DNA from: Escherichia phage vB_EcoM_G2248
Reading direction: 5' to 3' (one strand)
DNA length: 64,000 bases
Sequence record: MK327932.1
Notes under the pieces: model-generated
Seen by the model: the letters and a program-made list of their open reading frames with translations, nothing else
Told to the model about the DNA's origin: nothing
Database searches by the model: none
Position numbers and translations under genes: made by a program
Shown here: one piece after another, positions 1 to 64,000 of the stretch
How the letters are laid out: every line of letters starts with the position of its first letter
Numbering within the stretch: the first letter of the stretch is position 1

Positions 1-2109
1 TTAAAATTTAACATTCTTAACCAGTTTCATAAAGTCTTGTGCGCGTTTGTCGTTATGTAGAATACGATACCAGTTATCTACAATATCATACAGTAACGGG
101 CTATTCTCTTTAAACTTCGCACAAACTGCTTTAATTCGTTCGTTTGCTGCCGTGAATTTTTCATCACAGATCTTTTTAGTTTCTTCGTCCATAATCCAAC
201 GAGTATGAAGGAGTAACTTGGAAACCTCTTTATTATAATGGCGACCGTACAGTCTGTCAATAAATTCTGGAATACAGCGTTCTAATTCATCGTCATGAAA
301 CAACATAGTGATCACACCCAGATATTCGCCATACCCCAGATGATTGGTCTTAACCTTCTTAGCCAGACCAGCCAGCTTACCGCGAACAAATTCTAGCGCA
401 CATTCCAATTGTTCGTCAACGAGATATTTTTGTGTCTCATTACGGGTAATAATATACTTTGTTACCCCGAAGTAGTCAAGCGCCATGTGTAATGTATTTT
501 CATTATAGATCGATTGACGGCTACGGCTTTCGAATGCATCCCCCACGCGGAACATGTGCAAGCCTGATAACTCGCGAATCTCTGCCGCTTTCATGTGATG
601 GCTGGTTTTATGCCAACTGTCACCAATCTTTTCCATGATATACACGTTAGGTAGCTTAGGAGTAGCTTCACGTTGTGTACGCTCGGTCTTCTCCGGCTTA
701 ACTGCTTTAGCACGCAGATCATCGGCCTCAGACACTTTAATCACGGTCATTTCAGATTCATCATAATACTGTTTGATGTACTCGAAAGTCTCCATATGTT
801 TTTCGTTGTTCTGACGGAACACCAGTACCTTTTTATTGATGCCGTATTCCTGGACCATGCCGTTAAGAGTCAGTGCACGCAGTTTCGGTTTATCGGTATC
901 ATCAATAAGACACAGAATATCTTCTTTATGCATCCATACAAAATGCGTAATGTTGTATTGACTGCTAACGAAAGCAGGGCGCAATTTACTGATTGTGTGT
1001 CGAGTACGATACAGAGTATACACTTGACCTTCTACGTCATTAGGCGAATCTTTACCAGCATTAACAAACTTATTATAGATTTCTACCGGATCATCCCATT
1101 GTCCGATCTTACCCATCTTGCTAATAATATTGCGTTGAGTCGATGAATACTCGCTCATAAATTGCGCAAGTTTACGCTCTGTTTTAATGTTGGCGATCTT
1201 CTCTTTGACCTTTTCCAACATCATTTCATTGATTTCTGCAATACGTTTTTCGATGTTCGCTTTAGTCTCAATTGACAAGTGAACTTCTTCACGCGATGGC
1301 ATCAGGTCCAGATCACCCAAATCAAAATTAATGTAAATGGTCTGGTGCTGACGGTTTACAGCTTCTAACCATGTTCCGCGAACATATTCATACGGGATCG
1401 GATACTGAATCTTACCCATGATTGCATATACTACATAGGAATCGTTATCACGCCCATTACAAACATAATAATTATCAAAGCTAGGGAAATAATTAATTTC
1501 GATTGCATTGATATTAGGTTTGTGTTCCCCAAAATGACGCAGTACAAATTGCGCTTCTCGATGCCATGTCTGAATATCTTTTTCTTTCACTGGAATAGTG
1601 ATTTTCAGACCATTGTCTTCATCAGTCGGTTCGTCGAAAATCTGCACCATTTTCGGCATAGAGTTTTGCACAAATGCCGTAAAGCCATAAGCGCGACCAT
1701 TGTAACAGTTTACGATTGTAAAGGTGTCAGTGTAGCTATAAGCAGATTTCGCACCTAAACCAAAAGATCCGATATAATCATTAGTTTGGTCTTTTGTTGA
1801 TTCAAAGTAAACCGTAAACAATTGTTCTAATTCTTTCTTAGACGGAATACCAGTACCATAATCACGCACAGAAAAATACGGTTCGATTGCAGTCGGTAAA
1901 TGAATATCAAACGGACGATCTAAGGTTCCGGCTTCTTTGTGAGTGTCGGTAGCATTGCACGAATACTCACGGACGCAAGCACGCTCACAATATTGATAAG
2001 TGTTCTTAGAAAGCACCATAAAAGCCTTGCTACTTGCTTTCAGTGAAAAATCAACCGCACCGCTCAAGTCACTGCCAAATACTTCTTCATTATCAATATG
2101 CATTTTCAT
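1..2109 (-). CDS. rIIA: rIIA-like protein with N-terminal GHKL-type ATPase motifs
   Basis: 702-aa ORF, stop at nt 1-3, ATG at 2107-2109 with GAGGA SD; GHKL G1/G2-like boxes RDYGTGIP and GSFGLGAKS; first gene of T4-like order next to topoisomerase. Confidence 0.75.
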   Translation of the reverse strand: MKMHIDNEEVFGSDLSGAVDFSLKASSKAFMVLSKNTYQYCERACVREYSCNATDTHKEAGTLDRPFDIHLPTAIEPYFSVRDYGTGIPSKKELEQLFTVYFESTKDQTNDYIGSFGLGAKSAYSYTDTFTIVNCYNGRAYGFTAFVQNSMPKMVQIFDEPTDEDNGLKITIPVKEKDIQTWHREAQFVLRHFGEHKPNINAIEINYFPSFDNYYVCNGRDNDSYVVYAIMGKIQYPIPYEYVRGTWLEAVNRQHQTIYINFDLGDLDLMPSREEVHLSIETKANIEKRIAEINEMMLEKVKEKIANIKTERKLAQFMSEYSSTQRNIISKMGKIGQWDDPVEIYNKFVNAGKDSPNDVEGQVYTLYRTRHTISKLRPAFVSSQYNITHFVWMHKEDILCLIDDTDKPKLRALTLNGMVQEYGINKKVLVFRQNNEKHMETFEYIKQYYDESEMTVIKVSEADDLRAKAVKPEKTERTQREATPKLPNVYIMEKIGDSWHKTSHHMKAAEIRELSGLHMFRVGDAFESRSRQSIYNENTLHMALDYFGVTKYIITRNETQKYLVDEQLECALEFVRGKLAGLAKKVKTNHLGYGEYLGVITMLFHDDELERCIPEFIDRLYGRHYNKEVSKLLLHTRWIMDEETKKICDEKFTAANERIKAVCAKFKENSPLLYDIVDNWYRILHNDKRAQDFMKLVKNVKF

Positions 2110-2123
2110 AATATAATCCTCAC

Positions 2124-2381
2124 TTAATTAAAATCTTCTTTGTCCATCTCTGCGTAGATTACATCCCACGCCCATAAATCAATAAACGCATTATATGTCA
2201 CGGTGCAATCGTTGTCAATCACTTCTTTCGCATATTTCTTGATGTTTTCGTAGGAAACTTGCGGGTCAATTTTGTGTTTACGAAGGTGCGCATATTCATA
2301 CCTCAAACATTTCATAAACAGGTCCATCGATTTCTTTTCTCGATGACACTTGGCGATCAGAAAATCAAAACTTCGACTCAT
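2124..2381 (-). CDS. hypothetical protein (rIIA.1 position)
   Basis: 85-aa ORF co-oriented, tightly packed between rIIA and downstream genes; no recognisable motif. Confidence 0.45.
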   Translation of the reverse strand: MSRSFDFLIAKCHREKKSMDLFMKCLRYEYAHLRKHKIDPQVSYENIKKYAKEVIDNDCTVTYNAFIDLWAWDVIYAEMDKEDFN

Positions 2382-2578
2382 TTTCTACTCCTTATACATT
2401 TTCAATCACCCATTGCAGATGGGCTTCTGCGTCAACCAGTTAAGCGCGGCTTTTCTCTAAGCACTTGCTGTATTCTTTACGTTCCCAATCAGCAATTTCG
2501 TTTTTCAGGACTTCTTCATAGTAAGCAATTACGCCTTTCAGGTCTGAAACTTTACGGCTTGCCAATTCGATGTAATGG

Positions 2579-2773
2579 TTACGCATTTTGATTCTCCTTT
2601 GTTACTAGATAACGAATTTGGTCTTGCATTGCGATCAGTTCCCAGCGTGCTACTTTCATCATGGAAACTGACTCTTTGAACATAATATTAGCTTTTTCCT
2701 TATTCCCTGTCAAGTAGATTTCTGCAATTTTTTCACAAAATTTTTGAGTTTCTTCATTCTTAAACGGTTTCAT
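2579..2773 (-). CDS. hypothetical small protein
   Basis: track ORF begins at TTG; first ATG gives MKPFKNEE...; preceded by promoter cassette at 2804-2832. Confidence 0.4.
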   Translation of the reverse strand: MKPFKNEETQKFCEKIAEIYLTGNKEKANIMFKESVSMMKVARWELIAMQDQIRYLVTKENQNA

Positions 2774-2803
2774 ATAAGTCAACCTTTTGTTTTCGATGGG
2801 GAC

Positions 2804-2832
2804 ATTATGATATATCCCCGATCCAGTGTCAA
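2804..2832 (-). promoter_or_regulatory. sigma70-type early promoter cassette
   Basis: minus-sense TTGACA-N17-CATAAT; G/C-rich inverted repeat in the spacer; then CATCGAAA leader. Confidence 0.5.
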
Positions 2833-2839
2833 CAGATTT

Positions 2840-3139
2840 TTAATCTTTTTTCAGTGCGTCCATTACTCGCTCTGCGATCAGTTCTCGTAAGCACTGATAA
2901 CCATGATATTTGATGGCAATGTCACGCAGATCATTAACCAGTTCCCGTACTTCATGGTCTTTCAGATCGTCTCTGTATTTCGATTTAACCGTGTCTTTAG
3001 GTGGATTGTGGATAACCTGAAAACCTTGTTCTGCAATCACTGCGGCTTCGCGCTGGCGTTCATGCTGTACTGTATTTTTGATCAGGTCTGCTTCCATGAA
3101 CTTTGCCATACTCATCATCATGTTATTCTTTTTGCTCAT
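2840..3139 (-). CDS. hypothetical protein
   Basis: track ORF starts at TTG; internal ATG at 3137-3139 has GAGGA SD 8 nt upstream (MSKKNNMMMS...); promoter at 3174-3201. Confidence 0.5.
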   Translation of the reverse strand: MSKKNNMMMSMAKFMEADLIKNTVQHERQREAAVIAEQGFQVIHNPPKDTVKSKYRDDLKDHEVRELVNDLRDIAIKYHGYQCLRELIAERVMDALKKD

Positions 3140-3173
3140 TATTAAATCCTCATAAAAGAAAAGGGAGACTCCC

Positions 3174-3201
3174 ATTATAGAGAATCTCCCTTGTATGTCA
3201 A
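3174..3201 (-). promoter_or_regulatory. sigma70-type early promoter cassette
   Basis: TTGACA-N16-TATAAT followed by GGGAGTCTCCC palindrome. Confidence 0.5.
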
Positions 3202-3204
3202 GTG

Positions 3205-5028
3205 TTATGATTGCATCCAAATTTTGCGCTGATCTGCATCTTCACTATAGAGCAAATCGAATAGCTCTTTATAGTTTTCCGGTAACGTGATGATCTCCAT
3301 GACAGGATCGTTGATCACGCGATGATAGTCTGATTCTGTGAGCGATGCTAAACCTTTGATATATCGAATGTTGTAACCTTTGATATTATCTCGGTCGTTC
3401 TCGAAATCTTCTAGGTCATAATACCATCGAACATCATCACCTTTCTTTGGTTCCGCAATGATAATAGGTGTTTTGATAAACCGGATTCGTCCATCTTCGA
3501 ACAATTCAGGCCAACGTGCAAAGAAAGAGATCAGACTAGGTTTAATAGACCCGATCCCGTCAGTATCAGCGTCTGTCATAATCGCAATATTTTTGTATTG
3601 CATAACGTCCAGCGCATCAACACCAAATTGCAAACCAGTGATCGCCATGATGTTAAAAATTTCGGCGTTCTTAACGATCTTTGCCTCTGGTTGTTCCCAC
3701 GTTGTAAGAGTTTTACCTCGCAACGGGAAACCGCCATGTAAATCTTGATCACGTACAGAGATCAGATAGTTGATCGCGGAATCACCTTCCGTCAAAAACA
3801 GGGTAGTTTCTGCGTCAGTTCCAATAAGGTTAGCTTTAACGTGTTTTGCCACCTTAGCCCGTTTCGCTGCCTTTGCTGCCTTAGTCGCTGCCGCTTTATC
3901 TGCTGCCTCTTTGCGTGCCAGGACTACAGCAATAATAGGCATGATAATGTTTTCTTTCTTAGCAATGACTTTAGCCAGCTTTTTAAAATCCAGATCAATG
4001 TGTCGCTTGATATCACCAGTTGGGTTAGTCAAGCGTTCTTTTGTCTGTGAATCAAAACGAAGGTTAGGCAATTCACGAACAATAAGAATACAGGTCAATC
4101 CAGACTTAACCGCAGCTTTAGTAACATCAACCTTATATTCTTTCTTGATTCGTTTTACAATCTCTTCACAAAGATCATCTGTCACGTAGTCTACGTGTGT
4201 TCCCCCGTTTTTGGTAAACAGACCGTTAGCAAAGGATACTGATTTAAAACCTTCTCCCTCGACCGCCGGAACTAGGGCAAGTGAAAAGTTTTTATCTTCA
4301 ATGACAAACGGATCATCATTGTATAGTTTAGCATAATCCTTGAACTTGCTGGTTATCTTTTTGCCATTAAACTTAAACGTGATCTTAGGAAAGATTACAC
4401 TCAATGAATACATTCGATCGCAAATCACATCTGAAATTTCTTGTGACATGATCATACCTTCAAAATGATCGAAATCGGGGCAGAACGTAACCTTAGTTCC
4501 TTTCAGTTTTGACGGCTTAGATGACCAGCTAATATTTTCTGCACCATTGGTACATTGAACGGTCAGTTCATTCTCTCCGTCACACGTCACACCAGTAAAC
4601 CAGGACGAGAAAAATGATGTGAGCGCGCTTCCGATCCCATTCATACCCATAGTAACACGATTTGTATCATCAAAGTTAGACCCTGCTTTAGCTCGTGTCC
4701 ATGCAGCAACTGGTTGTGGAATCTGTTTCCCTTCTGGCGTCGTAACAATATGTTGCGGAATACCGCGACCATTATCTGTTACTGACACAATGTTATCTTT
4801 TATATCCACACTAATAACATTAGCGTACTCAAAATTAGTGCGGATCGCCTCGTCCACAGAATTGTCGATAATTTCATCAATAATTTTAACTAGACCGGGA
4901 ACGTATGAAACTTTGGTCCATTTTCCAAATAGGAAACGATTGTGTGATTCATAAGTCGTTGACCCGATGTACATTGAAGGTCTCTTAAGACAGTGAGCGC
5001 GATCATCCAACAGCAAAAATTCAGACAT
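3205..5028 (-). CDS. 39: DNA topoisomerase II large (ATPase) subunit, gp39 with gp60-equivalent C-terminus fused
   Basis: 607 aa; GyrB-type GHKL ATPase motifs (DNGRGIP, GLHG-like) and TOPRIM-like region; length matches T2-type uninterrupted 39 rather than split T4 39+60. Confidence 0.9.
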   Translation of the reverse strand: MSEFLLLDDRAHCLKRPSMYIGSTTYESHNRFLFGKWTKVSYVPGLVKIIDEIIDNSVDEAIRTNFEYANVISVDIKDNIVSVTDNGRGIPQHIVTTPEGKQIPQPVAAWTRAKAGSNFDDTNRVTMGMNGIGSALTSFFSSWFTGVTCDGENELTVQCTNGAENISWSSKPSKLKGTKVTFCPDFDHFEGMIMSQEISDVICDRMYSLSVIFPKITFKFNGKKITSKFKDYAKLYNDDPFVIEDKNFSLALVPAVEGEGFKSVSFANGLFTKNGGTHVDYVTDDLCEEIVKRIKKEYKVDVTKAAVKSGLTCILIVRELPNLRFDSQTKERLTNPTGDIKRHIDLDFKKLAKVIAKKENIIMPIIAVVLARKEAADKAAATKAAKAAKRAKVAKHVKANLIGTDAETTLFLTEGDSAINYLISVRDQDLHGGFPLRGKTLTTWEQPEAKIVKNAEIFNIMAITGLQFGVDALDVMQYKNIAIMTDADTDGIGSIKPSLISFFARWPELFEDGRIRFIKTPIIIAEPKKGDDVRWYYDLEDFENDRDNIKGYNIRYIKGLASLTESDYHRVINDPVMEIITLPENYKELFDLLYSEDADQRKIWMQS

Positions 5029-5034
5029 ATTATA

Positions 5035-5778
5035 TCATTCTCCGTCAGTTCGTTTCAGGTATTCCAATGCCGCATATAATCTTTGAGGATCGTCTTTGAA
5101 CATCCCTAATCCGGCATTACATTTTCCACAAAGAACACCTCTTATCTTACCAGTCTTATGATTATGGTCAAGATGTTTCCACTTTTGGCGTTTTCTCACG
5201 CCGCATCGTTCATTTATGAATTTTACACCGCATATCTCGCAATTGTCAACTCTGCCTAAAATTTCTAACGCTTCTCTTTTTGATATTTTTATACCATTTT
5301 CGGCATGATGATATGGCCTATCTAGTTCTCGCTCTCGCTTCTCAAACAATCGACACTCATCAGAACAATACTTTTGAGATACGTTTATTGCAACAAATGG
5401 TTTACCACATTTAGCGCATTCTCGTTCAATCTTTATGTTTTGTGCCTGGTCCAACGATGCGCAACGAGAACAGCAAAATTTATGATAGCCTTTAGAGTAT
5501 GTATGATAATTTACAGGATTTGGGCATCTTGCACATTTAACTATTCCTGTTATTCCGTGGCGCAATCTATAAACAGCCTCGTTATATGGTTGTTGATTTC
5601 TGAGACCTCCATTACAGAACTTAAACTCATTCCTTATAATCTGAAATTCAGCAGGATACAATTTTTCCATTTCTGGAATTTTATTTTCTTTAAAAAGATT
5701 TGAGTTTAGTCTATTTCCGCTTTTCGCCTCCAGAACATCAACAATAAACTTTTTGATGTTCACTTTTTCTCTCTCCAA
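5035..5778 (-). CDS. HNH endonuclease of the Endo VII type with N-terminal zinc-ribbon repeats (probable homing endonuclease)
   Basis: C-terminal HLDHNHKTGKIRGVLCGKCNAGLG matches the T4 endonuclease VII catalytic signature; several CxxC...CxxC ribbons upstream; locally AT-rich. Confidence 0.65.
   Translation of the reverse strand: MEREKVNIKKFIVDVLEAKSGNRLNSNLFKENKIPEMEKLYPAEFQIIRNEFKFCNGGLRNQQPYNEAVYRLRHGITGIVKCARCPNPVNYHTYSKGYHKFCCSRCASLDQAQNIKIERECAKCGKPFVAINVSQKYCSDECRLFEKRERELDRPYHHAENGIKISKREALEILGRVDNCEICGVKFINERCGVRKRQKWKHLDHNHKTGKIRGVLCGKCNAGLGMFKDDPQRLYAALEYLKRTDGE
5035..5778 (-). mobile_element. free-standing HNH homing-endonuclease-like gene inserted between topoisomerase and dexA
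   Basis: endonuclease signature plus compositional shift; no T4 counterpart at this position. Confidence 0.45.
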
Positions 5779-5866
5779 TACATAACATAACCATAACTTA
5801 CTGCAACCGCCACAAAGACGGCTGCAACAATCATATTAAAAATTGAGTGATTGTCAAGTATATGAC

Positions 5867-6040
5867 TCATGACACGCGCACATTTTTATCATAGTACCCG
5901 CCATTAATCCCGCGCGGGGCGGTTAATCCCTGTTTGCATTCTTTACCACATTCAGGGCATTCTGCCTTTTCACGTTCGGAAATTTTGCGGATTTTCTGAA
6001 ATTGACCGTGTTCTTCACAAGAATAATCATATAATGGCAT
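5867..6040 (-). CDS. small zinc-ribbon protein (FmdB-like CxxC...CPxCG)
   Basis: internal ATG at 6038-6040 (MPLYDYSCEEHGQF...CPECGK); track ORF extends further 5' over dexA. Confidence 0.45.
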   Translation of the reverse strand: MPLYDYSCEEHGQFQKIRKISEREKAECPECGKECKQGLTAPRGINGGYYDKNVRVS

Positions 6041-6041
6041 A

Positions 6042-6710
6042 TTATCCCCTTTGTTTCTTAACTGAATTTGGATCTGGATTTTCTGGCAAGTCTTCCAGAC
6101 CCATAGCATAACGTTGTGCATAGATTAGCATAAGAATATCGCGAGCGCAATCATGAATCGCATCATGTGCGATAAAACCATCTAGCGTACCCATTGGTAA
6201 CGGACACTCACACATCCCGCGATGCATCAATGTACGCTCAATGGCGGTACGAACATCTCGGATGTTCCAGAATCGCACAGGTTCAAGATTGAACGTCTCT
6301 CGTGTATTGTGTGAACGGCGGATCATATCAACTAGTAACGGAATATCAAACGCATTACCGCGTGACCACATTACGGATTTAACCGGATCTACTCCTACGG
6401 CTTCACAGAATGCGTTAAAACGCGCTAAACCTTCTTTAGTTGATACTTCCGTACCATTTGTGATTAATTGCTTTCTCATGCCTTCTGAGGCGGTATTCTT
6501 CCACCATTCAACCACACCATGATCAAACACCCTTACACCTTTCTGGGAAGGAATATCAAATTTTACCAGAAAGGAATTGTCAACCAGTTCTTTAAATGTA
6601 GGTGGATTGTGCGGATCTTCTTTAAATCCGATTGCCGCCATATTGATCACCGCCCCATCAGGCGGATAACCTAAACTTTCAAAGTCAATCATTAAATCCA
6701 CTGGAAGCAT
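6042..6710 (-). CDS. dexA: exonuclease A (DEDD-type 3'-5' exonuclease)
   Basis: start at internal ATG (MLPVDLMIDFESLG...), about 222 aa as in T4 DexA; position upstream of dda. Confidence 0.75.
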   Translation of the reverse strand: MLPVDLMIDFESLGYPPDGAVINMAAIGFKEDPHNPPTFKELVDNSFLVKFDIPSQKGVRVFDHGVVEWWKNTASEGMRKQLITNGTEVSTKEGLARFNAFCEAVGVDPVKSVMWSRGNAFDIPLLVDMIRRSHNTRETFNLEPVRFWNIRDVRTAIERTLMHRGMCECPLPMGTLDGFIAHDAIHDCARDILMLIYAQRYAMGLEDLPENPDPNSVKKQRG

Positions 6711-6711
6711 T

Positions 6712-6954
6712 TTAAATATCCTCCGCGATGTGCCGGAATAACTCCAGATCATTTTTATCAAGAATGAAACCACTACAATCAATAATTCCTTTACCGTAAT
6801 TATCGATTAATAGTCGGTCCGTTGCCATGTATGCGCGTACTTTGTTGTTAAAATTAATTACATGTTGTGCATAGTCACAATGAATCTTTTGACGGTTCCA
6901 CGCGACAATTGATTGTAGATGTATTACATTAGCCATATCATTAATAACAACCAT
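6712..6954 (-). CDS. hypothetical protein
   Basis: 80-aa ORF, ATG at 6952-6954 with GAGG SD, stop abuts dexA start. Confidence 0.5.
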   Translation of the reverse strand: MVVINDMANVIHLQSIVAWNRQKIHCDYAQHVINFNNKVRAYMATDRLLIDNYGKGIIDCSGFILDKNDLELFRHIAEDI

Positions 6955-6957
6955 ATC

Positions 6958-7128
6958 AAAAACCTCGCTTAGTGAAATGCTCGATCATTTTATTGATACA
7001 TGCAGCTTCACTATCGCCGGACACGTTCCAGCCGTATAGACCCCATCTAAAGCACATGGTAACAGTTCCATTGTGACGGCTTACCGTCACATCATTAAAT
7101 TCTGGGATACTTCGCATAATCATAATAA
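6958..7128 (-). CDS. hypothetical small protein (56 aa)
   Basis: untracked short ORF with GAGGA SD, fills the gap between dda and the next gene. Confidence 0.3.
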
Positions 7129-7133
7129 TTTCC

Positions 7134-8525
7134 TCAAATATAGTCTACTCGATACCGCGCACGGGTAACACCCACATATAATAACTGCATTGCCAATTCA
7201 AAGTCAACATTGTCTGTACACATACAAGGAGTATACAGGAACACGCGGTCTACGCTGACCCCTTGTGACTTATGAATGGTGCAAGCTGGTAATGCTTTTA
7301 CATTCAAGAACATACGTTTAATCGTCCAGAAGGAATCCCAATCTGGTTTAAATTTTGGATTCTCTTTCTTCATTTCGCGATATTGTCCGGCGACCGTATT
7401 CAGATAGATAAAGAAAATGTTCTTCTGACGTTGTTCTGTCAGAATGTTGATTTCTACCAAATCCGGTTTATCTGTAGTGATTCCGACTGCATCTAAACCG
7501 ACTTTCTGATTTAGGATTTCTTTGTCTTCGTCATCATCGACGCTTTCCACTTTCAGAGTATAGCCTAAAACTGGTTGCGGATCTACCCCCGTGCAACGTA
7601 ATGTAAATTCACGCGGGATGACCTCTTTAACTCGGATCATCTCACCATTGTTAAAAATGACATTGGGAATCTTCTTCCCGCGTTCATCTCGCAGATATTC
7701 GATCAACGGTTCCTGAGTAACCAGAATTTCATCTACAATCACTGGTTCATCTGTGTTATAAACGCGCTTGCGCACAATTTCATTGAGTTTTTCGACGCTC
7801 TTGTTAGTGTAAGCCAGAATACGGTTTTCTAGAAGGTCTTCCGGCGTTTTAACGGTTTCGAAATAATGTTTCATAAACTCCGGCAGAGTTGAGCTATGGA
7901 ATACACCCTCGTTACCGCACTGCTTTTCGAATACCCATTTACCGTTACGGACAGCGGTCGCCACATCAATGATCGGTGCATTAGAACGTTTAATTTCTGT
8001 CAACTCCACGTTTTGAAAATTTTCATCCGTGAAGAAAGGAGAAATTGACGTTGCACCGCTCGGATCAACTGGTCGTAACTGGTGCGGATCGCCAACGGCA
8101 ATAATAACAATTCGACCGTTGATACTCTTCATGAGAATATCAAATAACTTCTTATCGACCATACTCGCTTCATCAACAATGATGATCTGAACATCATCTA
8201 GTTTAGGAGTATCTTTTTGTTCAAATACTTGAGTATCTTCATAGTTGGTCGGGTTTAGTCGCAATAAAGCATGTAAAGTAAATGCTTGACGACCTACCGC
8301 TTTACTCAAAACTTTTTTAGCCTGGTGGGTAGGCGTTGCCAAAACCACACCAGTTACACCACGGCGGACCATTTCCTGAACAATGAATTTCATCATTGCG
8401 GTTTTACCAGTACCCGCCGCACCACGGACAGTTGTATGCTTCTTTTGTTCAATTCGTTTCATTAGAACATCAAAAGCATGTTTTTGTCCGTCTGTCAACA
8501 TATCGAAAGTTAATACTCTGCTCAT
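7134..8525 (-). CDS. dda: Dda-type SF1 DNA helicase
   Basis: 463 aa; Walker A GAAGTGKT, Walker B IIVDEASM, C-terminal LYVGVTRARY; collinear with T4 Dda. Confidence 0.9.
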   Translation of the reverse strand: MSRVLTFDMLTDGQKHAFDVLMKRIEQKKHTTVRGAAGTGKTAMMKFIVQEMVRRGVTGVVLATPTHQAKKVLSKAVGRQAFTLHALLRLNPTNYEDTQVFEQKDTPKLDDVQIIIVDEASMVDKKLFDILMKSINGRIVIIAVGDPHQLRPVDPSGATSISPFFTDENFQNVELTEIKRSNAPIIDVATAVRNGKWVFEKQCGNEGVFHSSTLPEFMKHYFETVKTPEDLLENRILAYTNKSVEKLNEIVRKRVYNTDEPVIVDEILVTQEPLIEYLRDERGKKIPNVIFNNGEMIRVKEVIPREFTLRCTGVDPQPVLGYTLKVESVDDDEDKEILNQKVGLDAVGITTDKPDLVEINILTEQRQKNIFFIYLNTVAGQYREMKKENPKFKPDWDSFWTIKRMFLNVKALPACTIHKSQGVSVDRVFLYTPCMCTDNVDFELAMQLLYVGVTRARYRVDYI

Positions 8526-8839
8526 TATCCTAAAATCCTCACCTTGCGAACACAGATAGTATTGAGTTCCCGCCGTACCCGTTCTTTTTCATATTCAGGA
8601 ATTTTGTATTCTATACCATCCCGAACAATTTCAGAAGATCGGATTATACCAAATTTTCTTTTAGGCACAACCTTGTATTTCGGTTCGCCTGCCAATAGAC
8701 TCTCACAATAATCTATCTGATCACACATTGACGCTAACGCAGCATCATGTGTTTCGCAAGTTAGGACGCGACCTTTCGCGTCCACTGAGTATTGAAAGAA
8801 TCCGTCTTTATCACGATAACATACAGCAAATACATGCAT
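8525..8839 (-). CDS. hypothetical protein (dda.1 position)
   Basis: 104-aa ORF, start overlaps upstream stop. Confidence 0.5.
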   Translation of the reverse strand: MHVFAVCYRDKDGFFQYSVDAKGRVLTCETHDAALASMCDQIDYCESLLAGEPKYKVVPKRKFGIIRSSEIVRDGIEYKIPEYEKERVRRELNTICVRKVRILG

Positions 8840-9594
8840 TATAAACCTACCTTCGCTTTCATCAATTCAATCCACGACGCATCAATCGGAAGCCCGTATT
8901 TCACGCGTTCTTTTTGTGCTGGCGTTAAGTTCTCATACTTAGAAAGAGATTCAATCAAAACGCTGGTATATTTTAGCACGATTTCGGTATTGTTTGCAAT
9001 AGCCTTGAGTTTTTCCTCTTTCTTGTTGATTTCGCTAAGGGCTTGCTTGAGATCTGCAATTTTCTGATAACGTTCTTCCATACGGAAGATAGTATTTTTA
9101 ATCGCTCGCTCGGCTGCCTCTGCTTTCTCCGGTTCGTTGTGCTTTTTGTGGCGCTCGATTGCTAATTTCTTTTCTTCGATTGCTATTTCCTGATTTTTGA
9201 TGCGATTCTCGTTAAGTTCGATCCACTCGATGTACTTCGCACGTAGGGCAATTTCATCATCAGAAAGTTTACCGTTAGTTCCTAGTTCCTGAATCTCTTT
9301 AAGAGATTCGATAGTGTGATTGCCACGGAAAGAATTATATTTCAGTTTAACCGGAATTACATTGCCATCAACATATCCCAGATTGCAATCAATGCGCTCT
9401 AAGGAGAGTCCGTCATCACCTTCACCGAAAGCCTCACCTGAATAGGCGCAATGAGTCTGACGGTAAATGTTACGCACAGTGACTAAGCTCATAGAGAAGT
9501 CTTTGTTGCGACGTGAAGCGCCAGCCATGATAGAGTTCAGACGGAAAACAACCAGCGCCAGTTCTTCGTTAGATTTAAAAGCAAACAGTTTCAT
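8839..9594 (-). CDS. hypothetical protein with K/E-rich coiled-coil C-terminus (srd position)
   Basis: 251-aa ORF; ATG at 9592-9594 with GGAGAATCAATTATG; promoter cassette at 9624-9652. Confidence 0.5.
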   Translation of the reverse strand: MKLFAFKSNEELALVVFRLNSIMAGASRRNKDFSMSLVTVRNIYRQTHCAYSGEAFGEGDDGLSLERIDCNLGYVDGNVIPVKLKYNSFRGNHTIESLKEIQELGTNGKLSDDEIALRAKYIEWIELNENRIKNQEIAIEEKKLAIERHKKHNEPEKAEAAERAIKNTIFRMEERYQKIADLKQALSEINKKEEKLKAIANNTEIVLKYTSVLIESLSKYENLTPAQKERVKYGLPIDASWIELMKAKVGL

Positions 9595-9623
9595 AATTGA
9601 TTCTCCTTAGTTGGTATGTGTGT

Positions 9624-9652
9624 ATTATTGTCTATCTGGTTTGTGCTGTCAA
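9624..9652 (-). promoter_or_regulatory. sigma70-type early promoter
   Basis: TTGACA-N17-AATAAT upstream of GGAGAATCAATTATG. Confidence 0.45.
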
Positions 9653-9655
9653 CAC

Positions 9656-10159
9656 TTAAATTAAAGAAAATTTGTAAATCTCTATCAGATCGCCATTACA
9701 CGCGTAAACTTCCTCGATCTCATCAAGGATCATGGTCGTCCCTGTCTTGTATATGCACTCGCGCTCATCTGCCAACATAGCATACAAAGACAGTCGAGTA
9801 GTCGGATTGTCATACTCTTTAGACACCACTCGGTCAATAGCATGTTCGTAATAATTCATGCAAGGCTTGGTAGGTTTTATTGCAATAATCTTTCCTGTTG
9901 CATAAACATCGGTTGCAAAGTCCTCTGCTGTTGATTGCAGTGGCGTAAAGCTCATAGGACGCTCTACAACGAAAGAATCACCTACAATTAAGGTATCCAG
10001 CTTACGGCCTTCTCTTTTGCTCACACCGCGATACAAGGCTTCATGATGCACTAACCGCTCAGTCTTTTCGATCAATCCATTAAGGATCGACATATCGATA
10101 TTTTCTTTAGAGTTCATCACTTCATCAATGATGTTAAGTTCTTCTGGTGTAAATTGCAT
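9656..10159 (-). CDS. ADP-ribosyltransferase, ModA/ModB-like
   Basis: 167 aa at the T4 modA/modB position; R-S-ExE-like triad candidates (LYRG, QSTAED, ADERE). Confidence 0.5.
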   Translation of the reverse strand: MQFTPEELNIIDEVMNSKENIDMSILNGLIEKTERLVHHEALYRGVSKREGRKLDTLIVGDSFVVERPMSFTPLQSTAEDFATDVYATGKIIAIKPTKPCMNYYEHAIDRVVSKEYDNPTTRLSLYAMLADERECIYKTGTTMILDEIEEVYACNGDLIEIYKFSLI

Positions 10160-10162
10160 AAT

Positions 10163-10192
10163 AAAAAAGCCTCCAATCTTTCGACGGGAGGC
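10163..10192 (-). terminator. rho-independent terminator-like hairpin that also sequesters the SD of the Mod-like gene
   Basis: minus-sense GCCUCC-loop-GGAGGC followed by U6, ending 8 nt before the ATG at 10157-10159. Confidence 0.45.
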
Positions 10193-10228
10193 ATAATAAA
10201 ACCATGATAGAGTAGTGTCAACTAATTT

Positions 10229-10753
10229 TTAGTAGCCGCGTTCTTGACGGGCGAAGTTTTCAGCATTTTTCAGATAGTACAGAATAAAGAGTTCTTGAGC
10301 GTCAATACCCAGCGGGATCATCTTTGACAGAATGAAGTGGATCGCGTCCACAAATTCAAATTTCACTTCAAGCTGATCTTCTGGTGACAGTTCAGAGAAT
10401 TTACGCGCTCGCGCTTCCCCGTGGTTCTTTTTCCACATTTTCCAGATTGCACTTGCATCTTTACCATTGGACATTCCACCCAGCGATGTGTAAAGCTCTC
10501 GTGTTTCGTCTGCGATAGCGTCATCCATCCGTTGCATCCAATCCAGCATTTCACCGCAAGTCTCTAGCTTAGTTGGATTTGGGACCCAATCAAATTTTTC
10601 GGATAGTGCAACCTGCAAACCAGTTTGCATTTCTAGCATCACCTGAAACGGATCTTTACCTTCTGCAATCGCGTGATGATATGCGGCGATAGCCGCGTTA
10701 ATATCTTTTTCGTTAACCAGACCAGCACAAGAATTAAATTCTGACATATTCAC
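10229..10753 (-). CDS. 56: dCTPase/dUTPase (MazG-like), gp56
   Basis: 174 aa; matches my recollection of T4 gp56, notably the C-terminal LYYLKNAENFARQERGY. Confidence 0.8.
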   Translation of the reverse strand: MNMSEFNSCAGLVNEKDINAAIAAYHHAIAEGKDPFQVMLEMQTGLQVALSEKFDWVPNPTKLETCGEMLDWMQRMDDAIADETRELYTSLGGMSNGKDASAIWKMWKKNHGEARARKFSELSPEDQLEVKFEFVDAIHFILSKMIPLGIDAQELFILYYLKNAENFARQERGY

Positions 10754-10761
10754 CTCATTAA

Positions 10762-11790
10762 TTAAAATTTACAATATTTCATAAACCGCATTTTAGCCAT
10801 CAGACCTTGTACGGTGTTCTCTTTGATATATTCCATGATCTGGTCGCGTGTAGCGCCCTCGTCCTGAATCATGGCGTTAACGTCTTTAGAATGCCACGGG
10901 CAACGGTCCCACAATACAATCTTTTCCCCTGCATTGATAAACTTTTCCAGTCGGTGCATTGTATCGGCAGACCGTGGTTCCGCATCAAGTACAAACACTC
11001 GCTGATCAGGGAAAGGAATTTCATCTAATCCCAAAGTACCGCCAGTAATTGCACACCCGTTATCAATAAACAATGAATCGATCGGACCTTCTAAGAAATA
11101 CACTGGCCTACTCGGATCGGCGCGTTCAAGACCATAGACCTTACTCGCTAACTCATGAGTTTTAATCGTCATATATTTGGTCTTTCCGTAATCCTTTCTC
11201 AATGCTCGCCCCTGAATGGATTCTATCTTGTTCTCGCGGTTAAAGATAGGAATCACTAAACGCGGTTCAGGTTGTGGATTCTTGAAAGTATCAGCCTTAA
11301 TGTGATTTGCTACCTTTTGCCATTCTCTCGTGAAATACAGAAGATCCCATTTATCGTGGGGAATGCAACGATCACTGACATACTTTATTATAGGATGATT
11401 AGCCGGAAGAGTATCTAATCTCTCGCAGAAAGGCAATGTTTGCACTTTCTTAATCTCCGGCTTTTCTACCTTTTTAAGTGGCTTGAACGTGGTGTTCTTG
11501 TGGTCGCCTTGTTCCTTCCGTCGTTCCATAAGCCATTCCCTGAATAGGTCCGGCTTATACTGTTTGAGAAATTCACCTAACGGCTGATTGTAGTTACAGT
11601 TGAAACAACCACAACGCAAACTATCTTTATAGGTATAGATACGGAATCGCGCTTGAGTATGATTTTTCTTTGAGTCACCGCAGATCGGACAACTACAGAC
11701 CAGCGTAAATGAGCTAGTATGCAACCGTTTAAAATTTCGTTCGCCGTATATGGCTTTTTCCGCTATTTCATAATCTGCGTAGTAAATCAT
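10762..11790 (-). CDS. 61: DNA primase gp61
   Basis: 342 aa (T4 gp61 length); N-terminal zinc-binding CxxC...CxxC; position upstream of 41. Confidence 0.9.
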   Translation of the reverse strand: MIYYADYEIAEKAIYGERNFKRLHTSSFTLVCSCPICGDSKKNHTQARFRIYTYKDSLRCGCFNCNYNQPLGEFLKQYKPDLFREWLMERRKEQGDHKNTTFKPLKKVEKPEIKKVQTLPFCERLDTLPANHPIIKYVSDRCIPHDKWDLLYFTREWQKVANHIKADTFKNPQPEPRLVIPIFNRENKIESIQGRALRKDYGKTKYMTIKTHELASKVYGLERADPSRPVYFLEGPIDSLFIDNGCAITGGTLGLDEIPFPDQRVFVLDAEPRSADTMHRLEKFINAGEKIVLWDRCPWHSKDVNAMIQDEGATRDQIMEYIKENTVQGLMAKMRFMKYCKF

Positions 11791-11799
11791 AATAACCTC

Positions 11800-12003
11800 T
11801 TATAGCTCAAATTTCATGAAAGTTCCTACACTTTCATTTTCATTCTCTCCGTTTTCATCTAAGCCAAATTTGTAGACACTACCATCTGGCGATGTGTAAG
11901 AGAATACACGAAAACGGCCTACCGAATCAAGTTCTGTAAATTCATATTCTTTTCCGGCTTCAAAAAGTGCATATGTGCTTTTAAGACATTTCATCGTAAT
12001 CAT
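11800..12003 (-). CDS. hypothetical protein
   Basis: 67-aa ORF, start overlaps upstream stop (ATGA). Confidence 0.45.
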   Translation of the reverse strand: MITMKCLKSTYALFEAGKEYEFTELDSVGRFRVFSYTSPDGSVYKFGLDENGENENESVGTFMKFEL

Positions 12004-12143
12004 TTAAGCGCCACCGACAACAGAATGAGAACTACACCAACATACATTGTGATCTCGGATAACTTTTCTGTTTTTGTTTTGTGTCCAGATAATCCGAAAA
12101 CAACAACACCGATAATAGCGGACAGCAAGCCAACGATAAACAT
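12000..12143 (-). CDS. small membrane protein (47 aa)
   Basis: untracked ORF MFIVGLLSAIIGVVVFGL...; single TM segment; stop overlaps next ATG. Confidence 0.35.
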   Translation of the reverse strand: MFIVGLLSAIIGVVVFGLSGHKTKTEKLSEITMYVGVVLILLSVALK

Positions 12144-12150
12144 GATGATA

Positions 12151-12327
12151 CTAAGCACCGTCTTTCTCCTTTTTGCGTTTTTCTTTACCCGCTACACTAG
12201 GTCCACGATTGGTAATAGATCCGCTCGTTTCACCTGCTGCGATCTTCTCAGGATTGCCGCCAGCATCGCCAGCGGTCATATCTTCTTTGAGTTTATTTTC
12301 TTCAACAAACTGTTTAAATCCAATCAT
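12151..12327 (-). CDS. hypothetical small protein (58 aa)
   Basis: untracked ORF; ATG overlaps stop of upstream gene (ATGA). Confidence 0.3.
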   Translation of the reverse strand: MIGFKQFVEENKLKEDMTAGDAGGNPEKIAAGETSGSITNRGPSVAGKEKRKKEKDGA

Positions 12328-12701
12328 AGAATAATCTCTTTCAGTAAGTCAACAATTTGGTCTTTCGTCAGTTTATCCTGATTCTCTACAATCTTGATAA
12401 CACAAGCATTAACATCTTTTCGAGTCACGCGGGAGATCGTTTTAATACGATGAAACGGTTCGTAGAAATATACTGCTTCATTATAGAGCGCAGCAATTTT
12501 TCGACGCATTTGATCTTTATCTGACAAGAAAACAAGTGCTGTTTTATGACCTTCTACACCCGCCACGTTATATAGTTCAGCAACACCCCAGCGACCTTCC
12601 GGTTCAATCATTCCGGCGTGTTTACCGTCGATAAAAATAAGAATATCTCCGTTGAATGCGGTTTTGAATGCTACATCTTCCGGCGTAATCATATTTTTCA
12701 T
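12324..12701 (-). CDS. hypothetical protein
   Basis: 125-aa ORF in the 61-41 interval. Confidence 0.5.
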   Translation of the reverse strand: MKNMITPEDVAFKTAFNGDILIFIDGKHAGMIEPEGRWGVAELYNVAGVEGHKTALVFLSDKDQMRRKIAALYNEAVYFYEPFHRIKTISRVTRKDVNACVIKIVENQDKLTKDQIVDLLKEIIL

Positions 12702-12731
12702 AATATAGTCTCCTTAGAGTTTCATTATAGA

Positions 12732-13367
12732 TCAAGCGAATGTAGAAAGCAAATGTTTTGTTTCTTTCAGTTGTCGTTCAAGATCTTTGCGTTTCTCTTT
12801 AAGTTGCATTTTAGCATTATTTCGCTGTTTTTCAACATCTTTATCAATACTCTTATTCCAGTTATCAATATCAGAATAAGTTGGCATACCCAATTCTAGA
12901 CCTAATGCGGTTGGATACAGGGTAACAGTCCATAAACCGCTAATCTTCTTAAATAGGTCGGGGTGTAGTGTACTATCTACATCTTCCGGTGTCAACTCTT
13001 TTTCTTCTTTCAGTGGTGGGATCTCGTCATATGGTTCCAGTGCATTTACTTTAATATCAGATACCTCATCAAAGAATCCGCGTACATCCGCAGGAAATAC
13101 ACAAGCAATTTCCCAACCGTGATCACGCAGAGAAGTAATATTTTTCACTCCCCCGCCATGTGTGATGATTGATGTGACATTGCCATCAAGGTCCACCGAA
13201 TTTACGAGAAATGGCTTATCGTCTGTCAGATCATTATAAAACTGTGCTTCGGCTGTAGTCATCTCCAGAAACAGATCTCGGATCGGACGACCATCAGGTG
13301 CGTTACCTTCCTTGAGAGTATAAAAGCGACTTACGATCCATTTTGGCGGTAAAGCATTAGCGATCAT
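12732..13367 (-). CDS. hypothetical protein
   Basis: 211-aa ORF immediately downstream of 41; acidic middle region, basic coiled-coil tail. Confidence 0.5.
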   Translation of the reverse strand: MIANALPPKWIVSRFYTLKEGNAPDGRPIRDLFLEMTTAEAQFYNDLTDDKPFLVNSVDLDGNVTSIITHGGGVKNITSLRDHGWEIACVFPADVRGFFDEVSDIKVNALEPYDEIPPLKEEKELTPEDVDSTLHPDLFKKISGLWTVTLYPTALGLELGMPTYSDIDNWNKSIDKDVEKQRNNAKMQLKEKRKDLERQLKETKHLLSTFA

Positions 13368-13417
13368 GTTATATCTCCTATCAAATCATTCACCAGCGCC
13401 CCGCAGGGCGCATTTTA

Positions 13418-14830
13418 TTAGAAAGTCATGTTATTTGCTAGCTCGTCGAGTTTTTCTCGTTTCTCGGCTTGCTGTGCGCTTTGTGGTTTAACTTGTGCAT
13501 TCTCCTGATCTGCGATCTGGTTTGGAACTTCATACCAACGCTGATTTCCTTTTTTCACACCAACGTTAAACCGTGAATAGTAGTTCTTATCGCCGTAACG
13601 AGACTTGATCTGCTTCATGAGTTGGACGCCCATTTTAGCCAGGTCTTCGGTTTCGATAACACCCAACATAAAATCTGCTGTAGCCGGAAGACCTGCTGAT
13701 TCAGCGGTATCACTCATGTTAAGGTCTGACGCATCCCAACCCGCGCGGGTAGTCTGTGCCGCAGTCCAACCAACAACATCCCACTTAACAAAAAATCCTC
13801 GCAGTTCTTCCGCAATCGCCTTAACTAGTGTGTAACTATTTTCAGAGTATACACGCAAGCGAGACGATGCGCAAATCCCCAGATAGTCAACAATCACAAC
13901 ATCAGGTTTAAACTGTTTCTTGAGTCGCAATTCATTCATTAACGCCTCAAAGTGATTGGAGTTCGCGCCACCAGTCGGATACTGCTTGATCATCAATTTT
14001 CCAACCGGACGATCTCCGATCTTCTTATTCTTAACACGCTTCATACGTGCGGAATATTCCGCAAAAGAAACATTACCATTATCCAATTCATCTAATGTAA
14101 TGTCAAGCAAGTTTGCGTCAATACGTTTGGCTACGACATGCTCTGCCATCTCCATTGAGATATACAATACATCATAACCACATTCCATATAATCCGCAGC
14201 AAGAGAACACAATCCAAGCGATTTACCAACATTTACACCAGCAAGCAACACATTTAGCGTTTTTCTTTCCGCCCCTCCTTTCGTGATTTTATTCAACATC
14301 GGCAGCTTAAACGGGATCTTATTCGCCTTAGTCTGATATAGCAAGAATCGTTTTTCAAAGTCATTAAACCAGTCATGACCTACATCAGAATCAAACGTAA
14401 TTGATAGTGCTTCCTGCATAATCTCAGGAATAGCTCCCTCGCCAGGCAATTTCTTATTCTGTTTCTCTTTTGGTAGTTGTGCGTTCGCCTGAATCTCTAG
14501 CGCCCGTGACATTGCATTATACATGGCACGGTCACGAATAAATTTTTCGGTTTCCTTCATCAACCAATCAAGGTCTTCCGGTGTATTCTCAAGCGAATCA
14601 AGAAGAGTTTTAGCCCCTTCATATGTTGTCTGATTGCCTCTCTCCTTGTCTAAAGCAATCTGTAATGCAGTTGGCGTAGGAATATTGGAATATTCGTCTA
14701 CGTGCTTTTTAATCAGCTTATAAATCAGTTTTTCTTCGTCTTCGGTGAAGTAGTCCGCTTTAAGGTGAGGCCATACATTCGTAAAGAATGCGCCATTGTA
14801 AATCAACTGTGAAAAGATAGTTTTAATCAT
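13418..14830 (-). CDS. 41: replicative DnaB-like helicase gp41
   Basis: 470 aa; Walker A GVNVGKS; collinear with T4 gp41 over full length. Confidence 0.9.
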   Translation of the reverse strand: MIKTIFSQLIYNGAFFTNVWPHLKADYFTEDEEKLIYKLIKKHVDEYSNIPTPTALQIALDKERGNQTTYEGAKTLLDSLENTPEDLDWLMKETEKFIRDRAMYNAMSRALEIQANAQLPKEKQNKKLPGEGAIPEIMQEALSITFDSDVGHDWFNDFEKRFLLYQTKANKIPFKLPMLNKITKGGAERKTLNVLLAGVNVGKSLGLCSLAADYMECGYDVLYISMEMAEHVVAKRIDANLLDITLDELDNGNVSFAEYSARMKRVKNKKIGDRPVGKLMIKQYPTGGANSNHFEALMNELRLKKQFKPDVVIVDYLGICASSRLRVYSENSYTLVKAIAEELRGFFVKWDVVGWTAAQTTRAGWDASDLNMSDTAESAGLPATADFMLGVIETEDLAKMGVQLMKQIKSRYGDKNYYSRFNVGVKKGNQRWYEVPNQIADQENAQVKPQSAQQAEKREKLDELANNMTF

Positions 14831-14832
14831 AC

Positions 14833-15144
14833 TTAGCCCCCAACTACACGCATAACAAAGGTCTTGAGTTTATACCAGAAAGTTTCTTTTTTCAACTTTT
14901 CTTCTGCTTCTTTGATTTGCGCGGTTAACGCCTTAATGACGTGTGGATATACCACATCACGATCTGACGGCGTGGAGTAGTCGACCACAATACCTTTAGT
15001 GTCTGGATCGTATTCAACATTATGAATATAGACAATATGATGCTCTCCCTCTTCATCAACAATTATCAATTCCTGAATAACTGTCTTCATTGCTTCTTGA
15101 ATCAAGCCGTGTGCTTCTTCTAAACTTGTTGGTTTCTTATCCAT
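14833..15144 (-). CDS. hypothetical protein
   Basis: 103-aa ORF between 41 and uvsX. Confidence 0.5.
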   Translation of the reverse strand: MDKKPTSLEEAHGLIQEAMKTVIQELIIVDEEGEHHIVYIHNVEYDPDTKGIVVDYSTPSDRDVVYPHVIKALTAQIKEAEEKLKKETFWYKLKTFVMRVVGG

Positions 15145-15166
15145 AATATAATCCTCTCTAGATATG

Positions 15167-15186
15167 AAAAAGGGGCACGTAGCCCC
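15167..15186 (-). terminator. rho-independent terminator after uvsX
   Basis: hairpin GGGGC-ACGUA-GCCCC followed by U-run in minus sense. Confidence 0.5.
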
Positions 15187-15199
15187 TTTACTACCATTG

Positions 15200-16270
15200 T
15201 TATGCTAACATATCTTCGATTTCTTTGTCAACTGCTTCGTCGCTGATCACTTGCCCCAGCTTATAATGATCGTTGATTGCTTCGTTAAACTTATCGTTTG
15301 TCAGAAGTGGTTTCCAGAACTCAATGCTATTGGTTTCTTTAGCACGGAACTTGCGTTCTTCGGTTTCCATCTCTCCGGTCTCGGTATTCAGGATTGAACG
15401 AGAATACCAGCCGTTTGACGGTTTCACTACCCAGCCTAACTCTACAGCCAATTCCAGCAAGCCAGAATAAGGATCGATACCACCGCTAAATGTTACGCTA
15501 ATCGGGAACTTAGATTTTTCTTTAACGGTTCGTGATTTTTCCGCATTCAGGATAAAATCATAACCAGTAATTTCGGTTCCTTCTTTCTGCTGACGACGAC
15601 CAATAATGAAAACTTCATTGGCTGAATACATCGCGCCCGTACCGCCGGACATAACGGTCTTACTAAACATTTCTTGCGTTTCGTAAGTGTGGTTAATAGC
15701 GATGCACGGGATATCATTCATAGTCAGATACGGCGTCACCATACGGAACAAGCCTTTAAGTGCTTTAGCTCGCGTCATATCCTGTGCGGATTTCTCATTA
15801 ATCGCGTCTTCAACTTCTTTTTTACTTGCTAAGTTACCGATTGAGTCAATAAAGATGATCACTTTATCTTCACGGGTAATTTGCTCAAGCTGGTTCATGA
15901 TTTCAAATTTAAGTTCTTCGATGTTCTTGATTGGAACATGCACCACGCGATCAGGATCTACACCCATAGATTCAAGATAAGCGGATGTAATACCGAACTC
16001 AGAATCAAAGAACAAACACGCCGCATCAGGATTCTGTTTCATGTATGCACTAACACAAGTTAATCCCATGTTTGATTTAAAGTGCTTAGACGGACCAGCA
16101 AAGAAAATCAGACCAGATTGAAAGCCTTTTTTAACATCACCCGAAAACGCAATATTCAGCATCGGGATCTTAGTGCGAGTATTTGTTTTTTCGTTAAAGA
16201 AGCTGGATTTAGACAGTACCGCAGTAGTTTTCAGTGTAGAGTTCTTTTTCAGTTTTTCCAGTACAGACAT
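15200..16270 (-). CDS. uvsX: RecA-like recombinase UvsX
   Basis: 356 aa; Walker A GPSKHFKS; RecA-fold motifs. Confidence 0.9.
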   Translation of the reverse strand: MSVLEKLKKNSTLKTTAVLSKSSFFNEKTNTRTKIPMLNIAFSGDVKKGFQSGLIFFAGPSKHFKSNMGLTCVSAYMKQNPDAACLFFDSEFGITSAYLESMGVDPDRVVHVPIKNIEELKFEIMNQLEQITREDKVIIFIDSIGNLASKKEVEDAINEKSAQDMTRAKALKGLFRMVTPYLTMNDIPCIAINHTYETQEMFSKTVMSGGTGAMYSANEVFIIGRRQQKEGTEITGYDFILNAEKSRTVKEKSKFPISVTFSGGIDPYSGLLELAVELGWVVKPSNGWYSRSILNTETGEMETEERKFRAKETNSIEFWKPLLTNDKFNEAINDHYKLGQVISDEAVDKEIEDMLA

Positions 16271-16281
16271 TATTAATACCT

Positions 16282-16509
16282 CTATTCAGTTAATCCGTAA
16301 TACTTTAATTGCTTCATTGTTATTCGATCTTTGTAGTGCTCTTGAATTAACTTTTTCATCGCATCAACATCGATCGTCACAAATACTTCGTTGCTGTGAT
16401 TTCCGTGAACTTTCTTGAAATGCTCTATGCCTTCCTCACGTTCACGTTTAATCTTTTCAATGTCTCTCATAGTATATTTCTCACGTTGGCGGGTATCGTC
16501 ACACAACAC
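16282..16509 (-). CDS. hypothetical protein
   Basis: 75-aa ORF; the only ORF between uvsX and 43. Confidence 0.4.
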   Translation of the reverse strand: MLCDDTRQREKYTMRDIEKIKREREEGIEHFKKVHGNHSNEVFVTIDVDAMKKLIQEHYKDRITMKQLKYYGLTE

Positions 16510-16531
16510 CCGCCATTATACACACTTTATC

Positions 16532-19240
16532 TTAAATGTCAAACAGGTCAGTAAGCGATGCAACTTTTTCGTATTGCAGCTTTGCAGCCGTGGTAATGTT
16601 CTCCAGCGGTTTGACGAAAGTCTTATTAAACAACAAAGGCCAGTCTAACCACTTCAACACTTCTGATTCAATTTCTGGCGGAATACGAGTACCAGACAAC
16701 CAACCAAAACAGATTTCTCCAAACGGATTTCGATCTTTAAGCGGTACAATCATAACCTTCTCGCCTTCACGAATCGGATCTAGTCCGAATTTTCTGGCAT
16801 TACGATTATAACACAATACACTCTTAACCGCATACGGACAACCCTTAATCGGATACCCGTTTGAATCGCTGTATTTCTGTAGGTTGTTTGCCGATGATAC
16901 CGCAGCAACCTCAAGATAGTCAAGTTTTCGAAACTCTTGCTCAAAAATACCGTAGTATTCCTGCAATGACTCTTCCCCTTCCTGCAACATACGGCGAATA
17001 CATTCTTTCAGTGATTTCTGACATGCTTTAGGGGTGGAGCTACGTTGCGTTTCCAAGCCCATGATTTTTAGCTTAGGTTCAGCAAAGCGCGTTCCTTCCA
17101 TATCCCAAACATTAAGAGCATAACGCTTTTTGCCAGTCCAGAATCCACCGATACCCGCAGATTTCAACGGAGGACCAGCAATTGCCTCGCGGTCCATAAA
17201 CATCAAGTGCTCGTAGTTGTTCATGTACTCGCATAACTCGCGATATCCCTTGTCGATAATAGGTTCCATTCGATGTTTACCGAAATTATCAAGGAAGTCA
17301 ACAAGTTTTTCGGTATCGTCGAAACGGTCTTCCCCGCCAACCTTATCAATAACATTGTTAACCAGCACATAAACGGAGTCAGTATCACAATAACGAACAT
17401 ATGCAAAATCGGTTGTTCCGCAAAGATCGTTTAAGTATTCGTTAATCTTACGCTCAATCCACTGAATTGCAAGCTGACCGAACAGTGTGATCGCACTAGC
17501 GTTACGGAGATCATAAAAACGGAATTTAGGATTCCCCAACGCACCATAAAGGGAGTTGATCAAAACTTTTCGAGAAAGCTGGTTTGTATTGCACAAGATC
17601 GACTCGCCTTTACATTCTTCCAGCAATTTCTCTAAGGCATCTTTACTTAATTCAGAAAGCATCGATTTAAACGCTTCATCGAAGTCGTGACGCACTTCAA
17701 CGCTATAGCTAATGGTTCCCCCATAAACATGATTTTCATCGTGTAGAATCGCTTTACAGAGTTCAGCATTGCGATCACATGCCAACATCATGTTTTTGTA
17801 CTGCTTACGCTGATCGAATACCTTTTTAATCTCAATCGGTACGATACCATGAATATCTTTTCTATACATCCATCCGTTAGGCGAGCAAGAATACTCATCA
17901 CTCGGACGTGGTGCAGTTTTATTGATATACTCGTGCATCGGTGCAGCATCAAAAGATCCAGCGATTGTTTCAGGCGAAATGTTAACCTGTCGAATAATAG
18001 ATGGGTACAGACTTGTTAAGTCAAAGCTCATCATCCAACGGTAAGCATTCGGCACAGGTTCTTTTACGAATGCGCCTGGATACGTCTGCTTAGGCTGTAT
18101 CTTGTTCTCTGGTACTACTTTACCCTCAGCTTTCAGAGATCCGAAGATAATAGCATCCCATACTTTCATTGGGTTATAAACATGGTTAAATTTAATCTTT
18201 GCATAGAAACATAGGCTATACACCAGATCAATAAAACCACGCTTTTTATCAATCGCCAGCACACGGTCAACGTCGCCGATGTTATAATCTATGTAAAGTT
18301 GATGGTTGTCATCACGCAATTTCTTTAACGGACCATCATAATCAACCTTACCGATTCCGGTCTCATATTCAGCAACATAATCTAACGCATATGTTGGTTG
18401 AGTCGTAAAGCTAAATTTCTTGTACAGGTCAATATAATCAAGGCTTTCGATCCCCATGATCGTAAATGCTTCACGCTCGTTGCCAAAATCATCCTGTGAG
18501 ATTCGGGATTTAATCTTACCGCACGGGCTTAGACGGTTAGCGGTTCTACTTCCGAACTTATTACTGATACGTTTAATGATATACGGTATATCGAATGTTT
18601 CTGTGTTCCAGCCAGTGAAACCAACGGGTCGGTTTTCCTCAAAGAATCGGACGTATTCTAACAGCAATTCATCTTCTGTGTCATAGACGTTATAAACAAC
18701 GCGCTCTACAATATCAGGTCGAAGAATAGACTTGCTTGCTTCCCAGATTTCATCGTTTTTTCCTTTCAAATCAAATACAAAGAAACGATCATGTACGGAA
18801 TCATAATGCGTAATTGCATCGATAGGATATTTCGCTTCTTCTGGTTTAGGAAATTCTGGGGCAGTGACCTCGATATCAACCCATGCTACACGGATTTTAT
18901 TTCGGTCATATCGAATCTCTCCTTTATACGTATCGGACAGATAGGAGATGATAAAATCATCCATCCCTAGTGCCTCTTGCCCCATCTCCCCCATCTTTTT
19001 ACGCCATTTGTTGGCCTCGTTCATAGAGGGGAATTTTTTAGCAATGCAAGGCTTGCCATAGATATCTTTATAATTCGTCACCATACCAGGCGCGGCATGA
19101 TGAAATAAAGTTGGCGTATATTCAACGTAACGCTCTTGTTCTTGTCCAGCATCATCAATATAACGCTCGTAGATCTTATCACCCACTCGCTCACATGACA
19201 GAAAATACATAATATAAACTCCTTCACTTACGAAAGACAC
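16532..19240 (-). CDS. 43: family B DNA polymerase gp43
   Basis: 902 aa; exonuclease and polymerase motifs (DxE, YGDTDS-like CDTDSVYV, KxxxNSxYG) collinear with T4 gp43. Confidence 0.95.
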   Translation of the reverse strand: MSFVSEGVYIMYFLSCERVGDKIYERYIDDAGQEQERYVEYTPTLFHHAAPGMVTNYKDIYGKPCIAKKFPSMNEANKWRKKMGEMGQEALGMDDFIISYLSDTYKGEIRYDRNKIRVAWVDIEVTAPEFPKPEEAKYPIDAITHYDSVHDRFFVFDLKGKNDEIWEASKSILRPDIVERVVYNVYDTEDELLLEYVRFFEENRPVGFTGWNTETFDIPYIIKRISNKFGSRTANRLSPCGKIKSRISQDDFGNEREAFTIMGIESLDYIDLYKKFSFTTQPTYALDYVAEYETGIGKVDYDGPLKKLRDDNHQLYIDYNIGDVDRVLAIDKKRGFIDLVYSLCFYAKIKFNHVYNPMKVWDAIIFGSLKAEGKVVPENKIQPKQTYPGAFVKEPVPNAYRWMMSFDLTSLYPSIIRQVNISPETIAGSFDAAPMHEYINKTAPRPSDEYSCSPNGWMYRKDIHGIVPIEIKKVFDQRKQYKNMMLACDRNAELCKAILHDENHVYGGTISYSVEVRHDFDEAFKSMLSELSKDALEKLLEECKGESILCNTNQLSRKVLINSLYGALGNPKFRFYDLRNASAITLFGQLAIQWIERKINEYLNDLCGTTDFAYVRYCDTDSVYVLVNNVIDKVGGEDRFDDTEKLVDFLDNFGKHRMEPIIDKGYRELCEYMNNYEHLMFMDREAIAGPPLKSAGIGGFWTGKKRYALNVWDMEGTRFAEPKLKIMGLETQRSSTPKACQKSLKECIRRMLQEGEESLQEYYGIFEQEFRKLDYLEVAAVSSANNLQKYSDSNGYPIKGCPYAVKSVLCYNRNARKFGLDPIREGEKVMIVPLKDRNPFGEICFGWLSGTRIPPEIESEVLKWLDWPLLFNKTFVKPLENITTAAKLQYEKVASLTDLFDI

Positions 19241-19292
19241 TCATTATAGGGGAATCGACTTAGTTTGTCAATACCCCTATCTCATCAGTATC

Positions 19293-19655
19293 TTAGCGTC
19301 CGATCTGATATTTCTCGATCAGCGTCCACTCTTCTTTCTGTTTGAAAGACAGTACACGGAAATTATTAACTTCGGTAGTTTCAAAATCACTATCAATCAG
19401 GGTACACAGATTCCACTGCGCCAGAAGTTTTGCAATGTTATTACGGCGTAATTCATCTTCCCACGTCATTTTAACACTACGACCATCTAATTTCAACAAC
19501 TCCTTGAAATGAACGATGTAATAGCGCCCTTTCTTCTGGAGAATATGACAAGACTGATACAGTGTCTTGTCACGATTGTTGGCAATGCCGCAGCGGGTTA
19601 AAGTCTCCTTAATTTTAAGGAAGTTTTCAGGACTAATCAAATTAATTTCAATCAT
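19293..19655 (-). CDS. regA: translational repressor RegA
   Basis: 120 aa; near-identical blocks to T4 RegA (VLYQSCHILQKKG, NNFRV). Confidence 0.9.
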   Translation of the reverse strand: MIEINLISPENFLKIKETLTRCGIANNRDKTLYQSCHILQKKGRYYIVHFKELLKLDGRSVKMTWEDELRRNNIAKLLAQWNLCTLIDSDFETTEVNNFRVLSFKQKEEWTLIEKYQIGR

Positions 19656-19656
19656 T

Positions 19657-20235
19657 TTACCACCTTTCTATAATCTTTTTAAGTCGTTTCCTTTCTGTCT
19701 GATTCTTAGTAACACCCGCCAAAAGTTCATCGGTCGCATACGGTTTAATGTGCTTCAATAACTTGTCCATATATCCCTTTTCATTAGCCAAATCGAGATA
19801 AAACCGGGCGTCATCCATATTTACACAATATGCTTTCGCCACTGCCATTAAAACCAATTTTTGGTCCAATTCTTCTGTTAGTTTAGCCCATTTACCGTAT
19901 CGTTTCCCCTTAGAAATACTCTGTAAGAGATAATCAAAATGCATTTGATCTGGGAGGCCATGACCGATTAAATTCATCACATACGCGCTATATAGACAAT
20001 CTGCGTGCTGGGAAAGAGCGGTGTTAATCCATCTCTGGTTATATGCAGAATTGTTTCCCACATTAACGCGCTGTTTATCTAAGGTGATATGATCCATCAG
20101 AGCAAATAATGCATTGTCGGTTTTCTCGGTGAATGTGTCCGCTAGTTCAGACACTTTTTCCCAATCACGAGAGCGCCATGCAATTTCATGCTCGTTTAAT
20201 TGTGTATCATCTTCACCGAAAAATTGACCTAACAT
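19657..20235 (-). CDS. 62: clamp loader small subunit gp62
   Basis: 192 aa; position and KGKRYGKWAKL block. Confidence 0.85.
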   Translation of the reverse strand: MLGQFFGEDDTQLNEHEIAWRSRDWEKVSELADTFTEKTDNALFALMDHITLDKQRVNVGNNSAYNQRWINTALSQHADCLYSAYVMNLIGHGLPDQMHFDYLLQSISKGKRYGKWAKLTEELDQKLVLMAVAKAYCVNMDDARFYLDLANEKGYMDKLLKHIKPYATDELLAGVTKNQTERKRLKKIIERW

Positions 20236-21224
20236 TATACAAACTCCAATTCAACCATTAATTGCATTAACAAAAAGACAATGTGAATCTCTTTATCAGC
20301 CGCGTGCGCAAACATCTGATTATTTTCACCGATAATCTCGGTCAGACGGATAATCGACGCTGGCTTAACTTGAGTATACAACTCATTATAAAGTTTCTTG
20401 ACAAATTGAGCGTATGTATTGGTATATCGCGGTGCAAGTTTACGCACATTAGCAAACTGTTTAGTTTTCAGTGCTTCCACCACATCGGTTACTTCGGTAT
20501 TGCTACTTTCGATAACCATACTCAATACGCCAGCATCAATTTTACCATGTTTAGCGTAGCGGTCCAAAAGTTTCATTACGCGCCGGAAGTCTGGGAAGTT
20601 CTGCTTAACCAGTTCCGCTAATACGCGCATTTCTTCGACTGGCACACCTTCTTTATCAAGAATTGCTTTACACCGGACGATCATTTCTTTCATCATGCGA
20701 AGCTGATCATCTTTAGTCGGAGATCCAAACGTGATGGGATCAAAACGAGAACGTAACGCTGGGATAATACCTTCTAGATCGTTTGCTGTGATAATGAATG
20801 TCACGTTGTTTGAGTATGCCTCAGAGAAACTACGCAAGTGTCTTTGAGCGTCAGCCAACCCAGCTCGGTCATACTCATCGATAATAACAACTTTGCCTTT
20901 TTCTCGTTTTTCTTCATCGAGTGATACACTCTGCGCAAAGCGTGTAATCTCATCGCGGATAAAATCAATCTTACAATCTGCGCCGTTAACAAACAGATAA
21001 TCAACACCCACATCTTCGCAAAGCGCCTTAGCAACGGTTGTTTTACCAGTACCCGGCGATGGGCTATGCAGGATCATAGAAGGGATTCGGCCTTGCTTAA
21101 CAATCTGCGCGAAGATCTTTTTATCTGCTTCCGGCAGAATACATTCAGAAATTGATTTCGGACGGTATTTCTGTTCCCACTGAAACTCATTTTCATTAAC
21201 ACTCAGCATATAATCACCTCTCAC
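20235..21224 (-). CDS. 44: clamp loader ATPase gp44
   Basis: 329 aa AAA+; Walker A PSPGTGKTT. Confidence 0.9.
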   Translation of the reverse strand: MRGDYMLSVNENEFQWEQKYRPKSISECILPEADKKIFAQIVKQGRIPSMILHSPSPGTGKTTVAKALCEDVGVDYLFVNGADCKIDFIRDEITRFAQSVSLDEEKREKGKVVIIDEYDRAGLADAQRHLRSFSEAYSNNVTFIITANDLEGIIPALRSRFDPITFGSPTKDDQLRMMKEMIVRCKAILDKEGVPVEEMRVLAELVKQNFPDFRRVMKLLDRYAKHGKIDAGVLSMVIESSNTEVTDVVEALKTKQFANVRKLAPRYTNTYAQFVKKLYNELYTQVKPASIIRLTEIIGENNQMFAHAADKEIHIVFLLMQLMVELEFV

Positions 21225-21274
21225 AAATTACATCATTAAAACGGGGAGTATTTACACTCCCCACAAACATTATA

Positions 21275-21964
21275 TTAGTCGGTGTAGCTGGAGTCAAGGT
21301 CACACGCGATCATATAAGATACGGTTTCACTTGCCAGCCATACAGCCTTACGGCGAGTGAAGCTCAGTTTGTAATCGCCGAAGTCAGTAGCAACCAGTTT
21401 CATGTTATCTTTACGAATAAAGAAATGGAAGTCTGCGGTTCCGGTATATTCGCCCATATCAAGACAAAACATCTCATTAGGATTATTTTTGTCAATCTCT
21501 TCCCAACCTTTGATCATCAGACGACCATCAATCGGAAGAAATTCAAGGCGATCCACTTTAAGCTGATTGCTCATTTTCATAAGCTGTTTCAGATCGTCGT
21601 TGCTCAGTTCGTAATCTACATCGCTTGCGGGTGGAGTAACTCGGCCTTTCGGTGATACGATAGCAGCAGCACTAGCACCAGGGTAATTAATTTTCAGACG
21701 ATCATTAGACACACGAATGTTACCAGTGCGGTCATCAACCGTAATATCTGCTTCATCGCCTACCAGATTCAGAATACCCAGGAAAGAGTTAAGGTCATAG
21801 ATCCCGATTTCGTGTTCCAGTTCTTGATTCAGAGTCGCTTCACCATATACAACGTTTGTCATGTTTTTGGTGATCAGGACGTTTCCTTTTTTCAGGATGA
21901 TACCTGGGTTAATAGCGGAAAAGTTTTTCAGGGTAGCAATGGTTTCTTTAGTCAGTTTCATCAA
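21275..21964 (-). CDS. 45: sliding clamp gp45
   Basis: 229 aa; collinear with T4 gp45. Confidence 0.9.
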   Translation of the reverse strand: MMKLTKETIATLKNFSAINPGIILKKGNVLITKNMTNVVYGEATLNQELEHEIGIYDLNSFLGILNLVGDEADITVDDRTGNIRVSNDRLKINYPGASAAAIVSPKGRVTPPASDVDYELSNDDLKQLMKMSNQLKVDRLEFLPIDGRLMIKGWEEIDKNNPNEMFCLDMGEYTGTADFHFFIRKDNMKLVATDFGDYKLSFTRRKAVWLASETVSYMIACDLDSSYTD

Positions 21965-21991
21965 ATCACCTTTATCATGTTAATCAATTAA

Positions 21992-22390
21992 TTATGGGTT
22001 TACTGCGTGTTCGTTACGAATCTTGAGCATTTTGTTTTGGAAGTTTTCCGCAGCTTGCTCATCAATAGCATGAGTATACTTAAATCCAATGTATGCTGTC
22101 AAGTATTGTTGCAGAGCATAGACAGTAACAGGATTCTTTGCGGTCTTCTTGCCTTCGAGATATATCAGATCACCACGAACATCAAACGCAAGTTTACGAC
22201 GAATCACATTATCAACAAACTCATCAACAACAAAATGCCAAATGTTGCTATCGGTTCCAATATCAAAATTAACCACACATCCTCGTTTGACATAATCAAA
22301 CGGTATCGGGAATAGTTTATAGTCAAGTTCGATAAACATTAATTGTTCTTTTAGGCTCATACGTTTCATTCTATCACTTCCCATCAGCAA
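21992..22390 (-). CDS. hypothetical protein at the rpbA position
   Basis: 132 aa; synteny only (45-rpbA-45.x-46). Confidence 0.45.
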   Translation of the reverse strand: MLMGSDRMKRMSLKEQLMFIELDYKLFPIPFDYVKRGCVVNFDIGTDSNIWHFVVDEFVDNVIRRKLAFDVRGDLIYLEGKKTAKNPVTVYALQQYLTAYIGFKYTHAIDEQAAENFQNKMLKIRNEHAVNP

Positions 22391-22766
22391 TTGCGATCAG
22401 ACGAGTTACTACTACGCCAGCGGCTTCAATCAGCAGTTCATCAGTGTCAATCTGATAACCCTTTTCGAGAATATCTTTACCTCGAATAGTTTTAGCGCCT
22501 TTAGCAATTGAATCATCGTAATACTTGCGCATTGCAGCGATCCATTCTTTTTGCACCATATCATCAATATGCGCGTACAGTTCAAAGCGTGCTTGCTGCG
22601 GGATAACCTTCATTTTAGCTTTCTCGCTTTCTGGCATTTGTAGTACCCACGCTTTACGGATCTTGTTCATTGCTCGGTCAAATTCGAGACTGGTTTTCTT
22701 GTTCTGAATGTCTGCTACAGTAATTTTAGCCAGGTTTGCGGAAGTAGTCATAATATTAATCTCCAA
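22374..22766 (-). CDS. hypothetical protein (45.x position)
   Basis: 130-aa ORF. Confidence 0.45.
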   Translation of the reverse strand: MEINIMTTSANLAKITVADIQNKKTSLEFDRAMNKIRKAWVLQMPESEKAKMKVIPQQARFELYAHIDDMVQKEWIAAMRKYYDDSIAKGAKTIRGKDILEKGYQIDTDELLIEAAGVVVTRLIAIADGK

Positions 22767-22781
22767 AATAAAATCAGTATA

Positions 22782-23012
22782 TCACGTTCTAAAGTTTGTT
22801 GCAACCCCAGCATCAGGGTAATCAAGTTTATCAAAGTTGGGGACCAGCATAAACTCATGATGACGACAAGACAACATTTTTGTTATGTCTTCATCGCTGT
22901 ATATGCTGTTTTTCATATCCCACATACTAACTACATATTCTTCACCGGAATATAGATTGATTAATGTATACAATTCTAACTCCGGCTGCGTTACTCTGTC
23001 AAATGTTAACAT
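22782..23012 (-). CDS. hypothetical protein (45.x position)
   Basis: 76-aa ORF. Confidence 0.4.
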   Translation of the reverse strand: MLTFDRVTQPELELYTLINLYSGEEYVVSMWDMKNSIYSDEDITKMLSCRHHEFMLVPNFDKLDYPDAGVATNFRT

Positions 23013-24696
23013 TCATTTCAGTGAATCGCCCACGTTTAACCATCTTGAGATGACGGCTAAAATCATCAGGGTTATGGTCACGATGGCTGATAATATACAC
23101 GTTATCATCTAACTTGTCAATGATGGAATCAAGTGCTTTTACGCCTTGAACGTCCGTAGCCCCATCATAAATTTCGTCGAGTACCAACAAAGAAATGTTA
23201 GTACCAGATACTTTACCAGCAACATCACGCCATGTAAAGAGCATCGCAAGGTCAATACGTGCCTTTTCGCCTTGACTGAATGATGTATACGAAAACGATT
23301 CACGCCCCCGTGATTTGATTGTTTCGTTAAACTCTTCATCTAGCGTAAAGATATAATCCGCTTCCATGATATCAAGATAATATGCAATCCGATCATTGAA
23401 ATATGGAATATATTTCTTGACGATAGACGCCTTAACACCGGAATCCTTCAACATTTCTGTTACAAATCCACGATGATATTTTTCAAGAACTAGTTTTGAT
23501 TTTTCATTAGTGATCTCTACCAGTTCGTGTTCCAGTTTAGCAAGTTCTTCGGAATTGTCAACCCTTTCTTTTTGCAATTCCTGCATTGCTTTCTGGATCT
23601 GTTTAGCCCGACCTACAGATGCCGTTAAATTCGCTCTCTGTGACTCTATAGCGCGTTTAATTTCCAAGACCTTAGTTTGTGCTGTCTGGAAAGAATTTGC
23701 TTTCTCTGCGTATTCTACGCGTTTCTCGTCAATAAGAGACAGTTTATGTTCCGCTTGTGCTTTTTGTTCGCGTACAGCCTGATCATTACCCTGAATGATC
23801 GGTTGTGTGCACGTAGGACAGATCCCGCCTTTCTCGTGCATATGGATAACACGGTCAAAGTTCTGGATCTGCGCACCAATCTGTGCGATAGCCGTATTAA
23901 TTTTCGCCAATGCCGCGCTAGGATCTTCCGGCATAACAACAGCCAATAGCTCATCGGTCAAGCGCGTTTCTTCGGCTTTAAATGCTTTAGCCGATTCTAC
24001 CTCTTTATCATACATATTCTGTAAACGCTGGATATTCTCGGCACTCGCCTTGCTAGCGTCTTCTATGTACTTTTTATGAGTGTTGATTTGTTGCTGAACG
24101 TGATTAGCTTTCATTTCCTGCATTTGGATATTCTGGGTAATCTCGCGCACATACGCTTTATTCAGTTTATCCATTTCGCCTAGCGTAGCAATATCAAGCA
24201 AATCCTCGACCAGTTTACGGCGACCCGCTGCCGGAAGACTCATAAACGGAACATAACCAGCAGTGCCTAAAACAACGATCTGTTTAAAGCTGGCTAGGTT
24301 CATGCCTATGATACCTTCAAAATATTCCTGAAAGTCTTTGGTGCTTGCGCTCTCGTCGATCTTTTGACCGTCGCGATGCACTTCGAATACTTCCGGCTTT
24401 TGACCACGTTTGATATAAAACTCTTTCCCGTCCAGTTCAAACCAGACTTCGACTAACAGTTTCTTTTTGTTGACGCTGTTAATCAATTGGCCTTTCTTGA
24501 TACTACGAAACGGTTTACCAAACAGCACAAAGCAAAGCGCCTCGATCATTGTTGATTTACCAGCACCGTTAACACCAGTGATCAGTGTCTTTTTGAATCC
24601 GTCTAGCTGAATCTCTACAGGTTCAGCACCCACGCTCATTATATTTTGATAGCGCAAGGTTTTAAAATTTAACTTTGCCATTAATCCACTCCGCAA
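22999..24696 (-). CDS. 46: recombination endonuclease subunit gp46 (SbcC/Rad50-like)
   Basis: 565 aa; Walker A GVNGAGKST, central coiled coil, C-terminal signature/Walker B. Confidence 0.9.
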   Translation of the reverse strand: MRSGLMAKLNFKTLRYQNIMSVGAEPVEIQLDGFKKTLITGVNGAGKSTMIEALCFVLFGKPFRSIKKGQLINSVNKKKLLVEVWFELDGKEFYIKRGQKPEVFEVHRDGQKIDESASTKDFQEYFEGIIGMNLASFKQIVVLGTAGYVPFMSLPAAGRRKLVEDLLDIATLGEMDKLNKAYVREITQNIQMQEMKANHVQQQINTHKKYIEDASKASAENIQRLQNMYDKEVESAKAFKAEETRLTDELLAVVMPEDPSAALAKINTAIAQIGAQIQNFDRVIHMHEKGGICPTCTQPIIQGNDQAVREQKAQAEHKLSLIDEKRVEYAEKANSFQTAQTKVLEIKRAIESQRANLTASVGRAKQIQKAMQELQKERVDNSEELAKLEHELVEITNEKSKLVLEKYHRGFVTEMLKDSGVKASIVKKYIPYFNDRIAYYLDIMEADYIFTLDEEFNETIKSRGRESFSYTSFSQGEKARIDLAMLFTWRDVAGKVSGTNISLLVLDEIYDGATDVQGVKALDSIIDKLDDNVYIISHRDHNPDDFSRHLKMVKRGRFTEMNVNI

Positions 24697-24925
24697 TCAC
24701 ACATTCCATAATATTAAATGCTAACACATCTTCATCAATGTTGTAAACACTTGCCGCCTTCACTTTAACTAGTGTGTCTCTGCGATCTGGCAACATGATC
24801 ACATAATCCAGTGTCGCCGGATCATATGTCATAAAGGGATCAACATAAATCCCTTTATTCAATGCCAGATATTCGCGAAGACCTTCTATAACCCTGTGTC
24901 TAAGGTAGGTCATCGATAGAATCAT
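24662..24925 (-). CDS. hypothetical protein
   Basis: 87-aa ORF in the 47-46 interval. Confidence 0.45.
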   Translation of the reverse strand: MILSMTYLRHRVIEGLREYLALNKGIYVDPFMTYDPATLDYVIMLPDRRDTLVKVKAASVYNIDEDVLAFNIMECVIAEWINGKVKF

Positions 24926-25518
24926 TTTAGTTTATGTTCCTCTAAAAATTCTTCAATTTCACCTTGCAGGTCTTCCGCTTGTTGTTCCAGAATATCGCGA
25001 AATTCACCTACAGTCAAGCGGTAATCACATTTCACCAGTCGATGCGGGAGAATATACCCTTTATACATTGTCTCTGACGCTTCCAGGAATACCCCACTAT
25101 GCATGACAGAGATCCAACCTGTTAGCGTCAATGGAGTATTCGGAAAATAATACTTGCTGGATTGTTTCCACTGGACGAAAGCACTATATACAATCGGATT
25201 ATATTCACCAACCACACTCTTAATAATTGCTTCTACTTTGTCTTTTACAAAGTCGCCAATACCCACAGTCACCATCAATTCTTGTGGGTGAATCACTTTA
25301 AGGTAACGACGGTAGCCGTCATCATACCACAGCTTAACCACTGGCTGACCCCACATTTTAGCAATACGCGCTTTCAGATAACCATAAATCGGATTCTTGT
25401 AATATGATTGTTTTAGTGTGTATGCGTGCACTAATTCAATAAAATATTCCATTGCTATCGAATCAGGATCAGCCGCGACCATAGTCGTATTCATAATATG
25501 TTCCTCGTTCAATTTCAT
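24922..25518 (-). CDS. hypothetical protein
   Basis: 198-aa ORF; true start probably an internal ATG. Confidence 0.45.
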   Translation of the reverse strand: MKLNEEHIMNTTMVAADPDSIAMEYFIELVHAYTLKQSYYKNPIYGYLKARIAKMWGQPVVKLWYDDGYRRYLKVIHPQELMVTVGIGDFVKDKVEAIIKSVVGEYNPIVYSAFVQWKQSSKYYFPNTPLTLTGWISVMHSGVFLEASETMYKGYILPHRLVKCDYRLTVGEFRDILEQQAEDLQGEIEEFLEEHKLK

Positions 25519-25786
25519 ATTGTTTCAGGTCTTCTAACATTTCATCAATAGCTTGTTTCAGCATATGACGCAGCGTAAAGTAATAGCTTTCATCAAATTC
25601 TATTTCCGCGCGAGGAATAGAGCGAAACTTGCACTTAACGGTAGTATCGGTGAGTCGCTTTTCGACCATCATCCGAACTTCTTCATGCTCTTTGGAATAC
25701 CATACATCAACGGAGATCCCCTTGCGTCGAGCAAACATAGGCAATGCCGCATTAAATTCCATTACCTTTTGTGCAAGTGTTTTCAT
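25469..25786 (-). CDS. hypothetical protein
   Basis: 105-aa ORF. Confidence 0.45.
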   Translation of the reverse strand: MKTLAQKVMEFNAALPMFARRKGISVDVWYSKEHEEVRMMVEKRLTDTTVKCKFRSIPRAEIEFDESYYFTLRHMLKQAIDEMLEDLKQYEIERGTYYEYDYGRG

Positions 25787-26034
25787 CGTACAGACTCCAT
25801 AGATCCACGCGCAATAACATTCTGGGTAATATCAGCAACCTTACGGGATACAATGTTTGTTAGCCCCTCTTTGGTGATATGTTCACGATCAAATGGGATT
25901 TCGTCATGAGTCCACAAACCATAGTTAGACCGAAATGATAGCATATACTGACCATCTCGCACAACCTCAAATACATGGATCTTAGTGAATTTCGATAAAC
26001 CTTCGTTGATTTCTTTCAGTGCATTAGCAATCAT
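25783..26034 (-). CDS. hypothetical protein
   Basis: track start is TTG; ATG 12 nt in has GGAGG SD; promoter at 26060-26088. Confidence 0.45.
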   Translation of the reverse strand: MIANALKEINEGLSKFTKIHVFEVVRDGQYMLSFRSNYGLWTHDEIPFDREHITKEGLTNIVSRKVADITQNVIARGSMESVR

Positions 26035-26059
26035 AACAACCTCCAATCAATTTTTAGAG

Positions 26060-26088
26060 AGTATACCGGGGATTTCTCCCCGCGTCAA
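26060..26088 (-). promoter_or_regulatory. early promoter cassette with spacer palindrome
   Basis: TTGACG-CGGGGAGAAATCCCCGG-TATACT. Confidence 0.5.
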
Positions 26089-27114
26089 CTAACTTTTTGC
26101 GCTATTTACTTCGGCTAAAAGTTCATCAGAAATACGCTTGACCGCCGCAAGTTCTTCCGGTTCTAGGTTTTGTTCTTCCAGATATTCATAGACCATCTGA
26201 ATAGTGCTTTTAACTTCAATAACACCTGTTTCCTGTGATGCGCTACTCTCCAGTTTATGGACCACTTTTAGCTTGTGTACAACGGCCTCTAACGCGCTTT
26301 CTAACTTAGTTAACCCATTATCAGCAACCGTTGCGATAAGACGCACACTAAGCCCCTTAAAGCGTTCTACATCGATTTTATCATCTGACGGGTAAGTGAT
26401 ACGCACATGATAAGTTTTGTCATTCTGGATAAACTCTTTTTTGTGTGTATCGGTATCGAATACCCAAAACCCACGCGGATCGTTTTCGTCACCCGCCGTT
26501 AGTGTGTATGGTGTACCAATATACGTTACGTTACCGCCATCACTGATAGTATGAAAGTGACCCGAAAACACTTCACGGTATTTCTTGAGGAAGTCCGCGC
26601 TATAACCTTCGGATTTTAGCCCTTTATAGAAATAGTAACCGGACAATTCCCAATGGCCTACACAATATTCGCTGAATGAGTTTTGAATAAACTCTAAAAT
26701 CTCTGATTTATTGTCATCACAAAACCACGGGAACAGATCAAATGATACACCATCAAAGGTAACTGTTTCCGGTTTATCGATAACCTTAATGCAATCATAC
26801 TGGCTTAACACTTCACGCGGTGCGTTAGGCTGGATCTTGTTTCGTTTAAACATATCATGATTCCCGACCGTGGTATAACAAGTAATATCAGCCTCTTCCA
26901 GTAGCGGTATGACCTTAGTACGGTTAAATTTCATGGTTTCATGGGTAATTGCTTTTCGGCAATCAAACCAATCCCCTGTTTGAATCCATGTCTTAATATT
27001 ATGCTCTTTGGAGTATTCAACCGCTTTCTTGATGGTGTCAAGAATATACTCATGCACCCACGGATCATCGCCACCGATACCAGTATGCAGATCACCTAAA
27101 AGCAAAATTTTCAT
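26089..27114 (-). CDS. 47: recombination endonuclease subunit gp47 (Mre11/SbcD-like phosphoesterase)
   Basis: 341 aa; calcineurin-like motifs (MKILLLGDLH, GNHD). Confidence 0.9.
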   Translation of the reverse strand: MKILLLGDLHTGIGGDDPWVHEYILDTIKKAVEYSKEHNIKTWIQTGDWFDCRKAITHETMKFNRTKVIPLLEEADITCYTTVGNHDMFKRNKIQPNAPREVLSQYDCIKVIDKPETVTFDGVSFDLFPWFCDDNKSEILEFIQNSFSEYCVGHWELSGYYFYKGLKSEGYSADFLKKYREVFSGHFHTISDGGNVTYIGTPYTLTAGDENDPRGFWVFDTDTHKKEFIQNDKTYHVRITYPSDDKIDVERFKGLSVRLIATVADNGLTKLESALEAVVHKLKVVHKLESSASQETGVIEVKSTIQMVYEYLEEQNLEPEELAAVKRISDELLAEVNSAKS

Positions 27115-27205
27115 AGTCTCTTCCTCTCTTCGTTTTCGATGCTCTCACTATATCACAGAAAAATAAAAAGGGAAACCCCTTTCAGAGTCTCCCTTATAAA
27201 AGCCA

Positions 27206-27493
27206 TTACAGCATACTTAATACCGTTTGCCGTGTACTAATCCACATAGCAGAAAGCAGTTCTGGCGTGTGTGGCTGTTTGTAGATATCACGTAACTTTC
27301 CGATAGCGTAGATATACGCATCACGGTTATCATCGATGATAGCTTGTTCAGCCCACCGCTTAAGGCGTGCAATCTCTCGCGAGTTCTTACGCAAGATCTT
27401 TTCCGCTTTCTTAGCGGCTTTAGCCTCTAGTTCTGCTTGTACTTTGTCTACTTCATTCACTGCAATCTGGTCATGCTGTTCATTGCAAGTCAT
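27206..27493 (-). CDS. hypothetical protein
   Basis: 95-aa ORF between 47 and 55. Confidence 0.45.
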   Translation of the reverse strand: MTCNEQHDQIAVNEVDKVQAELEAKAAKKAEKILRKNSREIARLKRWAEQAIIDDNRDAYIYAIGKLRDIYKQPHTPELLSAMWISTRQTVLSML

Positions 27494-27494
27494 A

Positions 27495-27728
27495 TTATTT
27501 TACCTCTGGGATATAATCAATTATTAAAGAAAATTCATCTTCTGATACATTATAGCTATGTGAGATTGTACCCGTAAAGACCTCAAGATCCGGTGATTTG
27601 ATATTGCACGGATCGATAATCACCGGAACGCCGCAATCTCTCAAAAATAATTTGGCGAAATACGGCACAAGGTCAGTTTCAAACTCTGCTTCTTCCAGCA
27701 AACGGGAAATGTTAATTTTCAATCTCAT
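27495..27728 (-). CDS. hypothetical protein
   Basis: 77-aa ORF between 47 and 55. Confidence 0.4.
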
Positions 27729-28245
27729 AAAATTGGTCCAGGCTAGGCAATTCCTCGGTCAATACATCTTCAACCTTTGGCGCTTTCGGTTTATTGACCG
27801 ATTCCTCGTAGTTGTTGATTTTATCGTAAATGTCCTGTATGAATGCCTCATCAGCAATCTGGCACATATCAGCGTCGCGTTCGTCATATACATGATGCAC
27901 AAAATATTTGTATTTTGCGGCTGTCGCTGTTCTCTCTTTTTTAATGCGCTGTACAAAAGCATTAAAGCACGCTTGCGTGATGTAAGCATGAGGATTTTTA
28001 TACTTTGTCTCGTCAAAATTAATCAAACCCTTGACCGCCGCTTCGATTCCGTCGTCGATCATTTCTTCGCGCCATGTTTGACTATAACCAGAAAAGTTAA
28101 AACGACGTGATAGATTTTTAGAGATTTGCATAATTGCTAGGCCGATTTGATCGCTCATTGGAACTTGCCGACCTTCTGCTGCAATTTGTTGTTTCCAACG
28201 GCAAATTTCTTCGTAAAGCTCTTTATTGTTTACATAATCAGACAC
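27712..28245 (-). CDS. 55: late-transcription sigma factor gp55
   Basis: 177 aa; long identical blocks to T4 gp55 ([33 protein letters not shown]). Confidence 0.9.
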
Positions 28246-28285
28246 TTCGCACCCTCGCTATTATTTAGGAAATAACCCTTTCGGG

Positions 28286-29755
28286 CTATTCCCCATTGCC
28301 ATTATACTTTCTTTGCTTAGTTATCCACACTCTAACCATCTCTACAGATTCGCCGTCAGACGGATCAAGAGTTTTTCCTTTTTTCTTCATACGGTACTTA
28401 AATCCGTTAAATCTTGCATTCTCTTGCTCGTTAAAGTCGAACATCTTTTTAAATGATTTTCGCCCTTTACGCTCGCCACATTCTAGCGGAATCATTCGGT
28501 CTGTTATTACATTGGCATTAGGTAGAAACGTTTTTAGATAATCTACCAACGCCCAATCAGGAACATATAGATTAACATTCTCCTTGCTCTCGTTGTCTCT
28601 CAGGTTACAACGCAAACATAATTGAAATGCTGGTTCCAGATAATCAGACACATGACGCGCTTTCAAAAACTCGTTTGTCGGGAGATCGCAACTATTAGCA
28701 AGACCTTTTAAAATATCAATCTCCCATCGTTGAGGGTTAAAGCTGAACATCACAGCAACATTTTTATGATGAATGTAAGAGTTAAGACCATAAGATCCGT
28801 AAGGTATCCTCTCACCAATACCATTTGTGCACGCTTCACGGTCCCGATTCACGGTATAAATGAAGTCATCACCACATTCATTTTTAACCATATCAACAAG
28901 ACGTTCAAAGGTATTGTTTGTTTCTGACTGGTGACGCGACCATCGTTCAGAATCCGTCATAAGGATGATGTTAACTCTATCTGTATTTTTATACTCTTTG
29001 AAATATAGTCTGGATTCTAGCGCACTCGGAACAAAATCGCAATTTGCATAGTATCGTAGATACTTCCCACTATATGTATCAAAGAGATTTGCACATGCTA
29101 TCGTAACCTTTTTAAAGTCTCCCCACGTACCGTGTTTGTTATCGTTCAAGAAAACAATTTTCGACCCATTCTTCCGGTGTCCTTCGTTATGTTTTACCAT
29201 AACGTTGATTTTCTTCTCTAATAACGCCTCATAAAGCCCTCTAAGAGAAGAATCGATCATATCAGTACCATCCTTTGCACTTTCTATCTTTTCTTTGATA
29301 ACGGCCTTCTCAGAGTCTTTTAGAACTAAGTTCTGTAGGCATTCCGATTCGTCGGCGATTGGTTCGCAATGCTTCGTGATAAGTTCAAGATTAGACTTAA
29401 ACGGATACTCATTAAATTCAACCAGTTGAGGAACTTCATCAATGTAAAGAGCATATTCACCAAACATTTTTGAACGTTCCATATTAGATAACGCTGTATG
29501 TGTAATGAATATCACATCAGCACCATCTTTAACTGATTGCATTATCGACGCTTGCACTGTCTTAAGGCTTCTTAGTCTTGTGCTATCAATCAAGACAGCA
29601 CGACCGCCCATTCTTTTAAACTTATTGTAAGATTGTTCACTTAAAACACGAGATGGCGAAGCAATAACCGCTTTTTCTTTTGTCTCTAGGACGTGGGAAA
29701 GTATAGCATCAGTTTTCCCCGCCGCTGGCAATGCGATTAATGTTTCAATCTTCAT
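28286..29755 (-). CDS. helicase-like P-loop NTPase, function unknown
   Basis: 489 aa; Walker A-like LPAAGKTD, motif Ia-like ASPSRVLSEQ, Walker B YIDEVPQ; C-terminal ~300 aa without recognisable motifs. Confidence 0.55.
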   Translation of the reverse strand: MKIETLIALPAAGKTDAILSHVLETKEKAVIASPSRVLSEQSYNKFKRMGGRAVLIDSTRLRSLKTVQASIMQSVKDGADVIFITHTALSNMERSKMFGEYALYIDEVPQLVEFNEYPFKSNLELITKHCEPIADESECLQNLVLKDSEKAVIKEKIESAKDGTDMIDSSLRGLYEALLEKKINVMVKHNEGHRKNGSKIVFLNDNKHGTWGDFKKVTIACANLFDTYSGKYLRYYANCDFVPSALESRLYFKEYKNTDRVNIILMTDSERWSRHQSETNNTFERLVDMVKNECGDDFIYTVNRDREACTNGIGERIPYGSYGLNSYIHHKNVAVMFSFNPQRWEIDILKGLANSCDLPTNEFLKARHVSDYLEPAFQLCLRCNLRDNESKENVNLYVPDWALVDYLKTFLPNANVITDRMIPLECGERKGRKSFKKMFDFNEQENARFNGFKYRMKKKGKTLDPSDGESVEMVRVWITKQRKYNGNGE

Positions 29756-30042
29756 TAGAAACCCTTACGTCGTGCTTTCTGACATTTCTTGATCATTTTA
29801 TCAGAAATTTCGCGCTTAGGTGCAATCTCTTTCACACCGAAAGCACTAATGCCAAATTCAGAGAGAATATATTCAACCAACAATTCACGCACACGCGCTT
29901 TACCGATATTCACGCCGTTATTTTTCAGATATGTCTGACCTTCGACTTGCATCAGATCTAAATCTGCGTCTGTGATATTGATTTCTTCCATGCGCCCAAA
30001 TCGAGAATAAACCATGTGTGCGATTGCATTGTGTACTAACAT
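29755..30042 (-). CDS. hypothetical protein
   Basis: track start is TTG; ATG at 30040-30042 with GAGGAA SD (MLVHNAIAH...). Confidence 0.45.
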   Translation of the reverse strand: MLVHNAIAHMVYSRFGRMEEINITDADLDLMQVEGQTYLKNNGVNIGKARVRELLVEYILSEFGISAFGVKEIAPKREISDKMIKKCQKARRKGF

Positions 30043-30063
30043 AATATATTCCTCACTCAAGAA

Positions 30064-30222
30064 TTACTTAATGATACTTACTTTACCAGATCCGTGACAA
30101 TGAGCACAACACCCATCACCACGCAATCCTGTTCCGTTACAGTGTTTACACTTCTTCAACGGTAAAGCCATTATAGCAAATAAAGCAATAATGAATACCG
30201 AAACTAAATTCTCAATAATCAT
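30064..30222 (-). CDS. small membrane-anchored zinc-ribbon peptide (52 aa)
   Basis: untracked ORF MIIENLVSVFIIALFAIMALPL... then CKHCNGTGLRGDGCCAHCHGSGK; start overlaps nrdH stop. Confidence 0.3.
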   Translation of the reverse strand: MIIENLVSVFIIALFAIMALPLKKCKHCNGTGLRGDGCCAHCHGSGKVSIIK

Positions 30223-30481
30223 AAATCGCCCTCAGTTCTTTATAGCCTCCAATGTGCTCGTTGTCAATGAATATCTGGGGGTATACAAACCGGAGGCTCT
30301 TTGAGTTCAGCCTCCCCGCCAGTTCTTCAATCATATCACGGTCGGGAATAATGTCAACCCCGACCTGCTTGAATACTGGTTTAAGTGTATACGGAATACC
30401 CAGATCATCCAGTAGCTTCATTGCACCAATACAACCATAACAATGATAAGCCTCTTTCGGTATGCCGTATATCTCGATCAT
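30212..30481 (-). CDS. nrdH: glutaredoxin-like protein NrdH
   Basis: 89 aa; CYGC redox motif near N-terminus; position near nrdG/nrdD. Confidence 0.7.
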   Translation of the reverse strand: MIEIYGIPKEAYHCYGCIGAMKLLDDLGIPYTLKPVFKQVGVDIIPDRDMIEELAGRLNSKSLRFVYPQIFIDNEHIGGYKELRAIYDY

Positions 30482-30978
30482 TTCTCAGCCTTTAATCTTT
30501 CTAGTTCTTCTTCCAGTTCCTTGATCCGTTGGTCACGTTCAAAGTCACGCTGTAGCTTAGTGGCAAATACTCGCTTAAACTGATTGTAATCATCGATTTT
30601 AAACACTTCTTCTTCGCCATAGCGACGTACAGAAACTTCGTAGTTATTGAAGAATTGTTGCATCATTGCTTCGGATGATAGTTCTGCTGATACTACTTTA
30701 AAATATTGATCTTCTGTAGGCGAAAACCAATTACAAGCATAAAGATAAACCTTTTCATTGTCTGGACACTGGTAAGCCTTACCATCGATTTCAATCACAG
30801 AAACATATTCAGGTATAGTAGATGAATCAATAGCTAAGACTTTAAACGAACGGTCCCCGATAAACTCGGAGATCACACGATTCGCATCACTGGTTGCAAA
30901 TGCTTTACGCGCTTGTTCGTTTTTCCACTGATAGGTCATGCCAACAACAAACATATTACCATCCTCGCTCTTTACCAA
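30478..30978 (-). CDS. paralogous family member A (beta-rich domain + charged coiled-coil tail)
   Basis: 166 aa; shares domain pattern with ORFs at 30956, 31793, 32283, 36635, 37184, 38419 and 39000. Confidence 0.5.
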   Translation of the reverse strand: MVKSEDGNMFVVGMTYQWKNEQARKAFATSDANRVISEFIGDRSFKVLAIDSSTIPEYVSVIEIDGKAYQCPDNEKVYLYACNWFSPTEDQYFKVVSAELSSEAMMQQFFNNYEVSVRRYGEEEVFKIDDYNQFKRVFATKLQRDFERDQRIKELEEELERLKAEK

Positions 30979-31780
30979 TCAAAAATTCAACTTCACGACG
31001 TTTAATATCTTCTTGAAGGTCTTTAATCTTCTGGCGATCTTGCATGATTTCATCCATCTTGTCAAGTGCCGCAATGAAATCATCGAAACGTTCAAAGGTT
31101 TTACCTTCATTTGCTTCGCCAAATTTAACCATTGTCAGGCCGTAACGACTACTAAACAGACGTTTCAACTGTCCAACGATTTTAGAATCAGTGGTTATAA
31201 CTTCCAATTCTTCTACCTCTTGAAAGAATTTTCTATCAGAATCAATAAACCAGCTAGTTCCCTTATGGTCGCTATCTTCGGTTGCGCTCATTAGAGTATG
31301 GTCTTTACCATCAATTTCAATTACATTAACTTGCCCACATAGACTAACATTTTTAACAGTAAAAGGTCTATAATTTATTGCTCGTGCAATAACATAATTA
31401 AGGTTAGATACGTTTTCAGCATAATGACAGAAGTCGGTCATAGCATTCGCATCTTTCCAAGTATAAGTTTTACCAACTTCCCATTTCTGGGGAACTTCTT
31501 CAACTTCACGAAAGAATTTTCGATCGAATGGACTAAAGAAATATGTTGCAGTCCAAATGTCTTTTCCTGTAGCAGTTTTCGCCGTATGATAAACACCGTC
31601 TAGCTCTATTGCATTAATCCAACCGTTACCCTCGATCTCGATGATGGTAAATGGCTTGTCACCAATAGCTGCACTAATATCGCTGTTAAGTGGAGAAAGA
31701 ACACCTTCTCCGTTAGTAATAAACTCAGTTTTAGCGTTTTCATCTTTCCAGGTGTAAGTTTTACCAATTTCCCATTTCAT
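30956..31780 (-). CDS. paralogous family member B (two tandem copies of the domain)
   Basis: 274 aa; repeats MKWEIGKTYTWKDENAKTEF and KWEVGKTYTWKDANAMTDF, each ending RKFF(R/Q)EVEE. Confidence 0.5.
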   Translation of the reverse strand: MKWEIGKTYTWKDENAKTEFITNGEGVLSPLNSDISAAIGDKPFTIIEIEGNGWINAIELDGVYHTAKTATGKDIWTATYFFSPFDRKFFREVEEVPQKWEVGKTYTWKDANAMTDFCHYAENVSNLNYVIARAINYRPFTVKNVSLCGQVNVIEIDGKDHTLMSATEDSDHKGTSWFIDSDRKFFQEVEELEVITTDSKIVGQLKRLFSSRYGLTMVKFGEANEGKTFERFDDFIAALDKMDEIMQDRQKIKDLQEDIKRREVEFLIGKERGW

Positions 31781-31792
31781 AATATATTCCCC

Positions 31793-32293
31793 TTAACCGA
31801 TTTTATCAAGTTCGTTTAATGCTTTCTCAGCTTCCTGTATAGCTTGCACTCTTTCCGGCATTTTGTCAAGAAAATCTTTCAACTCTTCAAAACTGGAGAT
31901 ATGACGCAAGGCGTTAGCACCGATAGCCGCATGTGATTTGCATTCAAAGCGGATTTTATAATTATCCATAGCCAATTTTAGAAGGTCTATTAGATCATAT
32001 TCATGACCAGGCAATAAAACTTCTTTGAAGCACGCTCGGTCGCCATCGGAAAACCATATATTATCACCAACATCGATAGAACTAATATAATCCCCTTCGT
32101 GATTATAGATTGAACGTACATTACCCCAACGGTCTACCGTAGCGACAGTAAATGGTTTATCTAGATATGTAAACACACCATCAATATTAGGTTTTTGTTC
32201 GTAACGCCAACAATCACGCAAAATACGCTTTTCGTCCTCACCAACCAACTTATATGTCTTCCCTTCTTCCCATTTCATAATATCATCTCTCAT
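31793..32293 (-). CDS. paralogous family member C
   Basis: 166 aa; MKWEEGKTY... domain plus helical tail. Confidence 0.5.
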   Translation of the reverse strand: MRDDIMKWEEGKTYKLVGEDEKRILRDCWRYEQKPNIDGVFTYLDKPFTVATVDRWGNVRSIYNHEGDYISSIDVGDNIWFSDGDRACFKEVLLPGHEYDLIDLLKLAMDNYKIRFECKSHAAIGANALRHISSFEELKDFLDKMPERVQAIQEAEKALNELDKIG

Positions 32294-32819
32294 TTTTGAT
32301 ACGTGATTCTAATTGGATCATACGGTCTCGCGTTTGCTTGTATTCGCGGATAGCACCAATCCGGCTAGGCATACCATTTAGAACGCTCTTAATACCTTCT
32401 AGGGTAGTGATTTTGGCAATACTATGTTGTAGCCCCGTCTTATCGATCAACTGAATGTCGTAGGCTTCCATAAGCAGACCCAGACGTTCTAAAGTTAGGT
32501 CTTCTTCTTTTTCTTCCGATTCTGGAATCTTAGGTTCAATAGTAACTTCGGTAAAGAAACGACGCTCACCCGACCAAAACCACACACCGGAACAGCCAAT
32601 AGGGGATTCTTTTAACGTCATAGAGTCGAAATCACTACCAATAATAGTAATTTCTCTAACATCACCATCATCGTCAATGTCTTCTACCCTAAACGGGCGA
32701 CCAGCCAACAAGTCAACAATACATCTGTTAATAGACGACGAAAATTTAGTCAGTTCGGCTTTCGACGCTTCGCATTCAATCTTGTAAGTTTTACCAACTT
32801 CCCATTCCATAATAATCAC
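32283..32819 (-). CDS. paralogous family member D
   Basis: 178 aa; MEWEVGKTYK... domain, ERRFFTEV motif, helical tail. Confidence 0.5.
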   Translation of the reverse strand: MIIMEWEVGKTYKIECEASKAELTKFSSSINRCIVDLLAGRPFRVEDIDDDGDVREITIIGSDFDSMTLKESPIGCSGVWFWSGERRFFTEVTIEPKIPESEEKEEDLTLERLGLLMEAYDIQLIDKTGLQHSIAKITTLEGIKSVLNGMPSRIGAIREYKQTRDRMIQLESRIKNER

Positions 32820-32820
32820 C

Positions 32821-33330
32821 TCAAATAATTTTCACTGGAATACTATTAACAATCTTGTATTGTACTTGATTGTCGGACCCACGCCACGGTTTTTTCGTTG
32901 GCATGTCTTTAATATACCGACCATCGATGAACATGTCAACTGATTCTACAATTTTTCTTTGCTCATCATTCAATTGGTCAAGGGTATAACCGGACCATAG
33001 CCAAATATCTTTATTTGGCATCCATGATTTTACTTCATCGATGATCCGCTGTACACCCTTTAAATTGCGTTTATACAGTGGATCGCCACCTAAGAATGTT
33101 AGCCCCTGAATAAAATCAGGTCTAAGCAGATCCAGAATCAATCCCATTGTATCATCGGTGAATGGTTCCCCGTTCTTAGGATTGAGTATGCTAGCATTAA
33201 AGCAACCATCACATGCGTGTGAACATCCGGTAACGTAAAGGGAGACTCTCACTCCCTCACCGTTAACCATATCACAATCTTTAATATCGGCATAGCGTAG
33301 TTTGCCGTATGTATCAGAACTCATATTCAA
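32821..33330 (-). CDS. nrdG: anaerobic ribonucleotide reductase activating protein NrdG (radical SAM)
   Basis: 169 aa; CxxxCxxC cluster CSHACDGC; adjacent to nrdD. Confidence 0.85.
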   Translation of the reverse strand: MNMSSDTYGKLRYADIKDCDMVNGEGVRVSLYVTGCSHACDGCFNASILNPKNGEPFTDDTMGLILDLLRPDFIQGLTFLGGDPLYKRNLKGVQRIIDEVKSWMPNKDIWLWSGYTLDQLNDEQRKIVESVDMFIDGRYIKDMPTKKPWRGSDNQVQYKIVNSIPVKII

Positions 33331-33466
33331 TTACCCCGAACTCGTTTACAATCTGCGCTTTATAGTAACCACCGCGAGATGCCAATAGATAAGCTGGGCT
33401 TAGGTATTCGTATTCACGGATTTCTACTTGTGCGTTTTCAGTTTCCCAAATCAGTAAAGTCCACAT
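33314..33466 (-). CDS. hypothetical small protein (50 aa)
   Basis: track ORF 33314-33541 overlaps the promoter at 33509-33537; ATG at 33464-33466 follows GGAGAATCAAATATG. Confidence 0.3.
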   Translation of the reverse strand: MWTLLIWETENAQVEIREYEYLSPAYLLASRGGYYKAQIVNEFGVIEYEF

Positions 33467-33508
33467 ATTTGATTCTCCTGTAAGGTTGTATCTCGTCTTG
33501 ATGAATAT

Positions 33509-33537
33509 AGTATAGGGGATCTCGCGATCCCCGTCAA
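33509..33537 (-). promoter_or_regulatory. early promoter cassette with spacer palindrome
   Basis: TTGACG-GGGATCGCGAGATCCCC-TATACT. Confidence 0.5.
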
Positions 33538-33541
33538 GCAT

Positions 33542-34069
33542 TTATTTTAAATTTTTTCGAATGTATTCAGACCATTCCTTCCCTGTCATTTCGGACCCGT
33601 TCTGGAAACTGAAATATTCATACGGCATCGAGTCAAGATAAAACAGGATCATACATCGCGCCATATAATACCAATCACGATTAAAGTAAACTACGTTATC
33701 ACCAGTACCATCAGCACCTTTATCATAACCATCGCGGGTACGGGCGACCCATTGAATAGTATCATTTTTCTCACGGATAGTAACAGGTTCCCAATATCCA
33801 GCACATCCAGCATGACCACACGAACAAGTAAGGAAATATTGACCTTTTGCTTTGTTGTCATCCCATTCACGATGGATTGGTTCGATCTCGTGAAACAATG
33901 CCAAGCAATCATGATTATGCAACACTGGCTTACCATCAATCAATGCATGGAATGTATACAAACGACCAGTAGACAGATAGCTATCCTCACGCTCAACCAG
34001 TTCAATAGCAATCTTTTTAGCTCGTTCTTTGTGTCGTTGTGCTTTACGCTTACGGTTTAATGATTTCAT
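33542..34069 (-). CDS. hypothetical Cys/His-rich protein
   Basis: track start is TTG; first plausible ATG gives MKSLNRKRK...; CSCGHAGCAGY cluster. Confidence 0.45.
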   Translation of the reverse strand: MKSLNRKRKAQRHKERAKKIAIELVEREDSYLSTGRLYTFHALIDGKPVLHNHDCLALFHEIEPIHREWDDNKAKGQYFLTCSCGHAGCAGYWEPVTIREKNDTIQWVARTRDGYDKGADGTGDNVVYFNRDWYYMARCMILFYLDSMPYEYFSFQNGSEMTGKEWSEYIRKNLK

Positions 34070-34086
34070 ATTCACCCCACACATTA

Positions 34087-34626
34087 TCAAAGGTCGCGAT
34101 ATAGTACATTATGAAAATGAGAACTTGCATTACCAATATTGTAGATAATAAATTCTTCATCCGGCGCTTGCGCTACAAATTGAGTATGAGCAACCGCCAC
34201 AACCTTAAAAATACGATCCGTGATCTTGTGTTTAATTTCTGCCCCTACTTCCATAGGAACATATTCATTTGTTTCTGTTTCAGTCGCAAAACAGCCATCT
34301 TCTTCATAAGCACGAATAAATCGGTCGCAATCAGTACGCTTAACAAATTCAAGAGTATATAATTCTCGTGAATTGTCGGTATAGACCAATACAGAATTAT
34401 TATGATAGCGAATCACATACAGGTTATTATCATCGTCAATTACGCAAAAGCTACGGATTCCTTCGCCTTGACTCCAGCAGATATTAACCACCGTTCCTCT
34501 AATAAAAAAACTTTCCTTTAAATTAAAACTAGCCAATGTGCTAGCGTGCATTTTAACAACAACACCATCACCAATTTCCAGTTTACGAAGTTTAACTTCT
34601 TTGCTCAGTACACAAAACATCATCAT
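34087..34626 (-). CDS. hypothetical protein
   Basis: 179-aa ORF; triple ATG with GAGGA SD; promoter at 34656-34683. Confidence 0.5.
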   Translation of the reverse strand: MMMFCVLSKEVKLRKLEIGDGVVVKMHASTLASFNLKESFFIRGTVVNICWSQGEGIRSFCVIDDDNNLYVIRYHNNSVLVYTDNSRELYTLEFVKRTDCDRFIRAYEEDGCFATETETNEYVPMEVGAEIKHKITDRIFKVVAVAHTQFVAQAPDEEFIIYNIGNASSHFHNVLYRDL

Positions 34627-34655
34627 GTTGTCCTCTCGTTGTTTTCGATGTGAGC

Positions 34656-34683
34656 ATTATACATTAGCTAATCATGTTGTCAA
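34656..34683 (-). promoter_or_regulatory. early promoter
   Basis: TTGACA-N16-TATAAT then CATCGAAAAC leader. Confidence 0.5.
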
Positions 34684-34695
34684 CACCCCAAAACG

Positions 34696-34720
34696 AAAAA
34701 GCCGACCCTTTCGGATCGGC
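34696..34720 (-). terminator. rho-independent terminator after nrdD
   Basis: hairpin GCCGAUCC-GAAAG-GGUCGGC + U-run, 6 nt after nrdD stop. Confidence 0.6.
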
Positions 34721-34726
34721 TAAAAA

Positions 34727-36589
34727 TTACATGTGCTTAACGCGGTTTACCATCTCGGAGTGTTTCCCGTGGTTGAATGGACGCAGATCAACAGATCCAA
34801 GATATCCACTAACGCGACGGATAACATTCATCTTTTCCAGATTGTCATTGCCGCAATCAGGACAAACAAAACCAGACTCGGTCGCTCTCATTTCCTTAGT
34901 AGATCCGCATACATGACATACATCAGAAGGAGTATTAACACCGAAGTAGTGCAATTTATCCATTGCATAGTCTACTACAGTTTCAAGACCTTTCAGGTTG
35001 TTTTTCATGTCTGGGAACTCAACATAAGAGATCATGCCACCGGACGCCAGCCAGTGATAATCTTTCTCAAAGTCGATTTTCTCAAATGGAGTGACTTTCC
35101 GGTCTACGTCAAGGTGGAATGAGTTGGTGTACCAGTCTTTATCGGTAGCACCCTTAACAATACCAAATTGCTCTCGGTCCAGTCGATTAAATCGATAGCA
35201 AAGGCTCTCGGCTGGCGTACCGTAAAGACTAAACCCAAGTCCGGTTTCATCCTTCCATTTTTCAGTATAATGACGCAAGATCTTAAGAATATGTTTACCG
35301 TATCGCTGCGCATCTTCCGAATCAAACGGATGAACACCAAACAGGACGCTCAATACCTCATGTAAACCAATATATCCAAGAGAGATACTAGCGCGACCAT
35401 CTTTCAGAACTTCCAAAATTTCATCGTTTTGATGAATACGGAAAAATGCACCTTCTGTATACAGTACAGGAGCAACATTGGCTTTAGCCCCTTTTAAAGC
35501 GTCTACGCGACTCATGAGCGCATCAAAGCAAATAGGCATACGATTAGCTAGCTCTTGTTCGAATAGCTCAATTCTGCGCATTACAGACGCTTTACCAGCA
35601 CGACGCGCGGCAATAAGGGCAATACGCGGAAGATTTAGAGTCACAACACCTAAGTTATTACGTCCGTCTAATACTTCTTCGCCTTTCTCATTATGCCACA
35701 CACCCAGGAAGCTACGACAACCCATCGGGCTAACCGGAACACTAGATCCAGTGATACTACGGTTATTCTTCGCAGAGATATAATCAGGGTAAAGACGCTT
35801 ACTAGAACATTCCAATGCAAGTTGCTTAATGTCGTAGTTCGGATCTTCCGGTTTAAGGTTTAATCCTTCTTCTAAGAACATCACCAGCTTAGGAAACACC
35901 GGAGTTATACCGTCTTTACCTAAACCTTTAGTTCGAACTTTCAGGATCGCTTTCTGAATCAGTTTTTCTTCCCAGCTAGTACCCATACCAAAGGTTAAAG
36001 TCACAAAAGGCGTTTGACCGTTGGTGGAGAACAAAGTGTTGATTTCATATTCCAACGCTTGATACCCGTCTAGCGTTTCTTTTTCTGTCTTCTCTTGTGC
36101 ATAGAGAGTATCAGCTTTGATTCCGTAGGTTTCGGCATCAGCAAGGTGTTTATGATATGTTTTCTCAACGTATGGCGCTAAAACCTGATCGATGTTTGCA
36201 ATTGTGGTCCCGCCATATTGATGACTTGCCACCTGTGCGATAATTTGAGCGGTTACAGCACAAGCAACGCCGATCGATTTCGGACTTTCGATTTGTGCGC
36301 TACCCAATTTAAAACCATTCTCTAACATGTCTTTGAGATTAACAAGACAGCAGTTAGTAAACGGCATAGCGGGTGCATAATCCATATCATGATAATGAAT
36401 ATCACCATCTACATGCGCTTTATAGATGTGCTCAGGTAACACGGTTTTAGCAATCTGTTTAGACACAGCACCAGCAATCAGATCTCGACGTGTCGGGAAT
36501 GTTCGCGCGTCTTTGTTCGCGTTCTCTTTGCTTACTTCGTTTTCTTTACCCGTTGCGATCTCTGTAATGTCTTTGATTAGTTTTTCCAT
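34727..36589 (-). CDS. nrdD: anaerobic ribonucleoside-triphosphate reductase NrdD
   Basis: 620 aa, uninterrupted; C-terminal zinc ribbon CHVCG...CPDCG. Confidence 0.9.
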   Translation of the reverse strand: MEKLIKDITEIATGKENEVSKENANKDARTFPTRRDLIAGAVSKQIAKTVLPEHIYKAHVDGDIHYHDMDYAPAMPFTNCCLVNLKDMLENGFKLGSAQIESPKSIGVACAVTAQIIAQVASHQYGGTTIANIDQVLAPYVEKTYHKHLADAETYGIKADTLYAQEKTEKETLDGYQALEYEINTLFSTNGQTPFVTLTFGMGTSWEEKLIQKAILKVRTKGLGKDGITPVFPKLVMFLEEGLNLKPEDPNYDIKQLALECSSKRLYPDYISAKNNRSITGSSVPVSPMGCRSFLGVWHNEKGEEVLDGRNNLGVVTLNLPRIALIAARRAGKASVMRRIELFEQELANRMPICFDALMSRVDALKGAKANVAPVLYTEGAFFRIHQNDEILEVLKDGRASISLGYIGLHEVLSVLFGVHPFDSEDAQRYGKHILKILRHYTEKWKDETGLGFSLYGTPAESLCYRFNRLDREQFGIVKGATDKDWYTNSFHLDVDRKVTPFEKIDFEKDYHWLASGGMISYVEFPDMKNNLKGLETVVDYAMDKLHYFGVNTPSDVCHVCGSTKEMRATESGFVCPDCGNDNLEKMNVIRRVSGYLGSVDLRPFNHGKHSEMVNRVKHM

Positions 36590-36602
36590 TGTATCACCTA
36601 TG

Positions 36603-36624
36603 AAAAAGCGGGATTTTCTCCCGC
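36603..36624 (-). terminator. rho-independent terminator upstream of nrdD
   Basis: hairpin GCGGGA-GAAAA-UCCCGC + U5 between family member E and the nrdD RBS. Confidence 0.55.
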
Positions 36625-36634
36625 TCGTTGATAG

Positions 36635-37129
36635 TTATTTTACCAGTTCTGCTAATTCTTTTTCTTTAGCTTCTAGTTCAGCTTTAAGCTGTTTAATCTC
36701 TTGTCGCTTCTTATTAGCGGCTTCTTGCTTACTATTTCGGATAACCTGATCTAGATACAACTCCCAATCCTGAATATTTTTGATAATGTAACCGTCAACA
36801 TTAATTGGTCGGAGATTCAGTACAGCTTCCAGTTTAGTTGCAAAAACTTTAATTGCTGGTGTGAAGTATTCATATTCGTTATCTTCAAACCAATAACCTA
36901 GACTTGCATTCTCAATACGAAGATGAAGTTTAAGATCAAGGTCTTTATCATCGGTATATAGGTCTTTTACACACCCAATAGAATTAACAACAACTTTAAA
37001 ACGAATTTTATCTACACCACCAAACACATCTTCAAGAATATCAGCAATTGAGCTATTAGCGCAAGATTGGTCGCTGAATGCGTCAAGGTTTTCTTTAGTT
37101 ACAGTATACCAAACATCTTGTACCCACAT
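36635..37129 (-). CDS. paralogous family member E
   Basis: 164 aa; family-like N-terminal domain with K/E-rich coiled-coil tail. Confidence 0.45.
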   Translation of the reverse strand: MWVQDVWYTVTKENLDAFSDQSCANSSIADILEDVFGGVDKIRFKVVVNSIGCVKDLYTDDKDLDLKLHLRIENASLGYWFEDNEYEYFTPAIKVFATKLEAVLNLRPINVDGYIIKNIQDWELYLDQVIRNSKQEAANKKRQEIKQLKAELEAKEKELAELVK

Positions 37130-37159
37130 AATATAATCCTCTCGTTGTTAAGTGGGAGT

Positions 37160-37187
37160 ATTATAGCATACTCCCTTCGCATGTCAA
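37160..37187 (-). promoter_or_regulatory. early promoter cassette, stem-loop enclosing the -10
   Basis: TTGACA-N16-TATAAT with GGGAGTA...TACTCCC inverted repeat around the -10. Confidence 0.5.
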
Positions 37188-38362
37188 GCACTAACTTTTT
37201 TCTTTACTGCTTTCACCTTCTGGCGAATTGCTCGAATCTCTTCGATCTCTTTTTCAGTCTCTTTAACAATTTCTTTGCGATTCTGAATATCTGTATCTAG
37301 ATTATCATCAAGTTTAGGCAGCATGTCAATCAAGAACTTTTTAAAGTCTTTCAGGTTTCGGATAACAGCACCTTCACCCATTACCGCCACGCCTACACCA
37401 TCCGGCAGGTCGCCAAACAGTTTAACCAGTTCAGACAGATGATCATGATCTTCTAGTGCTTCTTCCGGTTCAGATGGCAGTTCCACAAAGTAATAACGTT
37501 CATCATTGCTGATCAGGTGATACCAGCAAAGCCCAAAAGATTTAGGAGTATATTCTACACCACCAACTTCAACTGCGTCAACACTTCCGAAAGAATCTAC
37601 TTTAGTTACCTTAAATCCATGTTCCAGCGTTTTAATAATTTCAATAACATGACTGGATACGGTTTCAGTATTAAACCAATGAGGCAAATTATGTGGATTT
37701 GGCTTGTATCGTTCGCCTACTTTAAATCTCTGACCACGCTCTTGCATACGGACATATTCAACTCGCGTGATTTCCGCGAAGTATTCAAATTCGCCACCGT
37801 CAAACACAGAAGCCCATTGATCACAAAAACGATCTGCCTTAACAGTTTCACCTTTCGCGGTGATCATGGTAGCTGATCCGTGCAATTCTTCTTCAACTAA
37901 AAAGCCATATTCGACAAAATCAACAAGTTTCATAGCTTCTTTGTGATCTGGATCATGCTCTCCCCAGAATCGCTTAAATTCTTGCAAACCTTCTGGGGTA
38001 AACGAATAACATTTACCTTTTTCAAAGTAAGTCGGCATTGCATCCTCTTTCTTGTTCATCGCTTCGTATGCCTCTTTTGAGATGCGTTTAAAGTATTTAC
38101 GCTCATTGTGCATAATCATAGTAGCCCAATAATCAACAATATCATTAGCGGAATAAACTACATCTCCAGCTTCAATAGTAATAACATGACCGTGGTCATC
38201 TTTTTCTAATACTTTAAAGCCCTTTTCTACGATTTCAGCAACACGAATATGACCACGGCGCGAAGCATCGGTCAGAATAATTGAATAGCGAGAAAAGTCT
38301 AGAAACTCATCTTTACCGCCTTCACGGAATGCATAGCAATGACCTTCAAAGAATTTAGCCAT
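37184..38362 (-). CDS. paralogous family member F (three domain copies)
   Basis: 392 aa; repeated ERKYFKRI / FEYFAEI / ERYYFVEL motif blocks; K/E-rich tail. Confidence 0.5.
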   Translation of the reverse strand: MAKFFEGHCYAFREGGKDEFLDFSRYSIILTDASRRGHIRVAEIVEKGFKVLEKDDHGHVITIEAGDVVYSANDIVDYWATMIMHNERKYFKRISKEAYEAMNKKEDAMPTYFEKGKCYSFTPEGLQEFKRFWGEHDPDHKEAMKLVDFVEYGFLVEEELHGSATMITAKGETVKADRFCDQWASVFDGGEFEYFAEITRVEYVRMQERGQRFKVGERYKPNPHNLPHWFNTETVSSHVIEIIKTLEHGFKVTKVDSFGSVDAVEVGGVEYTPKSFGLCWYHLISNDERYYFVELPSEPEEALEDHDHLSELVKLFGDLPDGVGVAVMGEGAVIRNLKDFKKFLIDMLPKLDDNLDTDIQNRKEIVKETEKEIEEIRAIRQKVKAVKKKVSA

Positions 38363-38393
38363 AATATAATCCTCTCGTTGTTTAGATGGGAGT

Positions 38394-38422
38394 ATCTTAC
38401 TACTCCCGTTTCATCATGTCAA
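38394..38422 (-). promoter_or_regulatory. early promoter cassette, stem-loop enclosing the -10
   Basis: TTGACA-N17-TAAGAT within GGGAGTAGTAAGATACTCCC. Confidence 0.5.
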
Positions 38423-38985
38423 GCGTTAAATGACTTTTGGATCTCTTTCAGTTCAGCTACTTTATCGGCGCTATATTTTGCTTGATGTTCCATGCGCTTA
38501 AGCTCACCTTTGATATAGGTTTCTAGCTTAGGTTTATTCTCAATCAGAAAATCTTTCAGGTCATCGGCATTTTTAAAGTATAGCTGATTATCAAAGCTAA
38601 AATCTTCCAGCGTCAATGATACCAAAGAAGACTTCGCAAACAAGTTAATCAGATCTTCCAGAGATTCTTCTTTCTTAATTGGTTTCATTTCTTCAAACTG
38701 CTTTTTAGTGATGCGTTTAAAGTATTTTCGCTCGTTTGCAGCAATCAGAACAGATGCACCTTCATACTCATGAGTTTCTACCAGATACACACGCCCCATC
38801 GCATCAACAGTGAGAACTTTAAAGCCGTTACAAAGCACGTCATACAAGAACTTATTATGTTGCGGACATCGTTTGATAAATTCTGCGACTGTTTCTGCAC
38901 TACGGAAAGTATAGTAACGACCTCGTTCAAAAACAGCGTCATTGGGTGACTTAACCGAATATACTTTGTATGTTTTCTGTACCAT
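38419..38985 (-). CDS. paralogous family member G
   Basis: start at internal ATG with GAGGATTATATT SD (MVQKTYKVY...); ERKYFKRI motif. Confidence 0.5.
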   Translation of the reverse strand: MVQKTYKVYSVKSPNDAVFERGRYYTFRSAETVAEFIKRCPQHNKFLYDVLCNGFKVLTVDAMGRVYLVETHEYEGASVLIAANERKYFKRITKKQFEEMKPIKKEESLEDLINLFAKSSLVSLTLEDFSFDNQLYFKNADDLKDFLIENKPKLETYIKGELKRMEHQAKYSADKVAELKEIQKSFNA

Positions 38986-38999
38986 AATATAATCCTCTA

Positions 39000-39272
39000 T
39001 CATTTCACTAATTGAACAGCACGGAACAGAATGCGGTCACACGGAAGCAGCATAAATTCCCAACGCGGATCAAAGTCTTTAGCGGTATATGTTTTCCCAT
39101 CAACCGAGATTTCACTTACATAACCAATAGGTGACACTTTAAGAACAGTAAATCCATTCTTGATGACTTCGTAGGTATCTTTCAATCCTTCGTAGTCATC
39201 CTCTAGGAAGTCTTTACGTGCTTGCTCAGATTTAAAAACATAGGCCACACCGGATTTAAACATCTTACGCAT
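39000..39272 (-). CDS. paralogous family member H (single domain, no tail)
   Basis: 90 aa; GFTVLKVSPIGYVSEISVDGKTY resembles the family core. Confidence 0.45.
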   Translation of the reverse strand: MRKMFKSGVAYVFKSEQARKDFLEDDYEGLKDTYEVIKNGFTVLKVSPIGYVSEISVDGKTYTAKDFDPRWEFMLLPCDRILFRAVQLVK

Positions 39273-39303
39273 TGTTGATTCTCCTTCTTGATTAGATGGG
39301 AGT

Positions 39304-39332
39304 ATTTTACTACTCCCATTTCATGTTGTCAA
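39304..39332 (-). promoter_or_regulatory. early promoter cassette, stem-loop enclosing the -10
   Basis: TTGACA-N17-TAAAAT within GGGAGTAGTAAAATACTCCC. Confidence 0.5.
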
Positions 39333-39335
39333 CCA

Positions 39336-39809
39336 CTATCTTAATCTTTGTATGAATTGTTTCTTATACTTCTTCGTGATCTCTTCTCTTGTATCCGCGT
39401 CACAGTAATCGAAACCTTCTGCGTCCATAATAGCAACCATCTCCGCTCGTGTCAAGCGTGAAAATCGTTTTACTTTATCAACAGCATATTGAGGATGTAA
39501 ATGATTGTTGGTGTAGTCTCCTTTGATGTAATTAACATAGTTTGTAGCCCAAACAACGAAATCAGCACCTAAAGCACCAACACCAAACCGTTTAAAGTCT
39601 CCGGTCAACGATCCTTCTAGGCGGTTGCAACACGAATGAAGCAATCCCCTTACGCGGCCTTGCCCTTTCCCATCTAGATCGTGGTCGTGGTCAAGATGGT
39701 TTTTGCTCATATCCTCAAAAAGTGGCAATTGACAAAGGGGGCAAATGCCCCCCTGTTTTTCGAATAGTTCTTGTTTGTACTCTTTAGCACTCTTAGCAGT
39801 CAGTAACAT
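39336..39809 (-). CDS. 49: recombination endonuclease VII (gp49)
   Basis: starts at ATG giving MLLTAKS... as in T4 gp49; HLDHDH...RGLLHSCCN catalytic/zinc motif. Confidence 0.85.
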   Translation of the reverse strand: MLLTAKSAKEYKQELFEKQGGICPLCQLPLFEDMSKNHLDHDHDLDGKGQGRVRGLLHSCCNRLEGSLTGDFKRFGVGALGADFVVWATNYVNYIKGDYTNNHLHPQYAVDKVKRFSRLTRAEMVAIMDAEGFDYCDADTREEITKKYKKQFIQRLR

Positions 39810-39833
39810 AAATTCACCCTCCAAAGAAGGTAT

Positions 39834-40115
39834 TTAACCATTAATCTTGTTTTTGACTACAAAGGATCGGAACTCATCAAAACCACCGATATAATCACCA
39901 TCATAGAAAATCTGCGGCATGGTGGCAATAACTTCTACCCCTGCGCGATCCTGAATATCGGCAATGATAGAATCAATCTTTACCGGACGACCGTTTTCGT
40001 CCACACCATCATTAACCGGAATGTAGATGTAAGGGATCTTACGCGCTTCACAAAGGCGCTTTGCATTCTGGCAATACTTACAGTTGTAACCTTCAAAACC
40101 AAAAATTTCTACCAT
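39834..40115 (-). CDS. nrdC: glutaredoxin/thioredoxin NrdC
   Basis: CKYCQNAKRL redox motif comparable to T4 NrdC CVYCDNAKRL. Confidence 0.75.
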   Translation of the reverse strand: MVEIFGFEGYNCKYCQNAKRLCEARKIPYIYIPVNDGVDENGRPVKIDSIIADIQDRAGVEVIATMPQIFYDGDYIGGFDEFRSFVVKNKING

Positions 40116-40123
40116 GTTATACC

Positions 40124-40936
40124 TCAATCTACGTTAGTTACATAAACTTCTTGCGTATCAGAAGACTTACCACCTGAACGATCTAGGCAATAGGTCTTAT
40201 TCAACAGGACGCAGTTTAAATCATTCCGCTTGATAAAGTCAAGGAGATGATCATTTACCTTTCCCTTATGATGCGTGACATTACTGATACCAAACTGAAA
40301 ACCACGCGCCATAATCGATTCTACCCACTGATAGAATTTAATCTCTTCCTCGTCACTCCAGAACTTATTATATTCCGCAGAAGTGATAAGGTACGGCGGG
40401 TCCAAATAAACGAAATCACCTGGCAAGATCTCGATCTCGTCATAGCGACCAGACGTAAAACTGATTCGACCGTCTTTGTTTTCTTCCTTAAAATTCAGGA
40501 CACGCTCTACCGCGTTTTCGTTAAAAGTCCGGCGACCAAAATTAGCATTAAATTCTCCCTTCCTGTTATGGCGGTTAATGTTGCTAAAACTGTGCTGAAT
40601 CAGAACAAACAGAGATAGCGGATCTGGATTCTCATTATACTTCTTGCGGAATGCCATATAAGAATCTTTATCATCACGAGACAAACCATTCTCGGCAATA
40701 ATCAGCTTGATCGTAGAAACCGGATCAGGACACTCGTCAATCGCTTTGTACGCGTCAATTAAGCGGTGATCATAGTCATTAGCCAGAACACCCCCTTCGA
40801 CGTACAGAGACACGCTCAAGCCACCACAAAAGGCATCAACAAAGCGGTTATAGTGCTTAGGGAAATACTTACTAACACTTGGCAATAACTTTTCCTTATT
40901 GCCAGTATAGGGAATTAAACCTAATGCTTTCTTCAT
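40124..40936 (-). CDS. dam: DNA adenine methyltransferase (Dam)
   Basis: 270 aa; SAM-binding FCGGLS and catalytic DPPY motifs. Confidence 0.85.
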   Translation of the reverse strand: MKKALGLIPYTGNKEKLLPSVSKYFPKHYNRFVDAFCGGLSVSLYVEGGVLANDYDHRLIDAYKAIDECPDPVSTIKLIIAENGLSRDDKDSYMAFRKKYNENPDPLSLFVLIQHSFSNINRHNRKGEFNANFGRRTFNENAVERVLNFKEENKDGRISFTSGRYDEIEILPGDFVYLDPPYLITSAEYNKFWSDEEEIKFYQWVESIMARGFQFGISNVTHHKGKVNDHLLDFIKRNDLNCVLLNKTYCLDRSGGKSSDTQEVYVTNVD

Positions 40937-41367
40937 TATCCCTTCCTCAAATAAGTTCGCTCAATCTCTACCAGTTCGAAAAATTCATCCCAATCACACG
41001 GAAAATTGCAGTTTCCAAAATGGTCTTCATTGTAAAGCTCTTTACCGGATGGCAACTTAATATCTGTTACAGTATACCAACCGCAACAATCACAATCACC
41101 CTCAACAACAGAAACTTTCGTCGGAATTTGCATCATTGCCAGATAGGTCGGCACGTCAGACTGTTCAAAGATCATGTAACCTTCATTGTCAAACGAAACA
41201 AAATTATCATCGCCCAAAAAAGGGATATAGTGGTCATAATCGGTTACAGGTTGACCGTGCAATTCCCATTCTACAATTTTAACATTACCACTAAACTTGA
41301 TACCCATCATATCAACCATAAAATGAGTATCGTCAATGTAAATCTTACTAGGAGTTGGATAAACCAT
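40936..41367 (-). CDS. hypothetical Cys-rich protein
   Basis: 143-aa ORF; CDCCGW...CNFPCDW. Confidence 0.45.
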   Translation of the reverse strand: MVYPTPSKIYIDDTHFMVDMMGIKFSGNVKIVEWELHGQPVTDYDHYIPFLGDDNFVSFDNEGYMIFEQSDVPTYLAMMQIPTKVSVVEGDCDCCGWYTVTDIKLPSGKELYNEDHFGNCNFPCDWDEFFELVEIERTYLRKG

Positions 41368-41377
41368 TATATAATCC

Positions 41378-41674
41378 TCATATCTCAGAGAATAGAATCT
41401 CTGTTAGCTTCACTGACTGCTCTCTGAATGTTAGCGTATACTCGAAAGGAAAGTCAACACCTAATTTCAGAAGAGAATAGCCTACCGCCTCTTTATGCTT
41501 ATCTGTTAGGGCAATCCTAACCAATTCCAGTTGAATCTCTTTAGGCGGTGAATGGATAGTAACACGGGTATCATGCAATGTCCAGTCACCATTACGAATC
41601 AAGATTAACGGTTTATCGTCATTGAAGATCACCGACCCCTTTCCGGTCGGTGAGTGTTTTATACTAATCATCAA
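41378..41674 (-). CDS. hypothetical protein
   Basis: 98-aa ORF. Confidence 0.45.
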   Translation of the reverse strand: MMISIKHSPTGKGSVIFNDDKPLILIRNGDWTLHDTRVTIHSPPKEIQLELVRIALTDKHKEAVGYSLLKLGVDFPFEYTLTFREQSVKLTEILFSEI

Positions 41675-41885
41675 ATTCTAAGAAATATTCTGGAACGATA
41701 TAACCGTTAAAGTCATTGCACTTATAAAAATGTGGTGCATTTAATGCTGGATGAGCGTTTGTAAAGAGTTTACCCTCTAGAAACAGAATGTAATTAATAG
41801 GTCTAATACCTACAGAATCAGGGTCTAAACCTTTTTCTTTCAGTTCAGCCAGCGTTAAAACTCGTCCAGATCGTAACTTAGCCAT
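41664..41885 (-). CDS. hypothetical protein
   Basis: 73-aa ORF. Confidence 0.4.
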   Translation of the reverse strand: MAKLRSGRVLTLAELKEKGLDPDSVGIRPINYILFLEGKLFTNAHPALNAPHFYKCNDFNGYIVPEYFLEFDD

Positions 41886-42171
41886 GATTTACCCCTAATT
41901 CATCAAGATTATGTCGCAGCATTTCAGAGTATTTTTCTACTTCCTTGATCTTAGTGTGGATCTCCACGATCTCATCTTCACTATCAGATAGTTTAATGGC
42001 AATTGCGAGCGTGCTTTTACCAGCTTTCATAGTCTCTTTCCGTTCAACCAATAGATCCGCGTGTTTCAATAGCAATTCTTCACGTCGAACATAAGCGACG
42101 GTCAAAGCCTCATCAGCAATTTCTAAAGCGTTTTCAGCGACACCAACAACCATTTTACGAGTAGACAGCAT
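41878..42171 (-). CDS. hypothetical helical protein
   Basis: 97-aa ORF. Confidence 0.45.
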   Translation of the reverse strand: MLSTRKMVVGVAENALEIADEALTVAYVRREELLLKHADLLVERKETMKAGKSTLAIAIKLSDSEDEIVEIHTKIKEVEKYSEMLRHNLDELGVNHG

Positions 42172-42185
42172 AAATTCACCTCACA

Positions 42186-42494
42186 TTATTTCACGTTAAC
42201 GCCGTCATCAATCCAGCCGACGCTATTTGGTTTAACAGTTTTACCATAGGATGCATACTTAATCAAGCATGGTTTAACATCATTATCAAATCTTCCTAAA
42301 CGTACTCCCAAATCAGGAATATCCATGTATGCGGCTTTATATCCCCATGTGCCATATTCAGAATCAATCTCAACCGGACGGCCTTTAAAAGCATACACTA
42401 CACCGTGACGGTCAACGATAACATAGCAATAGCCAGCCGGAAGATACACAGTTTCGCCGTAAACTTTAACTGGAGTAGCAGAAGAGATAAACAT
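42186..42494 (-). CDS. hypothetical protein
   Basis: 102-aa ORF; GAGGATTATATT SD; promoter at 42529-42557. Confidence 0.5.
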   Translation of the reverse strand: MFISSATPVKVYGETVYLPAGYCYVIVDRHGVVYAFKGRPVEIDSEYGTWGYKAAYMDIPDLGVRLGRFDNDVKPCLIKYASYGKTVKPNSVGWIDDGVNVK

Positions 42495-42528
42495 AATATA
42501 ATCCTCACATCGTTCATTTGATGCGGTT

Positions 42529-42557
42529 ATTATAGGATAACCGCATTTTCATGTCAA
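42529..42557 (-). promoter_or_regulatory. early promoter cassette, stem-loop enclosing the -10
   Basis: TTGACA-N17-TATAAT within GCGGTTATCCTATAATAACCGC. Confidence 0.5.
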
Positions 42558-42563
42558 CAGTTT

Positions 42564-42938
42564 TTAAAAATCTTCTTCCGGTTTATATCGACCGTCATCA
42601 ACTGGTTTTGGACTGAATCCGGTATGTTTGCGCGGCTTCGCTTCCGGTTTCCCCGCAATCATCAAACCAAAACATTTCATCCCCTTATAACACATAACAA
42701 TATCAACCACGGTCCACGTTATAGGCCATACGATTGCAGCAATACAAAATGCTCCTGTATCGACCTCTTTGGTGTCCTTATCGAATCTGGCATACAAGCA
42801 GAATACTAGATACGAGATCATTGCACCAGTAAGCCAGATATAAAGCACATTAACAATATCTTGTGTTGTCACGTTATCCTCCTTACATGTCTTGCAGTGC
42901 ATAAAAGCATTTTTCTTCATAGTCATAGAAAATGTCAA
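42564..42938 (-). CDS. hypothetical membrane protein
   Basis: two hydrophobic segments; true start probably internal. Confidence 0.4.
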   Translation of the reverse strand: MTFSMTMKKNAFMHCKTCKEDNVTTQDIVNVLYIWLTGAMISYLVFCLYARFDKDTKEVDTGAFCIAAIVWPITWTVVDIVMCYKGMKCFGLMIAGKPEAKPRKHTGFSPKPVDDGRYKPEEDF

Positions 42939-43161
42939 AGTATGCTTTTTCTACATACTCACCATTGATCCAAGCGGCAGTAACAATCAGAGTGGTCCAG
43001 TTCGATCCACTCTCAACGGTAAAGGTTTTAATACCCAGCTTCGCTGCCAAGTCGAACGCAAACCGGACGCAACCACGGCAGGAAGTGATATTTGAAGTTT
43101 TGATTTTAAAGCCACCGCGAGTTTTGGTAATTTCTACTTTAGCGAAAGACAGGTTGCTCAT
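42883..43161 (-). CDS. hypothetical protein (small-protein family 2)
   Basis: 92-aa ORF; GGAGAATCAAAATG start; promoter at 43204-43232. Confidence 0.5.
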   Translation of the reverse strand: MSNLSFAKVEITKTRGGFKIKTSNITSCRGCVRFAFDLAAKLGIKTFTVESGSNWTTLIVTAAWINGEYVEKAYFDIFYDYEEKCFYALQDM

Positions 43162-43203
43162 TTTGATTCTCCTTAAGAAAGTGTGTTTCGTTTTGATGTG
43201 TGT

Positions 43204-43232
43204 AGTATAGGGGATACGTGATCCCCTGTCAA
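43204..43232 (-). promoter_or_regulatory. early promoter cassette with spacer palindrome
   Basis: TTGACA-GGGGATCACGTATCCCC-TATACT then CATCAAAACGAAACAC leader. Confidence 0.55.
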
Positions 43233-43240
43233 CAACTTTT

Positions 43241-43570
43241 TTATGATTTTAGTGAATTAACCACTACATCAAAATGATGTACAGAGTACACCTTATTAAA
43301 CACATATTCATCGTGTTTAGGAATAGCCCCTAATCGCTCTATTTCGCTCGCTGACACGATAAACCGTTTATCCGGTGCATTTACCTTATATGCTTCAACA
43401 ACGCACGGAAAACGCGTTTTAGCGAGTTCGGGATAGTTTTCTGACTCCATCAGGACAATGAATACCCTGTTACATTGATTGTAGAATCCTGTTTTTGATT
43501 TCATCAAGTTTTCTTCTATGTTCAAGTCGTGCAATCTTCTTTTCATGATTTCGTTGGTTCTTGTCTTCAC
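43241..43570 (-). CDS. hypothetical protein (family 2-like)
   Basis: track start is GTG and overlaps upstream gene; true start uncertain. Confidence 0.35.
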   Translation of the reverse strand: MKTRTNEIMKRRLHDLNIEENLMKSKTGFYNQCNRVFIVLMESENYPELAKTRFPCVVEAYKVNAPDKRFIVSASEIERLGAIPKHDEYVFNKVYSVHHFDVVVNSLKS

Positions 43571-43811
43571 AGTTTACCCACTCAACAAGATCTTTACCTA
43601 ACTCGAAAGCCCATTCTCGGTCTTGCTTTACGTTTTGTAGGTATGGACTTTCTGACACTCTACGAAGTGATGTTGTCGTAACAAGAATGATCCCAGGAAT
43701 GGTCGGATGTTCCTTTCCATATACAATCGGACGGGAATCACTTTCGACACCTTGTAAGAAGGTGTATCCTGAATCATTCAGCAACAAATACATTTTCGGT
43801 TCGTTCATCAC
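43470..43811 (-). CDS. hypothetical protein (family 2-like)
   Basis: 113 aa; N-terminus similar to ORF at 43808. Confidence 0.45.
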   Translation of the reverse strand: MMNEPKMYLLLNDSGYTFLQGVESDSRPIVYGKEHPTIPGIILVTTTSLRRVSESPYLQNVKQDREWAFELGKDLVEWVNCEDKNQRNHEKKIARLEHRRKLDEIKNRILQSM

Positions 43812-44065
43812 AGATTCCTCAACCAGTTATTAAAGCGAGCAAAGCATGATTCTTTTCGTGCTTTTTCTGCTTTACGGGCAAATCTATCCAAGAAACACCA
43901 TTCATAATCATCATTGTAAATTCCCTCAAAGGAAGCTCCAGCTTTGCGTAATTCTTTGGTTGTTACCAAGAAACTATCATAGAAGGGAGTTCCTCTAACA
44001 ATGACCGGAAGTTTAACACCTTTCAAGAAAGAATAATCGGCATCATTAATAATTTCAATTTTCAT
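43808..44065 (-). CDS. hypothetical protein (family 2-like)
   Basis: 85 aa; IINDADYSFLKGV...FLVTTKELRK parallels LLNDSGYTFLQGV...ILVTTTSLRR in neighbour. Confidence 0.45.
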   Translation of the reverse strand: MKIEIINDADYSFLKGVKLPVIVRGTPFYDSFLVTTKELRKAGASFEGIYNDDYEWCFLDRFARKAEKARKESCFARFNNWLRNL

Positions 44066-44310
44066 TTTACATTATCTCCATAGATCTTTCCAGCAATATC
44101 AATTTCACCAGCACGAACATCTAGGATAAGATGCGGTAGGTGTATGCAGTTTTCCCACCCTACGCGCTTCATTTCTTCTACGGTAACGTAAGCCCACCCG
44201 TTAGCTGTAATAAAGTCTACTTCAACCTTGAGAGGAAAGCAAGACTTTTCTATGTCTCCGAATCCGACAATATGTTTTGTTGTTGAATATGGAATATATC
44301 CTGTGATCAT
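44062..44310 (-). CDS. hypothetical protein (family 2-like)
   Basis: 82-aa ORF. Confidence 0.45.
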   Translation of the reverse strand: MITGYIPYSTTKHIVGFGDIEKSCFPLKVEVDFITANGWAYVTVEEMKRVGWENCIHLPHLILDVRAGEIDIAGKIYGDNVK

Positions 44311-44768
44311 TTTGTGATCTCCTTATACTCAACACACCATAAGCGTGTAGCCCATGATAAACGCTCATAACGCTGGCAGAAATCGGACCATAGATATTGT
44401 GTACCGTCTTGCATAGTTGAAATATGCGTTTTCTCGCCTACTTTCACGAAAGATGTATTTGACTTCGTGATCTCGACCGGAGTATATCCGAAAGCGGGTT
44501 CCAAGTCAACATCTGAACTAAATGCCAATTTAACAGAATTTGTTTTTCTGACCGCTGTCCGGTTTCCTTCTGGGTACAGCACAGCAGGTTTAGAGCCTAA
44601 GCGGATAAACTCAGTATTTTTAATGAACAGAATATCATGATAACCGTCATATTCCGACACTTCCATAGTAACAGGAAAATCGATATGTGCTAAACCTGGT
44701 AGATCTCGCATATCATGAAATGTAGCCATCAACTTTTTCATTCTATATTCCTCACTCTTCTGTTTCAT
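44307..44768 (-). CDS. hypothetical protein (family 2-like N-terminus)
   Basis: 153-aa ORF; start probably internal. Confidence 0.45.
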   Translation of the reverse strand: MKQKSEEYRMKKLMATFHDMRDLPGLAHIDFPVTMEVSEYDGYHDILFIKNTEFIRLGSKPAVLYPEGNRTAVRKTNSVKLAFSSDVDLEPAFGYTPVEITKSNTSFVKVGEKTHISTMQDGTQYLWSDFCQRYERLSWATRLWCVEYKEITK

Positions 44769-44988
44769 TTCTTTTATATGGTACTATAACAGGATTAATA
44801 CAGCAAGCACCAATTACGTTATGAGCACCACAATTTAAGCATTTATAATCATGGAACTTATTAAGGAATCGCCCGAACTCATAACCGACTAACGCCGCGT
44901 GTACTTGAGTATCGATCTCATCCATATCAGCCAATGTTTTAACCTTCATAATATAATCCTCAAATACTGGTTTTGCGAAGATGGTCAT
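44752..44988 (-). CDS. hypothetical Cys-rich protein
   Basis: 78-aa ORF; CLNCGAHNVIGACC. Confidence 0.4.
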   Translation of the reverse strand: MTIFAKPVFEDYIMKVKTLADMDEIDTQVHAALVGYEFGRFLNKFHDYKCLNCGAHNVIGACCINPVIVPYKRNETEE

Positions 44989-45250
44989 TACATGCTTTTA
45001 ATGCATCAGTCGAGGTGTCATAGCGAGTATTATCATAGCACCAATAACCATCTGTCAACTGATAAATTAATCCATCCTTTTTAGCGTCGATGAAAGACAA
45101 TTCTTTGAAAGTTTCTACTTTCTTTGCTGATACTCCACGGTCACGGCGTTTATAGAGTTTAGCTAAAACGCGTTCAGCTTGTTCCTCTTTATCGCCAGAC
45201 AGATCCCAGATGACGTTTCTGATATGCTTGATTAATTGTTCAGTGGTCAT
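44960..45250 (-). CDS. hypothetical protein
   Basis: 96-aa ORF; GGAGAATCAAATATG start; promoter at 45281-45308. Confidence 0.5.
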   Translation of the reverse strand: MTTEQLIKHIRNVIWDLSGDKEEQAERVLAKLYKRRDRGVSAKKVETFKELSFIDAKKDGLIYQLTDGYWCYDNTRYDTSTDALKACNDHLRKTSI

Positions 45251-45280
45251 ATTTGATTCTCCTTAGTTGGTATGGTTATC

Positions 45281-45308
45281 ATTATACGGGGATTTCTCCC
45301 CGTGTCAA
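45281..45308 (-). promoter_or_regulatory. early promoter cassette with spacer palindrome
   Basis: TTGACA-CGGGGAGAAATCCCCG-TATAAT. Confidence 0.55.
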
Positions 45309-45311
45309 CAA

Positions 45312-45533
45312 TTAAATGATCTCTGCTTCACCGTTAAGGAAGAAAGACCATGTTTTGTTAGGATAACGAAGCGCCCATGATTCAGCAGTTTTAACACCAG
45401 CTTCGAACAATTGACGGCTGGTTACTTTAGCCATACCATCTTCGATGGCAACGTTTTCAATAATCATCGGGTACTTAGCGCCACGCATGAAACCGAAGCC
45501 AGTGGAAGATTTGATAATTTTAACAGTTGCCAT
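45312..45533 (-). CDS. hypothetical protein (family 2-like)
   Basis: track ORF overlaps promoter 45573-45601; ATG with GGAGAATCAAAAATG gives MATVKIIK... Confidence 0.5.
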   Translation of the reverse strand: MATVKIIKSSTGFGFMRGAKYPMIIENVAIEDGMAKVTSRQLFEAGVKTAESWALRYPNKTWSFFLNGEAEII

Positions 45534-45572
45534 TTTTGATTCTCCTAGAAAGTGTCGTGTTTCGATGGGTGT

Positions 45573-45601
45573 ATTATGCAATAACACCGGATCGCTGTCA
45601 A
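45573..45601 (-). promoter_or_regulatory. early promoter
   Basis: TTGACA-N17-CATAAT then ACACCCATCGAAACACGAC leader and GGAGAATCAAAAATG. Confidence 0.55.
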
Positions 45602-45619
45602 CACTTTCTAAGAAAAATT

Positions 45620-45904
45620 TTAAATTAATCGAATATAACCAAGAATTTCAGCGCCTTTAGCCAGTCCTAAAACTTCCCATTCAAGGTCGCCGTAGTCATA
45701 ATTTGCAACCATCAACTGACCATTTTTCATGCAGCAATCATGAGAGAAAATTTTCCCCGTATAAACTACGATAGTAATAAACTTTCCTGATTCTGGCGGT
45801 GTGGAAGACAAAGCGACCATATGACCATTCAGCTTAGTCACCAGTGATGGAACAATAAAATTCGGGCTTACCTGAATACCGTTAAATTCGTTTGTGTCTT
45901 TCAT
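45620..45904 (-). CDS. hypothetical protein
   Basis: 94-aa ORF. Confidence 0.45.
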   Translation of the reverse strand: MKDTNEFNGIQVSPNFIVPSLVTKLNGHMVALSSTPPESGKFITIVVYTGKIFSHDCCMKNGQLMVANYDYGDLEWEVLGLAKGAEILGYIRLI

Positions 45905-46251
45905 GCCAGACCTCGCAAAACACTAATAGCATAATCATGCTGGTTATTCATAATATCAATTGCATTGTGATAACGAGCTAAACCATCAAGGATAAATTCT
46001 TGTTTATCCTGTTTCAGTTTTGTATCACGCGCAGCCATAAGAGCATCAAGAACAGGTCCAAAGTGATTATCTAATTCATCTTCGGTTGCAATGTTTCCTA
46101 TTGCCTCGTCGATCCGTGATTCTAATGCTTGCTTTTCGTTGATCACTTGCTGGGTATATTCCAACACATCAAGAATATCGCGGGTAACGTCGCCATGATA
46201 AGGTATTCCCGCATGAAAATGATCAATTAATCGCTGAATATCAATGTTCAT
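45901..46251 (-). CDS. hypothetical protein
   Basis: 116-aa ORF. Confidence 0.45.
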   Translation of the reverse strand: MNIDIQRLIDHFHAGIPYHGDVTRDILDVLEYTQQVINEKQALESRIDEAIGNIATEDELDNHFGPVLDALMAARDTKLKQDKQEFILDGLARYHNAIDIMNNQHDYAISVLRGLA

Positions 46252-46586
46252 TTGTAACCCTCCTCTGAAAGCACATCCCAGATCGTTGCGTCAAGATGCA
46301 TTAAATTCCACATAATAGAGTCATAACTACCGAAGCCAGAAGTAAAAATTACATCACACTGGCGATATGTCTTATGAAAATCGGTGGCTGTCTCTGCATC
46401 AATCGGCATATCGTCACCGGAAAGCACCAGACATTTAAGAATCATAACTCTGTTAGCCGTTGGCGCTTGCTTAGTCTTTTCAGCATATTTTTCGATGATC
46501 CGTTTTGCCTTTTCTTCTTTGATACGTCCAGACCAAATCCGGTTTCGGTATTGATTCATAATAATTTCAATCACATCATTTTGCAT
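46248..46586 (-). CDS. hypothetical protein
   Basis: 112-aa ORF. Confidence 0.45.
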   Translation of the reverse strand: MQNDVIEIIMNQYRNRIWSGRIKEEKAKRIIEKYAEKTKQAPTANRVMILKCLVLSGDDMPIDAETATDFHKTYRQCDVIFTSGFGSYDSIMWNLMHLDATIWDVLSEEGYK

Positions 46587-46785
46587 TCTTCACGGTCTCC
46601 ATAATTGTTTTGTAAGCCAGCTTAAAATGATCACCGAAAAACTTTGCGGTGTTACCATTCGGATCGCGGAGCATGGTTTCTACGATCTCATCGGCAGTAA
46701 CAATTTCTCCTTTCTTTGCTGCATGTTCTACCATATACTTCAAAGTTTCTTCGGAGGCAAGTGCTGCGGCTACTGGATTAATCAT
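46576..46785 (-). CDS. hypothetical protein
   Basis: 69-aa ORF; promoter at 46815-46843. Confidence 0.45.
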   Translation of the reverse strand: MINPVAAALASEETLKYMVEHAAKKGEIVTADEIVETMLRDPNGNTAKFFGDHFKLAYKTIMETVKNAK

Positions 46786-46814
46786 TTTGGTTCTCCTTTG
46801 TTGTCGATGTGTGC

Positions 46815-46843
46815 ATTATGCTATACCCTATTCCGGTTGTCAA
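46815..46843 (-). promoter_or_regulatory. early promoter
   Basis: TTGACA-N17-CATAAT then CATCGACAA leader; just downstream of terminator 46856-46883. Confidence 0.5.
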
Positions 46844-46855
46844 CACCTAAAAACG

Positions 46856-46883
46856 AAAAAGCCACCCTTTCGGATGGCTTTTT
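46856..46883 (-). terminator. rho-independent terminator after the 714-aa gene
   Basis: hairpin AGCCAUCC-GAAA-GGGUGGCU flanked by A-run and U-run. Confidence 0.6.
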
Positions 46884-46892
46884 GATTATATT

Positions 46893-49037
46893 TTATTCAC
46901 GTCCATTTGTATAGTAGTGTTTGAATCGACCGTAACCAGTTTCAATGGTCATTGTTCTTTGGTGAACAATAGCCCAATAACCGTTACAGGAATCTTGCAG
47001 ATACAAATCTTTACCTTTCATAAACTCATTAAAGATTGTTTTCTGCCAGTCATAATAGACAGAATCTTCAATCTTATCCATCCAACCGTGTGGGTCTTCA
47101 AGCAGTTCAACAAGTTCATCGATAACCCAATACGGACACGGACTAAATCGACCTTTACTAAATTCGTTGAACACAGTAACGGTTTTAGCTTCCGGTCTAG
47201 GTTCATCAGGTTCTTCCGGTCGACGATTAACCACAACCTGAACATATTTTGTATAACCGATAATTTCCCCAGAGTCCAACTCATCGTTATTGTTCTGGTC
47301 AGCAAAAGCAACGAATCTATAGACTCCAGAGTCACCTATAGTAGCATTAACTTTTGTGTATATCGGTGTTTTGGGATCGATAATCGGCAACCGAACACCA
47401 TTTTTACTAAACTCATACGTTGGAACGTATGTAGAAGGAGGATTTAATGTCGTTGCTTCTAATGTCAAAGTATCCCCTTCCATAATCTGTACAGGATGAG
47501 GTCCGTCAAATTCCATATTAGGAACAACTTCAACATTATAGGTTGCACGCCCTGCAATATCATAATCATGATGCGCACTATATGGGTCTACACTAGGACT
47601 ATCTCTATATTCATGCGCCCAAATGCCATTATGTTCACGATCCGCAGAGTCAGTAATTTTATACTCTTTAGCCTCAATTGGTAGTTCGGTCACAAAAACA
47701 TCATTTTTTGTTATAACCAAAGAACGAGTTTGAGTAAAATCGCTACTTGCGGGTGGCTCTGGATCGACGATCTTAATAACAATAGGTTCACCAACCTCAA
47801 TATTTCGATAATCGTATTCTTTGTCATAAATGTCAAGCATACGACGGTCGTAAAATAATGGCCTTCCTTTATTGAGGTCATATGCACCATCTTGATTAGA
47901 AGGGGCAACTAGTAATTGTAAAGCAACGCTATTATCATACTGCAAGTCCGATAAAGTAATTCGGTCATAACCTTCATCGCCATATTTTTTGCTTTGTAGA
48001 GTTTTACCACCCAACATCCACGTAAAATAAACATTATTATTAATCAAACTATAATGTCGATTCCACGTATTATCGGATGTTACTAATGGCATATCTAGAT
48101 TGACGGTGGACCCAGAAGGATAACGAAATTCAACGGAATTAAAATCACGATCAAAAAATTCATTGTCTTTGATTGTTACCGTGAATCTATGACGATCACC
48201 ATCAATATATGCTGTCCCTTCTCTGGTTTCACTTGCGGCCTTATATGCACGAACCAAAGCAACATAAACACCCGCATCGGTTTCTTGAGCATGTTTCGTT
48301 ACAAACAGAGTCCTGTCTGTAGATTCATAAATTAAGCTACCATCTTCTCTTTCCAGACGATAACGGACAACGGTATATTCATCATTGGCGGGAGAATCGT
48401 CTGTCACCGTAAAATAGACAGGAGCATATTTCTGTGCGTTAAAAATTTCCGCGCTTTCCTGAATGGTGGCCTCAAACGGATAAACAAATTTCACGTCACC
48501 CGCTTCATCGCTAAGTTCCATTCTATATGTGCCAGAAAATTCAGGCCATGCAAATTTTGCAATTTTAAATTCACGATGGTCTAAACCAAGATCCCCGTCA
48601 ATAGTATCAACAAGACCGTCATTATAATAAAGGTCGATAGAAATGTTTTCTGGGATATGAATACGAAAAACAATTTTAGCCTTTATTTCGTCACCAACCA
48701 CAAAGGAAGTTGGAGGATATACATATTCAACATACTGATTATCAAATAATTCAAATGTGAAATTTTCCGTGCCGATATCAACGGATTCACCAGCAAAATC
48801 ATTATCATCTTGGGCATAGCCACGAACATTAACAGACCATCCTGTTTTATCGCTTTCTTTCACAGATTTTAATTCAAAAGACGGTGTATCGGTTGTAGCA
48901 ACAACCACCCCACCTTTTTTCCAAACATAACCTTTTTTCGGTTTAGTTGGATCATCTGATTCGGCAGCAATTGAGCACGCGAACGTATGAGGAAGCCAAA
49001 TGGTTGTGTTAATGCTAGTATCTTTTACTTCTGGCAT
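46893..49037 (-). CDS. large beta-rich protein, function unknown
   Basis: 714 aa; strong SD GGGGGAA; repetitive beta-strand-like segments and distinct C-terminal domain; followed by terminator 46856-46883. Confidence 0.55.
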   Translation of the reverse strand: MPEVKDTSINTTIWLPHTFACSIAAESDDPTKPKKGYVWKKGGVVVATTDTPSFELKSVKESDKTGWSVNVRGYAQDDNDFAGESVDIGTENFTFELFDNQYVEYVYPPTSFVVGDEIKAKIVFRIHIPENISIDLYYNDGLVDTIDGDLGLDHREFKIAKFAWPEFSGTYRMELSDEAGDVKFVYPFEATIQESAEIFNAQKYAPVYFTVTDDSPANDEYTVVRYRLEREDGSLIYESTDRTLFVTKHAQETDAGVYVALVRAYKAASETREGTAYIDGDRHRFTVTIKDNEFFDRDFNSVEFRYPSGSTVNLDMPLVTSDNTWNRHYSLINNNVYFTWMLGGKTLQSKKYGDEGYDRITLSDLQYDNSVALQLLVAPSNQDGAYDLNKGRPLFYDRRMLDIYDKEYDYRNIEVGEPIVIKIVDPEPPASSDFTQTRSLVITKNDVFVTELPIEAKEYKITDSADREHNGIWAHEYRDSPSVDPYSAHHDYDIAGRATYNVEVVPNMEFDGPHPVQIMEGDTLTLEATTLNPPSTYVPTYEFSKNGVRLPIIDPKTPIYTKVNATIGDSGVYRFVAFADQNNNDELDSGEIIGYTKYVQVVVNRRPEEPDEPRPEAKTVTVFNEFSKGRFSPCPYWVIDELVELLEDPHGWMDKIEDSVYYDWQKTIFNEFMKGKDLYLQDSCNGYWAIVHQRTMTIETGYGRFKHYYTNGRE

Positions 49038-49059
49038 GTATTCCCCCTTGTGACTGGCA

Positions 49060-49458
49060 TTAAGCCAGTCGAGTGAGTTTATAAATGGTTTTAAAGCATA
49101 GAGCTTTGATATCGTCTAAAACGCTCTGTAACGAGCTATCAACATCATTATAAATCTCACTAGCCATTTGCGTTAACTCTTGCAAATAGGCAATTTCGCT
49201 AATCTCCTTGCGGACGACCAACGTTGGTTGATAACGACCAGTGATCCCAATATTGGTTTCAGTGAAATTATCAACCAATTCTTGCATTTCAAGATAGAAC
49301 TCTTCTAGCGCCTTATGTTTTGCATAAGAACCAGGACCAGTCACCCCAAAATGCGCAGAATGCATATAAGTAACACTCATCAGACATTCACCGATAAAGC
49401 GGTCAACTTTATTAGCTTTCCCGTCTTCGGACGTCTTTCGAAAATCACTGAATTTCAT
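49060..49458 (-). CDS. hypothetical protein, possibly ferritin/Dps-like
   Basis: start at internal ATG with GGAG SD (MKFSDF...); HSAHFGVTGPGSYAKHKALEEFY resembles the Dps H-x12-H ferroxidase helix. Confidence 0.35.
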   Translation of the reverse strand: MKFSDFRKTSEDGKANKVDRFIGECLMSVTYMHSAHFGVTGPGSYAKHKALEEFYLEMQELVDNFTETNIGITGRYQPTLVVRKEISEIAYLQELTQMASEIYNDVDSSLQSVLDDIKALCFKTIYKLTRLA

Positions 49459-49747
49459 GTTCTCGATTCTCCATATTATGCAACATAACAAATTGGTTTG
49501 CGGCATATTCCCCCATAATAAAACACTGCTTAGAGTCCATACATTTACTACGAGCGTACATCTTCATAATGTGGGCATGAAATTTCTGGCTGGTTTCAAT
49601 GGAAGGAGATATTTTGTTTACATATACTATCATCGCACCGTCGAAATAATCAGTAAAGTCACCAGTTAGATCATATTGATCAGCACTGACACTTCCGACC
49701 GCTGTCAAGCATATTGCCGTTGTTAGAGTTTTACGAATAAATGACAT
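49445..49747 (-). CDS. small secreted protein (signal peptide)
   Basis: 100 aa; N-terminal MSFIRKTLTTAICLTAVGSVSA; late-promoter motif TATAAATA about 33 nt upstream. Confidence 0.5.
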   Translation of the reverse strand: MSFIRKTLTTAICLTAVGSVSADQYDLTGDFTDYFDGAMIVYVNKISPSIETSQKFHAHIMKMYARSKCMDSKQCFIMGEYAANQFVMLHNMENREHEIQ

Positions 49748-49780
49748 GAGTCATTCCCCCAGATTGAAAATATTCAGTTA

Positions 49781-49788
49781 TATTTATA
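49781..49788 (-). promoter_or_regulatory. candidate T4-type late promoter (TATAAATA)
   Basis: minus-sense TATAAATA about 33 nt upstream of the ATG of the secreted-protein gene 49445-49747. Confidence 0.35.
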
Positions 49789-49815
49789 ATCTGGGGCTTT
49801 ATTTATGATTAACTC

Positions 49816-50412
49816 TTAGTTGGTAGTGCCGTCAATAAAATGTTTACGGCACACAGAAACATATTTATCCTCTGCACCAACTTCTATTTGAGCACCATCG
49901 CGAACAACATTACCCTCTTTATCTACACGAAGGACCATAGTTGCTTTCTTACCGCAATGACAAATACCCTTCATTTCGACCAGTTTATCAGCAAATGCCA
50001 TCAATGCCGCAGATCCTTCAAATAGATTGCCCTGAAAGTCGGTGCGAAGCCCATAACACAAAACAGGGATATTGGCATCATCAACCAGTGCACACAAGCC
50101 TAAAACATGCTCTTTAGTCATAAATTGGGCTTCATCTACAAACACAGCAGCAGGACGCCAGCGATCTGGTCTACGCTTACCTAGTGATTCACGATAAACC
50201 AAATCGAAAAGATCATCTGATTTAGTGAATGTGATCGCTGGAGCACTTAGACCAATTCGGGAAACAACTTCACTCTCTGAATCTCGATTATCAATCGCTG
50301 GCTTAAGAATCAATACTCGCATATCACGTTCGGTATAGTTATAAGCACTTTGTAACAGAGAAGTTGATTTGCCAGCGTTCATAGATGCATAGTAGAAATA
50401 TAATTGCGCCAT
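49816..50412 (-). CDS. tk: thymidine kinase
   Basis: 198 aa; P-loop SMNAGKST and C-terminal zinc ribbon CHCG...CRKH. Confidence 0.9.
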   Translation of the reverse strand: MAQLYFYYASMNAGKSTSLLQSAYNYTERDMRVLILKPAIDNRDSESEVVSRIGLSAPAITFTKSDDLFDLVYRESLGKRRPDRWRPAAVFVDEAQFMTKEHVLGLCALVDDANIPVLCYGLRTDFQGNLFEGSAALMAFADKLVEMKGICHCGKKATMVLRVDKEGNVVRDGAQIEVGAEDKYVSVCRKHFIDGTTN

Positions 50413-50705
50413 TAATTAATCTCCAAAAATCCAACAAGACCTAAACCGATATAAGTCCAGATACCAATGAAAAAGATGTTAATGCTCATGGCAAGGATAA
50501 ACCCTTTCAGAGTTTTGGGATACCCGACCCAATATTCCAGACCATCTTCTAACCGGATCAACTTATTGCCTTGCGAGTCCATATCAACTACAACATGTTT
50601 ATTTCGAGATTGCAATAGATATTGTTTTACAATCTCTACACCCGCCATAATAACAATAACGAAAATAAAAGTCCACACAACAAGATTAATGATAGTCTCA
50701 AGCAT
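50412..50705 (-). CDS. small membrane protein
   Basis: 97 aa, two hydrophobic segments. Confidence 0.45.
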   Translation of the reverse strand: MLETIINLVVWTFIFVIVIMAGVEIVKQYLLQSRNKHVVVDMDSQGNKLIRLEDGLEYWVGYPKTLKGFILAMSINIFFIGIWTYIGLGLVGFLEIN

Positions 50706-50940
50706 TTTCTATCACCTCCACCCAATCAGGTGTTTCCTGAAAGACTCCTTCACCTTCATGATGGTCGCAACCTTTATTGCTGCAATACATCCACCAATCC
50801 CACATTCCCCACGGTAAACGCTGCATATCGTCGTTACAGCAAGTGAATACAATAGGCCAACCACATCTACCACAACGGCAGTTTTCCTTCATGTGAGCGG
50901 TATTAGGCTTCTTCATAGATGACTCCAATATAATCGACAT
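50698..50940 (-). CDS. Cys-rich zinc-ribbon-like protein
   Basis: 80 aa; CRCGRCG...CCND...CSNKGC. Confidence 0.4.
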   Translation of the reverse strand: MSIILESSMKKPNTAHMKENCRCGRCGWPIVFTCCNDDMQRLPWGMWDWWMYCSNKGCDHHEGEGVFQETPDWVEVIENA

Positions 50941-51143
50941 TTACATTTAGGGCAATGCGGTTCTTTAATATAATACCCGTCTGTCTTTGGAACACTAACA
51001 GGAGCGGTTTTTATATTGTATTCAGTGAAACAACGAAAACAAGTTACGTTTTCTACAGACTGACGTTTCACCCAATCACCGGAATAGAGATCATTTTTAT
51101 TTGTCATATTCCACCACCACAATGTTAATGTCTGGAGTGGCAA
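50913..51143 (-). CDS. Cys-rich zinc-ribbon-like protein
   Basis: 76 aa; CFRCF...CPKCKC. Confidence 0.4.
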   Translation of the reverse strand: MPLQTLTLWWWNMTNKNDLYSGDWVKRQSVENVTCFRCFTEYNIKTAPVSVPKTDGYYIKEPHCPKCKCRLYWSHL

Positions 51144-51552
51144 TATTAATGATTTCTTCTACACATTCCCACTCAAGGCCACCGATACCGCAACCGATTT
51201 TAGGAATATAGAAAGGCTGTATAGCACCTTCAAAAACATCATTGAGAGCCTCAAATCCTTTCAGGATAGCACCATATTCAGCATTTGGACCCGGTCGGAA
51301 TTGGGTATAGAGATTAACCCCGCACCAATTATAACCATTAACTTGATGCGTCCAGACACTAAACCCACCCAGCTTTTCGACCTTACCGCGAGAAGTTTGC
51401 TTGTCAATCTCTAACGCTTGCGGGAACTCTTTCGCGATCTTCGCAGCAATACCAGCGCCCATAGTATGAAAACAATTACAACCATGAATTAAATGACCTT
51501 TTCCTTGTTTAAACAGGGCGATGAGATCGCCCTTTACAGTATCAATAATCAT
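51097..51552 (-). CDS. macro domain protein (ADP-ribose binding/hydrolase fold)
   Basis: 151 aa; VKGDL...HGCNCFHTMGAGIAAKI and IPKIGCGIGGLEWE resemble macro-domain glycine-rich loops. Confidence 0.6.
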   Translation of the reverse strand: MIIDTVKGDLIALFKQGKGHLIHGCNCFHTMGAGIAAKIAKEFPQALEIDKQTSRGKVEKLGGFSVWTHQVNGYNWCGVNLYTQFRPGPNAEYGAILKGFEALNDVFEGAIQPFYIPKIGCGIGGLEWECVEEIINIATPDINIVVVEYDK

Positions 51553-51567
51553 AATATAAACCTCTCA

Positions 51568-51927
51568 TTAGTCACGGGAAGACAACCCAGCCATAAAACG
51601 GCTTAACAGTGTGTCGCGATAAGCAAAGCATAATTGCTTATCAGGGGCAGTATCACACAGGTTGCGTTTTGTTTTAGCAAAGCTGGCAATACTCAGATCC
51701 CATGCTCGATTTTTTCGTTTTTCGTCTCGACCTTGTTTGTATGCTTCATCAAGTTCGAGCGCGATAAAATCACTACACATGTTATCATCATCACAGAAAG
51801 TTTTAATGATCTTTTTGTTGATCTCAAATCCTTTGTATTCGAACTTTGGATAATGGCGCTCATTACTAGCAAGCGCACCAGCCGATAACATCATAGCAAT
51901 CATAGCAATTATTGTCAACTTTTTCAT
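51568..51927 (-). CDS. small secreted protein (signal peptide)
   Basis: 119 aa; N-terminal MKKLTIIAMIAMMLSAGALA. Confidence 0.5.
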   Translation of the reverse strand: MKKLTIIAMIAMMLSAGALASNERHYPKFEYKGFEINKKIIKTFCDDDNMCSDFIALELDEAYKQGRDEKRKNRAWDLSIASFAKTKRNLCDTAPDKQLCFAYRDTLLSRFMAGLSSRD

Positions 51928-51934
51928 ATATTCC

Positions 51935-52525
51935 TCAATAGCGTTTAGTCTTAAGAATGCCTTTACTCTTTAGATGGTTGGCCTTTTTTAGTACGTCATC
52001 AGCATAACCTAATCCGGCTTTATAGTTCCATCCAGCATTGTAAGAAGCTAGCGCGAGTCGGATATTACCGTTTCGAACATCCAGCCAGTATGCTAACTCA
52101 TCCATCGCGTAGAATGCAGAAACCTCGCGATTCATGATAAAGTTGATAGTCTGGCGATCACTCATTTTAACACCGCGCTTTGCATTTTTCGCTTTCACCG
52201 TTTTAAGGTAATTTTGAAATAATCCATAAGCATGATGATTTTTCTTTGGTGCTAAGTTTGCACCCGCGCTTGATTCTTGCCATGCGATACCCGCCAGGAT
52301 GTGGCCTAAACCCTTTCCGTCATAGCGAATATTCGGATGGTCATTTTTCAACTTACCGCTTTTCTCGAATTGTTCGCCATATTGATAGGCGAAATGTAAA
52401 TTATCTAGTTGGTGTGCTGTAAAGTTGTCTATCGGCGCTTTTTTGATCGGTGCGCTAGTCGATGCGTGTGTAGCACCAACGGCTAGTGACAGACTCAATA
52501 CTATCGCTTTTAGAACTTTTAACAT
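51935..52525 (-). CDS. secreted lytic transglycosylase (SLT domain)
   Basis: 196 aa; signal peptide; SLT catalytic motif GIAWQESS and AYNAGWN. Confidence 0.65.
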   Translation of the reverse strand: MLKVLKAIVLSLSLAVGATHASTSAPIKKAPIDNFTAHQLDNLHFAYQYGEQFEKSGKLKNDHPNIRYDGKGLGHILAGIAWQESSAGANLAPKKNHHAYGLFQNYLKTVKAKNAKRGVKMSDRQTINFIMNREVSAFYAMDELAYWLDVRNGNIRLALASYNAGWNYKAGLGYADDVLKKANHLKSKGILKTKRY

Positions 52526-52612
52526 TAATTTCTCCTGTTTGGCTTAACTTTCTGATTCCATAATATAGCCCTATCACCAGAAAGTCAAGCATTATTTTTA
52601 ACCAATTTTCCA

Positions 52613-53035
52613 TTATTGGTCTACCTTCAAAACAACCGCCGACATTTTACCCGCCAGTCGTTTTGGATTCTCTATAATCATTCGACAGCATAGACCGTGA
52701 TATGGCTTACCCTCTTCGATTAGATCTACTGTCATCCCGATCCACATGTTGCCGTCAGTAATTTCTAATCGATTAGGTCGGTCTTCCATTTTCAGGAAGT
52801 CGAAGATCTCCGGCAAACGAGTTTCTATCTTATTGAATAATTCCATTGTCTTATGTTCATCGATATGACGATCGGTTAGACGGTCGATCATATGCGGACT
52901 AAAGCGAATGAAAATATACTCACCGTAACCATCATTCAAGCACTTTTCTTTGATCTGCGCATTGGTTTTGCGCATTTCGGTTTCGAAGAATCTACGCAGC
53001 TTACTACGGCGAACATGTACGTTAATTGTTTCCAT
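52613..53035 (-). CDS. regB: RegB endoribonuclease
   Basis: start at internal ATG (METINVHVRRSKLRRFFE...) paralleling T4 RegB; RLEITDGN block. Confidence 0.6.
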   Translation of the reverse strand: METINVHVRRSKLRRFFETEMRKTNAQIKEKCLNDGYGEYIFIRFSPHMIDRLTDRHIDEHKTMELFNKIETRLPEIFDFLKMEDRPNRLEITDGNMWIGMTVDLIEEGKPYHGLCCRMIIENPKRLAGKMSAVVLKVDQ

Positions 53036-53039
53036 TTTA

Positions 53040-53375
53040 TTATCCTTTCTTAAACAAATTGCGAATCCAGTATACAAACGGGATTTCTTTAAACTTGAAT
53101 TTCTCTATAGTTAATTCTTTAGTAGCAAGATGAATACCATAAGCATCATGTGTCACGATATGCCATTTTCTATAGTCCAAATGTGAACAACCGTCTGGAT
53201 CTAGGTTAATAAGAGTTTCTCGCTCACTAGGATTATTTTTCCACAATTTTGTAATAGGATCGCACATAATTCGACCTAGCGTACCATGAATAATCTCACA
53301 ACGGTAAAGTTTTCCAGCAGTGAGATAGGCGCACCCGTCATAGTCGGTATAAACAAACACTTCTTTAATACTCAT
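53040..53375 (-). CDS. hypothetical protein (triplet family, CxHLD...W)
   Basis: track ORF overlaps promoter 53404-53432; ATG at 53373-53375 (MSIKEVF...). Confidence 0.45.
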   Translation of the reverse strand: MSIKEVFVYTDYDGCAYLTAGKLYRCEIIHGTLGRIMCDPITKLWKNNPSERETLINLDPDGCSHLDYRKWHIVTHDAYGIHLATKELTIEKFKFKEIPFVYWIRNLFKKG

Positions 53376-53403
53376 TTTAATACTCCTTTGTTTCGATGGG
53401 GGT

Positions 53404-53432
53404 ATATTACTACCCCCGTTTTGTTGTGTCAA
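53404..53432 (-). promoter_or_regulatory. early promoter cassette, stem-loop enclosing the -10
   Basis: TTGACA-N17-TAATAT within GGGGGTAGTAATATACCCCC. Confidence 0.5.
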
Positions 53433-53693
53433 CTACTTTTTCAAGATTTTTTTAATTGCGTTCCAAAGACCTTTATTCTCAGGTTGTTTTGGTTCTTCGA
53501 TCAGTGTCCATGTTCGACCGTCTAAGTGTGCACAATTTTTAAGACAAATAAAAATCTGGTGTCCCTTATCATCACGGATATAACCACTATTCGCAAATCT
53601 TTCATGTGGTGTATATTCATACAGTGTATTTGGTGTAATATACTTGCGGTTACTATAAGGTGTCATCACATACATCATGGTACTAACTCCCAA
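53433..53693 (-). CDS. hypothetical protein (triplet family)
   Basis: 86 aa; ...GYIRDDKGHQIFICLKNCAHLDGRTW. Confidence 0.45.
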   Translation of the reverse strand: MGVSTMMYVMTPYSNRKYITPNTLYEYTPHERFANSGYIRDDKGHQIFICLKNCAHLDGRTWTLIEEPKQPENKGLWNAIKKILKK

Positions 53694-53869
53694 CGATCAC
53701 CGCGAAGATGAGAACATCCACCATCAAGAAGTATCGTAATACGATAACCTATATCATCTTTGATGTAACCGATTGTCGGTGGATTTTCGTCGTCTCGTGC
53801 CGGGGTAAAATCATACATCTTTCCGGGCGTAATATCTTGTCCTTTATTACTATTGGTATAAACTTGCAT
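53675..53869 (-). CDS. hypothetical protein (triplet family)
   Basis: 64 aa; ...GYIKDDIGYRITILLDGGCSHLRGDRW. Confidence 0.45.
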   Translation of the reverse strand: MQVYTNSNKGQDITPGKMYDFTPARDDENPPTIGYIKDDIGYRITILLDGGCSHLRGDRWELVP

Positions 53870-53890
53870 TTTCTTAATCTCCTATATTAA

Positions 53891-54589
53891 CTAACCACGG
53901 GTATAGTGTTCCAGAACAACGGTCAGATGAATATATTCTAATAGATCTTTCCAAAAGTCAACATCTGGTTCTTCCGGCATACCGTTTTTCTTTGCCTCTT
54001 CACGCGCGAGTTTAACACGCTCGTAGAGATCTTTCAATTCTTCCCGCACATTATCAAAGGTTCTTTCTCCTAACTTACACGCTAAGATAGAAGAACGTCG
54101 CGCGAGCGGGAATTGTAGATCACCAGTTTGATAGATTTCAAGTAGCTGATAACCAACACGCAGAGCATGAGAAAGATCTTTCCAGTTACTGAAATACTTT
54201 TCAGATTTGGCTACCTGTTTCTTGAGATAACCAGACAAACCCCACATACCAACATGATAGAATTTATCGCGATGTGTTCGGATGTATTCCCATTCTCTGG
54301 AGGATTCGATCAACATGTTACTAGGCGCGTGCACCATATCAATAGCGCCGATATCACCTTTACATGCCAGATTGATAAACCGTTTTAGACTGAACATATT
54401 AACGTCAATATCGTCTTTGGTGTTCTTGATACCTTGACCGCTAGTGCTTTGGTCATAGTGTTCTTTCATCGATCCTAAGATAATTTCTTTCGCAGTCGGA
54501 ACAAAGATACCACGATAATCTTTATCGGAATTTTCAGTATCAAGGCCGTATAAGTGAGATCCGAAGACCATTTTAACCATTGTATGCAT
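53891..54589 (-). CDS. nucleotidyltransferase-fold protein (Pol-beta-like minimal NTase)
   Basis: 232 aa; hG[GS]x9-13DxD signature FGSHLYGLDTENSDKD, downstream acidic DIDV, helical C-terminal half. Confidence 0.5.
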   Translation of the reverse strand: MHTMVKMVFGSHLYGLDTENSDKDYRGIFVPTAKEIILGSMKEHYDQSTSGQGIKNTKDDIDVNMFSLKRFINLACKGDIGAIDMVHAPSNMLIESSREWEYIRTHRDKFYHVGMWGLSGYLKKQVAKSEKYFSNWKDLSHALRVGYQLLEIYQTGDLQFPLARRSSILACKLGERTFDNVREELKDLYERVKLAREEAKKNGMPEEPDVDFWKDLLEYIHLTVVLEHYTRG

Positions 54590-54638
54590 AATTAAACCCT
54601 CAGTTGATTAAGAGATTGCATCATATCATCATAAAACG

Positions 54639-54664
54639 AAAAAGCCAACCCTTTTCGGATTGGC
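54639..54664 (-). terminator. rho-independent terminator after the GrcA-like gene
   Basis: hairpin GCCAAUCC-GAAAAG-GGUUGGC + U5. Confidence 0.55.
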
Positions 54665-54675
54665 TTGATGAAAAA

Positions 54676-55092
54676 TTAGAGAGATTCGGTAAAGGTACGA
54701 GCGATAACATCACGTTGCTGGTCTGGAGTCAGACTATTGAAGCGCACTGCGTAACCAGAAACGCGAATTGTAAGCTGCGGGTACTTCTCAGGATTAGCAA
54801 CAGCATCCAGAAGAAGGTCGCGACTCATCACATTGATATTCGCGTGCTGACCACCTTCGACAACCGGAGCACCATTATCTACAATCACCGGACGGAAGCT
54901 AGTTGTGTGCAGTGCCAGCGAATCGACGTCTTCTTCGGTGATCACATGGTCTTCTGCGAAAGTTTTACTAACAATTACTTTAGCGCCGATCAGTGCTTTC
55001 GGTTCGGATACCAAAATCATAGGCGCGAAGTGTCCACCGATAATAGTACCTTTATGCTCACCTTTCATGATTTGAATTGCTTTAAATTCCAT
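54676..55092 (-). CDS. autonomous glycyl radical cofactor (GrcA/YfiD-like)
   Basis: 138 aa; C-terminal glycyl-radical signature [32 protein letters not shown]. Confidence 0.8.
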
Positions 55093-55226
55093 AATTCACC
55101 TCTTATAGATCAGGACGTTCGTCATTAATTTTACCAACCAAAACACCATAGAGTTTATCAGGTTGGATTTTACGATTCTTTTTAATTGTAGCACGAAATC
55201 GACGAGCTACGCTATCTTTATTTTCA

Positions 55227-55718
55227 TTAGTTGATACCTAAGCCAATGAAAATAGGTTGGTCTTCTACATTACCCATCCCAACACTAAGTCGATTCAATT
55301 CTAAAAACTGCAATACGCTGTCAGTAAATCCGCGCATGGTAGTATCTAGGATAAAAATTGTTTTGTCAAGACTACGACCTCGCCATGTGATCGGATTCAG
55401 GAAAGTTCGGATCGACGTACAATCTACATCTGAAATATTTACATTTTCACCACGACCGCGATCTCGGATCGTTTTGGCATGTTCCCGCGTTGTTGAAACG
55501 ATAAAGACACTATAGCCTTTTCGCGTATAATGGTCATATAACTTGATTGTAGCGTCTGTATGCCCTGTCTGACGGCCTAAATTGATTGAGACAATGGAAT
55601 CTAGGTCATCAGCAAAATTGCGTCGCTTACGGCGTTCCATGATGCCATTTACAGCAGATACACACGCAGCATAAATCAAATCTTTACTTTCTAATTCTAA
55701 ATCAATGTCAATATTCAT
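55227..55718 (-). CDS. hypothetical protein
   Basis: ATG at 55716-55718 with GGAG SD (MNIDIDLELE...). Confidence 0.45.
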   Translation of the reverse strand: MNIDIDLELESKDLIYAACVSAVNGIMERRKRRNFADDLDSIVSINLGRQTGHTDATIKLYDHYTRKGYSVFIVSTTREHAKTIRDRGRGENVNISDVDCTSIRTFLNPITWRGRSLDKTIFILDTTMRGFTDSVLQFLELNRLSVGMGNVEDQPIFIGLGIN

Positions 55719-55780
55719 GGTAAAGTCTCCAGTGAACGGGGAGAGATCCTTAGATTGTCTCCCCATTGATGGTTAATATT

Positions 55781-56356
55781 TTATTTTGGATCTGGGAAAT
55801 TCAATAGAGCATATTCTCCATAAAATTTCCTAGCTGCATTATCATAAGCGATTGCAGCTTCGATTTCTGTGTCATATTGTCCAAGAACATGTCTTTGTAG
55901 GTTGACCATTATACTAGCTCTCCATTTCTTACGCAAATCCTTCCTGTTACACTTACTAACACCCTTATACACACTAGAAAACTTTTTAGACTTCTTCTTT
56001 CTATTATGTTGATTTTGCGCGTCGGTTGCCTCCCTAAGATTTGGAGGATTGTTATTAGCAGGATTACCGTCAATATGATCAATTAATCTAACTTGCGTCC
56101 CATGTTCTAGAAACCAAACAACCCTATGCACGAATAGATGAACTCTAGGAAGACCGTCATCTCTACTATGCCAAAATCTAAGATGACCATCTTTATTTGT
56201 TCTGACTTTAACTAAATCGCCGTGTTTATATCTACTCCCTAATGGTCGTCCTTTGATAGCTTTACTATCGACTCTATAATATAAGATACCCTCTATATGA
56301 GCATATCTAAGTTTTATCTCGTTTTGTAGGGATTCATCCCAATATTTAAAAGCCAT
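55781..56356 (-). CDS. HNH homing endonuclease with C-terminal AP2 DNA-binding domain
   Basis: 191 aa; HNH motif IDHIDGNPANNNPPNLREATDAQNQHN; AP2-like YKGVS...WRASI...YDNAARKFYGEYALLNFP; AT-rich. Confidence 0.75.
   Translation of the reverse strand: MAFKYWDESLQNEIKLRYAHIEGILYYRVDSKAIKGRPLGSRYKHGDLVKVRTNKDGHLRFWHSRDDGLPRVHLFVHRVVWFLEHGTQVRLIDHIDGNPANNNPPNLREATDAQNQHNRKKKSKKFSSVYKGVSKCNRKDLRKKWRASIMVNLQRHVLGQYDTEIEAAIAYDNAARKFYGEYALLNFPDPK
55781..56356 (-). mobile_element. free-standing HNH-AP2 homing endonuclease gene
   Basis: domain architecture typical of phage homing endonucleases; compositional shift; own SD and a hairpin upstream. Confidence 0.5.
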
Positions 56357-56401
56357 TTTATAATCCTCACAAAGCCAGCGATTAAGCTGGCTTGATTTTA
56401 G

Positions 56402-56791
56402 TTATACCGGGTCTGGATATACCTTTTTATCGAGTTCCATATGCGGTCCGTCTTTAAAAGTAACCCAATCAACACCGCAGATAACAGGAACACCCAATTC
56501 TCGACCAGCTTGTTTAAATGCATCCGCGATCATGCGGTAGTATTTCATGTTCCATGTATCCTTATCTTTCGGATACGCTACAACGTCAACCGCGAAACCG
56601 TGAAGATGACGAGATTTCATAGTCTTAGATTTACCTTCCGCAACATATTTCTTTTGCGTTTCTAGACTACGTACACCTTCCGTAATACCAAAATCGACCG
56701 GAGTCAGTTCTAACGCACGATGAACGACTTTTACCAGGTCAGGATGCACACCAACAAGCCGATCTTTGCTTCTTTGAGATAATTTAAACAT
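56402..56791 (-). CDS. peptidase M15-type cell-wall peptidase (candidate endolysin)
   Basis: 129 aa; zinc-ligand pattern SRHLHGFAVD ... DGPHME as in L-Ala-D-Glu peptidase endolysins. Confidence 0.65.
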   Translation of the reverse strand: MFKLSQRSKDRLVGVHPDLVKVVHRALELTPVDFGITEGVRSLETQKKYVAEGKSKTMKSRHLHGFAVDVVAYPKDKDTWNMKYYRMIADAFKQAGRELGVPVICGVDWVTFKDGPHMELDKKVYPDPV

Positions 56792-56819
56792 TATTCACCC
56801 CCTTTGTGAGTGATAATAT

Positions 56820-57011
56820 TTAGATTCCGGCGATCCTGCATAGAGTTCTTGTATTAGCACCAATCAGGATCGCATTAACGACAACCATTCCCCAATCAAC
56901 CCACTGATTATTATAAATGCTAAACCCGTTTGCAAGACCAAATACAAGCATTCCGGTACACATACTCAGAGCAATAATCAACATCACGGTAAAACCAAAT
57001 GCAAATTTCAT
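56820..57011 (-). CDS. small membrane protein
   Basis: 63 aa, two TM-like segments. Confidence 0.45.
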   Translation of the reverse strand: MKFAFGFTVMLIIALSMCTGMLVFGLANGFSIYNNQWVDWGMVVVNAILIGANTRTLCRIAGI

Positions 57012-57012
57012 A

Positions 57013-57279
57013 TTATTTTCCTTTTCTCTGTTTACGTTTATAAAAGTAATACATTACCTCATCACGTCCGGTGATCCAACATGCTAGGGCGGTAAACAGG
57101 TTTACAATTCCCAACACACCTACTGACGCGGCGCTGTCAACAGACATAGGAACAGTAAAGGCCATAGCTAACATAGCAACGCCACAAATGACATTAAGCA
57201 CCATTATAATAAGACCGAAGAAAACCATTGTCAATCCTCCGACACAAGAAAACCAACAATCACGCCAGTGATAAGACAT
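57013..57279 (-). CDS. small membrane protein
   Basis: 88 aa, hydrophobic, basic C-terminus. Confidence 0.45.
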   Translation of the reverse strand: MSYHWRDCWFSCVGGLTMVFFGLIIMVLNVICGVAMLAMAFTVPMSVDSAASVGVLGIVNLFTALACWITGRDEVMYYFYKRKQRKGK

Positions 57280-57422
57280 GATGCGCCGCTAATCAGACAA
57301 CCCGCACCAAGTGATTCCCACCAGATCAGAGAAGCGACAATAACACAGAATCCCCATACTACCGCAATCACAACATAGGCAAGGGTCGCCCAAAACATAT
57401 ATTTGTTCATAATAAATCCCAT
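57231..57422 (-). CDS. small membrane protein
   Basis: 63 aa, hydrophobic. Confidence 0.4.
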   Translation of the reverse strand: MGFIMNKYMFWATLAYVVIAVVWGFCVIVASLIWWESLGAGCLISGASCLITGVIVGFLVSED

Positions 57423-57595
57423 TCACCAAACAAATAAGAAAAAAGCCATATCAACAGAAACGAGGCAATTGATCCGGCAAGCAAAATGATATTAGAGAAT
57501 CCGCCGTCTATCCAGGCGACAAAACAGAATACGCCAGTATAGAAGCATAAACCCATTACAAAGCATACTATAAGCAACCATAGACAAAACGCCAT
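57407..57595 (-). CDS. small membrane protein
   Basis: 62 aa, hydrophobic; GGAGGG SD. Confidence 0.45.
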   Translation of the reverse strand: MAFCLWLLIVCFVMGLCFYTGVFCFVAWIDGGFSNIILLAGSIASFLLIWLFSYLFGEWDLL

Positions 57596-57639
57596 AGAAA
57601 GCCCTCCATCGAGATAAATTAGTGCGGGTAGGGGACTGC

Positions 57640-57798
57640 ACTACCCGCTTTGTTAATCATCGCAGAGCGTGTTCTAGAACGATTCCACACCAACCGCTAA
57701 CCACACCAAAACACACAGCAACAAGCAGATTCATTCGGTCTTTTGGAATCATCGCAAACAGAACAACACCCACACAGAAAGCCATCACCATTGAAGTT
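57640..57798 (-). CDS. small membrane protein (about 52 aa)
   Basis: untracked ORF MVEQMLTSMVMAFCVGVVLFAM...; coordinates approximate. Confidence 0.3.
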
Positions 57799-57817
57799 AA
57801 CATTTGTTCAACCATTA

Positions 57818-58156
57818 TCACACCTTTAAAGTCATAGACGCATAAACATTAATGCCAGGCCAGTTAGGATCGCAATTATACTCAACATCCCACAAATAAA
57901 GCGGTTTAGATGTATCAGCCAAGTTTTTAAAATCTTCTACCCACATTTCAAGGCTATATGATGGATAAACTAGGCTATCATATCCGCCGTAACGTTGGCC
58001 TACTGGTCGGTCAGTAAAAACTACATCAAGATCCGGTAATTCTTTTTCAAGGATAACCGCCAGCGCATAAATCAGACTGTCTTCCTTGTTACGCTGCCGA
58101 AGGACCGTTGTCAGTTGGTTTTTCTGGTTCACTAGCAAGCACCTCCACATTTTCAC
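57818..58156 (-). CDS. hypothetical protein
   Basis: 112-aa ORF; true start likely internal (overlaps upstream ORF). Confidence 0.4.
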   Translation of the reverse strand: MKMWRCLLVNQKNQLTTVLRQRNKEDSLIYALAVILEKELPDLDVVFTDRPVGQRYGGYDSLVYPSYSLEMWVEDFKNLADTSKPLYLWDVEYNCDPNWPGINVYASMTLKV

Positions 58157-58409
58157 AGAATGAAATTTTCACAGACACAATTTTACCATAAGTGAAGAAT
58201 GAATATACATTATCGAGATATTCAACGTCACCTACAATCACATCAAACTGAGGATCAGCCACCGCCGCAACATATTCTACCAGTTCATCAAGAGAATGCA
58301 ACTTAATTTCATCAATTCGGCTGTATTTGGTTGCATCTTTGATTTTAAAACCACGTTCTTTCAGCTTATCAATTAGAATTTCACGCGGAGTTTCAAACAG
58401 TTTGCTCAT
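58089..58409 (-). CDS. hypothetical protein
   Basis: 106-aa ORF. Confidence 0.45.
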   Translation of the reverse strand: MSKLFETPREILIDKLKERGFKIKDATKYSRIDEIKLHSLDELVEYVAAVADPQFDVIVGDVEYLDNVYSFFTYGKIVSVKISFCENVEVLASEPEKPTDNGPSAA

Positions 58410-58430
58410 AATATAATCCTCACATTAAAT

Positions 58431-58631
58431 CTAAAATTTGTTAACGACGAATTGCATAATTAGACTAATCACAAACATTGCAAACCAAGTATAAATGCAA
58501 CAGATAAAAGCTACATACAATTCAATCTGGTCAGAGAATACACCGGGTAAAAGCATTAGCAAAATAACAACAGTAAAAACGCTAGCGATACCCGCAACAA
58601 AACCAATATCATTTTTACTAATCGTCATCAA
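58431..58631 (-). CDS. small membrane protein
   Basis: 66 aa, two TM-like segments. Confidence 0.45.
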   Translation of the reverse strand: MMTISKNDIGFVAGIASVFTVVILLMLLPGVFSDQIELYVAFICCIYTWFAMFVISLIMQFVVNKF

Positions 58632-58825
58632 GTCACCGTTTTGTAAAGAAACACAATAAAATCCCAGACAAAAAAGACAGTGAAAATAATCATCGTCAAG
58701 ACAATAAACACTGTCAGATTTTCATCGTTAGTTAATTCATGACCGTCCATCCATATAATCACCAGATAAAACATCGAAATCAAGGAGGCGAATACCAAAT
58801 TATAAAACTCTTCCTTTAATGACAT
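58628..58825 (-). CDS. small membrane protein
   Basis: 65 aa. Confidence 0.45.
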   Translation of the reverse strand: MSLKEEFYNLVFASLISMFYLVIIWMDGHELTNDENLTVFIVLTMIIFTVFFVWDFIVFLYKTVT

Positions 58826-58826
58826 A

Positions 58827-59009
58827 CTACACCTCGTCGCGGCTTAAGTCAACAGCAATTGCATACAGCATAATGAATATGCTAGCCGATCCGAGAATCA
58901 ATACACCCTCACATTTTGAAACTCGCTCATCAAAATGTAACATTATCCATCCGAGGATGTTAAAGGCGCAGACCGCGCCTATGTTCGCTAACCAATTAAT
59001 CTTTTTCAT
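58827..59009 (-). CDS. small membrane protein
   Basis: 60 aa. Confidence 0.4.
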   Translation of the reverse strand: MKKINWLANIGAVCAFNILGWIMLHFDERVSKCEGVLILGSASIFIMLYAIAVDLSRDEV

Positions 59010-59017
59010 AATATACC

Positions 59018-59344
59018 TTAGAAAGAAACAGTTTTCAAGAAATCCAGATTTTTAGTACCGAAAACAGAAAAGTAGTGTTTTCCTTTTTCGGTTTTAGAGA
59101 AAGCGATTGTCTTCTCTACATGGTGACGGAAGCCAGACAGACGATCACCCAGGTCAAGGCGGCAAGCGTAAGTAGTGCCGTTTTCGAAAGTAACCTCGAT
59201 TTGAGTTTTGTCATATTCGCTTTCATAGGCTTTTGCTGCCGCGTCCTGTGCTTTACGCTCGAAGTCTTCGAAGTGGAATACTTCGTTTGCGTTAGCGAAT
59301 ACAGAAGATTCAGAGAAGATAACTTTAACAGATACTGGTTTCAT
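59018..59344 (-). CDS. hypothetical protein
   Basis: 108 aa; GGAGTATCAAAATG start; promoter at 59387-59415. Confidence 0.5.
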   Translation of the reverse strand: MKPVSVKVIFSESSVFANANEVFHFEDFERKAQDAAAKAYESEYDKTQIEVTFENGTTYACRLDLGDRLSGFRHHVEKTIAFSKTEKGKHYFSVFGTKNLDFLKTVSF

Positions 59345-59386
59345 TTTGATACTCCTTAGTAGTTCGTGTTTCGTTTCGATGGGTGT

Positions 59387-59415
59387 ATTATGCTATACAC
59401 CCTCTCTCGTGTCAA
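59387..59415 (-). promoter_or_regulatory. early promoter
   Basis: TTGACA-N17-CATAAT then ACACCCATCGAAACGAAACAC leader. Confidence 0.55.
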
Positions 59416-59423
59416 CAACTTTT

Positions 59424-59612
59424 TTAGTCTTTTTTCATAATTTCTAGAGCAGTTTCTACAGCACCTTTCCAACCTTCCCACATAATGGACATAGTAAGGA
59501 AGTTAAAGCACCCGCAGGAATCAACCTTTTTAGAGATAAACCATTCTACAAACGCTTCGCTCATACCATGCTCTTTAGCGGATTCGCGTAATTGTTCAAT
59601 TTGGTCTTCCAT
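59424..59612 (-). CDS. hypothetical protein
   Basis: 62-aa ORF. Confidence 0.4.
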   Translation of the reverse strand: MEDQIEQLRESAKEHGMSEAFVEWFISKKVDSCGCFNFLTMSIMWEGWKGAVETALEIMKKD

Positions 59613-59634
59613 AGTATCACCTCAACACTTAACG

Positions 59635-59829
59635 TTATTCAAACTCAAACGGTCTATTCATCCTATTGTAAAAGTACATATAACAAGCATAGTTATGTTT
59701 TGGTTGTACCGTATCAGATAGACACGCTTTTACAGCCTCGCGGTCCGATGGGTCTACACCCTCAGCTTTAAGTAATGCTAAAATCTGGTTATAGCGTACT
59801 CTTAGTTGTACTAATGGTTTATCCCCCAT
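59635..59829 (-). CDS. hypothetical protein
   Basis: 64-aa ORF. Confidence 0.4.
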   Translation of the reverse strand: MGDKPLVQLRVRYNQILALLKAEGVDPSDREAVKACLSDTVQPKHNYACYMYFYNRMNRPFEFE

Positions 59830-59838
59830 ATTACCCCC

Positions 59839-60060
59839 TTATAGTTGATCAGCGATGTAAGCGTGACAAGCGCGGAGTTTCATTAATGCACTACCTTTCA
59901 CTTCGCCTACGATGTTCATAACTTCTAAGCGGTCGGATGGATTCATCTTAGAGCACCAGATCTGGTTAGCCAATTCCAGTTTACTCATATTTGGTTCCAT
60001 CTCAAACAGTTCACGCTCAAAGTCGATAATTTCTTTTGCTGCGTCTTTAAAGTTAATCAT
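59839..60060 (-). CDS. hypothetical protein
   Basis: 73 aa; GGGAGAATCAAAATG start; promoter at 60090-60118. Confidence 0.5.
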   Translation of the reverse strand: MINFKDAAKEIIDFERELFEMEPNMSKLELANQIWCSKMNPSDRLEVMNIVGEVKGSALMKLRACHAYIADQL

Positions 60061-60089
60061 TTTGATTCTCCCGTTTCGTTGATGGTTGT

Positions 60090-60118
60090 ATTGTAGGGGA
60101 GTTATCCTCCCCTGTCAA
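60090..60118 (-). promoter_or_regulatory. early promoter cassette with spacer palindrome
   Basis: TTGACA-GGGGAGGATAACTCCCC-TACAAT. Confidence 0.55.
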
Positions 60119-60126
60119 CACTTTTA

Positions 60127-60312
60127 TCAGAAATATGCAATATAGTTTGCCAGTCCTACAGAGTCATCATTCGGCATTGCTTTTACTGCCAGTTCAAACC
60201 CTACTTCAACTTTCTGTTTAGCGGATTCTTCGTTATAACCCCAGATTACCAGAATAGCTACTACGTTTTCTTTGCTTACTGCTTTCAGTGCTTTAGTGAT
60301 GCGACGTGCCAT
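60127..60312 (-). CDS. hypothetical protein
   Basis: 61 aa; GGAGAATCAAATTATG start; promoter at 60359-60387. Confidence 0.5.
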   Translation of the reverse strand: MARRITKALKAVSKENVVAILVIWGYNEESAKQKVEVGFELAVKAMPNDDSVGLANYIAYF

Positions 60313-60358
60313 AATTTGATTCTCCGTTTAAGAAAGTGTGTTTCGTTTCGATGGGTGT

Positions 60359-60387
60359 ATTATGCTATAGGCCGGATCTGGTGTCAA
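60359..60387 (-). promoter_or_regulatory. early promoter
   Basis: TTGACA-N17-CATAAT then ACACCCATCGAAACGAAACAC leader. Confidence 0.55.
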
Positions 60388-60415
60388 CAACTTTTTTAAA
60401 AAAATTTTAGGCAAT

Positions 60416-60439
60416 AAAAAAGCCACTCCGAAGAGTGGC
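60416..60439 (-). terminator. rho-independent terminator ending the structured RNA region
   Basis: hairpin GCCACUC-UUCG-GAGUGGC + U6. Confidence 0.6.
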
Positions 60440-60584
60440 TTATAGGGAAGGTAGCGAATCTTCCTTGTCTCCAACCTGCTAGCGGCCTAGCAAGTGAATG
60501 CTTTAGCGTACCGGATCGCCCATACGCTGCAATAAATGCGGCTAGGTGACGTCCAAATCATTCTAACCGCGCTGTCTTTAGTTC
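60416..60584 (-). ncRNA. candidate structured small RNA between a late-promoter motif and a terminator
   Basis: about 170 nt without convincing ORF; four consecutive hairpins (8-bp GCGGTTAG/CTAGCCGC, 6-bp AGCGTA/TACGCT, 8-bp CTTGCTAG/CTAGCAGG, 5-bp GGAAG/CTTCC) then terminator GCCACTC-CGAA-GAGTGGC + U-run; TATAAATA at 60590-60597 upstream. Confidence 0.35.
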
Positions 60585-60588
60585 ACTA

Positions 60589-60807
60589 TTATTTATATCG
60601 CTTTCTCTCGCGACGTTTTTGATCTTCTTCCTTGATAGAGTTAAATGCATCAAAAAGACACATGACACTAATAATAAACATAACCGTATTTTCTACGGTA
60701 TCCCACGGCTTCGCATCAGTACAGATCCCCCAAACGGTAAGAAATGCAAATAAGGCAGAAGAGATCACAAGAATGATACTTGCTAAAATATAAAAAGTCA
60801 TTTTCAT
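60589..60807 (-). CDS. small membrane protein
   Basis: 72 aa, hydrophobic N-terminus, basic C-terminus. Confidence 0.45.
   Translation of the reverse strand: MKMTFYILASIILVISSALFAFLTVWGICTDAKPWDTVENTVMFIISVMCLFDAFNSIKEEDQKRRERKRYK
60590..60597 (-). promoter_or_regulatory. candidate T4-type late promoter (TATAAATA)
   Basis: minus-sense TATAAATA overlapping the stop of ORF 60589-60807, directly upstream of the structured non-coding region. Confidence 0.35.
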
Positions 60808-60998
60808 GGTTTTACCTCAATTCTTCGATATTCATCACACATCCACGCAGTAAGCAAGAATCCCAACACATAAGCAACAAAATACGTTAATGCTTCTTCT
60901 GGTTCGGTGCTATGCGCCATCATCAGACCAGCGAGAAAGGTCTTAACAATTACATTTAAAATAATTAGCCACGCAAATAATTTCATCGTTTGCCCCAT
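60804..60998 (-). CDS. small membrane protein
   Basis: 64 aa. Confidence 0.45.
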   Translation of the reverse strand: MGQTMKLFAWLIILNVIVKTFLAGLMMAHSTEPEEALTYFVAYVLGFLLTAWMCDEYRRIEVKP

Positions 60999-61222
60999 TT
61001 CGGTCGAGTCTTTTCAAACTTATACATTCCGTAACAATCTCGAATCATCCACGTAACAAGAGCACCAGTCAACACAGACAATACACAGAAGAAGTAAAAC
61101 GGTCCGGTTGCATTATCAACATGAGCAAGCCAGGTAAAGAAAACACATGCAAGGAATGTAAAGAACATCATAAAGCACAAGAAAGCGAAATATTTTATAC
61201 TACTCATAGCGCCACCATACAA
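60983..61222 (-). CDS. small membrane protein
   Basis: 79 aa. Confidence 0.45.
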   Translation of the reverse strand: MYGGAMSSIKYFAFLCFMMFFTFLACVFFTWLAHVDNATGPFYFFCVLSVLTGALVTWMIRDCYGMYKFEKTRPKWGKR

Positions 61223-61310
61223 CAGATCATAAGAAACCCCAACGCAATAAGAATTGCATCAAATTTAGTGAACTCAGGTCCACCTATCAACATCATTCGT
61301 TCCTGTTCAT

Positions 61311-61553
61311 TCATAGATCACAGAGCCATCTTACAGCACCACATAAAGCGATCAAAAGACTAGGTATAAACGAGACTAAAACAAGACTACAAAAATCATC
61401 TAAGGTAACGCCGGAATAGCTACCTACTGTAACAACACCGATCATCAGACACAGAAAGAAAACAAATGCAATCAGAAACAAAGTATTGCTAAACAGTTTA
61501 GTGATCATTAGACACCCCACGACGATCAATTTCAAAAACTTTTTTATCATCAA
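61311..61553 (-). CDS. small membrane protein
   Basis: 80 aa, three hydrophobic segments. Confidence 0.45.
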   Translation of the reverse strand: MMIKKFLKLIVVGCLMITKLFSNTLFLIAFVFFLCLMIGVVTVGSYSGVTLDDFCSLVLVSFIPSLLIALCGAVRWLCDL

Positions 61554-61701
61554 CGAAGCATGTCACAACTGCATCGTTGACTTCCGCAAATTGTTGTGTT
61601 ACCCACTTAAGGTCAGAGCGAAACAATGTTCTATTAATAACAAATGTTTTACCGCTCTTATCCTTACCCATAAATTTTGCTTTAACCATATCAAATTCCA
61701 T
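61498..61701 (-). CDS. hypothetical protein
   Basis: 67-aa ORF. Confidence 0.4.
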   Translation of the reverse strand: MEFDMVKAKFMGKDKSGKTFVINRTLFRSDLKWVTQQFAEVNDAVVTCFVDDKKVFEIDRRGVSNDH

Positions 61702-61710
61702 ATTATCACC

Positions 61711-61869
61711 TTATTTGCTAATCGCTAAACCCAATCCGAAGAGAGCACCCGATGCTACAGTATACCCGAAAGTTTCAAATGCAGTAAAGATATCTAAGCC
61801 ACCAGCTAACAGAGTTGCAGTAAACAGAGTACCAGCTACGAACATAAAAGTTTTACCGATAAATTTCAT
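61711..61869 (-). CDS. small hydrophobic protein (52 aa)
   Basis: untracked ORF MKFIGKTFMFVAGTLFTATLLAGG...; GGAGAATCAAAATG start; promoter at 61901-61929. Confidence 0.4.
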   Translation of the reverse strand: MKFIGKTFMFVAGTLFTATLLAGGLDIFTAFETFGYTVASGALFGLGLAISK

Positions 61870-61900
61870 TTTGATTCTCCTTTCGTTTGTTTGTGGGGGT

Positions 61901-61929
61901 ATCTTACTACCCCCGTTTCATGTTGTCAA
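61901..61929 (-). promoter_or_regulatory. early promoter cassette, stem-loop enclosing the -10
   Basis: TTGACA-N17-TAAGAT within GGGGGTAGTAAGATACCCCC. Confidence 0.5.
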
Positions 61930-61935
61930 CTATTT

Positions 61936-62310
61936 TTAAGAATATTTTACTTCGTCTACAATGTCTTTCATGACATTGATTTCCATTCCGGTCAGAACAC
62001 GTTGGAACATGTGCTGCACATACGCTTTCAGGTATTCATTTGATGGCTTACTATCGAAAGTCTTTTTAGTGTAGTAGTCATCACCGAAAGCTACTGTAAT
62101 TACATTTTCGTCGTCGTTCCAAGCGATATAAGCAAATTTGCCGTTATCCCAGAAGCGAGCACTAATTGCTACTTTTGTTGAATCGAATCCTACTTCGCTG
62201 TGAGATTCAAGAACTACTTGCGTACCAGTTTCTTTATGAATGTAGTAGCGGGATACTAAGTCAAAGTTACGGGTGTAGTGACATTCGAATTTATCTTTAA
62301 ACATCATCAT
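61936..62310 (-). CDS. hypothetical protein
   Basis: track ORF overlaps promoter 62348-62376; ATG with GGAGAATCAAAATG gives MMMFKDKFECHYT... Confidence 0.5.
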   Translation of the reverse strand: MMMFKDKFECHYTRNFDLVSRYYIHKETGTQVVLESHSEVGFDSTKVAISARFWDNGKFAYIAWNDDENVITVAFGDDYYTKKTFDSKPSNEYLKAYVQHMFQRVLTGMEINVMKDIVDEVKYS

Positions 62311-62347
62311 TTTGATTCTCCTAAGTGTGTTTCGTTTCGATATGTGC

Positions 62348-62376
62348 ATTATGCTATAGTCGTTTATGGTTGTCAA
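62348..62376 (-). promoter_or_regulatory. early promoter
   Basis: TTGACA-N17-CATAAT then GCACATATCGAAACGAAACAC leader. Confidence 0.55.
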
Positions 62377-62385
62377 CACCTAAAA

Positions 62386-62412
62386 ACAAAAAACCCCGAA
62401 AAATTTTCGGGG
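62386..62412 (-). terminator. rho-independent terminator after the Acb1-like gene
   Basis: hairpin CCCCGAAAA-UU-UUUUCGGGG + U-run, 8 nt after stop. Confidence 0.6.
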
Positions 62413-62419
62413 TATAAAA

Positions 62420-62890
62420 TTACAGTTTGGTCGTCCACTCCAGGTCTAGATCTTCGACATACTCATGAGATCGGACAATCTCTAAATCGAACTCTAGGTC
62501 AGTGCCAAATTTACGCGCACCAACATCATAAGAAAGCGTGATATGCGGTACATATTCAGGATAATCCCACGTCGCACCTAAAGCAGTGCCGATATCGTGT
62601 CTGAATTGCATGTAGTCGCTTTCAAATGCCAGCACAAGCGCATTAGTACCGGATTGAGTTTCAAACACTTTCAGATGGCATAGAGAGCCTAAGAACTTCT
62701 CCCCTTCTTCTGGGATAAACGGAACATAGACACGAGAATATAAGATAGTGCTATGCAGTTTATCACGAGGAACGGCATTAGGCAGATCGTAGAACTCCTG
62801 CAATTTTTCAATGCGGTCTAGTGTATCCTCAGTGAATTTAACCGCCGCATATGTACCTTTAACGGATTCTCTAAACGGGGTCATAATCAA
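62420..62890 (-). CDS. 57B: 2H phosphoesterase, Acb1/57B-like (anti-CBASS-type cyclic-nucleotide phosphodiesterase)
   Basis: 156 aa; two H-x-T/S-x motifs (HSTILYS, HITLSYD); position immediately downstream of 57A and 1 as T4 57B. Confidence 0.65.
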   Translation of the reverse strand: MIMTPFRESVKGTYAAVKFTEDTLDRIEKLQEFYDLPNAVPRDKLHSTILYSRVYVPFIPEEGEKFLGSLCHLKVFETQSGTNALVLAFESDYMQFRHDIGTALGATWDYPEYVPHITLSYDVGARKFGTDLEFDLEIVRSHEYVEDLDLEWTTKL

Positions 62891-63153
62891 GCCTCCGTGA
62901 TCAGTTCTACTTCCTCTTCTGCGTCTTCCGCTGCTTCGTCTTTAGGGAGAAGTGCTTTCACTTCTTCGACAATAGCATCAAGGGAAACAGTCCCGTTTTC
63001 GTCTGGCTGAATACCCAGAATGCGTACCAGTTCCATCAATACACGCTCACGATCTTTCAGTTGGCCTTCTAAGAATGCGGCCTTTTCTTGAGTGTCAAAC
63101 AGACGTACTTTCAGGACATTAATCATTTGTTCATGCTGATTGGACATATTCAC
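62887..63153 (-). CDS. 57A: tail fiber assembly chaperone gp57A
   Basis: 88 aa, coiled-coil, acidic C-terminus; position between 1 and 57B. Confidence 0.65.
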   Translation of the reverse strand: MNMSNQHEQMINVLKVRLFDTQEKAAFLEGQLKDRERVLMELVRILGIQPDENGTVSLDAIVEEVKALLPKDEAAEDAEEEVELITEA

Positions 63154-63179
63154 ATCTCCTACTTGTTGATAACTTTTTA

Positions 63180-63836
63180 TTAAATGTTCGCGAGAATCGC
63201 GCTTTCAAATTCTTCTAATGTACCATTATTTATGATAATGGTTTCACCGTCAATAGGCAAAATTCCTTTTTCGGTGGAGTGAGTCGATACAATACCAGTA
63301 TCACGCTGAATATGCAACACCTTAGCACCCATAGCACGCATGAGAGCAATTTCAATAGGCTGACGCACATCAACCACTACAAAATACCCTTCTTCATTTT
63401 TGCGCTTCATAAACTCATTCACGAAGAGATTACACCAATAAAGCGGATTGATCAAGTTAACCATTATATCAGTACCGAGAGTGGTTAACATGAGACGAAT
63501 AGACCAGACGTTATTATGTTTTTCGCCGATCTCATTAACGACCTTGTAAATCTCAGCCAGACGATCACAAGTAAAGGAACTACCGCCATACTTCGAATCT
63601 AGCATAAGCAGACACTGAATAAACCACTTATGCGCGGTATAGGTATCAATACCTAGATCGGCTTCTCTGTCACGCCCTAACCCGTCAAAGTCAAGATAAG
63701 TCAGACCTAAGTCTGGTTGACATTCGCATAAGATTTCTTTGATCGGTGCTGCCAGTTGATAACTGTGTCCATCAATGATTAACGCGGCAGTATCTTTTCC
63801 TACTCGCTTTTTACCACAAAGTGCAATCAATTTCAT
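63180..63836 (-). CDS. 1: deoxynucleoside monophosphate kinase gp1
   Basis: 218 aa; P-loop CGKKRVGKDT, QLAAPIK, LMLTTLGTD, ALMRAMGA blocks as in T4 gp1. Confidence 0.9.
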   Translation of the reverse strand: MKLIALCGKKRVGKDTAALIIDGHSYQLAAPIKEILCECQPDLGLTYLDFDGLGRDREADLGIDTYTAHKWFIQCLLMLDSKYGGSSFTCDRLAEIYKVVNEIGEKHNNVWSIRLMLTTLGTDIMVNLINPLYWCNLFVNEFMKRKNEEGYFVVVDVRQPIEIALMRAMGAKVLHIQRDTGIVSTHSTEKGILPIDGETIIINNGTLEEFESAILANI

Positions 63837-63848
63837 TATATAAGCCTC

Positions 63849-64000
63849 TTATTACTTTCTAAAAGCAGGGTGCATAGCTTTAATACCTTCCACCCTCTGA
63901 CGATCCGCCGCCTGAATTGCTGGGCGAGGAACGATCAGTTGACCATCACGTTCAATGCTCATTGTTTTAAAGGGAAGAATTGCAGTACACACCAGAGATT
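63849..64000 (-). CDS. C-terminal fragment of an upstream gene (gene 3 position), truncated by window end
   Basis: open frame running to the window edge, ending ...AMHPAFRK-stop; synteny only. Confidence 0.3.

Follow-up and report, generated by a model that had tools for sequence, protein, structure and literature searches.

The window analyzed here is a 64,000-nucleotide stretch of the genome of Escherichia phage vB_EcoM_G2248 (MK327932.1). It belongs to Krischvirus (the RB49/JSE/Phi1 group of the Straboviridae), has rIIA at its beginning, and is colinear with RB49. At positions 55781..56356, an open reading frame (ORF) for 191 amino acids (aa) runs from ATG to stop on the minus strand, which an earlier note on this DNA did not specify. 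In coding-strand order, the M15 endolysin gene (56402..56791) is followed by this ORF, vs.8, a small ORF, vs.6 (encoding a glycyl-radical protein), and nrdC.11. The neighbors of the ORF are the Peptidase_M15_4 endolysin gene upstream and vs.8, a gene of unknown function, downstream, in agreement with the earlier placement between a hypothetical gene and an M15 peptidase gene. The locus comprises the following features, with the evidence for each in parentheses.

55738..55764, minus strand: hairpin GGGGAGA...TCTCCCC between the endonuclease stop and vs.8 (window aligned with JSE, Phi1, and kvi).
55781..56356, minus strand: predicted free-standing HNH-AP2 homing endonuclease gene, 191 aa (ORF list, Pfam, PHROG, AlphaFold model).
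55781..55796, minus strand: right junction, CCCAGATCCAAAATAA (P-D-P-K-stop), the original endolysin 3′ end and now the end of the endonuclease ORF (identity to endolysin termini of phages lacking the endonuclease gene).
55793..55972, minus strand: predicted AP2 DNA-binding domain, aa 129-188, a three-stranded sheet plus a helix (Pfam below cut-off, phmmer versus PDB, Foldseek).
56009..56134, minus strand: HNH_3 nuclease core, aa 75-116, with an I-HmuI-like beta-beta-alpha-metal motif (Pfam, homologue alignment, Foldseek).
55797..56482, minus strand: the whole mobile cassette, 686 nt, in place of 65 nt of the allele without the endonuclease gene (fixed differences; identity among carrier phages).
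56357..56401, minus strand: cassette spacer, 45 nt, with a hairpin and a Shine-Dalgarno sequence (sequence; present in carrier records only).
56402..56482, minus strand: variant, apparently foreign last 81 nt of the endolysin gene (divergence from phages lacking the endonuclease gene; found in the 13 carrier records only).
56402..56791, minus strand: endolysin of the Peptidase_M15_4, L-alanyl-D-glutamate peptidase type, with its 3′ end replaced (Pfam, E = 4.8e−8; PHROG 465 endolysin, E = 5.5e−63; RefSeq annotations).

The composition and the signals claimed for the gene in the earlier note are borne out. The ORF is AT-rich, with a GC content of 36.1% versus 40.2 ± 2.0% in 576-nt segments of the window, 2.1% of which are equally low. 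Its own Shine-Dalgarno sequence, GAGGA, lies 7 nt 5′ of the ATG (56364..56368), and just upstream of that sequence the spacer contains a hairpin with a perfect 8-bp stem, AAGCCAGC-TTAATC-GCTGGCTT (56372..56393), which the G5211 and TB34 records list as a terminator. Folded as RNA over the entire 81 nt, the spacer is not unusual (z = −1.65); the hairpin itself is real. We speculate that this hairpin might curb read-through from the endolysin gene and so result in low expression of the endonuclease. No T4-type late promoter, TATAAATA, was found in a search near the endonuclease gene, and scans for sigma-70-like and terminator-like signals were not above shuffled expectation, apart from picking up the spacer hairpin. 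The GGGGAGA...TCTCCCC hairpin is common to phages with and without the endonuclease gene and lies outside the cassette.

The HNH-AP2 architecture of the 191-aa protein is established. An HNH motif, described as canonical in the earlier note, is present at aa 93-118 (DHIDGNPANNNPPNLREATDAQNQHN), and the profile search that had been proposed as a refutation test (by a lack of any domain match) left that reading unrefuted: Pfam HNH_3 (PF13392) matches aa 75-116 above its cut-off (40.2 bits versus 24.8, E = 2.6e−10). The protein also matches PHROG 99 “HNH endonuclease” (E = 1.4e−43). The claim of an AP2-type domain stands on sequence matches to solved AP2 structures and on the modeled fold, and not on its Pfam profile. 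Pfam AP2 (PF00847; aa 129-180, E = 2.1e−5) remains below its cut-off (25.2 bits versus 33.3), whereas a phmmer search against solved structures matched the C-terminal part to the plant AP2 proteins WRI1 (E = 1.4e−9), TEM1 (E = 4.8e−5), and AtERF1 (E = 8e−4). The same kind of search matched I-HmuI (E = 5e−3). In an AlphaFold2 model built from the homologue alignment (pLDDT 92.8, pTM 0.84), the AP2 part folds into strands at aa 133-135, 145-151, and 154-161 and a helix at aa 164-182. Foldseek aligned this C-terminal domain to the AP2 domain of TEM1 (rmsd 1.3 Å over 63 columns, 41% identity) and to AtERF1 (TM 0.80), and the N-terminal part to I-HmuI 1u3e (rmsd 3.5 Å over 105 columns, 28% identity). 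A homologue search that took in 5.8 billion proteins yielded 47 relatives, many of which have precomputed matches to both PF13392 and PF00847; relatives of the endonuclease occur in 586 phage records. Across 40 aligned homologues, no change is seen at H94, N106, L107, R108, or N115, and conservation is at least 90% at D93 and N102. Residues D93, H94, N102, N106, and N115 are the putative catalytic residues of the HNH core.

Endonucleases of this class were described in 2004 (Magnani et al., Plant Cell; Wuitschick et al.) from a cyanobacterium, a ciliate, and phages that include RB49, as related in two later sources (PMC5318435, PMC1524935). Nolan et al. (2006) recognized RB49ORF040c as AP2 plus HNH, and Table 5 of Petrov et al. 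(2010) counts one HNH-AP2 gene in RB49, none in Phi1, and two in JSE (PMC2993671). One of the latter two is presumably EpJSE_00105 of JSE, which matches the window’s ORF in every nucleotide. The RB49 protein (RB49ORF040c/RB49p040) is like the window’s protein in its N-terminal HNH_3 and C-terminal AP2 domains, its length class (about 170-190 aa), and its origin from a free-standing gene of a T4-like phage; unlike it, RB49p040 is encoded upstream of gene 47, and the two proteins share 44% identity. We rejected RB49p040 as the window’s gene because it is a different locus, a site that is empty in the window. More generally, the genes for the next most similar proteins (44-52% identical) lie elsewhere in T4-like genomes: upstream of gene 47, RB49p040 among them, after gene 46 in Klebsiella phages, and upstream of gene 3 in Krischvirus AV108. 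The family is thus scattered over different sites, as would be expected of mobile genes. The 64-kb window contains no paralogue of the endonuclease, and we found no mapped cleavage site for the HNH-AP2 class in T4-like phages in the searchable literature.

The synteny comparison proposed in the earlier note revealed a presence/absence polymorphism at one exact site. Among 63 related phage records, defined as phage matches to positions 54600-57600 of the window, the endonuclease gene is present in 13, which cover that interval fully, and it is invariably at the same site; among the matches listed, 27 further records lack about 620 nt. Since two of the 13 carrier records are copies of JSE, they represent 12 phages (JSE, KMB43, G5211, TB34, SAP, PTE-Eco09, Whisky, phiS, FL04, pEJ01, JK32, and OZ035808). 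The type strains RB49 and Phi1 do not have the gene. Annotation of the gene varies from “homing endonuclease” (KMB43, SAP, PTE-Eco09, FL04) through “pathogenesis-related transcriptional factor and ERF protein” (TB34, JK32) to “hypothetical protein” (five carriers), and OZ035808 is unannotated.

Ungapped gene-to-gene comparison of the endolysin genes, from which the junctions were taken, delimits a cassette that consists, in coding order, of a new endolysin end (81 nt), the 45-nt spacer, and the endonuclease ORF minus its last 16 nt. Its junctions are identical in all 12 carriers examined. Two features of this arrangement were absent from the earlier note: the mobile unit exceeds the ORF, and the last 16 nt of the ORF are the old endolysin terminus. 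The same 16 nt end the endolysin gene in kvi, Cognac, G2494, and other phages without the endonuclease gene. In the homologue alignment, relatives of the endonuclease terminate 1-4 residues past the AP2 motif “LNF”.

At the other end of the cassette, the endolysin gene changes abruptly. Over nt 1-309, carriers and non-carriers differ by 2.2%, and diversity within each group is about 2%. Over nt 310-390, the two groups differ by 38.6% (61% identity), with a within-group diversity of 0.2% in carriers and 7.1% in non-carriers. The last 27 codons comprise 7 identical codons, 8 with synonymous differences, and 12 with amino acid changes, and the encoded tails read ...GVPV-ICGVDWVTFKDGPHMELDKKVYPDPV-stop in carriers versus ...GVPV-EWGGDW(T/V)SFKDGPHLQLPHSKYPD(P/Q)K-stop in non-carriers. 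Because the synonymous divergence is so deep in a gene that is otherwise ~98% identical, the comparison indicates that the 81-nt tail is of foreign origin and did not arise by mutation in place. The non-carrier form (EWGGDW...QLP..YP) is typical of the endolysin family, as judged from about 80 distant homologues, a minority of which end in “...GPHFELDRKVYP” and resemble the carrier tail; a minority tail type among endolysin relatives in IMG/VR, “PHFELDRKVYP”, resembles it as well. We did not find a donor, that is, a phage or contig with the variant tail or with a close copy of the gene beside an endolysin. Scans of IMG/VR and JGI metagenomes with the endonuclease gave nothing above 55% identity, and in a tblastn search with the variant tail, the best match outside Krischvirus was to a cyanophage (69%).

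To place the cassette in its genomic backgrounds, we compared 12 carrier loci (window included) with 8 non-carrier loci. Identity among carriers is 99.3-99.9% in the cassette, 89.2-96.4% in the left flank, and 96.3-99.6% in the right flank; carriers have a nucleotide diversity of 0.000-0.008 within the cassette, compared with 0.011-0.035 in the sequence around it. For the window itself, the closest relative of either flank is a non-carrier: kvi for the left flank and Cognac for the right. Directly outside the cassette, divergence between the groups equals diversity within them. All 635 of the 635 columns with fixed differences between the 12 carriers and the 8 non-carriers across window positions 51600-60600 fall inside 55797..56482, and no co-conversion tract is detectable beyond the cassette in that interval. 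Since the fixed differences are confined to the cassette, any protection from self-cleavage within ±4 kb must lie there. Sensitive blastn searches with the variant tail plus hairpin, and tblastn searches with the tail, recovered the 13 carrier records only. Such linkage of tail and gene does not by itself prove the location of the target, because no recombination occurs inside 81 nt that are 61% identical. On these alignments, Krischvirus endolysin C-termini exist in two non-recombining forms tied to the element. With a polymorphic site and inserted DNA that is nearly invariant in diverged backgrounds, the earlier description of the gene as a predicted mobile HNH-AP2 endonuclease holds.

We are therefore highly confident that the gene is a free-standing HNH-AP2 homing endonuclease gene. 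As the full explanation of the locus, we favor, as reasonably probable, present or recent intronless homing among Krischvirus phages, with the endolysin 3′ end as its target. The seg and mob genes of T4 are established examples of intronless homing (PMC2988022, PMC2993671). In the proposed sequence of events, a carrier and a non-carrier phage would co-infect one cell, and the enzyme would nick or cut the non-carrier genome in or beside the last ~80 nt of the endolysin gene. Recombinational repair would then copy the 686-nt cassette from the carrier. The carrier would be immune, as the cassette supplies a recoded endolysin 3′ end and parts it from the old terminus. Enzymes of the I-HmuI type are nickases with a single active site, I-HmuI itself nicking just one of the two strands, so the first lesion could likewise be a nick.

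Because the cassette is the sole consistent difference within 9 kb, we infer that the most economical place for the target would be the 65 replaced nucleotides or the junction. Within this segment, the GGGGNGGGG run, which encodes the conserved W-G-G of the endolysin, is perhaps a candidate recognition element. All 8 non-carrier endolysin tails contain it and none of the 12 carriers does; in the carriers, W-G-G is replaced by C-G-V (TGC GGT GTT), and the site reads GGGGTGGGG in the empty allele and TGCGGTGTT in the carrier. The 64-kb window has no copy of GGGGNGGGG (expected 0.26). A preference of AP2 domains for GC-rich targets is reported (PMC10448857, which cites Magnani 2004). We consider it conceivable, if rather unlikely, that the AP2 domain reads the G-rich GGGGNGGGG of W-G-G-D-W, so that the element would target the functional core of a lysis gene and survive via a recoded foreign end. 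In T4, free-standing endonucleases frequently cleave at a distance of hundreds of bases or more from the genes that encode them (PMC2988022), and the target here could lie beyond the 9-kb region.

The cassette can be compared with several known systems. I-HmuI of Bacillus phage SPO1 (PDB 1U3E) is similar in its HNH_3 core and N-terminal beta-sheet region, and by analogy the window’s enzyme may also be a nickase; I-HmuI differs in being intron-encoded and in that its C-terminal DNA-binding modules are helical, not AP2. The T4 genes for SegF, SegG, SegB, and MobE resemble the window’s gene in that they lie between conserved genes, show presence/absence polymorphism among close relatives, and are co-inherited with flanking DNA, the carrier allele of the neighbor differing from the sensitive allele (PMC2988022, PMC2330249, PMC2790892). 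However, these enzymes are of the GIY-YIG or mob-type HNH classes and their sites are mapped, whereas homing in the window is predicted from sequence. The cassette also departs from the T4 systems in two ways: the flank inherited with it is an 81-nt gene end of deep divergence, and its ORF now runs into the stop codon that once ended the host gene. IPA-HNH of ICP1-like vibriophages (Barth, Dunham and Seed 2023, PMC10448857) likewise combines HNH with a C-terminal AP2 domain, varies among isolates, includes frameshifted copies, and is found at genetic-exchange boundaries beside important genes. In contrast to the window’s protein, which matches Pfam HNH_3 directly, the HNH of IPA-HNH is too divergent for that profile, and it comes from another phage lineage.

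Could the element be an inactive relic? It would then have entered once, by homing or illegitimate recombination, would cut nothing now, and would persist through linkage to the essential endolysin 3′ end. The cassette would indeed be hard to lose, because a deletion would remove the sole endolysin terminus, and carriers make up just 13 of the 63 records. One copy, in pEJ01, has R108M at an invariant residue and a 1-nt deletion whose frameshift removes the AP2 domain, which could be either decay or a homopolymer sequencing error. However, the catalytic-motif residues are all intact in 11 of the 12 copies, and the variable sites among intact ORF copies (7 synonymous and 1 nonsynonymous, Q154K) point to purifying selection on the ORF. 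The cassette also varies far less than the DNA on either side of it, and its backgrounds have diverged by up to 11%, which argues for a recent move between lineages, although ordinary recombination could give the same pattern. Taken together, we regard an inactive relic as unlikely.

The same purifying selection would be compatible with a protein that mainly serves the phage, through exclusion of rivals by endolysin damage, recombination, anti-defense, or as an AP2-type regulator. Phage homing endonucleases that help against bacterial immunity have recently been reported (PMC13096335; bioRxiv 10.1101/2025.09.07.674715), and with the gene lying beside a lysis gene, cleavage of a rival’s genome would cost that rival dearly. 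Yet 50 of the 63 close-relative records do not have the gene, the locus gives no hint of a regulatory target, and selfish homing would lead one to expect just this combination of a replacement flank of its own, a single site, and near-identical copies. Moreover, rivals would be excluded as a by-product of homing, and such exclusion is no alternative to it. Co-option is, in our assessment, quite improbable. Finally, although presence/absence data alone give no direction of change, a non-mobile gene that was ancestral in Krischvirus and repeatedly lost deserves almost no credence and is effectively refuted by the junction anatomy: the polarity of the alignments is that of an insertion, and non-carriers are not deletion derivatives of carriers, because carriers keep of the family-typical tail (EWGGDW...QLP..YP) the 16-nt remnant after the endonuclease ORF alone, from which deletion cannot regenerate that tail, and the cassette is 3- to 10-fold less diverse than its flanks.

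Thus, a mobile cassette that homes into the endolysin 3′ end remains the explanation that we prefer. The gene is already known as a predicted homing endonuclease and its class is textbook material for T4-like phages; in the literature that we searched, we found no description of how the cassette is built, of the ORF running into the former endolysin stop, of the W-G-G recoding, or of the homing site that these features predict. These are refinements and do not define a new kind of element. For genome annotation the gene is of little consequence, as four GenBank records already say homing endonuclease, but it does call for caution with Krischvirus endolysin C-termini, whose two forms are tied to the element. 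The locus offers a clean natural example of such an element, with exact junctions, a readable direction, and the co-inherited, recoded end of an essential lysis gene, and the 65 replaced nucleotides provide a narrow and directly testable candidate homing site of an HNH-AP2 enzyme. If the AP2 domain does read the G-run, a selfish gene would have imposed a non-conservative change on a motif that the enzyme family conserves, and an arms race with the endonuclease would have left its trace in the diversity of the segment, which is threefold higher in non-carriers.

The 3′ part of the M15 endolysin gene is unusually diverse among Krischvirus phages that lack the homing endonuclease gene (HEG). Across the eight HEG-less loci (L002, L003, L004, and L111 to L115), nucleotide diversity of endolysin nt 310-390, which are equivalent to 56402..56482 of the window, averages 0.071 (maximum, 0.185) versus 0.024 in the remaining gene, a threefold elevation. 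Within this segment, GGGGNGGGG is kept in all eight non-carriers. The raised diversity could represent traces of past conversion or of selection acting on a cleavage site.

We also examined variation flanking the cassette, which comprises the variant endolysin 3′ end, the spacer, and the HEG except for its last 16 nt. At position 54886, in vs.6 and 0.9 kb off the cassette, a single SNP correlates strongly with carrier status, with G in 8% of carriers versus 88% of non-carriers; between this SNP and the cassette, no position is associated with carrier status across the 20 genomes. Given that only 20 genomes were compared, the association at 54886 is probably a sampling effect. Because of a 6-nt indel close to its 5′ end (about 55694..55712), the neighboring vs.8 gene is 492 nt long in the window, KMB43, G2494, and pEJ01 but 486 nt long in JSE, Phi1, kvi, and other phages. 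The annotated ATG of vs.8 (55718) has a GGAG of its own, and the longest open reading frame (55227..55766) begins 48 nt farther upstream.

Among the carriers, pEJ01 has a possibly defective copy of the endonuclease gene:

L110 (the pEJ01 locus) 4144..4718, endonuclease gene copy equivalent to 55781..56356 of the window

In this copy, R108M alters a residue that is otherwise invariant, and one nucleotide is missing from an A-run (ORF nt 374). The gene is annotated as two ORFs and has lost its AP2 domain. Either the element is decaying in pEJ01, or these changes stem from a sequencing error in a homopolymer.

Two sites that hold endonuclease genes in related phages are empty in the window, and a probable further endonuclease gene lies beside gene 39:

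about 27111..27115, empty RB49p040 site
54590..54675, third polymorphic endonuclease site (nrdC.11/vs.6 spacer), empty
5035..5778, minus strand, 247-aa ORF whose N-terminal part is rich in Cys and whose C-terminal domain matches Pfam Endonuclease_7 (E = 6e−16)

RB49p040 (565 nt, upstream of gene 47), an HNH-AP2 gene of RB49 known from the literature and absent here, is a paralogue of the HNH-AP2 gene under study (44% identical). The nrdC.11/vs.6 spacer contains a 528- to 531-nt gene in JSE, Whisky, and phiS and another HNH gene, of 594 nt, in FL04, JK32, and pEJ01. The JSE gene is annotated as “Homing endonuclease,” and its resemblance to the studied gene amounts to weak HNH similarity and nothing more. 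Gene 39 is separated from the small ORFs that follow by an 805-nt segment containing the Endonuclease_7 ORF; RB49 has only 66 nt at the equivalent place. The other endonuclease hinted at in the earlier note is probably this ORF, a free-standing gene of the Endo VII-motif kind.

Segmental differences from RB49 extend to another part of the window:

46893..49037, minus strand, 714-aa ORF in a 1,986-nt segment missing from RB49 (41 nt there)

This ORF has no Pfam match. Conversely, a 908-nt RB49 segment with the gp38-like adhesin gene RB49p079 is absent from the window, where 37 nt (about 45275..45311) are found instead. Together, the presence of the 714-aa ORF and the absence of the RB49p079 segment may represent an exchange of a host-range module.

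Follow-up and report, generated by a model that had tools for sequence, protein, structure and literature searches.

An M15 endolysin gene in the place of T4 gene e, and the small membrane-protein genes upstream of it, in a Krischvirus genome

Gene content and genomic context

The stretch of DNA analysed here (64 kb, below referred to as the window) comprises the first 64 kb of the genome of a Krischvirus, i.e., an RB49/JSE-like T4-type coliphage, and is colinear with the genome of phage JSE, to which it is about 98-98.8% identical. The locus of interest consists of a gene for an M15 peptidase (56402..56791) and four open reading frames upstream of it, termed m1 to m4, all five of which lie on the minus strand with their coordinates as in an earlier note on this DNA. 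With respect to gene order, the window has a frame in common with T4, namely 57B ... [e or M15] ... vs.8, vs.6, regB, vs, tk and rI, and as judged from this order the M15 peptidase gene is found in the slot and on the strand of T4 e, between 57B and vs.8. In Morganella phage MP1 the corresponding order is nudE-x-x-M15-...-vs.6-denV-regB.

That T4 gene e is missing from the window, as had been noted before, holds for the JSE genome as well, since a tblastn search with T4 lysozyme detected no e in either of them, and the sole match in JSE was the gp5 tail-lysozyme domain, which is located outside the window. In a review of T4-like genomes RB49 and phi1 are given as having 'no apparent gene e' (PMC3014915), and the M15 locus is therefore not covered there. 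Scans of the region with Rfam and for tRNA genes gave no match above threshold.

The M15 peptidase

The protein encoded at 56402..56791 is a 129-aa M15C L-alanoyl-D-glutamate peptidase of the EndoRB49 type. Its earlier description as a 129-aa M15-type zinc peptidase is borne out by matches to the Pfam family Peptidase_M15_4 (PF13539; 33.9 bits at a cutoff of 25) and to PHROG 465, 'endolysin' (5.5e-63). The matching PDB structures include EndoRB49 (23ri; E = 2e-77), with which residues 1-103 are identical, EndoT5 (2mxz; E = 3e-20) and 8q2g, and the first two of these agree with the previous assignment to the T5-like endolysin type and not to the T4 lysozymes. The two motifs quoted at that time, SRHLHGFAVD and DGPHME, are indeed present and comprise H62 and D69 of the zinc-ligand motif H-x6-D, and D114 and H117 of the catalytic/ligand motif D-x-x-H, respectively; these four residues align with H66, D73, D130 and H133 of EndoT5 as well as with their counterparts in EndoRB49, and W109 is likewise retained.

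EndoRB49 (RB49 ORF102c; MEROPS M15C) is the product of the same gene in the same genus, is also 129 aa long and has the same zinc and catalytic residues as well as the same Trp109. The enzyme has been characterised biochemically as an L-alanoyl-D-glutamate endolysin and its structure has been solved, and muralytic activity of this orthologue has been demonstrated (PMC8140593 and PMC10487532, with reference to Mikoulinskaia 2018). It is thus already known that RB49-like T4-type phages lyse their host via a T5-type L-Ala-D-Glu peptidase and not via T4 lysozyme, and the sequence matches support the identification of the M15 peptidase as the endolysin of the present phage, where it would substitute for T4 lysozyme; wall cutting, shown for the RB49 orthologue, would by inference extend to the window protein.

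EndoT5, the lys product of phage T5, shares the fold family and bond specificity with the window endolysin but only distant sequence identity, and it is activated by Ca2+ via a loop that is absent from EndoRB49 (PMC10487532). Nearer to the window endolysin than EndoT5 is ChiX of Serratia marcescens (PDB 5opz; E = 2e-32), which is, however, a bacterial protein and not a phage endolysin. ChiX is an L-Ala-D-Glu endopeptidase as well, and it serves a holin-like chitinase secretion system instead of phage lysis. In the window endolysin neither a signal or SAR sequence nor any hydrophobic segment was found, and it should therefore depend on a holin for its release.

The membrane-protein genes

Upstream of the endolysin gene, and likewise on the minus strand, lie m1 (56820..57011; 63 aa; RB49 ORF103c, phrog_15016), m2 (57013..57228; 71 aa; RB49 ORF104c, phrog_15232), which has an invariant basic C-terminal tail, YYFYKRKQRKGK, m3 (57231..57410; 59 aa; RB49 ORF105c, phrog_16151), the start of which overlaps the stop codon of m4 in an ATGA, and m4 itself (57407..57595; 62 aa; RB49 ORF106c, phrog_19354), which is devoid of K and R and includes five Cys. 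Each of the four predicted proteins has two hydrophobic segments, i.e., two putative TM helices, and loops of at most 14 aa. The run continues with a fifth two-TM gene, m5 (57657..57815; 52 aa; RB49 ORF107c, phrog_16035), and with m6, m7 and m8 (58431..59009; 60-65 aa, two TM segments; RB49 ORF110c-112c), all on the same strand. Between m5 and m4 there is a hairpin of the form GCGGGTAG-loop-CTACCCGC (57624..57648, minus strand), the stem of which is conserved and the loop variable, with no T-run after it.

The earlier note had described four membrane proteins of 62-88 aa, of which the membrane character stands, but not the sizes, which are 63, 71, 59 and 62 aa. The '88-aa' frame corresponds to the 71-aa gene starting at 57228, where a GGAGGA Shine-Dalgarno sequence is found and where also the PHROG match and the JSE and RB49 annotations begin, and the 63-aa frame at 57231-57422 corresponds to the 59-aa gene that starts at 57410 in the ATGA overlap with its upstream neighbour. 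In addition, such genes had been under-counted, as 12 of the 15 small hydrophobic open reading frames in the 64-kb window are located within 56820-61550.

It has to be considered whether such short, hydrophobic frames, which are annotated only as hypothetical, might be open by chance, as parts of an AT-rich spacer upstream of the endolysin gene, and not be genes. They are intact, however, in 57-58 of 58 genomes, the exception being a 1-nt indel that causes a frameshift in m4 of phage Whisky, and their pN/pS values range from 0.16 to 0.54 (m1, 0.19-0.27; m2, 0.16-0.33), with 0.16-0.36 at a pS of up to 0.45. These intact frames and pN/pS values imply that m1 to m4 are genes; moreover, they have Shine-Dalgarno sites, ATGA coupling and a PHROG family each of their own. 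Chance frames are thus extremely improbable and were rejected on the basis of the conservation pattern.

Homology searches with m1 to m8 against Pfam (E up to 10), NCBIfam and PHROGs returned only genus-specific families without an assigned function. The distribution of m1 to m4 is restricted to Krischvirus, with m1 being present in all 58 Krischvirus records and nowhere else, and for m2 neither a search of 5.8 billion proteins nor one with a profile against 1.84 billion representatives yielded more than its own Krischvirus-like cluster. Smith-Waterman comparisons among m1 to m8 against shuffled sequences yielded z < 3 for every pair, and accordingly these genes are not a tandem-duplicated family. 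No RNA structure was detected for the 56 invariant nucleotides located at the end of m2 (z +0.6 to +2.1).

Putative transcription and control of the endolysin gene

An early promoter cassette, TTGACA-17-CATAAT followed by a conserved leader, is located at 59366..59426 on the minus strand and is one of three copies of the PeSL type, elements that have been described previously (PMC2839356). As it is the only early promoter cassette upstream of m8 to m1, and as the GEC-3S annotation likewise has a promoter at this position, we infer that an early transcript starts here and proceeds through m8 ... m1 and the endolysin gene. In T4-like phages, co-expression of novel open reading frames with early genes has been reported (PMC1524935). 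This transcript picture could be complicated by a near-consensus sigma-70 promoter, TTGACA-17-TATTAT, inside the m3/m2 junction (57234-57206).

The translation initiation region of the endolysin gene can be folded locally into a hairpin (56783..56826, minus strand), the 3' arm of which contains the Shine-Dalgarno sequence AGGGGGTGA and the AUG, and the 5' arm of which harbours a late-promoter-like box, TCTAAATA (56824-56817, minus strand), that overlaps the stop codon of m1. The local fold has a predicted free energy of -12.5 kcal/mol (z = -3.4) that was reached by none of 200 shuffles, as compared to -14.9 kcal/mol (z = -4.5) for the hairpin of T4 e as a control, and with respect to structure the endolysin start region ranks third of 122, and first among those in which Shine-Dalgarno sequence and AUG are both covered. 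The significance is confined to the local fold, since in a 91-nt fold the hairpin is no better than shuffles (z = -0.8). Across diverged genomes a run of 36 nt at the hairpin is invariant. The variants found in L014 and L016 (z = -6.2), where a change of AAA to AGA creates a C-G pair, are the sole type that looks compensatory, the region being otherwise invariant, and a metagenome scan for further variants added just two Krischvirus contigs, each of which has the common type.

As regards the box, 10 of the 12 copies of exact TATAAATA are located 28-45 nt ahead of the start codons of late genes or of rI. The variant TCTAAATA, whose second position deviates from the T4 consensus, occurs at -43 of gene 37 and, as a single copy in the window, at -33 of the endolysin gene, and CCTAAATA is found at -42 of t.

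T4 e is the paradigm of a gene whose ribosome binding site is sequestered by a hairpin in read-through early mRNA, with a late promoter placed within that hairpin (reviewed in PMC3014915), and from the features above the Krischvirus endolysin gene appears to keep a control of this style. Long early transcripts beginning about 2.6 kb upstream would read through the membrane genes into the endolysin gene, the ribosome binding site and AUG of which would be folded into the hairpin, and late transcripts starting about 6 nt past TCTAAATA would lose most of the 5' arm and might so become translatable. The two loci share the predicted design, in which a hairpin masks Shine-Dalgarno sequence and AUG and its 5' arm contains the late-promoter box, and T4 also has membrane-protein genes upstream of e (e.3 and e.4). 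However, T4 e codes for a GH24 muramidase unrelated to the M15 peptidase, and it has two exact boxes in contrast to the one putative variant box of the endolysin gene. If this control were confirmed, a non-orthologous endolysin would have inherited or re-evolved the timing device of T4 e, and the regulatory logic of a locus could outlast the gene that it controls.

Canonical lysis genes and the possible role of m1 to m4

A T4-type set of lysis genes is encoded elsewhere. The window contains a homologue of the RI antiholin (49445-49747, minus strand; Pfam PF24205, 1.8e-22; PHROG 1246) with an exact TATAAATA upstream of it (49788-49781), and in JSE the T holin (PF11031, 1.6e-60) and the spanins PseT.2 and PseT.3 (PHROGs 812 and 739) are found at their T4 positions; rIIA/B are also present. 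The search for e and t homologues in the rest of the genome, as proposed in the earlier note, has in JSE located t, at its T4 position, and no e. As in T4, a T-type holin under the control of the RI antiholin would open the inner membrane, only then would the endolysin reach the wall, and PseT.3 and PseT.2 would subsequently breach the outer membrane.

The suggestion that m1 to m4 are themselves holin, antiholin or spanins is not supported, because T, RI and PseT.2/PseT.3 exist elsewhere and m1 to m4 match none of these families. No holin match above cutoff was obtained for them in Pfam, PHROG or NCBIfam, the best being Phage_holin_3_5 (E = 0.18; 12.4 bits at a cutoff of 27) and Phage_holin_3_6 (E = 0.96), and the RI antiholin family PF24205 had no match among m1 to m5. 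Neither the long periplasmic domain that follows the N-terminal TM helix of i-spanins nor the lipobox of the o-spanin lipoproteins is found in m1 to m4, which have 59-71 aa and two TM segments each, and a non-canonical LSMC occurs in m1 only. A TM segment combined with a charged C-terminus, as is typical of holins, is found in m2 and weakly in m1; m3 and m4 have acidic tails or none. In an auxiliary lysis cassette, at least one of the four, chiefly m2, would serve as holin, pinholin or antiholin and would release the endolysin or set its timing, beside or instead of the T holin. In favour of this it can be argued that m2 is in shape the most holin-like of the four, with 71 aa, a predicted two-helix hairpin, the invariant basic tail and the size of a class II holin. 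Only m1 separates it from the endolysin gene, and this order is preserved in every one of the 58 Krischvirus records as well as in diverged contigs; adjacency of the holin and endolysin genes is the usual arrangement in phages. With about 70 aa, two TM helices, a charged tail and a nearby endolysin gene, m2 indeed resembles class II holins and pinholins such as S21 68 of phage 21. However, m2 shows no membership in their families, no late promoter and no dual-start motif, pinholins serve SAR endolysins, which the window endolysin is not, and with the T holin the complete T4-type set is already available. Between 59366 and m1 no box of the TATAAATA type was found, and since the only late box as read from the sequence is situated after m1, the predicted late endolysin transcript would exclude m1 to m4, which instead belong to the putative early unit, where a holin would do harm. 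Furthermore, other T4-like genera with a homologous peptidase have soluble proteins upstream of it in place of m1 to m4, and phmmer searches with m1 to m8 found nothing either among the open reading frames in the 2.5-kb flanks of 79 other viral M15 loci or in the T4 e region and three other T4-like genera. An auxiliary lysis cassette is therefore quite improbable, and m1 to m4 are probably not the lysis machinery.

The other reading offered by the earlier note, a superinfection-exclusion or immunity module in which early-expressed small proteins of the inner membrane, as functional analogues of T4 Imm and Sp, would stop secondary phages from delivering their DNA or attacking the envelope, is in line with the assignment of m1 to m4 to the early transcription unit, with a predicted two-helix layout like that of Imm (83 aa, two hydrophobic segments), with their being genus-specific and variable as exclusion genes are, and with the clustering of a dozen such genes in a hyperplastic region, a kind of region that is said to carry adaptive functions (PMC4122927). 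Also in its favour, a tblastn search with T4 Imm returned no homologue from either the window or JSE, although at this distance such a search is insensitive and also missed RI, which was detected by Pfam. T4 Imm and Sp are likewise small, early and envelope-located accessory proteins, Imm being a two-TM hairpin, but they have no detectable homology to m1 to m4 and a different genomic position. There is also no match to Pfam Imm_superinfect (E up to 10) or to any other family, and the same features would equally suit anti-defence, inhibition of transporters or membrane remodelling; immunity in particular is considered unlikely. Still bolder is the assumption that m1 to m8 and four more genes (56820-61550) form an early envelope-targeting battery in which m2 founds a new holin- or pinholin-like family; if this long shot were true, the battery would provide Krischvirus with superinfection exclusion or with a second, T-independent control of the access of the endolysin to the wall.

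The locus is best explained as the Krischvirus endolysin gene, adjoined by the downstream end of a hyperplastic region rich in membrane-protein genes. Of these, m1 to m4 are real, genus-specific and mutually unrelated genes for predicted two-helix inner-membrane proteins, which would be expressed early. As a best guess of low confidence, the target of these proteins might be the host envelope in the early phase of infection, e.g., in superinfection exclusion or in the modulation of host membrane proteins. In its entirety, comprising an endolysin, a T4-e-like control and early accessory proteins that are no part of the lysis machinery, this explanation is considered fairly probable. The dozen conserved small membrane proteins without relatives offer inexpensive targets for deletion and expression screens.

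A homing-endonuclease cassette at the endolysin 3' end

The endolysin of the window departs from the assayed EndoRB49 in 13 of its final 26 residues, including W105C and G107V, the C-terminal 26 residues reading VICGVDWVTF..HMELDKKVYPDPV as compared to VEWGGDWTSF..HLQLPHSKYPDPK in EndoRB49. The comparison indicates that the last 26 codons were replaced by a homing-endonuclease cassette (55797..56482, minus strand), consisting of the replacement 3' end of the endolysin gene (codons 104-129), a hairpin and an HNH-AP2 open reading frame (56356-55781, minus strand). A relic of the original endolysin terminus (CCCAGATCCAAAATAA, coding for PDPK*) is found at 55781..55796 on the same strand, where it now provides the last codons of the HNH frame, and from this relic onwards the homology to the HEG-less RB49 picks up again, with 92% over 102 nt.

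The HEG-type C-terminus of the endolysin is found in 13 viable isolates, amongst them JSE, and 13 of 58 relatives possess the HNH-AP2 frame, in every case beside divergent flanking target sequence. With respect to the donor of the variant 3' end, blastn of the junction matched only the 13 HEG-bearing Krischvirus records, and relatives with a tail in ...ELDRKVYP were found (L038 and L039), none of them with ICGVDW. Free-standing HEGs of T4-like phages such as SegF and MobE, for which the term 'intronless homing' is used (PMC2988022), are likewise encoded next to or inside a conserved gene; unlike these, the cassette in the window supplies a replacement 3' end for the gene that it has entered, and continues into what is left of the former end. 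The two alleles would thus form a natural pair for studying both the targeting of the endonuclease and the tolerance of the active-site rim of the enzyme. The HEG-less allele of the endolysin gene carries GTTGAATGGGGTGGGGATTGG.

Endolysin and lysis genes

By nucleotide comparison, positions 55700-58200 share 98.8% identity with Escherichia phage JSE and 96-98% with about 58 other genomes of Krischvirus. Colinearity with JSE extends over the entire window, from rIIA to gene 1, and almost all genes of the window lie on the minus strand, an arrangement that the early arm of T4 shares. Judged by its sequence, Escherichia phage vB_EcoM_G2248 can thus be assigned to Krischvirus, the RB49-like T4-type coliphages of the Straboviridae. 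A 714-aa ORF (46893-49037, minus strand) lies inside a stretch of about 2 kb without JSE counterpart, where the gene in JSE is one of 258 aa annotated as 'tail fiber; host specificity'; Pfam gives no match for the 714-aa ORF, and its C-terminus gives a weak Hoc-like PHROG match only.

All five ORFs claimed in the earlier note are present, and the 129-aa ORF at 56402-56791 (minus strand) was correctly taken for an M15 peptidase, as it matches Peptidase_M15_4 (Pfam) above threshold and PHROG 465 'endolysin' (5.5e-63). Its top match in the PDB is 23ri (E = 2e-77), the sequence of which is that of RB49 ORF102c and also that of the published EndoRB49 mutagenesis primers, followed in order by 8q2g (another Krischvirus allele), ChiX and EndoT5. 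Published studies of EndoRB49, an L-alanoyl-D-glutamate peptidase, deal with its activity on a peptidoglycan mimetic and with the tryptophan of its active site (PMC8140593 and PMC10487532, which both cite Mikoulinskaia et al. 2018). Residues H62, D69, D114, H117 and W109 are all retained here, and the enzyme and its role in lysis are already known. As the N-terminus has no hydrophobic segment, the endolysin should be holin-dependent.

In line with the claim that the window has no T4-type lysozyme, a T4 lysozyme query gave zero matches there, and in JSE it matched the gp5 tail-lysozyme domain only. The JSE search covered the genome apart from two short stretches of about 0.9 and 1.1 kb, the first being covered by the window and the second lying over gene 3 of JSE and an ORF annotated as an endonuclease. 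A T holin gene follows the tail-fibre genes of JSE (PF11031, 1.6e-60), PseT.2/PseT.3 spanins are found there as PHROGs 812 and 739, and the window encodes an RI antiholin (49445-49747; PF24205, 1.8e-22; exact late-promoter box ahead) as well as rIIA. With all of these present and gene e absent, it is the endolysin alone that was swapped.

In the direction of transcription, the order in T4 is 57B, ipI, tRNAs, e.8-e.2, nudE, e, ipIII, ipII, denV, vs.8, vs.7, vs.6 ... regB, vs.1, vs, tk, rI, and that in the window is 57B, dmd, small ORFs, M15 peptidase, (HNH), vs.8, vs.6, nrdC.11 ... regB, vs.1, vs, tk, rI. In Morganella phage MP1 the homologous peptidase gene lies two genes past a nudE homologue and ahead of vs.6, denV and regB. 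Since these orders agree, the M15 gene fills the slot of e, a non-orthologous replacement in place.

Membrane-protein genes upstream of the endolysin

The four membrane ORFs reported upstream of the endolysin all exist, each with two hydrophobic segments, but their starts, and with them the size range first given, need correction: m1 (56820-57011) encodes 63 aa, m2 (57013-57228) 71 aa, m3 (57231-57410) 59 aa and m4 (57407-57595) 62 aa, all on the minus strand, with starts corrected on the basis of PHROG matches, JSE/RB49 annotations and ribosome-binding sites. They are tightly packed, with 1-2 nt gaps or an ATGA overlap, the order 62-59-71-63-129 aa is maintained in diverged contigs, and they are uninterrupted in the genomes examined, the exception being phage Whisky, whose m4 has a 1-nt indel. 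Their pN/pS is 0.18-0.54 among seven isolates and 0.16-0.36 against more diverged metagenomic relatives (synonymous divergence up to 0.45), and on their intactness and pN/pS m1-m4 are genuine genes. The highest pN/pS is that of m4, and the Whisky indel suggests that m4 is dispensable; one annotated 306-nt ORF (4582-4887 in the Whisky sequence) stands at its position, apparently an altered m4 frame. In five diverged genomes a 56-nt run (57008-57063, minus strand) comprising the m2 3' end and the ribosome-binding site of m1 shows no variation, even at synonymous sites, with no significant RNA structure predicted.

The distribution of m1-m4 is restricted to Krischvirus (57-58 of 58 records, no others), and for m2 a search of 5.8 billion proteins and a profile search of 1.84 billion representatives returned its own cluster only. 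None of the four matches a family of known function in Pfam, NCBIfam or PHROG, the top holin scores being far under cutoff, and pairwise comparison of m1-m8 (m5-m8 being further such genes upstream) indicates that they are not paralogues. In MP1, RB16 and a Slopekvirus, genes for soluble proteins lie upstream of the homologous peptidase, the conserved neighbour being a downstream vs.8-like gene, and m1-m8 bear no resemblance to the ORFs that surround 79 other viral M15 genes, or to those of the T4 e region. On these comparisons m1-m4 do not appear to be partners of the peptidase. Twelve of the 15 small (<=110 aa) hydrophobic ORFs of the 64-kb window fall within 56820-61550 (4.7 kb, 7% of the sequence), each with a PHROG family of its own that has no assigned function; such stretches have been termed hyperplastic regions in T4-like phages (PMC2839356, PMC4122927).

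Transcription and the endolysin start

The nearest sigma-70-type early promoter upstream of m1-m8 lies at 59426-59366 (minus strand) in one of three 61-nt cassettes (59366-59426, 60338-60398 and 62327-62387) with TTGACA-17-CATAAT and the leader ACACCCATCGAAACGAAACAC, which agree with the PeSL elements published for RB49 and phi1. A terminator hairpin (60441-60420) precedes at least the middle copy, and the GEC-3S annotation likewise has a promoter at the same place and the next terminator after vs.6. Between this promoter and the endolysin no hairpin or terminator was found besides that at 57648-57624, which has no T-run, a conserved stem and a variable loop; a single early transcript would therefore span the genes from m8 to m1 and that of the endolysin. 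Such a transcript fits the description of T4-like phages as co-expressing novel ORFs with early genes, RB49 being without middle mode (PMC1524935).

The spacer of 28 nt that separates m1 from the peptidase gene forms, together with its flanks, a 36-nt run that is invariant in five diverged genomes, one of just two such runs in the 1-kb operon. It contains a late-promoter-like, non-consensus box, TCTAAATA (56824-56817, minus strand), 33 nt ahead of the endolysin ATG and present as a single copy in the window. Of the 12 exact TATAAATA boxes in a composite Krischvirus genome, 10 stand 28-45 nt ahead of late-gene or rI start codons, and in this composite AATAAATA is found at -41 of gene 23, CCTAAATA at -42 of the holin gene and TCTAAATA at -43 of gene 37, immediately after a terminator. 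Within the window TATAAATA is strongly depleted, both as exact copies (2 vs 5.8 expected) and with one mismatch (78 vs 128 expected); of the exact copies, that at 49781-49788 lies 41 nt ahead of the RI antiholin start.

A 15-bp RNA fold is predicted at 56783-56826 (minus strand), beginning at the box and ending shortly after the AUG, with the Shine-Dalgarno sequence and AUG as its 3' arm. Folded locally it has -12.5 kcal/mol (z -3.4, a value that none of the shuffles reached), the T4 e hairpin (8988-9035 of the T4 sequence L017) giving -14.9 kcal/mol (z -4.5) by the identical procedure; in a 91-nt context the endolysin fold is no better than shuffles. It ranks third among 122 start regions of the window, the two ranked higher being hairpins of terminators that lie upstream, with the SD-AUG stretch left mostly unpaired. 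The MP1 peptidase gene has AATAAATA and then a hairpin covering the AUG (z -4.6), and a diverged Krischvirus variant (L014, L016) has an 18-bp hairpin (z -6.2) in which codon 3 AAA>AGA creates a new C-G pair; outside the window, start regions of this kind were noted in all in the sequences L014, L016, L018, L006 and L017 (T4).

The endolysin start, like that of the MP1 M15 gene, thus appears to follow the box-in-hairpin design of T4 gene e, even though an M15 peptidase and T4 lysozyme are unrelated enzymes, and we infer a T4-e-like switch. If initiation is as in T4, late transcription would begin about 6 nt past the box, near 56811, and its product would miss most of the hairpin 5' arm. The review documenting the e mechanism lists RB49, phi1, RB16 and RB43 as without gene e (PMC3014915), so that their M15 loci fall outside it.

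Possible roles of m1-m4

Functional clues for m1-m4 come from protein shape alone. The likeness of m2 to class II holins (71 aa, a two-helix hairpin and the invariant tail YYFYKRKQRKGK) would suit a lysis cassette, as the earlier note had considered; m4 has zero basic residues and five cysteines. A conserved lipobox-like LSMC follows the N-terminal hydrophobic stretch of m1 (residues 15-18, 56962-56973), and as it is non-canonical, with Met at -1, and the rest of m1 is hydrophobic, an o-spanin is unlikely. The lysis-cassette reading is not supported, given the T holin and PseT.2/PseT.3 spanins of JSE and the RI antiholin of the window, and m1-m4 are best described as real but orphan genes. If the switch model is right, the late endolysin mRNA would exclude m1-m4, a further argument against a shared lysis role. 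Since m1-m4 lie in the early unit, the T4 lysis set is complete and their distribution is confined to the genus, they are more likely to encode accessory envelope proteins made early than lysis proteins. They may act in superinfection exclusion or in another envelope role; Pfam and a tblastn search, the latter insensitive, detected no homologue of T4 Imm.

A homing-endonuclease cassette in the endolysin gene

An HNH-AP2 homing-endonuclease gene lies directly 3' of the endolysin in 13 of 58 Krischvirus records, the window included, and in exactly these 13 the endolysin diverges from the others from codon 104 on. Homology to RB49, which lacks this gene, ends after GTTCCTGTT (window 56483) and restarts at 55796 with CCCAGATCCAAAATAA, the codons (PDPK*) with which the original endolysin ended, now the end of the HNH ORF (55796-55781). 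A 686-nt cassette therefore took the place of 65 nt (endolysin codons 104 to ~125), bringing its own endolysin terminus. Including the relic, it occupies 55781-56482 (minus strand) and consists of the substitute endolysin 3' end (56482-56402), a hairpin and the HNH-AP2 ORF running into the relic. The new tail (..ICGVDW..HMELDKKVYPDPV) retains the catalytic D-x-x-H, and its substitutions lie inside the variation of RB16 (FGINW) and other relatives.

Homing-endonuclease content varies between genomes that are otherwise 98% identical. At 54602-54619 the window is without the homing endonuclease that JSE has between nrdC.11 and vs.6 (JSE 55282-55812). The start region of the HNH gene (56345-56395, minus strand) is predicted to be structured (z -2.4, rank 6 of 122), its arm AAGCCAGC being able to pair either with GCTGGCTT or with the start-codon sequence AUGGCUU, an arrangement that recalls the RBS sequestration known from homing endonucleases of other phages.

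Follow-up and report, generated by a model that had tools for sequence, protein, structure and literature searches.

The window, a 64,000-nucleotide stretch of a Krischvirus genome (RB49-like, T4-like coliphage; 96-97% identity to published isolates), carries 14 minus-strand ORFs (m1 to m14; Table 1) in three blocks that occupy about 5 kb from the endolysin gene to dmd/57B. These ORFs are genuine coding sequences maintained by purifying selection, and nearly all are predicted to specify two-helix inner-membrane hairpins whose N and C termini both face the cytoplasm. We tentatively propose, at a level just short of probable, that this array comprises 14 unrelated, genus-restricted small inner-membrane proteins serving exclusion of superinfecting phage and/or counter-defence, and not lysis.

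A cluster of small predicted membrane proteins

The starts of m1 to m14 were refined by comparison with annotated relatives. Soluble genes split the array at 57818-58409 and 59018-60312, dmd splits it again, and an LPD25-domain gene (s3) is also present at the locus. The original prediction of at least 13 clustered small hydrophobic proteins is therefore confirmed by the 14 ORFs, and each of its five coordinate blocks contains minus-strand ORFs with strong hydrophobic segments. One block, given as 57640-57798, has the right length but lies 17 nt from the true ORF, m5. The sizes first proposed (47-88 aa) were too large because longest-ORF starts had been taken; the true range is 36-74 aa, and m12 would be 29 aa if it started internally at 61293. 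Transmembrane (TM) segments are present as claimed, but they number one or two in each protein and not one to three.

Topology prediction, originally suggested as a check, points the same way: the TMHMM calls for the RB49 orthologues, already tabulated in 2006, show two TM helices in all but one (residues 5-27 and 37-54 in the m1 orthologue). Hydropathy and charge distribution indicate hairpins with acidic loops and, in m2, m9, and m11, K/R-rich C-terminal tails, that of m2 being basic and invariant (KRKQRKGK). An AF2 model of m2 has helices at residues 2-25 and 30-69, forming a hairpin (pLDDT 78).

This clustering exceeds chance. TM-bearing genes account for 12 of 18 genes in the array region against 7 of 102 in the rest of the window (Fisher p=6e-8), and the difference persists among small genes (12/16 versus 2/28 elsewhere in the window; p=6e-6). 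Across the whole RB49 genome, 11 of the 18 small TM ORFs fall within one 5.1-kb window, a concentration reached in none of 5000 label shuffles.

Table 1. Features of the array locus, with positions in the window; TM helices are predicted.
Feature	Position	Strand	Description	Selection
Endolysin (M15 L-Ala-D-Glu peptidase)	56402-56791	-	directly downstream of m1; phrog_465	
m1	56820-57011	-	63 aa, 2-TM hairpin; RB49ORF103c orthologue; directly upstream of endolysin gene	pN/pS 0.23
m2	57013-57228	-	71 aa, 2-TM hairpin; ORF104c orthologue	pN/pS 0.17
m3	57231-57410	-	59 aa, 2-TM; ORF105c orthologue; phrog_16151	pN/pS 0.20
m4	57407-57595	-	62 aa, 2-TM; ORF106c orthologue; stop overlaps m3 start (ATGA)	pN/pS 0.73 (close relatives), 0.21-0.36 (divergent lineage)
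m5	57657-57815	-	52 aa, 2-TM; ORF107c orthologue	pN/pS 0.22
m6	58431-58628	-	65 aa, 2-TM; ORF110c orthologue	
m7	58628-58825	-	65 aa, 2-TM, acidic loop; ORF111c orthologue	
m8	58827-59009	-	60 aa, 2-TM; ORF112c orthologue	
Early promoter TTGACA-17-CATAAT	59387-59415	-	heads s3(LPD25)-m8-m7-m6-s2-s1-m5-m4-m3-m2-m1(-endolysin); repeat families D1, D2	
Intrinsic terminator	60420-60441	-	ends m14-to-m9 operon; stem-loop of PeSL cassette (PMC2839356)	
m9	60589-60807	-	72 aa, 2-TM, highly charged C-tail; ORF118c orthologue; last in m14-dmd operon	omega 0.16-0.34 (divergent lineage)
m10	60804-60986	-	60 aa, 2-TM; ORF119c orthologue; both ends overlap neighbours by 4 nt	
m11	60983-61207	-	74 aa, 2-TM, basic C-tail; ORF120c orthologue	pN/pS 0.10; among most conserved of m1-m14
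m12	61204-61314	-	36 aa, single TM; ORF121c orthologue; ATG overlaps m13 stop	
m13	61311-61508	-	65 aa, 2-TM; ORF122c orthologue; start overlaps dmd end by 11 nt	omega 0.50-0.67
dmd (antitoxin against RnlA/LsoA)	61498-61701	-	soluble; operon's second gene, amid hydrophobic ORFs	
m14	61711-61869	-	52 aa, Gly-rich, 2-TM (TMHMM); ORF124c orthologue; first in dmd operon	pN/pS 0.09
Early sigma-70-type promoter TTGACA-17-TAAGAT	61901-61929	-	drives m14-dmd-m13-m12-m11-m10-m9	
57B / Acb1-type 2H phosphodiesterase (anti-CBASS)	62420-62884	-	array's upstream neighbour	

The ORFs are genes under purifying selection

Each ORF is intact in 9 to 11 of 11 relatives (m1 in all 11). The start codon of m4 is missing in PHB13 and that of m7 in JK32 and W115, and frameshifts are found in m5 of pEJ01 and m8 of FL04. 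Pooled pN/pS is 0.31 for the annotated frame but 1.03 and 1.57 when the sense strand is read out of frame. Purifying selection persists in a divergent (metagenomic) lineage, where omega is 0.05-0.67 at pS of up to 0.5. When the upstream sequences were read by eye, a Shine-Dalgarno-like purine-rich motif was seen before 13 of the 14 ORFs, and the remaining one, m12, begins on an ATG that shares bases with the stop codon ahead of it (ATGA). The array genes nevertheless evolve faster than their soluble neighbors, amino acid identity to the divergent lineage being 65-90% for array proteins versus 88-100% for the neighbors (65-96% for m9). Rates also differ widely within one block (m11, 91-99% identity; m13, 71-78%).

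These data bear on whether the ORFs are nonfunctional, either arising by chance or left by decay of a larger membrane protein gene. The coding strand is T-rich (plus-strand AT skew of +0.03 to +0.12), and hydrophobic codons are therefore favored; moreover, the ORFs are very short, and several are disputed between gene finders. Against this, selection is frame specific, the ORFs are preserved even at the highest pS, every ORF has its own start codon and almost all have a Shine-Dalgarno-like motif, and the concatenated blocks yield no Pfam match. This reading is largely refuted by the present data, and we consider it very improbable.

Two putative early operons in a plastic region

The array lies in a plastic ("hyperplastic") region and appears to form two operons under host-type promoters, their genes closely packed and in part coupled in translation; the operon headed by s3 reads on into the endolysin gene. 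That the operons are early is inferred from promoter consensus only. Five sigma-70 promoter matches (10-11/12) lie on the coding strand, together with repeated promoter/5'UTR cassettes and terminators, in agreement with the annotation of GEC-3S, where the promoter of the dmd operon is annotated at the same site, and with PeSL cassettes (PMC2839356). GGAG occurs in the ribosome-binding site of the first cistron of each unit, and 4-nt ATGA overlaps or 1- to 2-nt gaps join m12/m11/m10/m9, m4/m3/m2/m1, and m8/m7/m6. No exact match to the late-promoter sequence TATAAATA was found before the blocks or the endolysin gene.

The repeated stem-loop/early-promoter/5'UTR cassettes punctuating the locus resemble those bounding the PeSL modules of T4-type hyperplastic regions, and gene content varies among isolates here as it does in the PeSL modules of RB49 and phi1 (PMC2839356, PMC4122927). 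Those papers (Arbiol et al. 2010, Comeau et al. 2014) concern module shuffling; searching PMC2839356 by term turned up neither the array ORFs nor any membrane protein, every match to "membrane" referring to a filtration membrane. The array shows accessory behavior, with loss of single genes in some isolates and block replacement, and the blocks are co-inherited in all relatives examined. L012, L013, and L015 carry an alternative m6 allele of only 34-36% identity, tblastn of m7 against L015 gives no match, and JSE and MIZ4/5 give no match to the query over m8-m7-m6.

Orphan families

Each m protein represents an orphan family restricted to the RB49-like genus. We detected no paralogy among the 14, no significant match to Imm, Spackle, holin, or defense models or to any other Pfam or NCBIfam model, and no homology to any characterized exclusion, immunity, or anti-defense protein. 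The concatenated blocks likewise match no multi-TM family, and the sole match in an exhaustive HMM search with m2 was its own cluster. Matches were found between m1 and phrog_15016 and between m12 and phrog_15282, a 36-residue profile.

Possible functions of the array

The neighboring genes include two with counter-defense assignments. The dmd product matches phrog_2102 (E=3.9e-31) and is 47% identical to T4 Dmd, with Pfam Dmd found on its orthologues; the 57B/Acb1 product is 47% identical to T4 57B, with Pfam Acb1 found on 95-99% identical orthologues. The putative early-operon setting beside these genes would fit a role in exclusion or counter-defense, although the co-location may simply reflect a common plastic region. 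No imm or sp homologue is detectable in RB49, a possible "vacant niche" that we count in favor of exclusion. The T4 gene order is dmd-61.4-sp-61.2-61.1, which puts dmd two genes away from sp (Spackle, gene 61.3), an envelope-targeted exclusion gene; here, dmd is embedded, within a single putative early operon, among small proteins predicted to target the envelope. Spackle itself is not a TM hairpin but carries a signal peptide and is secreted to the periplasm, and it has no similarity to the m proteins. T4 Imm (Pfam Imm_superinfect), annotated as acting in the inner membrane, is small (83 aa) and early; its two hydrophobic helices followed by a basic C-terminal tail match the predicted build of m2, m9, and m11. 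In sequence the proteins are not similar: tblastn of Imm reaches no better than E=8.8 across the RB49 genome and there is no Pfam match. The imm gene also occupies a different genome position. Counting against the proposed role, besides the missing homology to any characterized exclusion, immunity, or anti-defense protein: to our knowledge, anti-defense proteins are almost all soluble, and we know of no exclusion system that needs as many as 14 different proteins.

Bacterial small membrane proteins bind and tune inner-membrane machines, and type I toxins and small membrane regulators such as Hok, TisB, AcrZ, and MgtS are similar in size, with one or two TM helices. Unlike these, the m genes are phage encoded in putative polycistronic early operons, and their products give no Pfam or NCBIfam match. 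The m proteins might nevertheless each modulate a host transporter, a protease such as FtsH, or a respiratory or division complex to ready the cell for phage production, as opposed to countering defenses or competitors. Predicted early expression and membrane location are consistent with such host takeover, as are the conserved cytoplasmic tails, which suggest specific protein contacts. In addition, T4 has uncharacterized predicted TM proteins (e.2, e.3, e.4, and trna.4) in the same interval from 57B/gene 1 to endolysin, although these number only four, are 102-130 aa (trna.4, 61 aa), and are unrelated in sequence. However, a distribution limited to one genus, fast divergence, and losses in single isolates suit arms-race factors better than contacts with conserved host machines, and the linked neighbors are counter-defense genes; we regard host takeover as unlikely. 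Somewhat less likely still is that the blocks (5+3+5 hairpins) supply, in fixed ratios, the subunits of one or a few hetero-oligomeric membrane complexes, such as a multi-helix channel or scaffold. The overlaps and short gaps within blocks and the inheritance of blocks as units would suit a complex, but tight packing is the rule across T4-type early regions, single members are lost while neighbors persist, members of the same block evolve at the very different rates noted for m11 and m13, and no multi-TM family is recovered with the concatenated blocks.

Lysis control, raised in the original prediction, is not favored. RB49 encodes a canonical T4-type holin, t, the antiholin rI, and rI.-1 elsewhere, making lysis control unlikely, and the promoters of the blocks are of early type. 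The case for holins, antiholins, or pinholin-like proteins regulating lysis timing, with m1-m5 left over from, or cooperating with, a lysis cassette acquired together with the M15 endolysin, begins with the endolysin gene 28 nt downstream of the m1-m5 block. Its product is 60% identical to the endolysin of siphophage Sasha, whose gene is flanked by 1-TMD and 2-TMD holin/antiholin genes. Like class II holins and 2-TMD holin-antiholins such as Sasha gp54, m2, m9, and m11 are about 70 aa, with two TM helices, an N-in/C-in arrangement, and a charged C-terminal tail; m2 and m11 have weak, subthreshold Pfam holin matches (E 0.08-1), and m9 is 27% identical to gp54 over 59 aa (21.9 bits). However, neither holin families nor the Sasha holins show significant similarity to the m proteins, no exact late-promoter match precedes m1-m5 or the endolysin gene, no TM array adjoins the related endolysin gene of a Slopekvirus, and 9 of the 14 ORFs sit 1.6-5 kb from the endolysin gene. 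A lysis role is thus improbable.

Conclusions

The suggestion that the cluster may contain new membrane-acting effectors holds insofar as these are real, orphan, predicted membrane proteins, but the genes were already annotated. Because they are annotated (with function unassigned) and seen only in one phage genus, the array is a reasonable experimental lead and not a new discovery. Our best guess, and a plausible hypothesis, is Imm-like exclusion or counter-defense at the inner membrane. The m proteins would insert into the host inner membrane during the first minutes of infection, where each may bind a membrane component, either of the host or of a competing phage that is entering the cell. 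Jointly, and with no part in lysis, they would serve as accessory "interface" factors, most likely keeping out the DNA of superinfecting phage in an Imm-like manner and/or inhibiting membrane-embedded host defense effectors.

A cluster of small hydrophobic ORFs between the endolysin gene and 57B

Across their whole length, bases 56300-62400 of the window share 96-97% identity with KMB43, FL04, RB49, Phi1, GEC-3S and about 50 other Krischvirus genomes. The minus strand carries virtually all genes of the window, with an ORF coverage of 92.5%, and the array lies there in a plastic interval that extends from the endolysin gene (56402-56791, M15 peptidase) to dmd, 57B, 57A and gene 1; the equivalent interval of T4 holds e.1-e.8, the tRNA genes and ipI. 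Refining the start codons by comparison with annotated relatives gave 14 small hydrophobic ORFs, m1-m14, arranged as three blocks plus m14. The original prediction of a dense cluster of at least 13 such ORFs is borne out, with two corrections: one of its ranges, 57640-57798, is displaced by 17 nt from the real ORF, and its ORF lengths are longest-ORF values, not refined-start sizes.

Predicted topology, proposed as a check on the cluster, agreed with it. Kyte-Doolittle analysis (window-19) found one or two transmembrane (TM) helices in every m ORF, and the 11 soluble genes at this locus had none. These calls are independently confirmed by TMHMM predictions tabulated for the RB49 orthologues in 2006, with two helices for RB49ORF103c, 104c, 106c (entered twice), 107c, 110c-112c, 118c-120c, 122c and 124c, and one for RB49ORF121c (Nolan et al. 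2006, PMC1524935, Additional file 2). The array accounts for two-thirds (14/21) of the TM-predicted novel RB49 ORFs in that 2006 table (PMC1524935). TM helices occur in 12 of the 18 genes of this region and in 7 of the 102 genes in the rest of the window (Fisher p=6e-8); with the comparison limited to genes no longer than 90 aa, the counts are 12 of 16 inside and 2 of 28 outside. When the RB49 genome was reassembled, this single 5.1-kb stretch held 11 of its 18 small TM ORFs, a concentration matched in 0 of 5000 label shuffles.

Most of the m proteins are predicted to form a hairpin of two helices joined by a neutral or acidic loop. In m2, m9, m10 and m11, two TM helices and an acidic loop are followed by a K/R-rich C-terminal tail with 3-9 K/R residues, implying an N-in/C-in topology. 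For m2, AlphaFold predicts a simple helical hairpin with two long helices, 2-25 and 30-69 (pLDDT 78). The second of these helices and the m2 tail show almost no variation, and across the whole set the C-tails are slightly less variable than the helices and loops. Elsewhere in the window, a lone 47-aa two-TM ORF (12000-12143, minus) lies beside 61.1, in the interval from the helicase gene (41) to the primase gene (61), and is probably the RB49ORF018c orthologue; T4 holds dmd, 61.4 and sp at the matching position.

Coordinates of the hydrophobic ORF blocks and of the predicted promoters and terminators of the array
Feature	Coordinates	Strand	Basis or remark
Block m1-m5	56820-57815	minus	refined ORFs
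Block m6-m8	58431-59009	minus	refined ORFs
Block m9-m13	60589-61508	minus	refined ORFs
m14	61711-61869	minus	far side of dmd from m9-m13
Sigma-70-type promoter, strong	62376-62348	minus (coding strand)	consensus match
Sigma-70-type promoter, strong	61929-61901	minus	consensus match; heads first operon
Sigma-70-type promoter, strong	60387-60359	minus	consensus match
Sigma-70-type promoter, strong	60118-60090	minus	consensus match
Sigma-70-type promoter, strong	59415-59387	minus	consensus match; heads second operon
Strong terminator	62413-62393	minus	prediction
Strong terminator	60441-60420	minus	prediction; ends first operon

The m ORFs are conserved as coding sequences and diverge rapidly

For each m ORF, 9-11 of the 11 relatives have an intact copy, and substitutions in the set are generally skewed to third codon positions (per-gene pN/pS 0.09-0.78). 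For the annotated frame the pooled pN/pS is 0.31, compared with 1.03 and 1.57 for the two shifted frames of the sense strand and 0.22 for the soluble neighbours. In a metagenomic lineage that is more divergent (170-175 kb contigs, with pS reaching 0.5) gene order is maintained, with omega between 0.05 and 0.67. Inspection of the upstream sequences by eye revealed a Shine-Dalgarno-like motif ahead of 13 of the 14 ORFs, the exception being m12, which overlaps the stop codon of m13 (ATGA). Frame-specific pN/pS and ORF conservation led us to reject chance ORFs on a T-rich strand, and the view that the array consists of spurious ORFs or gene debris is essentially refuted.

The hydrophobic proteins diverge faster than the soluble ones, with amino acid identities of 34-99% versus mostly 88-100%, and individual members are lost among isolates: the m4 start is lost in PHB13 and the m7 start in JK32 and W115, m5 is frameshifted in pEJ01 and m8 in FL04, and the m8-m7-m6 portion of the query is unmatched in JSE and MIZ4/5. 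The m ORFs accordingly behave as real accessory genes, each of them individually dispensable. At the position of m6 (58431-58628), L012, L013 and L015 carry a second allele with only 34-36% amino acid identity and conserved neighbours, an allelic replacement within an otherwise syntenic block.

Two operons downstream of early-type promoters

The first operon runs from its promoter through m14, dmd, m13, m12, m11, m10 and m9 to the terminator, and the second from its promoter through s3, m8, m7, m6, s2, s1, m5, m4, m3, m2 and m1 to the endolysin gene (s1-s3 being soluble genes). Successive genes overlap by 1-11 nt or are separated by 1-28 nt, except for a 61-nt gap between m5 and m4 and a 44-nt overlap between s2 and s1. 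Both promoters and 5' leaders consist of repeated cassettes, with a 61-nt promoter cassette present three times and a 5'UTR/SD cassette four times, and terminators are followed by promoters at 62413-62348 and 60441-60359. Promoter/stem-loop (PeSL) cassettes mediate module shuffling in RB49 and phi1 (PMC2839356), and the locus shares with the PeSL-bounded hyperplastic-region modules of T4-type phages (concept in PMC2839356) the flanking of variable small ORFs by stem-loop/early-promoter repeats. Cassette copies, terminator-promoter pairs and gene-content polymorphism between isolates were all found here.

The array promoters coincide with early promoters annotated in GEC-3S. The ribosome-binding sites of the leading cistrons contain GGAG, the cleavage motif of T4 RegB according to the RB49 regB annotation note, and since RB49 encodes regB, it is reasonable to infer from promoter type and motif that the array operons are expressed early and transiently. 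The sole exact T4-type late-promoter match in the region, TATAAATA at 60590-60597, does not lie ahead of any hydrophobic block or the endolysin gene. At the m3/m2 junction (57206-57234, minus) there is a sequence, TTGACA-17-TATTAT, that agrees with the sigma-70 consensus at 11/12 positions and could be an internal promoter for m2, m1 and the endolysin gene or a chance match.

The m9 gene is followed by a conserved non-coding gap of about 170 nt (60415-60600, minus), which begins at the TATAAATA match, overlapping the m9 stop codon, and terminates in the strong terminator at 60441-60420. Its predicted fold is unusually stable (MFE -63.9 kcal/mol, z=-3.9), it is single-copy with 2 compensatory pairs, and it retains 93-98% identity in 16 of 16 relatives, including a lineage whose neighbouring m9 protein has no more than 65% identity. 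It matches no Rfam family and is unlike rnaC/rnaD of the syntenic T4 interval; we consider it a candidate conserved small RNA. Scans for tRNAs and Rfam families across the locus gave nothing above threshold.

The m proteins belong to genus-restricted families

Every m ORF has its own PHROG, with a full-length profile match (E 1e-22 to 1e-54; end to end except for m12) to one of the Krischvirus ORFan families 15016, 15232, 16151, 19354, 16035, 15379, 21837, 16425, 15168, 15717, 15290, 15282, 17225 and 16462, all of "unknown function". No m protein had an above-threshold match in Pfam, NCBIfam or PADLOC; the sole PADLOC match among the defence-system profiles was that of m9 to a SLATT-type model (13 bits, E=0.015). 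When all 14 were compared by tblastn with 50,697 phage records, the same 58 Krischvirus records were recovered and none beyond. Searches with m14, m11 and m2 against 5.8 billion proteins returned, truncated fragments aside, only relatives of at least 80% identity, an exhaustive profile search with m2 against 1.84 billion representatives recovered only its own cluster, and Foldseek with the m2 model against viral structures recovered only the Phi1 orthologue.

A tandem paralogue family was rejected on the basis of all-versus-all blastp and phmmer scores below 20 bits among the m proteins and a different PHROG for each. A split or decayed large membrane protein was likewise rejected: the concatenated blocks had no Pfam match and matched no multi-TM family. 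Direct comparison of the locus with T4 Imm, Imm.1, Sp, 61.1, 61.2, 61.4, e.2-e.8 and trna.2-4, and with the holins and spanins of the siphophage Sasha, yielded matches only for Dmd, 57B and the endolysin.

Neighbouring genes

The first operon includes dmd, which encodes the antitoxin against RnlA/LsoA; in T4, dmd lies two genes away from sp. The upstream gene 57B (62420-62884, minus) is 47% identical to T4 57B, and its orthologues (95-99% identical) carry the Pfam Acb1 (anti-CBASS) domain. In most Krischvirus records this gene is labelled "57B", "RNA ligase" or "hypothetical". Judged by Pfam on these near-identical orthologues, the predicted product is an Acb1-type 2H phosphodiesterase (anti-CBASS), and many public annotations are out of date.

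Adjoining the endolysin gene on its downstream side is a 191-aa homing-endonuclease ORF (55781-56356, minus). The KMB43 and FL04 records label its orthologue "homing endonuclease", and the JK32 record has "pathogenesis-related transcriptional factor and ERF protein" (AP2-type). RB49, Phi1 and GEC-3S lack this ORF, and in them vs.8 or its orthologue directly abuts the endolysin gene. The soluble genes s5, s6 and s7 (59630-60322), between hydrophobic blocks, have DNA-level matches in unrelated siphophages: s7 (Pfam DUF7421) is 73-78% identical to many coliphage genomes of about 50 kb (tunus, damhaus, ADB-2, pSf-1), and s5-s6 are 84% identical to phage GaoY1-9D, which indicates that these modules have recently been exchanged horizontally. 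At the head of the m8-m1 operon, s3 (59018-59344) encodes an LPD25 domain ("large polyvalent protein-associated domain 25", E=3e-14). Domains of this type are usually part of giant polyvalent proteins that phages and conjugative elements encode.

Possible functions of the array

The observations take us as far as an array that is real, selected, clustered, hydrophobic and downstream of early-type promoters, and no further. Judging from this context, the m proteins would be early, membrane-inserted accessory proteins that work at the inner membrane in the first minutes of infection. Our best guess, quite possible and short of probable, is that they exclude the DNA of competing phages in the manner of Imm, neutralize membrane-embedded host defence effectors, or both. 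We base it on the counter-defence neighbours, an apparent lack of imm and sp, the restriction to one genus, rapid divergence and turnover between isolates. The curated RB49 annotation names t (holin), rI, rI.-1, rIIA/B and pseT.3, and imm, sp and ac are absent from its names; tblastn of T4 Imm and Sp against the whole RB49 genome found nothing credible (best Imm E=8.8). The Imm-type build, small with two TM helices and a basic, predicted-cytoplasmic tail, is present in m2, m9, m10 and m11; T4 Imm shares the architecture of m2, m9 and m11 without resembling them in sequence. None of the m proteins matched Pfam Imm_superinfect (E<=1), blastp against T4 Imm gave nothing below E=0.7, and no sequence likeness to Imm, Sp, 61.x or Imm.1 was found; the uncharacterized TM ORFs of the syntenic T4 interval (e.2, e.3, e.4 and trna.4) are also unrelated in sequence to the m ORFs.

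Lysis control, listed in the original prediction beside superinfection exclusion and immunity, is disfavoured and appears very improbable. A canonical holin and antiholin are encoded elsewhere, t and rI (Pfam Antiholin) being separate genes in the genus; the array units are headed by early sigma-70-type promoters, and an exact late-promoter match precedes neither m1-m5 nor the endolysin gene. Holin-family matches were sub-threshold only (Phage_holin_3_5/3_6, 10-13.5 bits versus cut-offs of 27-28), the m proteins gave no significant match to Sasha gp52 and gp54, which flank a 60%-identical endolysin, and the related Slopekvirus endolysin is not flanked by a TM array. That the proteins are general modulators of host physiology is unlikely but retains an appreciable probability. 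Translational coupling within blocks suggests hetero-oligomeric membrane complexes, which we regard as distinctly unlikely. A bolder form of the exclusion or counter-defence reading, in our view a long shot, is that the coupled blocks m9-m13, m6-m8 and m1-m5 represent a new class of membrane-embedded modules, in which sets of hairpins would come together within the inner membrane, there either to obstruct the path of incoming phage DNA or to neutralize pore-forming abortive-infection effectors. Such modules would be the membrane-level counterpart of the adjacent soluble anti-defence proteins Dmd and Acb1.

Conclusions

The array is already known as a feature: GenBank has carried the m ORFs from the RB49 genome record (AY343333) onwards, a 2006 table gives their TM predictions, and 11 of them are labelled "putative membrane protein" in the W115 record; the present window adds one more isolate. 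In the searchable literature, covering RB49, Krischvirus, PeSLs and screens of accessory genes, we found no functional data on the m ORFs and no treatment of the cluster as such. At present the array is a set of long-annotated hypothetical genes of modest value as a screening target, and 14 candidates in 5 kb, natural variation among isolates and two adjacent validated anti-defence genes make it convenient for block deletions and expression screens. Should some of the m proteins turn out to be exclusion or counter-defence factors acting within the membrane, conflict between phage and host and between phages would gain a layer that has been little explored, and the proteins would also account for how RB49-type therapeutic phages cope without imm and sp.
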